NCBI RefSeq assembly: GCF_000014265.1
Contig: NC_008312.1
Span: 390,001-422,000 of the forward strand
Length of the DNA stretch: 32,000 bases
Reading direction: 5' to 3'
Source of the DNA: Trichodesmium erythraeum IMS101
GTDB taxonomy: Bacteria > Cyanobacteriota > Cyanobacteriia > Cyanobacteriales > Microcoleaceae
Shown: positions 1 to 32,000 of the stretch, one piece after another
Layout: each line of letters begins with the position of its first letter
Numbering within the stretch: position 1 is the first letter of the stretch
Made by a program: the position numbers and the translations under genes
The notes under the pieces: model-generated
Databases searched by the model: none
What the model was told of the DNA's origin: nothing
What the model saw: only the letters and a program-made list of their open reading frames with translations

Positions 1-406
1 AATTCTGAGCAATTGACAATATATTAGCATCTACTTCCGTACATTCTATTATTACCTCTGGAAAATAGTGATGTAAAAATTGAGGAATACTACCCCCACC
101 AAAACCTGCAATATAAATTTTTTTTGGTTGACTATTCCAAAGTAAAGCTAACATCATGGCCTGAGTGTAAGGAAAAATTAAATATATAGGGTCATTCAAA
201 TTAAGTATAGATTGAACCCAATCCATTTTTAAAGTTATTTGCTCTACTAAGACTAACTGAATAATGAATTTAACTTTTTTTATAGTTAAAAAATGTATAC
301 CAGAAGGTTGAGAAAAAATTATCCCATCAGGTTGTTTGTGGAGCCAATAAATTCTTTCCCGAATTCCTTCTAAATTTTTAACTTGCCAATATCTGTAATT
401 ATTCAT
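1..406 (-). CDS. Partial CDS (N-terminal ~135 codons, continues past window start): spermidine-synthase-like class I methyltransferase-fold protein
   Basis: My minus-strand translation from the ATG at 406-404 is stop-free to position 1 (MNNYRYWQVKNLEGIRERIYWLHKQPDG...KKIYIAGFGGGSIPQFLHHYFPEVIIECTEVDANILSIAQN). IAGFGGGS followed by E-x-D resembles the glycine-rich motif I and acidic motif II of spermidine synthase-like enzymes. It is absent from the ORF track because there is no stop inside the window. Confidence 0.5.
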   Translation of the reverse strand, partial: MNNYRYWQVKNLEGIRERIYWLHKQPDGIIFSQPSGIHFLTIKKVKFIIQLVLVEQITLKMDWVQSILNLNDPIYLIFPYTQAMMLALLWNSQPKKIYIAGFGGGSIPQFLHHYFPEVIIECTEVDANILSIAQN

Positions 407-885
407 TTTGAAAAAAGAAGCCAGATTTAATCTGGTAATTTTGTTATCATTCAAGGAGAGAAACTAGGTTTATATTAGTTACCCTAAAATACTCACATCT
501 GTCTTCCATAAACTCGGTTTATTATAATGATCTAAAGTCAGGATATCTGATATTATACTAATTGCCATAAATTCTAAAATACCAAGATAACAAAAATCAA
601 TTATTAAGTAAGCTTTTTTTTGTTTTAAACGACTTATTTTTGTCTGCTTCCTTTAGGTAAAAACCATTTTTTATTATCAAGCAAACGTTATAAATTACTA
701 AGACATATTTTTTTTATACGTGTTTTTATAATAGAAAATTTAATCATCAAAAGTATATTTTTAATTTCCTATACAGCGATTATTTTTGCATTTTTTTCCT
801 GTTTATATATCCTGTTTAGATAATTAAAATTTCTCAACTTTAACCTTTTTTTTATTTCTGCCTTCTGCCCTATAATTTCTTTATA

Positions 886-2010
886 TTAATATAATTCATA
901 CTTTAATAGTGTACAAGAAATCGGACCATTATAAACAGGTATTCTCCCAGAAGTTCTTAACCCCACCTGTTTAGATAACTGCTTATTTCCTGTCAAAATA
1001 AAAGCCGTCCAACCAGTAAAACGTTGTTTAAAAATATCCCCCAACATTTTATAAAATTTACCCAATTCTTCCACTTCTCCTAAACGCTCTCCATAAGGAG
1101 GATTACAAATAATTATTCCTTTTTCAGCGGGAGATTCTAAATTAGATATATCTGTTTGGATAAACTTAATTTTATCTAAAACAGCACATTTTTTAGCATT
1201 ATTACGAGCTTGAGAAAGTACCTCCGGATTTCGATCGCTTCCCACAATTATTGATTTTAATTCAGTCAATTGACTATTCTTAGCTTCTGTCAATAAATCT
1301 TGCCAAATCGACTTATCAAAATCACGCCAATTCATAAAAGAAAAATTATTTTTCAACAATCCAGGTGCAATATTTAATGCTTTTAAACTTGCTTCTAAAG
1401 GTAAAGTTCCAGAACCACATAAAGGATCTAAAAAAGGCAATTCTGGAGAGTATTCTGCCATCTCCAATAAAGCTGCTGCTAAAGTTTCTTTTAGAGGAGC
1501 AAATCCCATTGCCAACCGATAGCCACGCTGATGTAAACTACTACCAGAACTATCTAAACTAAGGATACAATTATTATGTTCAATATGACCATTAATTAAT
1601 ATCTCAGGATTTTTAGTATCAATATTTGATCTATAGCGAAATTTTTCTATTTGTTGCTCAGTAATAGCATCCTTTATTTGCAGAGCAGTATAATGAGTAT
1701 GCTTTAATTTCTCATTAGTTCCCGTACAGTGAACTGCCAATGTATTTTTAGGAGATATATATTGCTGCCAAGGAATTTTTTTGACTTCTTTATATAAAAC
1801 TTCTCGGTTAACACACCTAACTTGTGCAATAGGAACTAAGACTCTAAAAATAGTTCTAGCCCAGAGATTAACCCGATAAAGTAAAGTCTTATCTCCAGTA
1901 AAACTTACCCCTGTAAATTCTGGAGATATATTTTGAGCTCCTAAATTTTCTAATTCTTGAGCAGCAATAGTTTCTAACCCTTTAGCAACTTTTGCATAGT
2001 ATTGATTCAT
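886..2010 (-). CDS. THUMP-domain class I SAM-dependent RNA methyltransferase (COG0116/RlmL-like, UPF0020 family)
   Basis: 374-aa ORF. The N-terminal half has THUMP-like organisation. The C-terminal half has SAM motif I (DPLCGSGTLPLEA) and the catalytic NPPYGERLG (N/D-PPY) motif typical of m2G/m6A RNA methyltransferases. Confidence 0.85.
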   Translation of the reverse strand: MNQYYAKVAKGLETIAAQELENLGAQNISPEFTGVSFTGDKTLLYRVNLWARTIFRVLVPIAQVRCVNREVLYKEVKKIPWQQYISPKNTLAVHCTGTNEKLKHTHYTALQIKDAITEQQIEKFRYRSNIDTKNPEILINGHIEHNNCILSLDSSGSSLHQRGYRLAMGFAPLKETLAAALLEMAEYSPELPFLDPLCGSGTLPLEASLKALNIAPGLLKNNFSFMNWRDFDKSIWQDLLTEAKNSQLTELKSIIVGSDRNPEVLSQARNNAKKCAVLDKIKFIQTDISNLESPAEKGIIICNPPYGERLGEVEELGKFYKMLGDIFKQRFTGWTAFILTGNKQLSKQVGLRTSGRIPVYNGPISCTLLKYELY

Positions 2011-2296
2011 TGCCTAAAAATAATTTTTGTATTTAGTATAAAATAACTTTATTTGGTATTATGCTTGAAAAAAATGCATAAGACTATCAGTTAAATAATT
2101 GATTAACATTTTCAGTGTTATAGTTTTACAATTTCCTATTACTGTACTTTAAAAAAACCAATAAAAAAACTCTTTATTTAACTCTTTAATGATACTATAA
2201 AAAATCAAAAACATGAGATAAAACTCAATTAAAACTTCAGCTAGCTATAATCACTTAATTTCTCAAATATTTTCATAAAACCCTTACAATGGCTTT

Positions 2297-2641
2297 GATT
2301 TTCAACAATATCCAGAAGATTTATAAGGTTGGAATAGCAGATATAAGGTGTTTGCTCAAATTATATCTGAAGTCAAGCCTAAAGTTATTATTAAGGTTGG
2401 AGTGTGGAAAGGACAATCTACGATCCACATGACAGAGATAGCTAAAGAAATTAATCCCAAAGTAATATTAATCGCAATAGATACTTTTTTGGGTAGTCCC
2501 GAGCATTGGAAAGCAAAATACCCTATTGTCGATATTACTGATGAGATAATACTCATTAAACCTAATAAAATTAAAACATTTATACTTTTTTTCTATCCTG
2601 TTTTTCCTGCAATTAAAATTATAAATAAAATTATAAAATAG
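2297..2641 (+). pseudogene. Truncated class I SAM-dependent methyltransferase (cephalosporin-hydroxylase/Methyltransf_24-like) with an in-frame stop
   Basis: The frame of the 2348 ORF extended upstream reads DFQQYPEDL*GWNSRYKVFAQIISEVKPKVIIKVGVWKGQSTIHMTEIAKEINPKVILIAIDTFLGSPEHW. The P-E-D-L ... KP-x-x-I-I-E/K-x-G-x-W-K-G-x-S pattern is the N-terminus of this methyltransferase family. It is interrupted by TAA at 2324-2326. It also lacks the C-terminal ~150 aa, and its tail runs into the convergent gene at 2631. Confidence 0.45.
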
Positions 2642-3260
2642 GAGAACAATCTGAAATATATATCCTATTACTATCTCTAGAAACTATATATCCTTGATAT
2701 GGACTTGTTAATTCTATAAATCTTTGAGTCCCACTACCAATTTCTTCGTTTCCTGTAACTTCTATTCTTTGACCATTTTCTACTACCCCAAGTTTACGAC
2801 TTGCCGAGTTACGTGCCTCAAAAATATATAGTCCATTTGGTCTTAAAACATAACAAATTTTTGACTTAATTCTTCCCTTTGCCTGGTAATTAATTACAGG
2901 TTCTGTGAAGCTATTCTGTATTCTTGAATATACATGATATTTGTCTGGGCCAATAATATGTTCATTCCCTTGTACTGGGTCATAAGCTGCCCAAGAAGTA
3001 TCTCTTTTGATAGCATTACTAACAATCAACCAATCTTGCTCAGTTCCGTTTTGGGGATATCTAATGAATATATACTCACCTTGGCCAGTTTCGCAAATAT
3101 TGATCCTAAAGTTTGTAGTTTCATAATTTGCCCTCTCAGCTCCATATCCATAACAGGTTTGTCCCTGGGATGGCAGAATTATAGTCCCTAAGACTAAGGC
3201 AGTTGTCAAACTTCCAACAGTGGCTAATTGGTGTTTCATTCTTTTTCCCCTTTTTGCCAT
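2631..3260 (-). CDS. Secreted hypothetical protein with C-terminal SH3b-like segment
   Basis: 209-aa ORF. The N-terminus is basic and then hydrophobic (MAKRGKRMKHQLATVGSLTTALVLGTIILPSQGQ), which fits a signal peptide. The C-terminal ~60 aa (YVLRPNGLYIFEARNSASRKLGVVENGQRIEVTGNEE...YQGYIV) resembles bacterial SH3 domains. No catalytic motif was recognised. Confidence 0.55.
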   Translation of the reverse strand: MAKRGKRMKHQLATVGSLTTALVLGTIILPSQGQTCYGYGAERANYETTNFRINICETGQGEYIFIRYPQNGTEQDWLIVSNAIKRDTSWAAYDPVQGNEHIIGPDKYHVYSRIQNSFTEPVINYQAKGRIKSKICYVLRPNGLYIFEARNSASRKLGVVENGQRIEVTGNEEIGSGTQRFIELTSPYQGYIVSRDSNRIYISDCSPIL

Positions 3261-3780
3261 TGGATACCAGCAAAACTAAATAATCCTAACAGAAGTTGAA
3301 AAAAATATCTATCCTCAAAAAGGTAAATTAAGTTTAATTTGACATTCTTAACTTTATATAAACTTTTCTATCAATAACTTGGCAGTTTCTTAAGATTTAC
3401 TTAATAAATTAGCTCTTATAGTTAAATTACCTAAAAATTTTCACAACCAAATAAAAATAATTATTTTATGTTGGAGTTTTCTGATGATAGGAGTAAAATA
3501 TCAAGTAAAGAATAGACTCACAATTAGAGAAAATTGATCAACTAAAAAGTTAAATTAAAAAGTCAGAAGTTACAAATAGTAAGAGAGAGAAATTTTCTAC
3601 TAATTTTAATTTGCTTAACTGAAATTTATAGTAGGATTTCTTCAGCTTATTTGAAACCCTGGGAAATAGAAAGTTAAGTTTGAAAATTATTTATGAAAAA
3701 CTTCTAAGATATAACTTCCTATCGTTGTTTAGTAGAATATTATGGCATAAAAGTATCGCCTTTTACCTGCATTATTATAA

Positions 3781-6162
3781 CTAATTACCAACAATAACAA
3801 ATGGTGATCAATAATAAGGTTTCTTGTATTCCTCTGAATTTAATTTAATCTCTCCTTTAATAAATTTAATTTGAACTTGACATAGTGCTTCTGCCTTTCT
3901 CAGTTATCAACTATTAGACTGCTGTGAACTATCAGACTGCAACTCCAATAATTGTTCATAAAATTGTTTCATTAATTATGCTGTCGAGGTATCATTTACA
4001 CTCCATAAACTCCCTAAAATACTAATAGCTCCTTCCCGAACTGCAACTCCAGCCAAACCCAATGCTGCTCCTTGATCCCCAATTGCTGTCTGACAAGCAC
4101 TTAAACTTAATAACTCTATAGCTCGATCCGATCGCTGCAAATTATCACTCTGGAGCAGTTGATTGAAATCTTTAACATTAATAGGTTGATCCCATGCTAA
4201 AATATAAGTTTGATAGGAATTAAAACTAAATTATCCGTGAGTTGCAATATGGAGAATGTTAAAGGGCTGAGAATTAATTTTGTCTTAAATTGTAATTTTT
4301 GTGAATTTTTCATCTACTAATTCCTCAGACTGTCGCATTGTATCATTGATAGCCTCTAGTTTCTGTTCAACGTTAGGTAAACTATCATAGCCTTTCCTCT
4401 ATAACTTGGTGCTTCTTTACCTATTCCAGCAGTTAATACTCGTACTTCCTTTTTTAATAAGGGTTTGGGATCAAGCAATTTCAAACTGGGAGCTACAGCG
4501 ATCGCGTATCGTTCCACTACATATCTTTCCCGTTCACTATCATATAAAACGGATATAGGAATATTTCTGAGTTTTCCTTCCCAGACAAAAACTAGGGTTT
4601 TTATTTAACTCGCATCATGTTTTAGATCTATTTCCAAATATCCCTCAAAAGGTTTAATGAACCAATTATAAAGTTGATTTGACTGGGATTTGATTTCACT
4701 TATTAGCTTTGGTTTTCGAGGACTAAGTGTAATATCAAACCTGAGTCTGAAAGGTTTTCCTCAAATTTAGCTTGAAAGTCACTCTCACTTACGGTAGCAT
4801 AACGAAAATCATCAGTGCCAGACAATTTAAGAATCACACTTAATCTATCCTTGAATAAGATTGGATAAATAATAGCTGCGCTCTGATAAATTTTATCAAT
4901 ATTAATATCCTGAGCATTCACACAAGCATCTTGGAAAAAATTATCTAATTCTGCCAATTTTAGAGATTCAATTACTTCAACAGCAACTCTAATATTTGCC
5001 ACATTGGGTTTATTTGAATCGAGTTCAGGTTGAAGTAATAAGTCTAGAAAATTTCTATACAAAGGTTCAATACTATCACGAAAGTTAAACTGAATATCTC
5101 GATTTAATGCTACTAAATCCCGTCGTAAAACTTAGAGATTATTAAAAGCATATTTGTCAGCTAAGAGTGCTTATGAATAATTTTCTTGTTCAATGAAAAT
5201 ATATCCTAATTGTTATTGAAATTGATGAAAAATATCATAATTAGATACTTTTTGGGCATTCAAAAATTCTTTATTTGTCAATTTAAGTGTTTTTTATATA
5301 GTTTATTTTTTGACATTAAATCTTGCCTATGCGCGAATTTTGTAAGCTTCTAAACGGTAATTATTAATATCTTTTGCTTGTTCAATTTTCCGTTTTAATA
5401 ACTCGTTAGTCAAAGTTAATTTAGTAATATTATCTGAGATTAAACAAAAGCTAATTTATCTTTAATTTCCTCAATATCGGGGTCAACAATATTGATAAAA
5501 ACTTCTGCTAATTTAGTTCTGGCTAGAATTGATTTAGGAGTGAGAATAATTTGATTTAAAGAATTAATGATTTTTGGTAAAGTATTAATGTGAAATAGAA
5601 CATCAGTATCTAAATCACCAATTTATTTAGTAAATTTTAGTAGCAAACTAAGATTATTAATAGTTTTTTGAATTTGAACTAATTTGTCAGTATAAATATT
5701 TACAGCTTCTTGATAATTAGATAAATTTTGATTAACTAGGGTTTTAAGTTTTTGATCATCGGTGGAGAGTCAAATATTAGCCTCAATATTAGCAATATTT
5801 TTGGCTTGATAAAGTAGATTATTACCTAAATTAATCAACAATTGAGCTTTAGTATTATTAGAATTTGCCCACTTATAACTTGCTTCTAATACCTTTTCAG
5901 ATAACTCCAATTTACCGAATGCCAGTAGTCCATTTCCTAAAATTTGTAACCACTGAAAATTAAGGCTAGTATTTGATATTTGAAACTTTTGCAGAATATT
6001 TTCTAAGTTATTTTCAGTTAGCGGCCGTCAACCATTACTTGCAATGTCTAATTAACCAAATTCTAAAACTCTTTCTCTATGTTTGGCTGTTTTTTGGTCC
6101 AACAACAACTTTTTTAGCACTTCTTCTGACTCTGTAATATTAATTTTTAGTACTCCAGACAT
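3781..6162 (-). pseudogene. CHAT-domain (caspase-fold) protein with helical/TPR-like N-terminal region, disrupted by multiple stops and frameshifts
   Basis: Minus-strand translation fragments include a start MSGVLKINITESEEVLKKLLLDQK (ATG at 6162) and the track ORF 4703-5062 (central region). FNILHIATHG* at ~4235-4260 is the catalytic His motif followed by a stop. WDQPINVKDFNQLLQSDNLQRSDRAIELLSLSACQTAIGDQGAALGLAGVAVREGAISILGSLWSVNDTSTA* is the catalytic Cys motif and ends at 3976. The tail AEALCQVQIKFIKGEIKLNSEEYKKPYY*SPFVIVGN* has a TGA where CHAT proteins have the conserved YYW Trp, and ends at 3781. Only 119 aa remain as an open frame. Confidence 0.75.
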
Positions 6163-6734
6163 AGATTTCTAATATTATGCGATCGCTTTCGTTATTTGTA
6201 ACATTCTTTTTCCACCCTTGGTATTATGCAAGTCAATTCCCTTCTTGATATTTTATTTGAAAGAACAGCAAATTCCTCTATCCCCTTAATCATTCGTTAT
6301 TGTGCAATGCTCCTTTCTCCATGATGGGGAACCAAAACAAAAGTTAAACTAAAGAATATAATGCTAACAACTGTTGAATGTGACAGCGACGACTTTCATA
6401 TTTAAAGGGCAGAGGAAAATAAGCAGCTAACATGCCCTATTTTGATATTTTTTCGGACAGTAATTAACCAAACTAAAATTTTTCAAGTTTGGATTTTAGT
6501 TCTAGTCAAAATTTTTTGAAAATGTAATTTATAGAATAATAAAAATTGTATTTAAATTAGTCTCTTTGTGTAAACATATTGATTTTTTTTACCATAAAAT
6601 GTAACTAATTGCCATATAATAAAGTGATTGTTTAAGATTTTTTTCTTAAGTCTAAATACTTACTCAAATTTTCTGGCTTTTATATACTATATTTTGTAGT
6701 ATATAAACTGGATTGAATAATTGATTTCGGGGTG

Positions 6735-7410
6735 TGGAGTAGCGATCGCTAATTTACTAAATGCCATACCAATTCAATTATGTCATAACCTGGACTATAT
6801 TTAGACAAATACTCTAAATAGATATTTAGAATTTATGTTTCAATTTTATTAATATATTCTGCTTTCAATTTAAAATAATCTAGAGCTAAAATAATTACTA
6901 TTTTGGCTCCTTTTTGGCAATTTACTCTCTTTTATCATCAGCTTTTATCCATTCATTTATTATCTCTTAATTAAATATTTTTAACACTTCATCAAAACTT
7001 TTGCTATTGCTGATTTTCAAAAAATCTATGAATCTTTAATAATTTTAAACATCGTCTCCAAACATTGCATTTACTCTCGGTTTTATTCAATCTATTCTTA
7101 CTTTTTTCCTTAGCCCTTGATTATACCAATAAACAATTTTTGATTACTCTTAAATCCAATCCACTTTCGTCTTAAAATCATACCGAAAAACTTTTTTTAT
7201 TAGTATTTTTTTATTTTTAAATACTCTTCTATATTTCTTTAAATTTTTTATTTTTTCAAGATTATTATAGAACTCCCAGCTATATTTTCTCCTTATGTAA
7301 ACGTACCTTTCTCTTTACTTACCCCATTTCCCTAATTATTGTGTTTAAAATAATCAGAGTCGGAAAATTTATTCAAACAATCTAATTTAGCCTTTTGTCC
7401 TAAAAAATGT
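6735..7410 (-). mobile_element. Degenerate IS630-family (Tc1/mariner-like DDE) transposase relic
   Basis: Minus-strand frames give KIVIILALDYFKLKAEYINKIET*ILNIYLEYLSKYSPGYDIIELVWHLVN. This fits the IS630 pattern xIxLILDNxxxHKxx...LxFLPxYSPxLNxIExVWxxLK. Upstream pieces are FFGMILRRKWIGFKSNQKLFIGIIKG and GQKAKLDCLNKFSDSDYF. There are many stops and frameshifts, and no ORF of 60 aa or more. The boundaries are approximate. Confidence 0.5.
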
Positions 7411-7559
7411 ACTTGATATACCAATCTATTATGATATTAGAGAAAGTATCATATTTAGTAAAATCAGGTATACTAAAGAATTGTACTTTTCCATAATACC
7501 TCATTTATATTCAAAATCATTTAGGATTACTATAGTATATTTATAGAGTTTTATTATCT

Positions 7560-8477
7560 ATGATTTATCAATTTTACTTTTGGCTTTTAACTACATTATT
7601 ATGCTTAATTAATCCACTGTTAGTAATCCAAGTTAATGCTCAATCTGAAAGGATAAAAATTCCTACTTATTCTATTACACAAGAAGGAAAAGAAGTTTGT
7701 CCGCCACCCGCTTTATCTCGCCTTCAGCGCCATACCATTGCTTCCGGAGAGAGCATTAAAACAATTGCCCAACAGTACAACCTCATTCCCTCAACCTTAT
7801 TAGCATTTAATCGTCTCCTACAGCGAGGACAAGTAACCGTAGGTACTGAAATTATTATTCCCCCCTATAACGGTATCGCTATAAAAGTACCTGTTGGTAA
7901 AACCTGGAAAAATGTTGCAGAAAATTATAATATTCGGGCTGACACTTTATATGAAGTCAATGGTTGTCCAGAAACACCAAACCAACAAACACCAGAAATA
8001 GTTTTTTTACCAGGGGTAAATTGGTCTCCAGGAGGAAAAAGACCCCCAGAAATATCTTCATTAACAGGTTATCCTTTACCTTTTGAAGCTAGGGTAATTT
8101 TAGGTTATGGTTGGTTGTTACATCCAATTAAAAATCGAGTAGTTTTTCATAGTGGTTTAGACTTAATTGCTGATAGTGGAACATCAGTTTTTTCAGTAGG
8201 AGAGGGAACTGTAGCATTTGCCGGGAAACAAAGTAATTATGGAAATTTAGTAGTTATTAATCACGCCTCTGGTAAACAAACTCGTTATGCTCATTTAGAT
8301 TCTATTCAGGTTAAAACTGGTCAAAAAATTCTACAGACAGAACTTTTAGGAACAGTTGGCCAAACAGGAGAGCCTGATTTTGAAGAAGCTCATCTACATT
8401 TTGAAATTAGATATAATTCTCCTTTAGGTTGGGTAGCTGAAAATCCAAATTCTTATATAAAAGTTATTTTTAAGTAA
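7560..8477 (+). CDS. LysM domain-containing M23 family metallopeptidase (peptidoglycan endopeptidase)
   Basis: 305-aa ORF with an N-terminal hydrophobic signal/anchor. It has two LysM-like segments (HTIASGESIKTIAQQYNLIPSTLLAFN and KVPVGKTWKNVAENYNIRADTLYEVNG). The M23 motifs HSGLD (HxxxD) and HLHFE (HxH) are present. Confidence 0.88.
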   Translation: MIYQFYFWLLTTLLCLINPLLVIQVNAQSERIKIPTYSITQEGKEVCPPPALSRLQRHTIASGESIKTIAQQYNLIPSTLLAFNRLLQRGQVTVGTEIIIPPYNGIAIKVPVGKTWKNVAENYNIRADTLYEVNGCPETPNQQTPEIVFLPGVNWSPGGKRPPEISSLTGYPLPFEARVILGYGWLLHPIKNRVVFHSGLDLIADSGTSVFSVGEGTVAFAGKQSNYGNLVVINHASGKQTRYAHLDSIQVKTGQKILQTELLGTVGQTGEPDFEEAHLHFEIRYNSPLGWVAENPNSYIKVIFK

Positions 8478-9269
8478 TTGAAATTAGTATGATCTAAACC
8501 GTATTGTTTTATACTAAGTACCGAAGAAAGGGCAGAACAAAATCCTACTTTGGTCAAAAAAATTGGAAATACCGCCGACATCCTTAAGCAGGTGAAAAAG
8601 CTTTTTCATTTTGACGACCAATTGATGCTTTGATTTGATTTTTTCAATTACGATAGCAAGCGGGTCATCGAAAATTTTCGATGAATTTGAGCATTATTCA
8701 TAATTAATACTGAAAGAATTAAATATGAAGGTAATAAATATATAGAAATTTTTGGGTAGATATAGCAATTCTAAATCATTTATAAAAAATTACTAGTTTT
8801 TGGAAAAATAACTCTAAGCACTGTTACTTTTGGTTTCTTTCTTCAGTATAAGTAATTTCTAGCCACCCATCTCTTTCGCTTTTCAGATAGGATTGTTATA
8901 TGTATGGTTAATTGTGGGTTATTCCTGGGGAATATTTAGTTGAAGTTGTCACAGATATGATTAATTTAATCCTCAGAAAAAGTATCCTTATTAAAGGTAA
9001 TTAAAATCTCGATTAATGTAAATAATATTTATTTATACTCAAAATTTTAACCTGATCATTAAAAAGAATTAATTAACTTATAGAAAATTGAGAATTTCTA
9101 CTTAATTTAACAATCATTGAACATACGGTTTAGCTTGGCTATACCAGCAAGAAAAATAATTATAATTTTCATCAAAAATGTTATTTTTTTTCTTCTATGC
9201 TGATATCATTAAAACCCTGATTTAATAATATTTTTCAGATTATATAAAGCTTTTTTTTCTATAGTTAAT

Positions 9270-10796
9270 CTATAGTTTATGTTTTTGTAAATAGTAATAA
9301 AAACCCTGATTTTGGTATTGCAAAATATAACGGTTATCTAATAGATTGATATTACCATAAACTTGCAAATTTTCTTGAAATATTGGATCAGAATCTTTTA
9401 ACTCTATTAGATCTATACTTACTTCTTTGTCAACTTGCTGTAGCTCTTGTAATGTTTGAGGTAATTGCCAAATAACTTGAGTCGGATAATTAGCGATCGC
9501 TAAATAAAAGTTTTTATTAGACATAACTACTTGTGGTTGAATTGATAATTTTAATATTACTTTTTCCAACCGTGAACTATAAGTATATAAACGTTGATAC
9601 TGTCGCCGTTGGAGATTTTTTAGTTTGTGAAAAGTCACAAAGTTTGAATAACTTAAACAAAGACAAATTCCTAATCCACTAGCTACTACTTTTTGGATTT
9701 TTAATTGTGGTATCAATAGCCACAAACTAGTCACAGATAAAATTGCCATTAATGGAGAAAAAACTGATAACCCTCTTGTTGCATTAATATATTGATAAAG
9801 TAATAAAAATGCTAGTAAAGCTGACATAAAATTAATTAAACTAAAAACACATAAATGTGTATATTTTTCCCATTTTTGTAATTTTTTTTGATGACTTGCT
9901 GTTGCTAGTACAGCTAAAGTAATACTCCATAACAGAAACATTGAAATAGTAATTGTTCCATAGACTGGAAACCTTTTAAAATTAATTACGAGAGTACAAT
10001 TAAATAGAAAGTTTTCCCAGATCATTCTCAGCATATCAGTCAAATTAGATTGGGATAAAATTCTCGTTGCTGCATAGGGATAAATTTCTTGATTTTGAGA
10101 AAGGGGAATTAAAACAGTAACAAACAGTAATCCAAAAGAAAAAAGTAAGCTTAATAAAGTTTTTTTGTAATGTTTACTTTTCTCAATCCACAAAAGAGTA
10201 GTACTGGTAATAAACAAAGTCAATAAAAATGGTTTAATTAAATATGCTAAAGCTATTGCTAAACCTAAAAATAGCCCTTTTAAAAAACTTTCTTTTTGTA
10301 GAAACAAAATAGCAACAACTACCATAATAACAGCGGCAGCCGATATTTCTGTCATGACTGAATGAGTCAAAACTAAAGTATAAGGATAAACCAAATAAAT
10401 CAAACTAGCCCCAAAGCCCACCCATTGATTCGCAATTAATCTGCCAACTGTAAAAATTAAAAAAATCGTCAAAATAAGGAGTAGATAATTAACAAAAAAT
10501 GGTGTAGCCTCATTAATTCCACCAATCAAAAAACCAAAGGCCAATATGATGGGATAACCAGGGAGATGAGTATCCTTAGTTGGATAGCCTTTTTGAATAA
10601 TACTACTAGCCAAATAATGATTACTATTAAAATCAAAATGACGGACAATATTTTGAGCTACAGTATAGTAAAGTGTTTCATCATTCCAGCGAATTTGTAG
10701 AGAGACTGGTTTAGTAATGTAGAGAGCGATCGCCGTTATTATAAATAATAATATATATGGAAAAAGATGAGTAAATAGATTTCTACGAAAAGTCAT
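9270..10796 (-). CDS. Polytopic membrane glycosyltransferase, GT-C fold (family 39 / ArnT-PMT-like)
   Basis: 508-aa ORF with about 11-13 hydrophobic helices. An acidic DE motif sits in the first extracytoplasmic loop (RWNDETLYYTVAQNI). A soluble C-terminal domain follows, which is the typical ArnT/PMT-like architecture. The family assignment rests on architecture and motif only. Confidence 0.65.
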   Translation of the reverse strand: MTFRRNLFTHLFPYILLFIITAIALYITKPVSLQIRWNDETLYYTVAQNIVRHFDFNSNHYLASSIIQKGYPTKDTHLPGYPIILAFGFLIGGINEATPFFVNYLLLILTIFLIFTVGRLIANQWVGFGASLIYLVYPYTLVLTHSVMTEISAAAVIMVVVAILFLQKESFLKGLFLGLAIALAYLIKPFLLTLFITSTTLLWIEKSKHYKKTLLSLLFSFGLLFVTVLIPLSQNQEIYPYAATRILSQSNLTDMLRMIWENFLFNCTLVINFKRFPVYGTITISMFLLWSITLAVLATASHQKKLQKWEKYTHLCVFSLINFMSALLAFLLLYQYINATRGLSVFSPLMAILSVTSLWLLIPQLKIQKVVASGLGICLCLSYSNFVTFHKLKNLQRRQYQRLYTYSSRLEKVILKLSIQPQVVMSNKNFYLAIANYPTQVIWQLPQTLQELQQVDKEVSIDLIELKDSDPIFQENLQVYGNINLLDNRYILQYQNQGFYYYLQKHKL

Positions 10797-11386
10797 TTTT
10801 GAAGTTAGAAGAAAGAAACTATAAACAAAGTAAGAATAGGTAAATAATATAACTTAGCTTTGGGGTAAGCAGGTTAATACTTGAGAATTACAGATTTTAT
10901 TAAACTGAAATCCAATCCTTGTAGAAACATCACTTTTATCAATAATTTTGTGGAGGTACCTATAAATACTTGAACAAAATTATTTACCCATTCTAATTTT
11001 CTAGAATTTTTAGAAGGCAAACAATTCAGCTTGTATAAATGTGTAATGAATTTTGTGTACCTACTTAATAGACATACAGCATATTTCGGGCAGATAAGGC
11101 ACAATCTAAATAGTAAAAATCATGTATTACTCGTATATTGCTTACATAGGTGTACCTCACCAGCCAAGGAAAGCGCTGTATCTCTAAATTACATAAAATT
11201 TCCTCTAGGCTACCTACAAAAGTAGCCAATAAAATGAATCACAGGCAGGTAGCAAAATATCTACTCTGCTGTATATATCCCTTTTTAGGGAATAGATTCT
11301 ATTTATAAATTAATATAAAATTATAAAAATTAAAAATATAATTTTTTAGGTATAATAACTAATAAATATAGAATAGGTGTGGTACT

Positions 11387-11554
11387 ATGGGAAAGACTAA
11401 GTCTAAATCTAACTTACCAACAAAAATATGTCCTGTATGTAACCGCCCTTTTAGCTGGCGAAAAAAATGGGCCAATTGTTGGGATGAAGTGAAATATTGT
11501 TCCGAAAGATGTCGGCGACATAAGTCATCTCCGTTATTAGCACCTCCTAATTAA
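11387..11554 (+). CDS. DUF2256-family small zinc-ribbon protein (55 aa)
   Basis: This ORF is too short for the supplied track. My translation is MGKTKSKSNLPTKICPVCNRPFSWRKKWANCWDEVKYCSERCRRHKSSPLLAPPN*. The CPVC-x-RPF-x-WRKKW...V-x-YCS-x-x-CR signature is the conserved DUF2256 core. It is co-oriented with the downstream peptidase gene. Confidence 0.7.
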   Translation: MGKTKSKSNLPTKICPVCNRPFSWRKKWANCWDEVKYCSERCRRHKSSPLLAPPN

Positions 11555-11697
11555 GTAGGAGGAAAGACGCCGAAATTTCCTTTTTTATCTCCTAGAAAAA
11601 AACAGGTAGAACTTATTTATTGGTCAAGATTGACAAAAAAACGAGACTTACTTAATATTATATCTCAACTAAGTTATTCTGTAGTTAATACAAGAAA

Positions 11698-12621
11698 ATG
11701 CAGCCAAAACTTATTATTCATGGTGGTGCTGGTAGTTCCCTTGACGAAAAAGGAGGATTAGAAATTGTTCGGAAATCTTTACATCGAATAGTAGATGAAT
11801 TATATAACCTACTTCTAGGTGATACCGCTGCTCTAGATATAGTTATACGTGGTTGCCAAATGTTAGAAGATGACCCAATTTTTAATGCTGGCACCGGTTC
11901 AGTGCTCCAATCTGATGGACAAATTCGGATGAGTGCTTCGCTGATGGATGGTTTAAATCATCGGTTTAGTGGGGTGATCAATGTCTCCAGGATTAAAAAT
12001 CCCATTGATTTAGCCAGAGCATTGCAAGAATCCCCTGATCGCGTATTATCAGATAGTGGGGCGGCTGAATTTGTGCGGGAATTACAAATGCCAGTTTACA
12101 ATCCTCTGACAGATAAACGATTAAATGAATGGCTTGAAGACCGCAAACAAAATTTTAATAGAAAAATGGCAAACGTGGTTACAGTATCTCCAGGTACTGG
12201 CACTATTGGTGTAGTAGCTTTGGATAAAGAGGGTAGATTAGCTGCAGGTACGTCTACTGGTGGGAAAGGTTTTGAAAAAATTGGTCGGGTTAGTGACTCG
12301 GCGATGCCTGCGGGAAATTATGCTACTGATAGTGCTGCAGTAAGTTGTACTGGTATTGGAGAAGATATTATTGATGAGTGTTTGGCTGCAAAAATTGTGA
12401 TTAGGGTAACGGATGGTTTTTCTATTAAGGCAGCTTTTGAGCGTTCATTTGCTGAGGCCCATGAACATAAAAGAGATTTGGGAGCTATCGGTATTGATGC
12501 TGGTGGTACAATTAACTGGGGAAAAACTTGCGATGTAATTTTAGCTGCTTTTCACGATGGGGAAAAAATTGGTGATAGTTTGGAAGCTGACAAGGGAAAA
12601 TCAACTTTTTCTGTTGAATAA
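11698..12621 (+). CDS. Isoaspartyl peptidase / L-asparaginase (plant-type asparaginase, Ntn hydrolase)
   Basis: 307-aa ORF. It has the N-terminal IHGGAG motif. The autoproteolytic/nucleophile site is GTGT|IGVVALD (Thr nucleophile). The conserved GRVSDS and GTGIGEDII blocks are present. Confidence 0.9.
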   Translation: MQPKLIIHGGAGSSLDEKGGLEIVRKSLHRIVDELYNLLLGDTAALDIVIRGCQMLEDDPIFNAGTGSVLQSDGQIRMSASLMDGLNHRFSGVINVSRIKNPIDLARALQESPDRVLSDSGAAEFVRELQMPVYNPLTDKRLNEWLEDRKQNFNRKMANVVTVSPGTGTIGVVALDKEGRLAAGTSTGGKGFEKIGRVSDSAMPAGNYATDSAAVSCTGIGEDIIDECLAAKIVIRVTDGFSIKAAFERSFAEAHEHKRDLGAIGIDAGGTINWGKTCDVILAAFHDGEKIGDSLEADKGKSTFSVE

Positions 12622-12623
12622 AG

Positions 12624-12670
12624 CCAGGGCTTACCCATCTAAACAAGGAGGTTTGTTCCCCTGGTTTTTT
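12624..12670 (+). terminator. Candidate intrinsic terminator of the isoaspartyl peptidase gene
   Basis: Three nt after the stop, CCAGGG (12624-12629) pairs with CCCTGG (12659-12664). These enclose an inner AAACAA-GGAGG-TTTGTT hairpin, and TTTTTT follows at 12665-12670. Confidence 0.45.
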
Positions 12671-12782
12671 ATTGTGATTCAAACCAATAAACTTCCTTGA
12701 TATATCCGTTTTCTGCATAAGTCCTAAAAACGCAATGTAGCCAAGATCAGAACCCCGTGCTACATTGTATTTCATATTCTAA

Positions 12783-13595
12783 TTAAGAAAGTATTTTAAT
12801 TTCAATCCAAACTCCTATTTTTTTAATATGAGGAATATATTCAATATTAAGCTTAGGAATACAACTTAAGCGATCGTCTTGAAGTACACCCGCACCATTT
12901 AATGTTAAAGCATCAAGACAAGCTCCTGCTAAATTATCTAAATCAGAATTAGTGCGATGTTTCCCACAAAAACTAATAGAAATAGCTGCTCTTTGAATTG
13001 GCAAACTTACCTCTAAATTAAGTTTAGAAACTTGACGGTAGATTTCTACTTCTGCCTGATTTCTCCAGATACGATACCGAGATGGTAAATAAGTACCATT
13101 AGCAGTAACTCGTGGACGTGCTTTAGGAACTATTTTCCCAGGAATATACAAATTAATTATTGTAGAACTTTTATATTCTTCAGACTTGGGAGGACAAGTG
13201 GTAAAATCATTAGTATTATCCAATGACGGAATATTTTTGTTAACTTCCTTCCCTAGCTTCTCTAGTAAATTATCTTTTGATTTAGAGGTAAAAAATTGCA
13301 TTTGGGATTTATCCTCAATAGCAGATAAATCAACTTTTCTGTAAGTATCTAATTGTCTCCGGAAACTAGGCCAACTTTTAGCTATTTGTAAATAAGTTTC
13401 TGTACAGTTTTCCGATAAATGGCAATTATTTTGTAGCCACGATTGCCATTCAGTAGGAGAAAATAAAGATTTAGTTTCTAATAATAATTGACCTAAAGAA
13501 TAAGCATAAGCTATAGAATTCTTATGGTAATCTTGGCATTTTTGATGTTTAAAATTAATATCTTCTATTAAGTATTGCCAGTTAATTAATACCAT
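12783..13595 (-). CDS. RusA-family crossover junction endodeoxyribonuclease fused to a DUF3102-like N-terminal domain
   Basis: 270-aa ORF. The C-terminal ~120 aa (PKARPRVTANGTYLPSRYRIWRNQAEVEI...SDLDNLAGACLDALTLNGAGVLQDDRLS) carries the RusA signature, including the DxDN and DD acidic residues. The N-terminal segment (AYAYSLGQLLLETKSLFSPTEWQSWLQNNCHLSENCTETYLQIAKSWP) fits the phage/plasmid DUF3102 pattern G-x-x-L...W-x-x-W-L...S-x-x-T-A-x-x-Y. Confidence 0.75.
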   Translation of the reverse strand: MVLINWQYLIEDINFKHQKCQDYHKNSIAYAYSLGQLLLETKSLFSPTEWQSWLQNNCHLSENCTETYLQIAKSWPSFRRQLDTYRKVDLSAIEDKSQMQFFTSKSKDNLLEKLGKEVNKNIPSLDNTNDFTTCPPKSEEYKSSTIINLYIPGKIVPKARPRVTANGTYLPSRYRIWRNQAEVEIYRQVSKLNLEVSLPIQRAAISISFCGKHRTNSDLDNLAGACLDALTLNGAGVLQDDRLSCIPKLNIEYIPHIKKIGVWIEIKILS

Positions 13596-14160
13596 TTTTG
13601 TATAAAATAAGTAAATATAAAAACGGAGAGAAATAATAAAAATATGGGTACAGAAAGTAAGTATTAGGGAAAAAGAGATACTCTGTTGAAATATAAAAAC
13701 ATTTTTGTTATAATTAAATAATCAGATACTATATAAATTATCAATAGGATATTATAGCATTTTTTATTATTCCAAAAAAACAGATATTTTTACTTAAAAT
13801 TACTGATGAGTCAGCCATTTTTTTTGATTAACATGATTAGAAATATTTAAAATACAAATTAAGGTAAAATTTTAATAGTAAATTATATATAACTTATTTC
13901 ATAATAAATAATGTATTAGAATATATTTATAGCTACAAAAAAAGAACAAAAATAATTCTTGGTATTACAGATAAAAAACTAAAAAAATTAATATAAAATG
14001 CTCAAAAATTTGAATAAAAAAAGACAGGTGAAAGCCAGTCAATAAAAAAGATTAATCAAGGTAAAAAGAGGTCAAAAACAGCTTAAAAGTCGAGGAATAA
14101 ATCACCCTAACTATATGCTATATAAGTCAAATTCCTACATTTACTCATACTAGAAATATC

Positions 14161-14470
14161 ATTTGATATCAGTGAGTTAACAGCAAATAATATTTTCAGG
14201 CTTTGGATAGATATACTACAAGAGTTATTGTCTCCCCACCCCCATCCCCTTGGTAGTAGGAGGGCAAGAGGGGTAGATAAAATTCCGAGAAAAAGAAGAG
14301 CAATATTTGTGGATACAATAAATTTTAATATAACAAGAATTAATTGTAGAAAGTACAGAACAAAGTATACATAAAACAGATAACTATGATAAACACAAAA
14401 AAATATTAGAGTTGTTGGAAATCAAGGGAAAAAAGTGCTTAAACCAAAGACGAGTCCAGGTTTAAGCGTG
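14161..14470 (+). mobile_element. Relic of a DDE_Tnp_4-type (IS5-superfamily) transposase
   Basis: Frames give FDISELTANNIFRLWIDILQELL (HTH end). A G/C-rich insert follows (CTCCCCACCCCCATCCCCTTGG...), then ELIVESTEQSIHKTDNYDKHKK...GKK. This fits the family pattern L-I-V-D-S-T-E-Q-x-I-x-R-P-x-x-Y-x-x-Q-K-K-x-Y-S-G-K-K-K. It is frameshifted and truncated. Confidence 0.45.
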
Positions 14471-14592
14471 CTTTTGAGATTTGAAATCCTGAAAAATTTA
14501 TAGAGTAAACTTTTGATGATGTTCAATTTTCCCACACCAAACAACTCTATTAATTAATTTTTACAACTATAATTCAGATAAATCTCATAAAT

Positions 14593-15453
14593 TTATCGGC
14601 GTCGTCTACTGTTCCGACGTGAAGGTGAGAACGACCCACCACTACCAAAACTACGAGGTTGTTGACGAGGTTTTGCTGTATCTGAACGACGCAGATCGCT
14701 GGCACTAACTCCACTCCCTGTAGAACGATTTGTATTTTGTTGCTGTTTAGGAGTTTTGGTGCTGCGAGTGGAATTAGTTACACCTGTTGAACGTAAAATT
14801 TGACGATTTTTCTCCGCCACTGGTGGAGCTTGATAACGTTCTTGATAACGGTTAACAGCTTGGTTGTAGTTGCTACCATATCCACCATAACCAGTCATTA
14901 CTCCACCCGGTTGATAAACTGGTGGTACATAATATTGAGGGGTGAACAACATACTACTAATAGCTCCACCAACTACTTGACCTGCTACTGCTCCTGCAAA
15001 AGGTGTCCAGAAGTTAGACTCACGGCGCACAATAACTGTTTCTTGTCTACCTGTTTGTGGGTTAGTTTGGGTTTCGGTTACGTTGTGTACATATTCAATT
15101 TTAAAATCTGGTTTAATATGTAAACTAGCTTGATTACCATTAATGTTAATATAATTAGTCTTGCCTTCCTGAATTTCTTCATCAGTTAAACTTGCCATTT
15201 GCAAATCTTTAGTGTTATAAATTGGGGGTTTACCAGGAGGAGTATTCAATAACATCAGGGAATATTCCCCATTGGCATCGTTATAGGTTGCTTGCTGTAC
15301 AGGATATTCTCCTTCAGTTACTTGGTTACGGTTTTGATTAGATGAGACATTGGGATTTGAGTTTTGAGATGAGCTAGTGTTGGAGCTGCCACAAGCGATG
15401 GTTGTCCAACATAATGTCAAGCATATAAACAAAACAGTTAATTTACGCAGCAT
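14593..15453 (-). CDS. Putative lipoprotein with Ser/Asn-rich linker, glycine-zipper hydrophobic segment and Arg/Ser-rich basic tail
   Basis: 286-aa ORF. It has a signal peptide plus lipobox (LTLCWTTIAC|GSS). A low-complexity SNQ linker follows. A glycine-zipper segment is present (FAGAVAGQVVGGAISSMLF). There is a Y/G/P-rich stretch, and the C-terminus ends SRRNSRRRR. No family was recognised. Confidence 0.7.
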   Translation of the reverse strand: MLRKLTVLFICLTLCWTTIACGSSNTSSSQNSNPNVSSNQNRNQVTEGEYPVQQATYNDANGEYSLMLLNTPPGKPPIYNTKDLQMASLTDEEIQEGKTNYININGNQASLHIKPDFKIEYVHNVTETQTNPQTGRQETVIVRRESNFWTPFAGAVAGQVVGGAISSMLFTPQYYVPPVYQPGGVMTGYGGYGSNYNQAVNRYQERYQAPPVAEKNRQILRSTGVTNSTRSTKTPKQQQNTNRSTGSGVSASDLRRSDTAKPRQQPRSFGSGGSFSPSRRNSRRRR

Positions 15454-15582
15454 ACAATTATATCTCCTAAAATAACTTTGAGTCAGTTATAGTTATTATT
15501 TTAGCTTGATTTGACTTTTGAAAACGGAGCGAAGCAAAATCTAGAATAGAGAACTATGAATTAAGAAGCGGTTTGTAAACAA

Positions 15583-15690
15583 TTATGAAGTATTAGTAGC
15601 GATCGCTAACCGTTTGAGCATTAAACGAATCATTGAAATATGAATGAAGGCTTCGCTGTTTTGAGGATGTTCTTCATAATCTTTAGAATG
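15583..15690 (-). mobile_element. C-terminal fragment of an IS5-family transposase
   Basis: Minus-strand translation gives HSKDYEEHPQNSEAFIHISMIRLMLKRLAIATNTS*. This fits the conserved IS5-family C-terminus (R-L-S-K-D-Y-E...S-E-A-x-I-x-I-x-M-I-R-L-M-L-K-R-L). It is cut off exactly where the IS1-like sequence begins. Confidence 0.5.
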
Positions 15691-16215
15691 TATGTTAATG
15701 CTATGGGCTTAAGAGGAATATCAAGAGTCAAAAAGCTACACCATACTACAATTATCAACTCAATTAAACAAGCAGGAAAACTATTACCACGTTCTTACTC
15801 TCCTCAAAAAACTCCTCAAGTAAGAGAGCTAGAAGAATTACAGACATAATTAGGCTCAAAAAAAACCAAATTTGGGTATGAACGGCAATAAATCATTTTA
15901 AAAAAGGAATTTTAGAATGGGTTATTGGAAATTGTAGTGGAAAAACATTTTATCCTTTATGGGAACAAGTTAAAAAATGGGAATGTTATTTTTAAGTCAC
16001 ATATGGATGGAAAGTATATGCCAAGGCCTATTAATGATAGGGATAAAATTATCAGCAAAACCTATATGACCATTGTAGTTGGAGAAAATACTAGACTTCG
16101 GCAATATCTTGCCAGATGACATCGAAGGACTCTTTGCTACTCAAAATAATTCCGAGAAGTTAAAGCATTCAATTCCCTTACTGATTCATTAAATATCAAT
16201 TTTGGGATGTTCTAG
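15691..16215 (+). mobile_element. IS1-family transposase pseudogene (N-terminally truncated, several stops/frameshifts)
   Basis: Concatenated frames read YVNAMGLRGISRVKKLHHTTIINSIKQAGKLLP...ELEELQT*LGSKKTKFGYERQ*IILKKEF*NGLLEIVVEKHF..LYGNKLKNGNVIFKSHMDGKYMPRPINDRDKIISKTYMTIVVGENTRLRQYLAR*HRRTLCYSK*. This is colinear with IS1 InsAB blocks (YVNGMGFR.I, GSKKNK.W, YFYVTDGWKVY, ISKTYMTRVEGENTRLRHYLARLHRKT.CYSK). Track ORFs 15640-15849 and 15925-16119 are pieces of it. Confidence 0.7.
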
Positions 16216-16399
16216 TTCCTTATAGATATTTACAGCGATCGCTATGAACTCAAATCATACCTTAATTCACCAAAGCCTTATTATTTAACAACTACATTGT
16301 TTAGTGAATTTATTCAATAAAAATTAACAAAATCTTACCTGCATTTATTCTCTGATTACTACTAGTACCAGGACTGAGATTAAAGATAGTATGTATGAG

Positions 16400-16843
16400 C
16401 TAAAAAACCAGGAAGTAGAATTGAGCTGAATTCACTAAGAAGATACGCGTTTATGTAATGTGCCTGGGTAAGTCTTAATCATATAAATCTATTATCATTG
16501 GTATAATTCAGTATTGATAAATAATTTTTGGGAAAGATTTAATAGCACCAATTATATTTAAAATAACCCTAAATGCCGTGGGATTTGAACAATGGTTAGA
16601 TAAACATTTATTACCATCATTAAAAATTCCCAATATACTAATTATGAGAATTAAGCAATTCATAGAAAAAAGGTTATTAGAGAATTAGTAGAAGCAGGGG
16701 GTAATCAATTACTATTTTTGCCAAAATACTCTCCTGATTTAAATAACTAAGAACATGATTTTAGTGCATTAAAAAGAGCTAGAATCTATTCACCTATCAA
16801 TACATCTCTTGATGAAATTCTTCGTAATTATTGTACCAAATAG
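16400..16843 (+). mobile_element. IS630-family transposase relic (C-terminal half)
   Basis: Frames give KSIIIGIIQY**IIFGKDLIAPIIFKITLNAVGFEQWLDKHLLPSLKIPNILIMRIKQFIEKRLLEN** and then ELVEAGGNQLLFLPKYSPDLNN*EHDFSALKRARIYSP...LRNYCTK*. The LLFLP-x-YSPDLN-x-x-E motif is diagnostic. The left boundary is approximate. Confidence 0.6.
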
Positions 16844-17440
16844 TGTCTCATTCTTATTCAAAATAACTATATTATTTAGATACTTCTCCACGTCCAATCT
16901 TATGTTGATTGACCCACTGCTCTATTACCATTACAGTGAGCCAAAATATCATACTCCCTCATTACTTTACAGCCCTTTTCAGATAAATAAACCACAATGA
17001 TATAACCAAGCAAAGCCATCATCTTCAGTAATTTCAGTGATCGCTTCTGTTAAATAGGGCTGGCTAGTTAACTTTCAAAAGACCTTTCCATAAAAGGTTA
17101 TCAAACCCTTGCCCCGCCATTCCCAAATCAGCGTTTTTCGAGATATCTAAAGTATTGACACAATTATGCTTTAGCCAAATTTTGCACAAGGCACGAAAAG
17201 TACCAGAAGTTTCATAGCTAAAGCTCATGTATGGATAAGATTTTGGGCATACCTAGGCCTAAAAAATCAGGGGACAATTCTTACTACACCAGACCTGATG
17301 ACCAAGCCATTTATCCGTACCTCAGTTCTGACCTGCTCAACCTGCTAATAAAACAACCCTCACCCCATTAGACAATAGATATGCTAACCCGAAATTTGGC
17401 TTTTGAGGTGCCTGTCACCCCGTGAGATAGTTAACTTATA

Positions 17441-17472
17441 AACAAAAGAGCCTGTATCTTTGATACAAGCTC
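17441..17472 (-). terminator. Intrinsic terminator downstream of rplL
   Basis: On the minus strand, GAGCTTGTATC-AAA-GATACAGGCTC forms an 11-bp stem with one G-U pair (17448-17472). TTTTGTT follows at 17441-17447, about 70 nt after the rplL stop. Confidence 0.65.
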
Positions 17473-17543
17473 TGACAAAAAAGTCTAGAAATATGATGTA
17501 ATTTTTAAGCAAATATTATTTACTAACATTTTCTCAAAGATAA

Positions 17544-17945
17544 CTATTTAATTTCTACCTTAGCTCCTGCTTCTTCTAATTGCTTCTTGATATCTTCAGC
17601 AGCTTCCTTGGCAATTCCTTCCTTAAGTGGCTTAGGTACAGACTCTACTAACTCTTTTGCTTCTTTCAAACCCAAGCCTGTAATACTACGGACTACTTTT
17701 AAGATAGCAATTTTCTTGTCTGAAGGAAATTCAGTAAGAATTGCATCAAACTCAGTTTGCTCTTCCTCTGGTTCCGCCGCTGCTGCACCAGGTGCTCCTG
17801 GCATAGCCATAGGCATCATCATACCACCAGCAGGAGCAGCAGCACTAACACCAAAAGCGTCTTCAATTTGTTTAACTAATTCCGATGCTTCTAGCAAAGA
17901 AAGTGACTTAAGTTGTTCAAGAATTTCGTCAGTTTTTGCAGACAT
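17544..17945 (-). CDS. rplL: 50S ribosomal protein L7/L12
   Basis: 133-aa ORF with the canonical N-terminal dimerisation helix, an Ala/Pro/Gly/Met hinge and the C-terminal domain ([24 protein letters not shown]...GAKVEIK). An AGGAG Shine-Dalgarno lies upstream. Confidence 0.97.
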
Positions 17946-18164
17946 TATTAATCTCCTATGTATTATTAGTTTACAGTAGCTTTGTTGGTGATAATTTTGA
18001 CTATTTATGATCTGAACTAAGATCTAAAAATTGATAAAATATCAGTGAAAAAAATCATTTGATTTGTACAGCAGTCAAATATTAGGTGCAGATATTCATA
18101 AATCCTGAAACTGATCAGAGATTACTTTTGAATTTACCCCTTCTGACTTGCATGTAGGGCTATA

Positions 18165-18737
18165 TTAAGCAGCATCACCTTGTTGCTCTTTATCTGAGAT
18201 AGCTTTAATTGCTCTGTTTACAGAAGCTGGAACCTCATTAATACCAGTAGCAAGCTGGGTAGGTACAGCATCCAGACTAATAGCCAACTTAGTAGCTATA
18301 TTATTAATAGCACCAGCAACTTGAGCAAGTAACTCTTCCTTAGATGGCAGATCAGCGATCGCTTTCACTTGATCTTTATCCAGCAGTCGCCCTTCCATGA
18401 CGCCACCCTTAAACTCAGTTTTCTTGGTGGCTTTTTGGAAGTCTTGGTATGCTTTAATAGCACCACCAATATCATTTTTCAAAAATAGGAAAGCATTAGA
18501 ACCTGCAAGTAAGTCTTCCATAGGTTGCCAGTTGCTATCTTCTTTAACGGCAATTCCCATCAAAGTATTTTTAGCAATTGAACAAATACTACCTGTAGGT
18601 ATTAGTCGCCGACGCAGGTCTGTAATCTCAGCAACAGATAGTCCTTGATAATTAATCACCAAGGCTAGCTGACTTTCACTCAAGTTTTGCTTGATACCTG
18701 CTAACATTTCCTCTTTTTGTTTTTTACTTTTGCCCAT
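18165..18737 (-). CDS. rplJ: 50S ribosomal protein L10
   Basis: L10 sequence (LALVINYQGLSVAEITDLRRRL...). I placed the start at the ATG (MGKSKKQ) eight nt after AAGGAGG. The GTG used by the ORF track at 18746 overlaps that Shine-Dalgarno. Confidence 0.93.
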   Translation of the reverse strand: MGKSKKQKEEMLAGIKQNLSESQLALVINYQGLSVAEITDLRRRLIPTGSICSIAKNTLMGIAVKEDSNWQPMEDLLAGSNAFLFLKNDIGGAIKAYQDFQKATKKTEFKGGVMEGRLLDKDQVKAIADLPSKEELLAQVAGAINNIATKLAISLDAVPTQLATGINEVPASVNRAIKAISDKEQQGDAA

Positions 18738-19186
18738 CTTTATCACCTCCTTAACAAATTGACATTACATAAATGCAGGATAATTTTAATAGTTTTATAG
18801 AATGGACATCTTGCCTGCTAATTATATTTTCAGACGGGTATAGTCATGGACAAAGTCCTCAAGACATTTTTGCACCTCTCAAGTTTAGTCCGTGCTGGCA
18901 ATTTAACTCTTGATATTATGTCCGCTCATAAGATTAAGTAACAATTAGAAAAAAAGCTTTTGATTTTCTTCCACCAAAGTGTAAGTATTTAAAGAGGTAT
19001 AATACACCATTGGATTGGGCAAATGATGTACAAAGCGTGAATGGTAAAATCATACTAGTGAGAATATCTAGTCCGTAGGTGTATACCTCACGGGCAGCGG
19101 AAGTGCCATATTACTTCTGACATCTGACTTTAGCAAAAGGGATGCTTACTCCACTTATATTCACCCTACCTCTGAGCAATACCCAA

Positions 19187-19222
19187 ATCAAAAACCCTAG
19201 CAGATTTAGCTATCTGCCAGGG
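19187..19222 (-). terminator. Terminator-like hairpin inside the rplA-rplJ spacer
   Basis: On the minus strand, CCCTGGCAGAT-AGCTAA-ATCTGCTAGGG forms an 11-bp stem with one mismatch (19195-19222). TTTTTGAT follows directly at 19187-19194. It lies ~610 nt downstream of the rplA stop and ~450 nt upstream of the rplJ start. Confidence 0.5.
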
Positions 19223-19829
19223 CTAAGAATTATCAAATCCAAATCAAGCAATTAAATTAGGGTCTTTAATAAAACTCCCTATTGTTATCTTTGAATAATT
19301 AATTCTTGAACCTCGGCAGAAAATTAAGCTATTAGCACCTGCTGTCTTTAGCTCTTGAATTTGAAATTTTTTGGAAAATTTTTCAGCTTTTTTATATTGA
19401 CATCAAACTGACTTATACAGTTAACTAAATTGTTGACATCCTCCCCGGCTTGTTAGAAAAGGGAAAAAACCGATTCTTAGATCTAATTTAGGTTCATGTC
19501 TAATAGACTGTTGCAGCTACCCTCAAAAGAGGTAGGTTAGTCTGGTCGATCCGTCCATTTAAAGTCTCGGAATGCCCAAGCGCAACTTACCAAAAATTCT
19601 TGTGGGTCTTTATTTGTCTATTCAGATTTGAACTGCTCCGAAACCTGAAAGCTTCCCAAGTTATGCTCTCAACTGAAGGAGTTTCGACCTAATCTTCTTT
19701 TCTACAGAATTTATGAAACAAGGCATGTAAATAACTCATCTTATTATAACATGCAAAGCCAACCAATAGATGGGCGAGACTTTCAACTTAAATTTTTCGG
19801 CAATTACTGAGTGCTGATAGCTTTTCAAA

Positions 19830-20546
19830 TTAAGCTGCTTCAGTTAATTTTAGATCCTGTAGGGAGCTAACATCAATTTCAATTGAAGGACCCATCGTTG
19901 CCGATACAAATATAGTACGCCAATAGCGACCCTTGGCTCCAGAAGGACGGTTACGGTCAATACACTCTTGTAGAGCTTTTAAATTTATCAGTAAATCTTC
20001 TACTGAAAAGGAAGTTTTACCAAACATAACATGAACAATACCACTTCGGTCTGCCCTAAACTCCAACTTACCTGCTTTAAATTCGTCAATTGCCTTAGTC
20101 AAGTCAAAAGTTACAGTACCGCCTTTAGGAGATGGCATTAAACCTCTCGGTCCTAGTAAACGTCCTAGTTTAGCTACTTGAGGCATCACATCAGGTGTAG
20201 CGATTAACCTGTCAAATTCCATCATACCTTTACTAATTTGTTCGATCAGCTCTTCTGAACCTGCTAAGTCTGCTCCTGCTGCTAGAGCTTCGTTAACTTT
20301 CTCACCCTTGGCAATAACGGCAATTCGGATAGTTTGACCTGTTCCCTTTGGTAAAGCTACTGTAGTTCGTAGTTGTTGATCTGTGTATTTAGGATCTATC
20401 CCTAAACGAACATGAGCTTCTGCAGCTTCTAGAAATTTGGCTGTAGCTGTTTCTTTTAAAAGTTGGAGTGCCTCTTTTGGTTCATAAGGTCGCTCTTCTA
20501 CTTTTTTTCTTAATTCTTGCAATCTACGAGAGATTTTTTTTGGCAT
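19830..20546 (-). CDS. rplA: 50S ribosomal protein L1
   Basis: 238-aa ORF with typical L1 blocks ([31 protein letters not shown]). An AGGAG Shine-Dalgarno lies upstream. Confidence 0.97.
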
Positions 20547-20673
20547 TTCATACTCCTGGGGTACTTAGCGAAGCTTGGCTTCTCCCCCTATATCAATTTA
20601 CTTTTGCTTTTATTTCTACTGTGAATAATGTAGATTAATTAGTATATTATAGTTAAGTGATTAATTTTATTCA

Positions 20674-21099
20674 TCAATCACTGATGGTAATACCCATATT
20701 TCTTGCTGTACCTGCCACAATTTTCATTGCAGCTTCAATATTGTTAGCATTGAGGTCTGGCATTTTCGTTTGTGCGATTTCTTGGAGTTGAGCTTGCGTA
20801 ATAGAGCCTACCTTTGTTCGGTTTGGTTCACTTGAACCACTTTCTACACCTGCTGCTTTTTTTATTAATACCGCTGCAGGCGGAGTCTTCAAGACAAAAG
20901 TAAAACTACGGTCTTCATAAACTGAGATTTCTACTGGTACCACTGTACCAGCTTGATCTGCTGTTTTGGCGTTATATTCTTTGCAAAACGCCATAATATT
21001 TACACCATGTTGACCTAAAGCTGGACCAATGGGCGGAGAAGGGTTAGCCTTTCCTGCCGTAATAGCCAACTTTATAACTGCCACGACTTTTTTTGCCAT
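20674..21099 (-). CDS. rplK: 50S ribosomal protein L11
   Basis: 141-aa ORF ([29 protein letters not shown]). Its start overlaps the nusG stop as TAATG. Confidence 0.97.
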
Positions 21100-21773
21100 T
21101 ACTTATGCTTTTCTACCTGATTAAACTCTAATTCTACTGGCGTATCACGTCCAAAAATGGATAGTAGCGCCTTCAATTTATTTCTTTCTGGGCTGACCTC
21201 AATCACATCACCTTCAAAGTCTTTAAATGGCCCTGAAAGAACTGTAATATGGTCTCCTTCTGCCACTGTTACTTTTAAATATGGCTCTTGTTCTTGAGCT
21301 CGCCTAAAGATCCTCTCCACCTCTGAAGAACTTAGAGGTAATGGCTTAACATGACCACGACCTCTTCCATAGCGACGCTTTTGTTCAGCTCCTACAAAGT
21401 TAATCACATTTGGAGTACTTTTGACTATTTGCCATGCCTCATCATCAATTCTCCATTCTTTCTGTTCCTCATGCCAATTTAGCTTCATTTGTACCAATAC
21501 ATACCCAGGAAAAACTTTTTCTTCACTATGTTGGCGACTACCGTCTTTACGAAGCTTAATTGCAGCTATGTGAGGTATTTCTACTTTAAATATTTTATCT
21601 GTAATATCAAGGGTTTGAATACGCTGGCTTAAATTAGTCTTAACCCGCTTCTCACAACCAGAAGCGACTTGTACTGCGTACCATCGCAATTCTCCTTTAG
21701 CAAACTCTGTAGTTTTTTCTTCTCCTTGGTCTAATTGTGTTGTCTGTTGTGTTTCTTCTAAAGATAAATTCAT
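21099..21773 (-). CDS. nusG: Transcription termination/antitermination factor NusG
   Basis: It has an NGN domain ([18 protein letters not shown]) and a KOW motif ([21 protein letters not shown]). I placed the start at MNLSLEE (ATG 21773-21771), which forms an ATGA overlap with the secE stop. The track ORF starts 8 codons earlier, inside secE. Confidence 0.92.
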
Positions 21774-21994
21774 CCAAACACCACCTGGGCTCCCCAACTA
21801 AAAAACTCATCTACTAGGTAAATGATTGTTGCTGATAGAATAACCATTAATAGTACAGCTACAGATTCACTGATTAATTGTTCTCTGCTTGGCCATACTA
21901 CTTTATCTAGTTCTTCTTTTGTTTCTTGGAAAAAAGTTACAGGACTTAAACCTTCTTTATCTTCTTGTACTTTTATCCCCTCTTTTTTTACCAC
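21770..21994 (-). CDS. secE: Preprotein translocase subunit SecE
   Basis: 74-aa ORF with a single C-terminal TM helix (AVLLMVILSATIIYLVD). The conserved KVVWPSREQL motif is present. It sits in the conserved position between tRNA-Trp and nusG. Confidence 0.85.
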   Translation of the reverse strand: MVKKEGIKVQEDKEGLSPVTFFQETKEELDKVVWPSREQLISESVAVLLMVILSATIIYLVDEFFSWGAQVVFG

Positions 21995-22295
21995 AATAAT
22001 TTATCTTCCCCCTAAGTTTGTGATGTTATTCCACCGTTCACGGGACCAAGTTATAGTTGTAGTAGGCAATATGCCTGGGCTACAAAAGTAGTATGTTTAA
22101 TACTTGCACTTCATTATGCTTAGAATTTACTATCGAAAATTATAGCATAATTTTTGGCGACAGAATTAAAGTCAAAGTTTCCCTTAAAAAAGTATAGGGA
22201 AAATTCAATAGAGCCAGTAGAGCAGAGAATATTTTTTTCCCATACTTTGCCCTATACTTTAATGTCTATACTGTTTATGTTTTTTATTAATTCAC

Positions 22296-22368
22296 CGCGC
22301 CCTGGAGGACTCGAACCCCCGACATCAGGTTTTGGAGACCTGCGTTCTACCAACTGAACTAAGAGCGC
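22296..22368 (-). tRNA. trnW: tRNA-Trp (anticodon CCA), 73 nt, 3' CCA not encoded
   Basis: The minus-strand sequence is GCGCTCTTAGTTCAGTTGGTAGAACGCAGGTCTCCAAAACCTGATGTCGGGGGTTCGAGTCCTCCAGGGCGCG. It folds by hand into a cloverleaf. The acceptor stem pairs GCGCTCT with AGGGCGC. The D arm is GTTC/GAAC. The anticodon arm is CAGGT-CTCCAAA-ACCTG. The T arm is GGGGG-TTCGAGT-CCTCC. Confidence 0.9.
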
Positions 22369-22468
22369 ATATCAGAGGTGATTAGATTTAATCTAAGCAA
22401 CCTCACTTTTTTCATTATAACATAACTTTTGAGAAAATGGGGAAAAATTTTTGAGATTCTTTTTGAAA

Positions 22469-22852
22469 CTATAAAGAACGATCAAATCTTTGCTTGACAC
22501 GAGTGGCCTTACCAACACGACCCCTCAAGTAGTATAGTTTGGCTCTACGCACCTTACCTCGACGGATCAACTTAATATTAGCAATCCTGGGAGAATGGAG
22601 CAAAAATACCCGTTCGACCCCTACACCTTGAAAAACACGACGAACTGTAATAGTTTCGTTTATCCCTCCATTCCGCATGGCAATAATAGTTCCTTCATAG
22701 GGCTGAACTCGTTCTTTTCCTCCCTCTATAATTTTGACTCCGACTTTGACTGTGTCACCTACATAGAGTAGAGGAATTTTCTTTTTCGAGTTTTGCTTTA
22801 ATTTTTCTATTTCTTCAGCTTCAATTGAGGAAATTATTTCTTGGGCTTTCAT
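22469..22852 (-). CDS. rplS: 50S ribosomal protein L19
   Basis: 127-aa ORF with the L19 core ([42 protein letters not shown]...[12 protein letters not shown]). Confidence 0.95.
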
Positions 22853-23406
22853 AATACTTTTTTAATCTGACAATCTATATATTATAGATCAAAGGTTAGG
22901 GAGTAAAGAGTAGGGATAAAGAGATGATTAGGATATTGGATATTGGACATATAATAATTATTATATATTCATTGGGCTACATTAATTTGGAATATTTTGT
23001 ATGTTAAGAATATTCTACTGAAGCATTTAAGCATTACTGTTTAAGTTTTTAGTCTTGTTAAAGGAAGTATTTTTTTGTTAAGCCCGACTAAGTTAAAAGA
23101 GAAACTGCTAGCTCTCTCAATTAACTATATGTCCCAAAAATCCTGGGCAAATTCAGCTACATAAAAGTCAAATCGATGAAAATGGGACATTATTCGTTAT
23201 TTTATAGGCATTATTAATAGCTGTCGCTGAGGTGCTTAGGACATTCTCAAACTATCAGATTTAGTCACAGTAGGAATTTATGGTGTAATAGTCATTAATC
23301 TGTACTAAGTTCTGTTATAGTTTGGCACTCAGTTCAATATTGATATTCTGTTGCTGAGACTTCTAGGATGGAGCAATAAAAGTATTGTGAGCTATTGTTA
23401 GCAAAG

Positions 23407-25158
23407 ATGGAACGGAAAATGGATACTCAACCTTCAAATCAAGGAGCTTCAACTCCTCATACAGCAGAAGAAGTCCTGAAATTAGTGATTCAAGACTTGG
23501 ACAATTTTCGTCAAGATTTGACACATCAGTTAGGGCAAGATGTAAGTAGATTAAGAGCTGAGAAAGAACAGCTCAATGAGGATGTTAATAAATTAAGAAA
23601 GCAATATGAACAGTTGCAAGTTCAACAACTGGAATCTCTTTCTCAACGACAAATAGCCCAGCAACAATTATGGCTGAAACAACTGGCCCAAGTACTGGCA
23701 AATAATTTACAAAAACAGTTAGGCCATAAAATTAAAGAGTTAAAGGAGAGTGTTGACCCAGGATTACAACAAGGTGTTTCTTCAGGAGGAGGGTTACCAA
23801 TGACTAATTCTCCAGATAACTATTATGAATCTGCTAATGAGTTGGGCTCTTCTTTGTCTGCTACTTTGAGCAGAACATTTGATACTCTAAAAAAGGAGTT
23901 GGATAGTTACGAAAGTGACCTTTGTGTGCAACTAAATAATATGCGTGGTATGGAACAGCAGAGTGAGGTGATTTTAGAAACCTTGCTCAGTCGTCTTCAG
24001 GGACAACTAGAAGGTAATAATGTAGTTTTATCACGAAATTTTCAAACTTTTCAGTCTGATCCCAGGAATTCATTAAATAATGCTTCTAGTGAAATATCAA
24101 CTCCTATTGAGTCCCCAGAAATAGCACAAATAAGCAAACCTGAATCTACTGCAAAATCTCAAAAGTCTCCTTCTCAAGTTCAGATAGGTTTAATTTTGGC
24201 TTTGCTCTCAGCAGCAGTTCTATCTTTATTTAATGTTTGTGTAAAGATAGTTTTCAATACACCACCACAACCATATCAAGTTTTCGGTGGTTTATTTTCA
24301 GTATCAGGATTAATTAATCCTGATGTTTGGAATTCTTTGTTAATTTTATTACTACGGCAAGGGGTAGTAATGTTATTGATGCCTTTGGTTGCGACATTTC
24401 TTTATCCTGCTGTTTGGAGTGATATTGAGCATTTAATCAAATCCAAAAATTTTTCGTTATGGTGGAAAGTTATTGGTAGTGCTTTCTTTTTGTTTTTATC
24501 TCAGGTATTAATATATATTTCTATTGGTAATATACCTACTGGTATTGCCATGACAATTTTCTTTATTTATCCAATTATTACTGTTTTATTATCTTGGGGA
24601 TTATTTGGTGATTCCCCTTCTGTTTTAAGAATTTGTGCGATGGTTATTATTGGTTTGGGAGGAATTTTAGTTATTCCTGGTGGAGTTGGTAATTATCAAC
24701 CAGGAGTTATGGCTGGAGTTGCTGCTAGTATTACTTTTTCTGGATATATTTTACTAACACAAATGTCAGCAGGAAAGCTTCATCCTATTCCTTTTAGTTT
24801 AATTAATTTTGCTGGAATTTTTGTATTTTCGGCTTTGGGAATGATGATGCCTAAACCTGTAGAATGGTCTGCTAATTTTGATCCTAGTCTGTGGTCTAAT
24901 TTAATTGTTATTAGTATTATTTTAGGGGTTTTAACCATTTCTAGCTATGTATTAAATAGTTTTGCTATTAAATTTGCTGGAGCGGCAAGAGCATCTATTA
25001 TGGGTACTTTGGGTCCACCTTTAACTGCTTTAATTGCCCTTTTTACTATTGGAGAAGCATTAGGAGTAAAAGAGATTTTTGGGATAATACTGGTAATTAT
25101 TGGTGTGGCAGCGATGAGTTTTGAAAGAATGTTTGGAGTGAAACGAAAGCCTAGTTAA
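23407..25158 (+). CDS. EamA/DMT-superfamily transporter with ~260-aa N-terminal coiled-coil/low-complexity extension
   Basis: The C-terminal ~320 aa contain about 10 hydrophobic helices in two halves, each ending in a Gly-rich helix (the second reads ALFTIGEALGVKEIFGIILVIIGV). That is typical of duplicated EamA domains. The N-terminus is Gln/Leu/Glu-rich with heptad character (LRAEKEQLNEDVNKLRKQYEQLQVQQLESLSQRQIAQQQLWLKQLAQ). I chose the ATG at 23407 as the start. The track ORF begins at TTG 23395. Confidence 0.75.
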   Translation: MERKMDTQPSNQGASTPHTAEEVLKLVIQDLDNFRQDLTHQLGQDVSRLRAEKEQLNEDVNKLRKQYEQLQVQQLESLSQRQIAQQQLWLKQLAQVLANNLQKQLGHKIKELKESVDPGLQQGVSSGGGLPMTNSPDNYYESANELGSSLSATLSRTFDTLKKELDSYESDLCVQLNNMRGMEQQSEVILETLLSRLQGQLEGNNVVLSRNFQTFQSDPRNSLNNASSEISTPIESPEIAQISKPESTAKSQKSPSQVQIGLILALLSAAVLSLFNVCVKIVFNTPPQPYQVFGGLFSVSGLINPDVWNSLLILLLRQGVVMLLMPLVATFLYPAVWSDIEHLIKSKNFSLWWKVIGSAFFLFLSQVLIYISIGNIPTGIAMTIFFIYPIITVLLSWGLFGDSPSVLRICAMVIIGLGGILVIPGGVGNYQPGVMAGVAASITFSGYILLTQMSAGKLHPIPFSLINFAGIFVFSALGMMMPKPVEWSANFDPSLWSNLIVISIILGVLTISSYVLNSFAIKFAGAARASIMGTLGPPLTALIALFTIGEALGVKEIFGIILVIIGVAAMSFERMFGVKRKPS

Positions 25159-25879
25159 TATTGAGTGCTTACTATGTCTTTATACATTCATAATTGAGGC
25201 TATAAAGTTTGAATTTTCCTTTTTTTATATTCTTAAGAGGGGATGCTTGAGACTTTATCTATTGGTAAACCTAATAGTTAAAATACAGAAGTAATTAATA
25301 TTCATGCAAAATTAATTACACGTTTATACAAATTTGTATAAAATTAATTATTTGCCTTCTACAGAGTACAGATAATTACAATGGGTAAATAATTTTGCTG
25401 AGGTACTTATGAAGTATCAAAGCTAATATTTCCTAGTTGCTTTATATATAGAACTATGGTGACTATGGTTTTTAGGTACTGAATTTATACTGTTCTTCTT
25501 AAAGGCGTGAGTTACAGCTATTCTTCTAACAAAGGAATTTACGGGGGATTTCCGAAATGGGTGAGCTACAGCTATATCTGGCGATGTATGAACGCTACAA
25601 AGGTTTGATTATTAATAGGGTTGTGGGGAATTAAGCCTAAAAAATTCCTTAAACCCAAAACAATTTCAGCTTTAGGAATGCTTTTAAGAATAAAATCCTA
25701 AAAACTTTATAGAATGAGCTTTTGAGAATTTTAATTTTTTCTACAGCTAACAATTCTAATATTTGTATCTCATTATACTTGGTATTTCCCATAATTCTCA
25801 CCCCTCAGTTACAGGATTTTTGCGACTTTTGAGTTTTAATTTGTGACTTTTGACTTTTAAATGTACGGTTTCCACTAAC

Positions 25880-25905
25880 TAGCACTCTATTGTATAGAGT
25901 GCTAA
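25880..25905 (+). promoter_or_regulatory. CIRCE operator (HrcA binding site) upstream of groEL
   Basis: TAGCACTC-TATTGTATA-GAGTGCTAA is a perfect 8/9-nt inverted repeat with a 9-nt spacer. It matches the CIRCE consensus TTAGCACTC-N9-GAGTGCTAA except for the first base. It lies 31 nt upstream of the groEL ATG, and a TTGACT hexamer sits at 25850-25855. Confidence 0.85.
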
Positions 25906-25936
25906 ATTTTTATTTGGAAGTAATAGGAAAAAGTAT

Positions 25937-27622
<1,686 letters not shown>

Positions 27623-27710
27623 TTTTGCCTATCTACCTAAAGTCAATGTATCAGTTAGTCTGTTTATGGAGGGCTAATAGGGGTAATTGGCAATAAAAAA
27701 TTAATGACAT

Positions 27711-27776
27711 CAGGTTAGACATAACTAGATATTTATTTGATATTCTAGGTTTATGTCTAGCCTGTTAGTTTTTTTG
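27711..27776 (+). terminator. Intrinsic terminator downstream of groEL
   Basis: CAGGTTAGACATAA (27711-27724) pairs with TTATGTCTAGCCTG (27751-27764), giving 14 bp with one G-U pair around an AT-rich loop. TTAGTTTTTTT follows. Confidence 0.6.
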
Positions 27777-27848
27777 TCTGACAGCAAAATTTATGTAAAT
27801 TTGAGAGTGCTATAATTGTTCTAATTAACATTGATATTTTTAACAATT

Positions 27849-30800
27849 ATGGCTGTTAAACTGTTGGACGATTTTTCGAAATCTCTCGGGTTGGAAACTG
27901 TTAACGGTGGGGCTAACCTTGTTAAGGCGCTTTTTAAATTAGCTGAGACACTAGAAAAATATAAGGATACTCAGGAATTAAAGTCTGCTATTGAAAAGAT
28001 TAATATTGAATCTCTGTTGGATGCACTAAATTCTCCATTGGGAAGTGTTGTTAGAGATAGTGTACCTTTCTTGCCTATTGCAACTGGAATTATTTCTTAT
28101 ATTGTTAAACAAAGTCGTCAGGAGCCTACTTTGGAAGATGAGGTGCAGTTGTTGGTTCAGGTGGCTTTTTTAGAAAGTTTTCGACAATTTTTTGTAGAGC
28201 ATCCAGAAATTAAGGAGCAGTTCACAGACACTGAGGCTTCGGAGGATGTAAAAAAACAGATTAAGAAGTTGGGTAAAGATGGTTTTAATCGCCAAGATGC
28301 TAAGGATACTTTGATTTGTTTTTATGATTCACCGTTGAGAGAAAAGTTTGATAATGTTGTATTGGCACGCTTAAAAGAGTCTGGTTTGGATGAAAAAACG
28401 GCGAAAATAGTGACTGAAAGAATTTCTCGCAGTACCCATCGTTATATGAAAGAAGCGGTATCAGAGGTGAAGGATGATGCTAAAAAATTAGCGGGAATTT
28501 ATGGGTATGGCTGGCAGCAAGATTTGGAGGTTTATGGGAGTGTTGATGGGTATTTGAAAAATAAAGTTGCTCGTCTGCCAGAGGAAAAAGTATTTGATGA
28601 AAGTTTCTCTTTTCAGGATATTTATGTACCACTTGAGGTCGAGTCTGTGTCCGATGGAGAGGTTGATAAAAATGCTGAATCTCAGAATATTGAGAAGTGG
28701 GCAAAAACAATTTTGTTACCTCAACACTTTGATGAAAATTTTGATGAAAATTCGCGGAAAAATAATGAGGAAAAAGATAAAAAAGATAAACAGGTTTTAT
28801 TTATTCAAGGGGGGCCTGGAAGAGGAAAAAGTGTATTTTGCCGGATGTTTGCTGACTGGGTGCGGCGGGAACTACATCCTATCTATACCCCTATTTTGAT
28901 CCGGTTGCGAGATGTGAAAAATTTTGCAGCAAATATTGATCAGACTCTGGCTGATGCTGTGAATTACGATTTTGTGAAAATTGATGGGGGCTGGTTGACA
29001 GACCGGAATACTCGGTTTCTGTTTTTGCTGGATGGGTTTGATGAGTTGTTGTTGGAGCGGGGGGCAAGCAGTGAGTTGAAGGTGTTTTTAGATCAGGTAG
29101 CACAGTTTCAGAAACAGGCAGCGGAAAATAAGGAGCGCGGTCATCGGGTTTTGATCACGGGTAGACCTTTGGCGCTTTATGGTATTGAAAGGTTGATGCC
29201 TCCTAATTTGGAGCGGGTGAGTATTTTGCCGATGGATGATGATATCCAGGGACAGTGGTTTGAGAAGTGGCGGACGGTGGTGGGGGATGAGGAAACAGAA
29301 AAGTTTGGGGAGTTTTTACGGAGTGAACAATGTCCGGAGCAGGTTAACGAGTTGGCGCGGGAACCTCTTTTGTTGTATTTGCTGGCTTCAATGCACAGGG
29401 GTGGGAAGTTAAAGGTAGAGATGTTTGCTAATACTGATGTTGGTGAGACAAAGGTTTTAATTTATGAGCAGGCGTTGGAGTGGGTACTGGAAAAACAGCG
29501 GGTAGAAGAGGGTAAAAATATTAATCTTGAAATTACGAAGTTGGAGCCAGAAGATCTGGAGGTTTTATTGACAGAGGCGGGGTTGTGTGTGGTGCAGTCT
29601 GGTGGGGAATATGCTGCTATAGAAATGATCGAGGAGCGGCTGGTGAAAAAGGGAGATAAGGAGTTAAAGCGGTTAATTGAAAATGCTAGGGAAGATAAGC
29701 GGGAGGATGGGTTGAAAAATGCTTTGGCTGCTTTTTATTTGAAGTCGGCAACGGGGGCAGAAAATTCGGTGGAGTTTTTTCATAAGAGTTTTGGTGAGTT
29801 TCTCTGTGCAAAACGGATGGCAGAAAGTCTGGAATATTTTACGCAGAAAACTAAGAAAGGACGCAAGTTTAGTTACTCTGTTTCTGATGAGGAGTTGGTA
29901 TGGCAGGTTTACGATCTGTTTGGTTATGGGGGTTTAACCGTGGAAGTTGTGGAGTATTTGATGGCTTTGTTGGTGAAAAGTGAAGCAAAGCTGGTGGTTT
30001 TGTTTGAGCGCTTACATGAGTTTTATCTAGACTGGTGTGATGGGAAGTTTATTGAGGCGACGGAGGAAACTTTACCTCAGAAAAAGGCGAGGGAGTTGCA
30101 GCAGTGGCGTATTAAGTCTGGGCAACGCCAAGTGGATATTTATACTGGGTTGAATGTGATTATTTTGTTGTTTGAGCTGGATCGTTATGGGCAGTCTCAG
30201 GAGGAGTTGCGGGAGCAGTTGCGTTTTTATCCTTGCGGTCAACATGGTAGTGAAAATTTTGAGGCTCTAAAACTGTTAACAATTATTGGCTATAGTCAAT
30301 GTTTAGGAGTTGGTGCGTTTTGGGAAACAGTAGGTCAGTTTCTAAGTGGTGCCGACCTCAGATATGCCGACCTCAGTGGTGCCTACCTCATAGTTGCCAA
30401 CCTCAGATATGCCGACCTCAGTGGTGCCTACCTCATAAGTGCCGACCTCAGTGGTGCCTACCTCATAGGTGCCAACCTCATAGGTGCCGACCTCAGTCGT
30501 GCCGACCTCAGATATGCCGACCTCAGTGGTGCTAACCTCAGTGATGCCAAACTCAGTGGTGCTAACCTCAGTGATGCCAAACTCAGTGGTGCCGGCCTCA
30601 GTGGTGCCGACCTCAGATATGCCGACCTCAGTGGTGCTGACCTCAGTCGTGCCAAACTCAGTGATGCCGGCCTCAGTGGTGCCAACCTCAGTGTTGCCGG
30701 CCTCAGTGGTGCCGACCTCAGATATGCCGACCTCAGTGGTGCCGACCTCAGATATGCCGACCTCAGTGGTGCTGACCTCAGTGATGCCAACCTTAGTAAT

Positions 30801-30950
30801 GTCAGATGGAATAGTCAAACCAAGTGGTCAAATACTATTGGTTTACATGAAGCAATAGAAGTTCCAGAAGACTTACAACAAGATCCAGAATTTGCCGCAG
30901 CAGTTGCTGAGTCGGAAGCAGCAAGTCAAGAACAACAGTACATTTTTTGA
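27849..30950 (+). CDS. STAND-class NACHT NTPase with uncharacterised helical N-terminal module and C-terminal pentapeptide-repeat domain
   Basis: The Walker A motif is GGPGRGKS (~28808-28831). The Walker B motif is [11 protein letters not shown] (~29014-29046), followed by VLITGRP. A helical region of about 350 aa comes next. Then 30 consecutive A(D/N/K/G/Y)LXX pentapeptides span 30351-30800. I placed the start at ATG 27849 (MAVKLLDD). The track ORF begins at TTG 27831. Confidence 0.85.
30351..30800 (+). repeat. Intragenic 15-nt (pentapeptide) repeat tract with 30-nt and 105-nt higher-order units
   Basis: There are 30 uninterrupted 15-nt units. The 30-31-nt block GCC(G/A)ACCTCAGATATGCCGACCTCAGTGGTGC recurs at 30351, 30396, 30501, 30606, 30711 and 30741. 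Four of these starts are spaced exactly 105 nt apart. The tract is stop-free in several frames on both strands, which produces four spurious track ORFs. Confidence 0.95.
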
Positions 30951-31140
30951 TAGTGAAAGACTCCTTCATTCATTCTGGATCTAAACTTGAAGTTTGAGAG
31001 ATAGTCAGTTTGTAGGTTGGTTTGACCCCAGGAAACCCAACTAAAATTTGGGGGTGTTGGGTTTCCCCAGCTCAACCTAGGGAACAGGAAAAAAAACTGG
31101 AAAATTCTGAGTGATAACAACATCCGATGAACAAAAAACT

Positions 31141-32000
31141 GGTGTTGGGTTGTGCTGGGTTTCGCCGGCTTAAGCTTACCTACGGGAGTGGGAGCTTTCA
31201 GTAAAGAGCTGGGAAGTTATGAGCGATCGCTACTTGGGAAAATTTTACCCCCAAATATATCTGTTGGGTTGTGTTGGGTTGGGCGGGCTTAAGCTTACCT
31301 ACGGGAGGGGGAGCTTTCAGTAAAGAGCTGGGAAGTTATGAGCGATCGCTACTTGGGAAAATTTTACCCCCAAATATATCTGTTGGGTTGTGTTGGGTTG
31401 GGCGGGCTCAAGCTTACCTACGGGAGGGGGAGCTTTCAGTAAAGAGCTGGGAAGTTATGAGCGATCGCTACTTGGGAAAATTTTACCCCCAAATATATCT
31501 GTTGGCTTGTGTTGGGTTGGGCGGGCTTAAGCTTACCTACGGGAGGGGGAGCTTTCAGTAAAGAGTTGGGAAGTTATGAGCGATCGCTACTTGGGAAAAT
31601 TTTACCCCCAAATATATCTGTTGGGTTGTGTTGGGTTTCGCCGGCTTAAGCTTACCTACGGGAGGGGGAGCTTTCAGTAAAGAGCTGGGAAGTTATGAGC
31701 GATCGCTACTTGGGAAAATTTTACCCCCAAATATATCTGTTGGGTTGTGTTGGGTTTCGCCGGCTTAAGCTTACCTACGGGAGGGGGAGCTTTCAGTAAA
31801 AAGCTGGGAAGTTATGAGCGATCGCTACTTGGGAAAATTTTACCCCCAAATATATCTGTTGGGTTGTGTTGGGTTTCGCCGGCTTAAGCTTACCTACGGG
31901 AGGGGGAGCTTTCAGTAAAAAGCTGGGAAGTTATGAGCGATCGCTACTTGGGAAAATTTTACCCCCAAATATATCTGTTGGCTTGTGTTGGGTTGGGCGG
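31141..32000. repeat. Exact 119-bp tandem repeat array, 7 full units plus a partial one, truncated by the window end
   Basis: The unit-start motif GTTGG(G/C)TTGTG occurs at 31144, 31263, 31382, 31501, 31620, 31739, 31858 and 31977, a spacing of 119 every time. The units are near-identical and each contains the HIP1 site GCGATCGC. A diverged partial copy lies at ~31040-31085. Confidence 0.95.

Follow-up and report, generated by a model that had tools for sequence, protein, structure and literature searches.

Within a 32,000-nucleotide stretch of Trichodesmium erythraeum DNA (the window, whose numbering we use throughout), one gene probably specifies an NLR-like STAND NTPase that is cytosolic and stand-alone and belongs to the NNH3-NACHT-pentapeptide type; a role in biological conflict, such as anti-cyanophage abortive defence, is its most likely function. 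The NNH3 family and this architecture (clade 9 of the bacterial NACHT proteins) are already known, while new in this analysis is an unusually high rate of evolution in the first ~70 residues when nearly identical strains are compared. As a further member of an NLR-like clade that is already catalogued, though untouched by experiment, the gene is in our view of modest importance; its host is a marine nitrogen-fixing cyanobacterium.

A three-part protein around a NACHT core

The coding sequence (27849..30950, + strand; 1033 aa plus stop) is 100% identical to T. erythraeum protein P0001. A preliminary description of this DNA, made from the sequence alone, had proposed a single 1033-aa open reading frame in three parts that encodes a stand-alone NACHT/STAND NTPase on an NLR-like tripartite plan, and both proposals were borne out by Pfam models matched by all three parts (NNH3, NACHT and pentapeptide repeats), by a whole-protein AF2 model (mean pLDDT 85.5, pTM 0.79) and by Foldseek matches to NLRP proteins. 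Searching residues 1-830 against PDB sequences with phmmer returned no hits at E<=1.

For the centre of the protein, where a NACHT-type P-loop had been noticed, we took NACHT as defined by Pfam PF05729, following Kibby et al. (bioRxiv 10.1101/2022.07.19.500537). This profile matched residues 316-474 (28794..29270, +) marginally, at 29.1 bits against a curated threshold of 26.7, and the nSTAND3 profile scored under its cut-off. The region contains a Walker A motif GGPGRGKS (residues 321-328; 28809-28832, +) that fits GxxxxGK[ST], a Walker B segment (residues 390-400, with LLD395-G-F-D-E399; 29016-29048, +) that fits the D[GAS]hDE signature, and a sensor-1 motif ITGRP (residues 436-440; 29154-29168, +) read in the sequence. 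Judged by these three motifs the NTPase site is intact, and 50 homologues showed no variation at G324, G326, K327 and S328, in the D-G-F-D-E of Walker B or in the TGR motif. Mean identity to the query over the NACHT region was 73% (49 aligned homologues), with 0 differences from a comparison strain (contig L003) and an omega of 0.12 against an outgroup (L004).

C-terminal to the NTPase, the AF2 secondary structure consists of helical, winged-helix and helical domains (residues 481-830; 29289..30338, +). A Foldseek search aligned the model with NLRP3, NLRP7 and NLRP9 across 600-1100 columns (E 3e-9 to 1e-6), with global TM-scores that were low, as expected for multidomain proteins, and the model thus predicts that the helical and winged-helix parts are folded as in NLRs. 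Taking the Walker A and Walker B motifs, the above-threshold profile score and this predicted extension together, we would place the protein among the STAND NTPases, in their NACHT clade. Its predicted likeness to the animal NLRs covers the NTPase and helical/winged-helix fold and the tripartite effector/NOD/repeat plan, whereas sequence identity is only 10-15%, and the query has a pentapeptide beta-helix where those have LRRs and NNH3 where those have PYD or CARD.

Structure prediction rendered the first ~258 residues all-helical, in agreement with the preliminary description, but the accompanying label of an unknown N-terminal module did not survive: residues 51-255 (27999..28613, +) match Pfam PF22735, "NACHT N-terminal Helical domain 3" (NNH3), with E=1.8e-50, and the module therefore has a family name. 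NNH3 was also the sole Pfam match when the N-terminal head was searched alone. The NNH3 domain model (pLDDT 80.8) had no solved structural relative in Foldseek (best E 0.45 in PDB and 0.12 in BFVD), and we rejected a known fold for the domain given that neither these searches nor phmmer against PDB returned anything. Because no catalytic or pore-forming fold was recognisable in either Foldseek database, whatever output step we assign to NNH3 is purely inferred, and in the literature we found no function assigned either to NNH3 or to proteins of the NACHT-pentapeptide type.

The hydrophobic 15-residue stretch singled out earlier is present at residues 72-86, where it forms one of the conserved helices of NNH3; it is not predicted to span a membrane. 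We rejected a membrane anchor or pore at this position, as no 19-residue window reaches typical membrane-segment hydropathy and the highest Kyte-Doolittle mean of the protein (1.51) lies outside the stretch. We use "head" for residues 1-95 (27849..28133, +), made of short helices (AF2 pLDDT 39-68 for residues 1-60) and a conserved hydrophobic helix at 73-89, and domain swaps in relatives suggest that it is an exchangeable output position. In one relative (P0166) a PNP_UDP_1 domain at residues 4-237 is followed by NNH3 profile positions 51-213 and NACHT, and another (P0193) has at the head position an N-terminus of ~110 aa without an assigned domain. Table S1 of Kibby et al. (bioRxiv 10.1101/2022.07.19.500537) also contains the architectures EAD10+NNH3+NACHT+Pp and NNH4+NACHT+Ntox49.

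The presumed sensor is a pentapeptide-repeat domain of 30 units (residues 835-984; 30351..30800, +; Pfam PF00805, E=1.7e-51). Its pentads run in a single unbroken register and coincide with a tandem repeat of 15 bp x 30.2 copies (30345-30797). The number of pentads given in the preliminary description is correct and all 30 read A-x-L-x-x; the stricter pattern A(D/N)Lxx, said there to hold for every unit, applies to 21, and in the remaining nine the second residue is Y, K or G. AF2 predicts a right-handed quadrilateral beta-helix (pLDDT 95-98). Beyond it, homologue consensus and AF2 secondary structure mark a conserved C-terminal cap (WxxxTxWxNxxGLHEA...PEF) with a terminal helix at 1013-1032 (30801..30947, +), which has no Pfam match.

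Catalogued relatives and the genomic locus

Kibby et al. (bioRxiv 10.1101/2022.07.19.500537, Table S1) group proteins with NNH3 or NNH4, NACHT and pentapeptide repeats as NACHT clade 9 (e.g., NJO80537.1, WP_168505314.1, WP_118166576.1). Our protein has the same domain order, the same Pfam families (N-terminal NNH3, C-terminal pentapeptide repeats), the phylum of the NNH3 versions and a similar length; it is absent from the listed representatives, and we infer clade-9 membership from identical architecture and phylum. The combination and its N-terminal module had been thought to lack a described function, and this stands insofar as no clade-9 entry of that table carries a tested bNACHT label, but both the combination and the module are catalogued. 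The tested bNACHTs therefore come from other NACHT clades, for which the same authors report anti-phage activity, and it is they who count pentapeptide repeats among the sensors of "antigen-receptor type". With the tested series (Kibby et al.; PMC12169576), which includes bNACHT01, bNACHT11 and bNACHT25, the query has in common the NACHT module, the D[GAS]hDE Walker B and a single-gene NLR-like logic, whereas the N- and C-terminal domains differ and the query sits at a conserved housekeeping locus. Against defence profiles, the sole PADLOC-DB v2 match was Avs1b (E=0.0061, 11.9 bits, ~50 residues at the P-loop), which falls short of a defence model, and PHROGs gave no meaningful match. These searches speak against a conflict role, as does the fact that no clade-9 protein has an experimental phenotype.

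The neighbours of the gene are housekeeping genes, and other Trichodesmium as well as Dapis retain the EamA-groEL-NLR gene order; other homologues lie in unrelated housekeeping contexts. Because this synteny holds from Trichodesmium to Dapis, the context is not accessory, contrary to the earlier reading of the groEL-flanked site. Inheritance is vertical and locus-stable. Neither the Trichodesmium locus nor the homologue loci showed a variable or defence-island setting, and the housekeeping neighbours and conserved position, unlike typical mobile defence islands, are a further observation against a conflict role. The absence of an obvious operon partner was confirmed: clustering of flanking ORFs over 80 loci recovered no conserved partner gene beyond genus-level synteny, and the top cluster (18 loci) was discarded as an artefact of ORFs read antisense to the repeats. 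A 119-bp array was likewise rejected as a structured RNA (fold z-scores -0.9 and -1.2, no Rfam match).

A chaperone link was also considered, prompted by the statement in PMC12169576 that bNACHT25 requires DnaJ. As groEL adjoins the NLR gene only in Trichodesmium and Dapis, and dnaJ lies ~2 kb away only at three loci (L004, L028 and L009), we treated this proximity as lineage-level synteny and not as evidence.

Homologues occur at no fewer than 350 loci among GTDB species genomes, with a patchy distribution and more than one copy in some genomes. Full-length identity ranges from 45-87% across many cyanobacterial lineages, the Nostoc and Scytonema orthologues being 45-47% identical, and among the 80 listed loci the majority belong to cyanobacteria that are filamentous or colonial. 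In a diverse set of 45 NNH3 proteins, 43 carried NACHT (best E=1.4e-13) and 41 carried pentapeptide repeats.

Strain-level divergence in the head, loop and repeats

Strain-level, mostly amino-acid-changing divergence is concentrated in three places: the head at the N-terminus, a loop close to it, and the repeats. Relative to the comparison strain (L003, ~99.8% identical over a 10 kb flank), mismatches are enriched more than 50-fold over a background of ~0.25% in three segments, namely codons 3-72, codons 142-153 and the array of repeats. The first hypervariable patch (codons 3-72; 27855..28064, +) differs by 57 nonsynonymous and 8 synonymous changes plus 21-nt and 6-nt indels, and the second, in an inter-helix loop (codons 142-153; 28272..28307, +), by 11 nonsynonymous and 0 synonymous changes plus a 3-nt indel. 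The repeat array also differs in unit number (30 versus ~12), a difference that may in part reflect short-read assembly collapse. For head codons 16-72, comparison with a further allele (L086) gave 28 nonsynonymous changes against 0 synonymous ones (p=0.0005), and an additional count gave 38.5 versus 4.5 (p=0.013), this evidence for selection being drawn from a few metagenomic alleles.

The two patches need not travel together. In one fragment (P0122) patch 2 recombines independently of patch 1, yielding mosaic alleles, and the Trichodesmium data contain at least three head types and at least three loop types, shuffled independently. We evaluated hypermutation of the head by a diversity-generating retroelement (DGR) and rejected it given the broad substitution spectrum against the comparison strain (A>G 21, G>A 13, C>T 11, T>C 9, T>G 9, C>G 9, among others) and the 21-, 6- and 3-nt indels. 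The local concentration of mismatches, the nonsynonymous excess in the head, the mosaic alleles and the varying number of repeats form an arms-race-like signature.

A putative conflict mechanism and its alternatives

A defence reading is plausible, with some support from the localised positive selection and the N-terminal effector swaps. Under this reading, which is modelled on NLR/STAND proteins already characterised, the pentapeptide beta-helix would bind a protein or peptide ligand, either phage-derived or a guarded host factor, and would otherwise hold the protein off; ligand binding would permit nucleotide exchange and NACHT-driven oligomerisation, which would in turn cluster the N-terminal NNH3 domains. 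Because the position of the head is occupied in relatives by a PNP_UDP phosphorylase or by an EAD10 adaptor, its ~95 residues would be the part that delivers the output by induced proximity, as a non-enzymatic toxic assembly or through partner recruitment.

More speculatively, and with doubt prevailing, the NNH3 head might be both a new non-enzymatic NLR output module and an arms-race battleground, with two small patches of surface (3-72 and 142-153) and the repeats polymorphic, recombined and positively selected in Trichodesmium populations and the rest of the protein nearly frozen. If so, clade-9 NACHTs would serve multicellular cyanobacteria as a long-lived "germline" receptor for immunity or allorecognition, in which diversification extends to the effector side rather than the sensor side only. 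As a clean single-gene example of a NACHT core frozen between strains beside a diverging head, loop and repeats, the gene is a usable natural experiment on which bacterial NLR surfaces are under conflict-driven selection, and it points to residues 1-95 as the place to seek NNH3 output activity.

The alternative that fares best, although we judge it unlikely, is a physiological, non-immune STAND switch, that is, a vertically inherited regulator of cell state (filament or colony behaviour, differentiation, stress response) whose pentapeptide domain binds a peptide or protein made by the cell itself, in the way HetL does when heterocysts are patterned. The strongly conserved core, under purifying selection in its NACHT region, is also compatible with a regulator of this kind, and a locus stable across genera beside housekeeping genes, the full-length identity retained across many cyanobacterial lineages and the lack of a defence-HMM match in PADLOC point the same way. 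The top NCBIfam matches of the repeats are Alr5209 and HetL, the HetL score being far under its cut-off, and non-immune bacterial NLR-type regulators do exist, e.g., AfsR, according to a 2026 preprint. Such a switch fits poorly with the localised head divergence, in which dN greatly exceeds dS, with the mosaic alleles, with additional copies in some genomes, with the patchy distribution, or with the conflict-type modules (PNP_UDP_1, EAD10, Ntox49) at the head position in relatives, and we accordingly retain the conflict role as the favoured interpretation.

The preliminary description had instead proposed that the beta-helix mimics B-DNA in the manner of MfpA and Qnr, traps invader DNA-binding proteins and so triggers the NACHT switch, which we regard as improbable. 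The net charge of the repeat domain (-8 over 150 aa) and the recovery of MfpA and QnrB1 by Foldseek (E around 1e-7) would suit such a trap. However, Np275/276 (TMt 0.83) and HetL were closer structural matches than MfpA/Qnr, and the NCBIfam Qnr and MfpA models scored 50.4 and 42.7 bits, well under their cut-offs of 240 and 360. Among 50 homologues the repeat net charge lies anywhere between +5.2 and -14.5 per 100 aa, and the domain has 11 to 55 units; because both vary so widely, a conserved DNA-like surface and length is probably not a property of the family, and the DNA-mimic idea is left without specific support. The likeness among pentapeptide proteins reflects the repeat itself: the stand-alone proteins Np275/Np276, HetL, MfpA and QnrB1 have the same quadrilateral beta-helix that is predicted here with pLDDT above 95, whereas in the query it forms the C-terminal domain of a 1033-aa STAND protein.

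Least probable of all is a receptor with which filaments that form colonies would achieve allorecognition or kin discrimination, like the fungal NACHT proteins HET-E/D, with the head and loop patches encoding strain identity, a proposal that would accommodate the independently shuffled head and loop types, the strong nonsynonymous excess and the filamentous or colonial hosts of most listed loci, but that requires cytoplasmic mixing, of which we know no case between cyanobacterial filaments, sets N-terminal variation beside a fungal polymorphism that lies in the C-terminal repeats, and finds in our data no tie between alleles and colony behaviour.

Two smaller observations concern the start of the gene. 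The open reading frame extends from a TTG at 27831 or an ATG at 27849 to 30950 (+ strand), with the 1033 aa counted from the ATG, and the database start of P0001 lies five residues further downstream, giving 1028 aa; the ATG at 27849 is the better fit to the family N-terminus (MAxKL...). Scans for promoter consensus sites and terminators produced no sites beyond shuffle expectation, and an extended -10-like element read from the sequence, TGCTATAAT (27808..27816, +; 33 nt upstream of the ATG), is only a lead as a candidate promoter of the gene's own.

Anatomy and family of the NLR gene

Re-examination of the NLR gene recovered the ORF as first described, at 27849–30950 (+) with 1,033 aa from its ATG and an alternative TTG at 27831, and its product is 100% identical to P0001, a T. 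erythraeum database protein (7.75-Mb contig) annotated only as ‘pentapeptide repeat-containing protein’. P0001 has 1,028 aa and begins at a TTG (27864) five codons downstream of ATG 27849; because homologous proteins open with MAxKL, we prefer ATG 27849, which yields MAVKL, and the deposited protein is probably truncated at its N-terminus. Reading upstream, we found a TGCTATAAT element 33 nt 5' of this ATG, while a consensus promoter scan around the gene gave nothing above chance.

The proposed tripartite anatomy held, with Pfam assigning all three parts: ‘NACHT N-terminal Helical domain 3’ (NNH3, PF22735; residues 51–255, E = 1.8e-50), so that the N-terminal module thought to be unknown has a named family; NACHT (residues 316–474), whose 29.1 bits exceed the cut-off of 26.7; and pentapeptide repeats (E = 1.7e-51). 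The translation carries Walker A GGPGRGKS (residues 321–328), a NACHT-type Walker B D-G-F-D-E (within residues 390–400) that fits the D[GAS]hDE signature (Kibby et al., bioRxiv 10.1101/2022.07.19.500537), and the TGR sensor motif as ITGRP (residues 436–440), all three invariant across 50 homologues. A hydrophobic stretch occupies residues 72–86, with no membrane segment predicted in the protein. The repeat region (residues 835–984; at the DNA level a 15-bp × 30.2 tandem array) does hold 30 pentads in a single register, all A-x-L-x-x, but the ‘perfect’ A(D/N)Lxx form is strict in only 21 of them. Several 78–158-aa ORFs inside or antisense to this array (30299–30858, both strands) are by-products of the 15-bp periodicity, and one such antisense ORF made up the largest synteny ‘neighbour’ cluster (18 loci).

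An AlphaFold2 model built with the 50 homologues was confident (pLDDT 85.5, pTM 0.79; beta-helix pLDDT >95), with a predicted order of all-alpha N-terminus, alpha/beta NTPase, helical and winged-helix domains, beta-helix and C-terminal helix. Foldseek against PDB matched the centre to NLRP3, NLRP7 and NLRP9 (E down to 3e-9) and the pentapeptide side to Np275/276 (TMt 0.83), HetL, MfpA and QnrB1. When NNH3 was modelled separately (pLDDT 80.8), searches of PDB and BFVD revealed no structural relative, and residues 1–830 had no sequence relative among PDB sequences.

The gene is a genuine NLR-like gene of an already catalogued type. The domain combination, initially taken as undescribed, appears in Table S1 of ‘Bacterial NLR-related proteins protect against phage’, where NNH domains were named and clade 9 comprises NNH3 or NNH4 with NACHT and pentapeptide repeats (variants: EAD10+NNH3+NACHT+Pp, NNH3+NACHT+Pp+REC, NNH4+NACHT+Ntox49); none of its clade-9 entries bears the tested ‘bNACHT’ label, and pentapeptide repeats are placed among ‘antigen-receptor type’ sensors (Kibby et al., bioRxiv 10.1101/2022.07.19.500537). 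Our protein shares this domain order, and its architecture and phylum make it a probable member. Our literature search found no paper assigning function to NNH3 or to the NNH3-NACHT-pentapeptide architecture, and PADLOC and PHROGs searches of the protein returned nothing useful.

Searching with residues 1–820 revealed at least 1,200 relatives, the best 120 of which have near-full query coverage and 50–92% identity, a few fragments excepted, and are cyanobacterial wherever a taxon is named. GTDB species genomes contain at least 350 loci; of the 80 listed, virtually all are from cyanobacteria, mostly filamentous, with two copies in a few genomes. As a family NNH3 is small, forming 193 clusters at 50% identity among 1.84 billion representatives, and its position is almost always N-terminal; of 45 diverse members, 43 carry NACHT and 41 pentapeptide repeats.

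Strain-level hypervariability and the candidate output position

What is new here is localised hypervariability between strains. The contig of a near-identical strain, L003, matches the window at 98.2% identity over 12.7 kb, with mismatch of ~0.25% outside the NLR gene and no differences in the NACHT region. Within the gene, divergence sits in codons 3–72 (57 nonsynonymous and 8 synonymous changes, 21-nt and 6-nt indels), in codons 142–153, a loop between helices (11 nonsynonymous, 0 synonymous, a 3-nt indel), and in the repeat array, where 30 units face ~12 in L003, a difference that could be partly assembly collapse (family-wide, genomes carry 11–55). Limiting the selection test to the unambiguously aligned codons 16–72, we obtained 38.5 nonsynonymous and 4.5 synonymous changes for IMS101 versus L003 (omega ~3.2, p = 0.013), and 28 and 0 versus a third allele from contig L086 (p = 0.0005), the remaining gene giving 70 and 28 in the latter comparison (omega ~0.65). 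Against the outgroup (dS ~0.45), omega was 0.12 for NACHT, 0.27 for residues 481–830, and, for the N-terminal head, 0.84 in IMS101 and 0.36–0.46 in other alleles. These codon comparisons, across few alleles that are mostly short-read metagenome contigs, show positive selection localised within the NLR gene. At least three head types exist, the IMS101 type being an outlier relative to the family consensus, and a database fragment (P0122) joins the IMS101 head to an L003-type loop, so the two patches recombine independently. DGR-type mutagenesis of the head was excluded by the broad substitution spectrum and the indels.

The first patch is precisely the segment N-terminal to a conserved hydrophobic helix (73–89). 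One homologue (P0166) places a PNP_UDP_1 phosphorylase-superfamily domain (residues 4–237) before NNH3 profile positions 51–213 and NACHT, another (P0193) has a ~110-aa N-terminus without domain assignment there, and EAD10 precedes NNH3 in Table S1 (Kibby et al., bioRxiv 10.1101/2022.07.19.500537). Given these swaps and their junction at ~residue 95–100 of our protein, residues 1–95 take up the exchangeable effector/adaptor position, and residues 96–290 make a constant helical core adjoining NACHT. We consider the head's hypervariability between strains the sole feature of this gene worth pursuing. Two longer proteins, P0210 (1,879 aa) and P0223 (1,666 aa), have a 400–650-aa insert between NNH3 (ending ~210–218) and NACHT (beginning at 892 and 651); Pfam assigns nothing to the insert at E ≤ 0.001, and it is possibly a further domain on the family's effector side.

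Locus and candidate role

No neighbour gene was common to 80 loci beyond genus-level synteny, as the proposed lack of an operon partner anticipated, making this a one-gene system. The context once thought accessory-looking proved stable: the order EamA-groEL-NLR is kept in L003 (a second T. erythraeum-like strain), Trichodesmium sp. MAG_R02 (L015) and two Dapis species (L010, L017), with GroEL 93–94% and NLR 67–87% identical in the latter three; more distant homologues have unrelated housekeeping neighbourhoods. Together, these analyses establish the gene's anatomy, intact NTPase site, stand-alone status and locus-stable vertical inheritance.

By analogy with characterised NLR/STAND proteins, the beta-helix would bind a ligand and relieve autoinhibition, NACHT would then drive oligomerisation, and the clustered NNH3 heads would deliver an output. 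Because of the selection pattern, effector swaps and family precedent, we lean towards a conflict role, anti-phage defence or similar. A physiological regulator is a good deal less probable, and stays a serious rival because both locus and core are conserved. The speculative mechanism of the preliminary description, a DNA-mimic trap formed by the beta-helix, is improbable and found no specific support: its MfpA/Qnr likeness is generic to pentapeptide repeats, family cut-offs were missed by a wide margin, and both charge and length vary among homologues.

Chaperone genes and tandem arrays nearby

Two separate lineage-specific contexts place a chaperone gene beside the NLR gene or no more than ~2 kb away: groEL in the window (25937–27622), L003, L010, L015 and L017, and dnaJ in the outgroup L004 (1299–2312), L028 and L009. 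The arrangement draws attention only because bNACHT25 reportedly senses phage via DnaJ (PMC12169576). Such proximity occurs in 7 of 80-odd loci examined and tracks lineage synteny, and is probably coincidence.

Directly 3' of the NLR gene lies a 119-bp tandem repeat (31143–31995, 97% identity) that runs into the window end, its count of at least 7.2 copies thus being a lower bound. Every unit contains the palindrome GCGATCGC, which we take to be HIP1; the array had no Rfam match and an unremarkable RNA fold (z −0.9 and −1.2). L003 has only ~2 copies (13043–13289), a difference that could be real or short-read assembly collapse. The GroEL GGM tail derives from a perfect 9-bp repeat at the groEL 3' end (27542–27597, 6.2 copies; 3.2 in L003, 9721–9749). 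For each of the locus's three tandem arrays (GGM tail, pentapeptide and 119-bp), L003 has a shorter version than the window. Elsewhere in the window, Rfam identified an L10 leader upstream of rplJ and one tRNA (19180–19369 and 22296–22368, both −), long stretches lack ORFs of at least 120 aa (e.g., 3261–7559, 15454–17543), and G+C content is 26–49%.

What the first reader, a model, noticed from the sequence alone, without database searches (positions are those of the whole stretch)
31141..32000. Highly homogeneous 119-bp tandem array (at least 7 units, open-ended) with two unit variants and a promoter-like motif in every unit
Seen in sequence: the unit start recurs at exactly 119-bp spacing (31144 ... 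31977) with only a few substitutions per unit. Each unit carries five elements. One is GTTGGGTTGTGTTGGGTT (an internal direct repeat). One is the nested palindromes GCTTAAGC/AAGCTT. One is the G-run GGGAGGGGGAG. One is a short hairpin-capable AGCTTT-CAGT(AA)-AAAG(A)GCT. One is the HIP1 palindrome AGCGATCGCT. Each unit also has TTGGGA-N16-TATATC (e.g. 31234-31261), a weak 4/6 + 4/6 match to a sigma70 -35/-10 pair. That would start transcripts at the next unit's GTTGGG. Two variants differ by a linked three-substitution block (GGGCGG versus TCGCCG after GTGTTGGGTT). They occur in runs B-A-A-A-B-B-B-A, which suggests block duplication or gene conversion. 119 is not divisible by 3, and TAA (in CAGTAAAG) closes one frame per unit, so the array does not encode a repeat protein. 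It is not CRISPR-like because there are no unique spacers. Inference: it could be a tandem array of small-RNA genes, a protein or nucleoid binding platform, or a satellite-like expansion. It begins ~190 bp downstream of the NACHT gene, and a diverged seed copy at ~31040-31085 lies between them. Whether the two are functionally linked is unknown.
Basis: partly seen in the sequence, partly recalled or inferred. Interest (0 to 1): 0.7.

Follow-up and report, generated by a model that had tools for sequence, protein, structure and literature searches.

The report
Trichodesmium 119-bp intergenic minisatellite array
A real, fast-changing tandem array of 119-bp units lies between a NACHT gene and a transporter gene in the marine cyanobacterium Trichodesmium erythraeum, and it looks like a locally amplified stretch of non-coding DNA rather than a set of genes, though whether it is transcribed has not been tested.

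Summary
From 31143 to the window end there are 7.2 head-to-tail copies of a 119-bp unit, 97% alike, with the described sub-motifs and the B-A-A-A-B-B-B-A variant order.

The window is Trichodesmium erythraeum IMS101. Searching the spurious array ORF against protein databases recovered the same array in other assemblies. It always lies between the NACHT-pentapeptide gene and an MFS transporter gene:
- 11.8 units in T. erythraeum MAG_R01.
- At least 5 units, with a co-amplified MITE, in other Trichodesmium species.
- About 1 unit in MAG_R02 and none in MAG_R04.

Units are about 96% identical within T. erythraeum but only 80-87% identical between species. That is no better conserved than synonymous sites or flanking intergenic DNA, so the units evolve in concert without visible constraint.

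The first ~40 nt of the unit, the hairpin after the NACHT gene and the 3' flank all belong to a small dispersed palindrome family (GTTGGGTTTC...AACCTAC). This family probably supplied the homology for the first duplication.

Neither strand has a consensus promoter, a terminator or an Rfam match, and neither folds better than shuffled sequence. One 6-bp hairpin is kept, with a single covarying pair. The per-unit 34-aa ORF and the G-quadruplex motif are lineage-specific.

Best reading: a locus-specific minisatellite. An sRNA array is not excluded, because the published dRNA-seq omitted RNAs under 300 nt.

The parts
31143..32000 (+). Tandem array of 119-bp units, 7.2 copies, cut off by the window end. 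Units start at 31143 (B, edge type), 31262 (A), 31381 (A), 31500 (A), 31619 (B), 31738 (B), 31857 (B) and 31976 (A, partial).
   Evidence: TRF period 119, 97% matches, score 1580. Exact 119-bp spacing. nhmmer finds 7 full units and no other copy in the window.
31193..31210 (+). Small hairpin AGCTTT-CAGTAA-AGAGCT, shown here for unit 1 and repeated every 119 bp. It is the only structure kept across species. It holds U.G pairs, so it pairs only as plus-strand RNA.
   Evidence: RNAalifold on 32 distinct units. 96.4% of cells are paired, against 31-65% when the 3' partners are slid. Pair 55-70 is GC 17, GU 7, AU 6, AC 2, and 14 of 500 shuffles reach the observed covariation. The minus-strand consensus fold is only -2.6 kcal/mol.
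31223..31230 (.). HIP1 octamer GCGATCGC, shown here for unit 1 and repeated every 119 bp. It is invariant in all 32 distinct units from all species.
   Evidence: Sequence. Invariant columns 83-90 of alignment A1.
31153..31182 (+). 5' part of the unit, shown for unit 1, that belongs to the dispersed palindrome family GTTGGGTTTC-N8-14-AACCTAC. In the unit the right arm has decayed to ACCTAC.
   Evidence: Pattern GTTGGGTN{8,25}ACCTA gives 8 hits in the window against 0.06 expected, all at this locus. Family alignment A2. Other family members lie in the cox intergenic region and upstream of an SDR gene in related loci.
31012..31085 (.). Hairpin 62 bp after the NACHT stop codon, made of two inverted members of the same palindrome family (31012-31041 on the minus strand, 31056-31085 on the plus strand).
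   Evidence: Inverted repeat I4, 20 nt arms, 80% complementary. Fold -33.6 kcal/mol on the minus strand, z = -2.4. 98% conserved in another species' contig, L079.
27849..30950 (+). Upstream neighbour: NNH3-NACHT-pentapeptide repeat protein, 1033 aa. The array follows it in T. erythraeum and in at least one other Trichodesmium species.
   Evidence: ORF. Pfam NNH3, NACHT and Pentapeptide hits on the identical protein. L079 shows the same gene end followed by hairpin and array. No PADLOC hit.
31271..31561 (+). Spurious 96-aa ORF running through 2.4 units. It is annotated in RefSeq as hypothetical protein WP_044136273.1. It was useful as a handle to find homologous arrays.
   Evidence: the ORF listing. 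Exact match to WP_044136273.1 on a 7,750,108-bp contig. Its only database relatives are ORFs called in the same array of other assemblies.

Best explanation
This is a locus-specific minisatellite: a VNTR-like tandem array in the NACHT-MFS intergenic spacer of Trichodesmium.

Proposed origin and maintenance (inferred):
1. A ~119-bp stretch of the spacer was bracketed by two directly oriented left ends of a small palindromic repeat (TATATCTGTTGGGTT...).
2. Slipped-strand mispairing or unequal homologous recombination between these short repeats made the first duplication.
3. Unequal crossing-over and gene conversion between units have since expanded, contracted and homogenised the array.

The units carry no gene of their own: no promoter, no terminator and no conserved ORF. 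The array is probably close to selectively neutral. At most it is transcribed passively, as read-through from the NACHT gene or from upstream of the MFS gene.

Shown: the array structure, its fixed locus, concerted evolution, turnover between strains, hitch-hiking of a MITE, and the kinship of the unit's 5' end with a dispersed palindrome family. Inferred: the recombination mechanism and near-neutrality.
For: 1. Locus-specific.
- Every homologous array with readable context lies between the NACHT gene and the MFS gene.
- There are no matches in plasmids, phages or JGI metagenomes.

2. Concerted evolution without constraint.
- Units are 96% identical within T. erythraeum and 80-87% identical to units of other species.
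- Between the same species, MFS third codon positions are 89% identical and the 3' intergenic flank is 80% identical.

3. Fast turnover.
- IMS101 and MAG_R01 share 191 of 192 bases in the 5' flank, yet differ in unit order and variants.
- Copy number is at least 7.2 in IMS101 and 11.8 in MAG_R01.
- Across species the states are 0 units (MAG_R04), about 1.1 units (MAG_R02), at least 5, and about 12.

4. Edge effect. The first and last units are the most diverged and resemble the other species.

5. Hitch-hiking. A ~95-bp MITE inserted at a unit boundary has itself been amplified with the unit in L077, L079 and L081, giving a higher-order repeat.

6. Seeding homology.
- In MAG_R02 the single unit is bounded by the 15-bp direct repeat TATATCTGTTGGGTT.
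- The same left end occurs in an independent family member in the cox spacer.
- The 3' flank is itself a family member.

7. No gene signals.
- No promoter-like or terminator-like site on either strand in the window or in the complete MAG_R01 array.
- No Rfam match at E up to 10.
- Unit folding z-scores run from -0.9 to +0.9.
- The consensus fold is weak on the plus strand and nil on the minus strand.
Against: - The array has persisted at one locus in several species.
- One small hairpin keeps pairing in 96% of cells, with a GC/GU/AU series at one pair. This is compatible with selection on a plus-strand RNA.
- At about 48% GC with GC skew +0.3, the unit is unlike the surrounding 26-34% GC spacer DNA.
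- T. erythraeum is known to transcribe another tandem array at very high level, and its published dRNA-seq omitted RNAs under 300 nt (PMC4143802). Absence of consensus promoters is therefore weak evidence against transcription.
- Copy numbers and unit orders from short-read MAGs may be collapsed or chimeric.
- The complete IMS101 chromosome could not be searched for dispersed copies.
Confidence: 0.6

Rival explanations
1. The array is a set of small-RNA genes. Each unit, or each junction, would be transcribed from its own non-consensus promoter into a G-rich ~100-nt RNA carrying the conserved hairpin. This would be comparable to the NsiR1 array of Nostoc or to the abundantly expressed 7-repeat ncRNA array of IMS101.
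For: - Central copies are near-identical and edge copies diverged, as in NsiR1.
- The hairpin keeps pairing with U.G pairs on the plus strand only, and has one covarying pair.
- T. erythraeum has the highest share of non-coding transcription start sites known, and a transcribed tandem array (PMC4143802).
- The published libraries omitted RNAs under 300 nt.
- The array is retained in several species.
Against: - No promoter-like or terminator-like site on either strand.
- TATATC lacks the critical final T, and the -35-like TTGGGA is replaced by CCGGTG in other species.
- No DIF1 motif (TCCGGA) in the T. erythraeum units (consensus).
- No Rfam match.
- Folding is no better than shuffled sequence.
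- The unit is no more conserved than synonymous sites.
- MITE insertions in units are tolerated and amplified.
Confidence: 0.17
2. The array is a cis-acting DNA or RNA platform. Reiterated sites would bind a protein or form structure that tunes expression of the downstream MFS-sulfotransferase genes or the stability of the NACHT mRNA. Candidate sites are the GTTGGGTT palindrome-family motif, HIP1, the G-tracts and G-quadruplex motif, and the SD-like GGAGG. Copy number would act as a dial.
For: - Eight GGG tracts per unit, and a canonical G-quadruplex motif in A-type units.
- HIP1 is invariant in all units.
- The family motif recurs in the hairpin after the NACHT gene, upstream of an SDR gene and in the cox spacer.
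- The array sits directly upstream of the AT-rich region conserved in front of the MFS gene.
Against: - The G-quadruplex motif and the GGGAGGGGGAG run are T. erythraeum-specific and absent from sister-species units.
- The palindromes GCTTAAGC and TTGGGAAAATTTTACCCCCAA are not conserved.
- MAG_R04 has the MFS gene with no unit at all, and MAG_R02 has about one.
- No binding protein is known.
Confidence: 0.12
3. The array is a set of micro-ORFs. Each junction would encode a 34-aa peptide, MSDRYLGKFYPQIYLLGCVGLGGLKLTYGRGSFQ.
For: In T. erythraeum units, an ATG at GTTATGAGC opens a 34-codon frame that closes at the CAGTAA of the next unit (read). RefSeq annotates ORFs in the array.
Against: - In sister species the frame stops after 11 codons (ACACCTAA), or the ATG is lost (TT-TGAGC). 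Two MAG_R01 units have ATC instead of ATG.
- There is no properly spaced ribosome-binding site.
- 119 is not a multiple of 3.
- The only database relatives are ORFs called in the same array.
Confidence: 0.02
4. The array is an assembly artefact.
For: Repeats of this kind break short-read assemblies. GCA_018457135.1 has a 100-N gap here, and several contigs end in the array.
Against: The array is present in the finished IMS101 chromosome and in at least 7 independent assemblies with consistent flanks.
Confidence: 0.01

Closest known systems
Bacterial intergenic minisatellites / VNTR loci (for example mycobacterial MIRU-type loci; from general knowledge, not tested here)
   Same: Head-to-tail units of tens to ~100 bp in an intergenic spacer at a fixed locus. 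Copy number differs between strains. Units are homogenised within a lineage, and no gene of their own is evident.
   Different: The unit is comparatively long (119 bp), GC-rich in an AT-rich genome, and contains HIP1 and a decayed member of a dispersed palindrome family. In sister species it forms a higher-order repeat that includes a MITE.
NsiR1 tandem sRNA array upstream of hetF in Nostoc/Anabaena (PMC9045159, PMC6596454)
   Same: About 12 tandem direct repeats in a cyanobacterial intergenic region, with identical central copies and diverged peripheral copies.
   Different: NsiR1 units each have a DIF1-type promoter and give a ~60-nt sRNA. Here there is no DIF1 motif, no promoter or terminator consensus, no Rfam hit and no expression data.
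The 7 x 736-973-bp tandem repeat array at 103-110 kb of T. erythraeum IMS101, source of its most abundant ncRNAs (PMC4143802)
   Same: Same organism. A tandem array of non-coding units over 96% identical, with a diverged edge repeat. The authors suggest it arose by duplication events involving mobile elements.
   Different: That unit is about 8 times longer, has no sequence relation to this one, and has a mapped transcription start site and a ~260-nt transcript in each repeat. No such evidence exists for the 119-bp array.
REP/BIME-like and small dispersed palindromic repeats of bacterial intergenic regions
   Same: The motif GTTGGGTTTC-N8-14-CAACCCAACCTAC forms short hairpins, recurs in intergenic DNA of Trichodesmium and Okeania, and sits just after genes (the NACHT gene and coxA).
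   Different: Only the first ~40 nt of the unit resemble this family. The remaining ~80 nt and the tandem organisation are unique to this locus.
Eukaryotic satellite DNA with higher-order repeats (works-like comparison only)
   Same: Concerted evolution, homogenised interior with diverged edges, and higher-order repeats that include an inserted mobile element.
   Different: This is a bacterial chromosome, the array is about 1-1.5 kb, and there is no known structural role.

Membership tests
Minisatellite / VNTR locus | Head-to-tail repeats of one unit at a single locus | tested here: met
   TRF period 119, 7.2 copies. 11.8 copies in MAG_R01. No other copy in the held Trichodesmium DNA.
Minisatellite / VNTR locus | Copy number and unit order vary between close relatives | tested here: met
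   At least 7.2 units in IMS101 and 11.8 in MAG_R01, with flanks 191/192 identical and different variant order. About 1 unit in MAG_R02 and 0 in MAG_R04. Caveat: these are short-read MAGs.
Minisatellite / VNTR locus | Concerted evolution: units more alike within a lineage than between lineages | tested here: met
   96% identity within T. erythraeum, 80-87% between species.
NsiR1-type tandem sRNA gene array | Own promoter in each repeat (DIF1 motif TCCGGA near -35 plus a -10 element) | tested here: not met
   No TCCGGA in the unit consensus. No promoter-like site on either strand. Some sister-species units have TCCGGT, but T. erythraeum units do not.
NsiR1-type tandem sRNA gene array | Terminator hairpin with U-tail in each repeat | tested here: not met
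   No terminator-like site on either strand. The conserved hairpin is followed by GGGAAG, not by a U run.
NsiR1-type tandem sRNA gene array | Discrete small transcript from each unit | not testable with these tools
   The supplement of PMC4143802 is not held, and its libraries omitted RNAs under 300 nt.
Any Rfam RNA family | Covariance-model match | tested here: not met
   No match at E up to 10 in 30900-32000 on either strand.
CRISPR array | Short repeats separated by unique spacers | tested here: not met
   Units abut with no unique sequence between them.
MITE / dispersed mobile repeat (whole unit) | Many dispersed copies with terminal inverted repeats and target-site duplications | tested here: not met
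   All unit copies are at this one locus. The unit has no terminal inverted repeats. The complete IMS101 genome could not be searched.
Small dispersed palindrome family GTTGGGTTTC...AACCTAC (5' 40 nt of the unit only) | Shared arms at conserved spacing, recurring in unrelated intergenic sites | tested here: inconclusive
   Alignment A2. The 8-mer GTTGGGTT occurs 2-6 times per 10-20 kb locus against 0.25-0.5 expected. Several Okeania hits are orthologous positions and not independent, and the unit has lost the right arm.
Tandem-repeat protein gene | Period divisible by 3 and an open frame through the units | tested here: not met
   119 = 3 x 39 + 2. The longest ORF is 96 aa. The per-unit 34-aa ORF is not conserved.

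The most novel reading that the evidence does not exclude
The array is a genus-specific battery of G-rich small RNAs, one per 119-bp unit, transcribed on the plus strand from non-consensus promoters and carrying the conserved AGCUUU/AGAGCU hairpin. Their dosage would be set by array copy number. They would act in trans, for example as a sponge for an RNA-binding protein or for anti-SD-like sequences, or on the neighbouring NACHT or MFS genes. They would have been missed by the published dRNA-seq because it excluded RNAs under 300 nt.
Probability: 0.15. Interest if true: 0.6.

Novelty: new member of a known kind. Interest (0 to 1): 0.3.

Why it matters
Trichodesmium is a globally important nitrogen fixer whose genome is about 40% non-coding, and how that non-coding DNA arises and persists is an open question.

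This locus gives a clean example across species of one way it grows. A small palindromic repeat seeds a tandem duplication. The duplication then expands, homogenises, captures a MITE, and differs in size between strains and species.

It is also a practical marker. It breaks short-read assemblies, it produces spurious 'hypothetical proteins' in RefSeq, and it could serve for VNTR strain typing.

If it proved to be transcribed unit by unit, it would be a second tandem ncRNA array in this organism and a new sRNA family.

Tried and rejected
- Rfam, at gathering thresholds and at E up to 10: no family matches the array.
- Consensus promoter and terminator scans, in the window and in the complete MAG_R01 array: none found.
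- Single-unit folding on both strands: z-scores from -0.9 to +0.9. The minus-strand consensus fold is essentially nil.
- Genome-contig scan with TACTTGGGAAAATTTTACCCCCAA: 0 hits. In hindsight this 24-mer is T. erythraeum-specific, and the IMS101 region appears to be absent or masked in that collection.
- Metagenome scan with GAGCTTTNAGNAAAGAGCTGGGAAG: 0 hits.
- Metagenome scan with GGGAAGTTATGAGCGATCGCT: 3 hits, all one orthologous coding gene (peptide ...AGSYERSL...). About 0.5 hits were expected by chance, so these were rejected as coincidence.
- Plasmid and phage BLASTN: no match.
- Look-ups of the IMS101 ORFs P0007 and P0008 to extend the window: not on record. The full IMS101 copy number therefore remains unknown.
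- Per-unit 34-aa ORF: rejected because it is not conserved.
- G-quadruplex as the conserved feature: rejected because it is present only in A-type T. erythraeum units.
- NtcA-like half site overlapping HIP1 (TGA-N8-TAC, then N22, then TATATC): read from the sequence only. It is imperfect and coincides with HIP1, so it was not pursued.
- Link to the NACHT gene as a defence system: no PADLOC hit, and the only evidence of association is adjacency.
- PMC4143802 Table 1 lists an ncRNA 'in between repeats' at 3647195r. It could not be tied to this locus, because the window's chromosome coordinates are unknown and the supplement is not held.

Full report
**Observation**

The sequence from 31143 to the window end is a perfect-register tandem array.
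- Tandem Repeats Finder reports period 119, 7.2 copies, 97% matches, no indels and score 1580.
- The repeat finder gives seven copies at exactly 119-bp spacing.
- Three sub-motifs each occur 7-8 times in the 32-kb window and nowhere else, against 0-0.01 expected.
The B-A-A-A-B-B-B-A order of the TCGCCG and GGGCGG variants is also as stated.
- The hexamer pair is only 8 of 12 and lacks the last T of the -10 hexamer. The consensus scan finds no promoter-like and no terminator-like site on either strand.

**Source**

The NACHT protein (27849-30947) is encoded identically on JAGGDU010000091.1 of GCA_018457135.1. In that assembly the array is interrupted by a 100-N gap and is followed, after 175 bp of AT-rich DNA, by an MFS transporter gene, a sulfotransferase, a GMC oxidoreductase and cox genes.

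The 96-aa ORF at 31271-31561 is exactly RefSeq WP_044136273.1 of Trichodesmium erythraeum, on a 7,750,108-bp contig. That is the size of the IMS101 chromosome (PMC4143802). The window is therefore T. erythraeum IMS101.

A scan of species-representative genomes for a unit 24-mer found nothing, and the best MFS relative there was only 83% identical. The IMS101 region therefore seems absent or masked in that collection.

**Finding homologues**

Gene callers place spurious ORFs in such arrays, so I searched the 96-aa ORF against the protein database. The seven hits led to contigs carrying the same array.
- L076 (Trichodesmium sp. MAG_R01, flanks 191/192 identical to the window) has a complete array of 11.8 units between the NACHT gene and the MFS gene.
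- L077, L078, L079, L080 and L081 come from other Trichodesmium genomes or metagenomes. They carry arrays of diverged units next to the MFS gene (L077, L078) or next to the NACHT 3' end and its hairpin (L079).
- In these species a ~95-bp MITE with terminal inverted repeats AGGACTTAC/GTAAGTCCT sits at a unit boundary. It has been amplified together with the units, giving a higher-order repeat.
- In MAG_R02 (L003) there is a single unit bounded by the 15-bp direct repeat TATATCTGTTGGGTT.
- In MAG_R04 (L002) there is no unit and only one copy of that motif.
- Okeania, the sister genus, has no unit upstream of its MFS gene.
- nhmmer with a unit profile finds no copy anywhere else in the held loci.
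- There are no matches in plasmids, phages or JGI metagenomes. The three metagenome hits to a 21-mer lie in one orthologous coding gene and are chance.

**Evolutionary mode**

Thirty-two distinct units were aligned as A1.
- Units are 96% identical within T. erythraeum (97% for interior units). The first and last units are lower, at 95% and 92%.
- Units of different species are 80-87% identical.
- Between T. erythraeum and the MAG_R02-like species, the MFS coding sequence is 91% identical, with third codon positions at 89%. The 3' intergenic flank is 80% identical.

The unit is thus no better conserved than presumably neutral sites, but it is homogenised within each lineage. This is concerted evolution. 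The edge units resemble the other species' units, for example GTGCTGGG in unit 1 and ...AAAATAGCACTAAAAAATATATC in the terminal copy. That is expected when unequal exchange homogenises only the interior. The three-substitution block that separates variants A and B is bridged by the TTTGGCGGGC form found in other species.

**Origin**

The first ~40 nt of the unit (TGTTGGGTTTCGCCGGCTTAAGCTTACCTAC) share both ends and their spacing with a small palindromic motif, T-GTTGGGTTTC-N8-14-(CAACCC)AACCTAC.

Two inverted copies of this motif form the 31012-31085 hairpin after the NACHT gene. That hairpin is 98% conserved in L079, and its minus-strand fold has z = -2.4. The 3' flank of the array is another copy. 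Further copies lie in the coxC-coxA spacer, one of them preceded by ATATATCTC just like the unit junction, and upstream of an SDR gene in Okeania and Trichodesmium loci (alignment A2).

The 8-mer GTTGGGTT occurs 2-6 times per 10-20-kb locus, against 0.25-0.5 expected. Several Okeania hits are orthologous, so the number of independent copies is smaller.

I infer that two directly oriented copies of this element about 119 bp apart supplied the homology for the first unequal exchange.

**Tests for function**
- Rfam: no match at E up to 10.
- Single units fold no better than shuffles on either strand.
- RNAalifold gives -13.2 kcal/mol on the plus strand and -2.6 on the minus strand.
- The one feature that stands out is the 6-bp hairpin AGCUUU-N6-AGAGCU. 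Pairing holds in 96.4% of cells, against 31-65% when partners are slid. Both interspecies differences in L003 fall in the loop. The within-array variants G>A and C>U turn U.G into U-A and G-C into G.U. One pair shows GC 17, GU 7, AU 6 and AC 2. Only 14 of 500 shuffles reach the observed covariation, a level the tool notes can arise without structure in related sequences. The U.G pairs make this compatible with plus-strand RNA only. It is suggestive, not conclusive.
- A 34-codon ORF per junction exists in T. erythraeum. It stops after 11 codons or lacks its ATG in other species.
- A canonical G-quadruplex motif exists only in A-type T. erythraeum units.
- The palindromes GCTTAAGC and TTGGGAAAATTTTACCCCCAA, and the -35-like TTGGGA, are not conserved.
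- The array is about 48% GC with GC skew +0.3, in a 26-34% GC spacer.

**Literature**

In IMS101 the most abundant primary transcripts come from a different tandem array, 7 repeats of 736-973 bp at 103-110 kb. The libraries of that study omitted RNAs under 300 nt, and its TSS table is not held here (PMC4143802).

NsiR1 of Nostoc is a ~60-nt sRNA encoded in 12 tandem copies. Each copy has a DIF1 promoter, the central copies are identical and the peripheral ones diverged (PMC9045159). The present array shares the array architecture but none of the gene signals. I found no paper describing this 119-bp array.

**Verdict**

The array is real and belongs to T. erythraeum IMS101. The best-supported explanation (confidence about 0.6) is a locus-specific minisatellite. 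It was seeded by a small dispersed palindrome and is maintained by unequal recombination and gene conversion, without genes of its own.

An sRNA array (about 0.17) and a cis-acting platform (about 0.12) remain possible, because transcription could not be examined.

It is a new member of a known kind. Interest is modest: it documents how Trichodesmium's large non-coding fraction grows, and it flags two spurious RefSeq proteins.

Noticed in passing
window 31271-31561, and the last unit plus 3' flank beyond the window (L001 ~13590-13780): RefSeq annotates two 'hypothetical proteins' of T. erythraeum (WP_044136273.1, 96 aa, and WP_196797190.1, 62 aa) that are frames running through the 119-bp array. 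MAG_R01 has five such ORF calls. They are almost certainly spurious.
   Followed up: yes
L077 163-262 and 507-604; L079 ~631-722 and ~973-1063; L081 ~52-142: A ~95-bp MITE-like element with terminal inverted repeats AGGACTTAC...GTAAGTCCT is inserted at the unit boundary (the AAATAT(AT)C site is duplicated). It is amplified together with the units in non-erythraeum Trichodesmium. The same ends occur elsewhere in L003, L005 and L010.
   Followed up: partly
window 31012-31085; L076 16640-16700; L077 6823-6851 and ~7005-7030; L004 15713; L005 10512 and 11422-11452; L006 5145 and 14073; L010 571-640 and 3939: A small palindromic repeat family, GTTGGGTTTC-N8-14-CAACCCAACCTAC, recurs in intergenic DNA of Trichodesmium and Okeania. 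It is often found just after a gene (the NACHT gene, coxA) or about 70 nt upstream of an SDR gene. Its nature is unknown: REP-like, terminator-like or mobile.
   Followed up: partly
L001 13815-13845, and the equivalent sites in L002, L003, L004, L005, L006, L010, L076, L077 and L078: The ~35 nt directly upstream of the MFS start codon (TCAAAATT.AA.TTAA.ATGAGA.AGTTTAAT) are conserved from Trichodesmium to Okeania, although the rest of the spacer is not. A second conserved block (ATTATTTATTAAGTGTAAT) lies further upstream. These may be a leader or promoter element of the MFS-sulfotransferase genes.
   Followed up: no
window 30345-30797: A 15-bp periodicity, 30 copies at 77% identity, inside the NACHT gene. 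This is the pentapeptide-repeat C-terminal domain (A[DN]LSG-type), not a non-coding repeat.
   Followed up: yes
window 27542-27597: GGCGGCATG x 6.2, perfect. It encodes the GGM repeat tail of GroEL (25937-27622) and also matches a canonical G-quadruplex motif on the plus strand.
   Followed up: partly
window 19180-19369 (-) and 22296-22368 (-): Rfam hits above gathering score: the ribosomal protein L10 leader upstream of rplJ, and a tRNA whose anticodon loop reads CCA (apparently tRNA-Trp) next to the secE-nusG-rplK-rplA cluster.
   Followed up: no
L076 7500-8400 (= window ~29340-30240, NACHT gene): The NACHT coding region has an unusually strong GC skew (+0.4 to +0.5) and about 45% GC in a ~34% GC genome. 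No PADLOC model matches the protein.
   Followed up: no
L054 comparison: MFS gene, L076 10753-11970 against L077 884-2101: Between the Trichodesmium species, first and third codon positions of the MFS gene are about equally diverged (89.4% and 88.9% identity). This suggests relaxed or diversifying selection on this transporter.
   Followed up: no
Genome-contig collection: Neither an exact unit 24-mer nor a >83% identical MFS gene was found among species-representative genomes, although the window is IMS101. The source region appears to be missing or masked there, so 'no hit' in that collection says nothing about dispersal within IMS101.
   Followed up: partly
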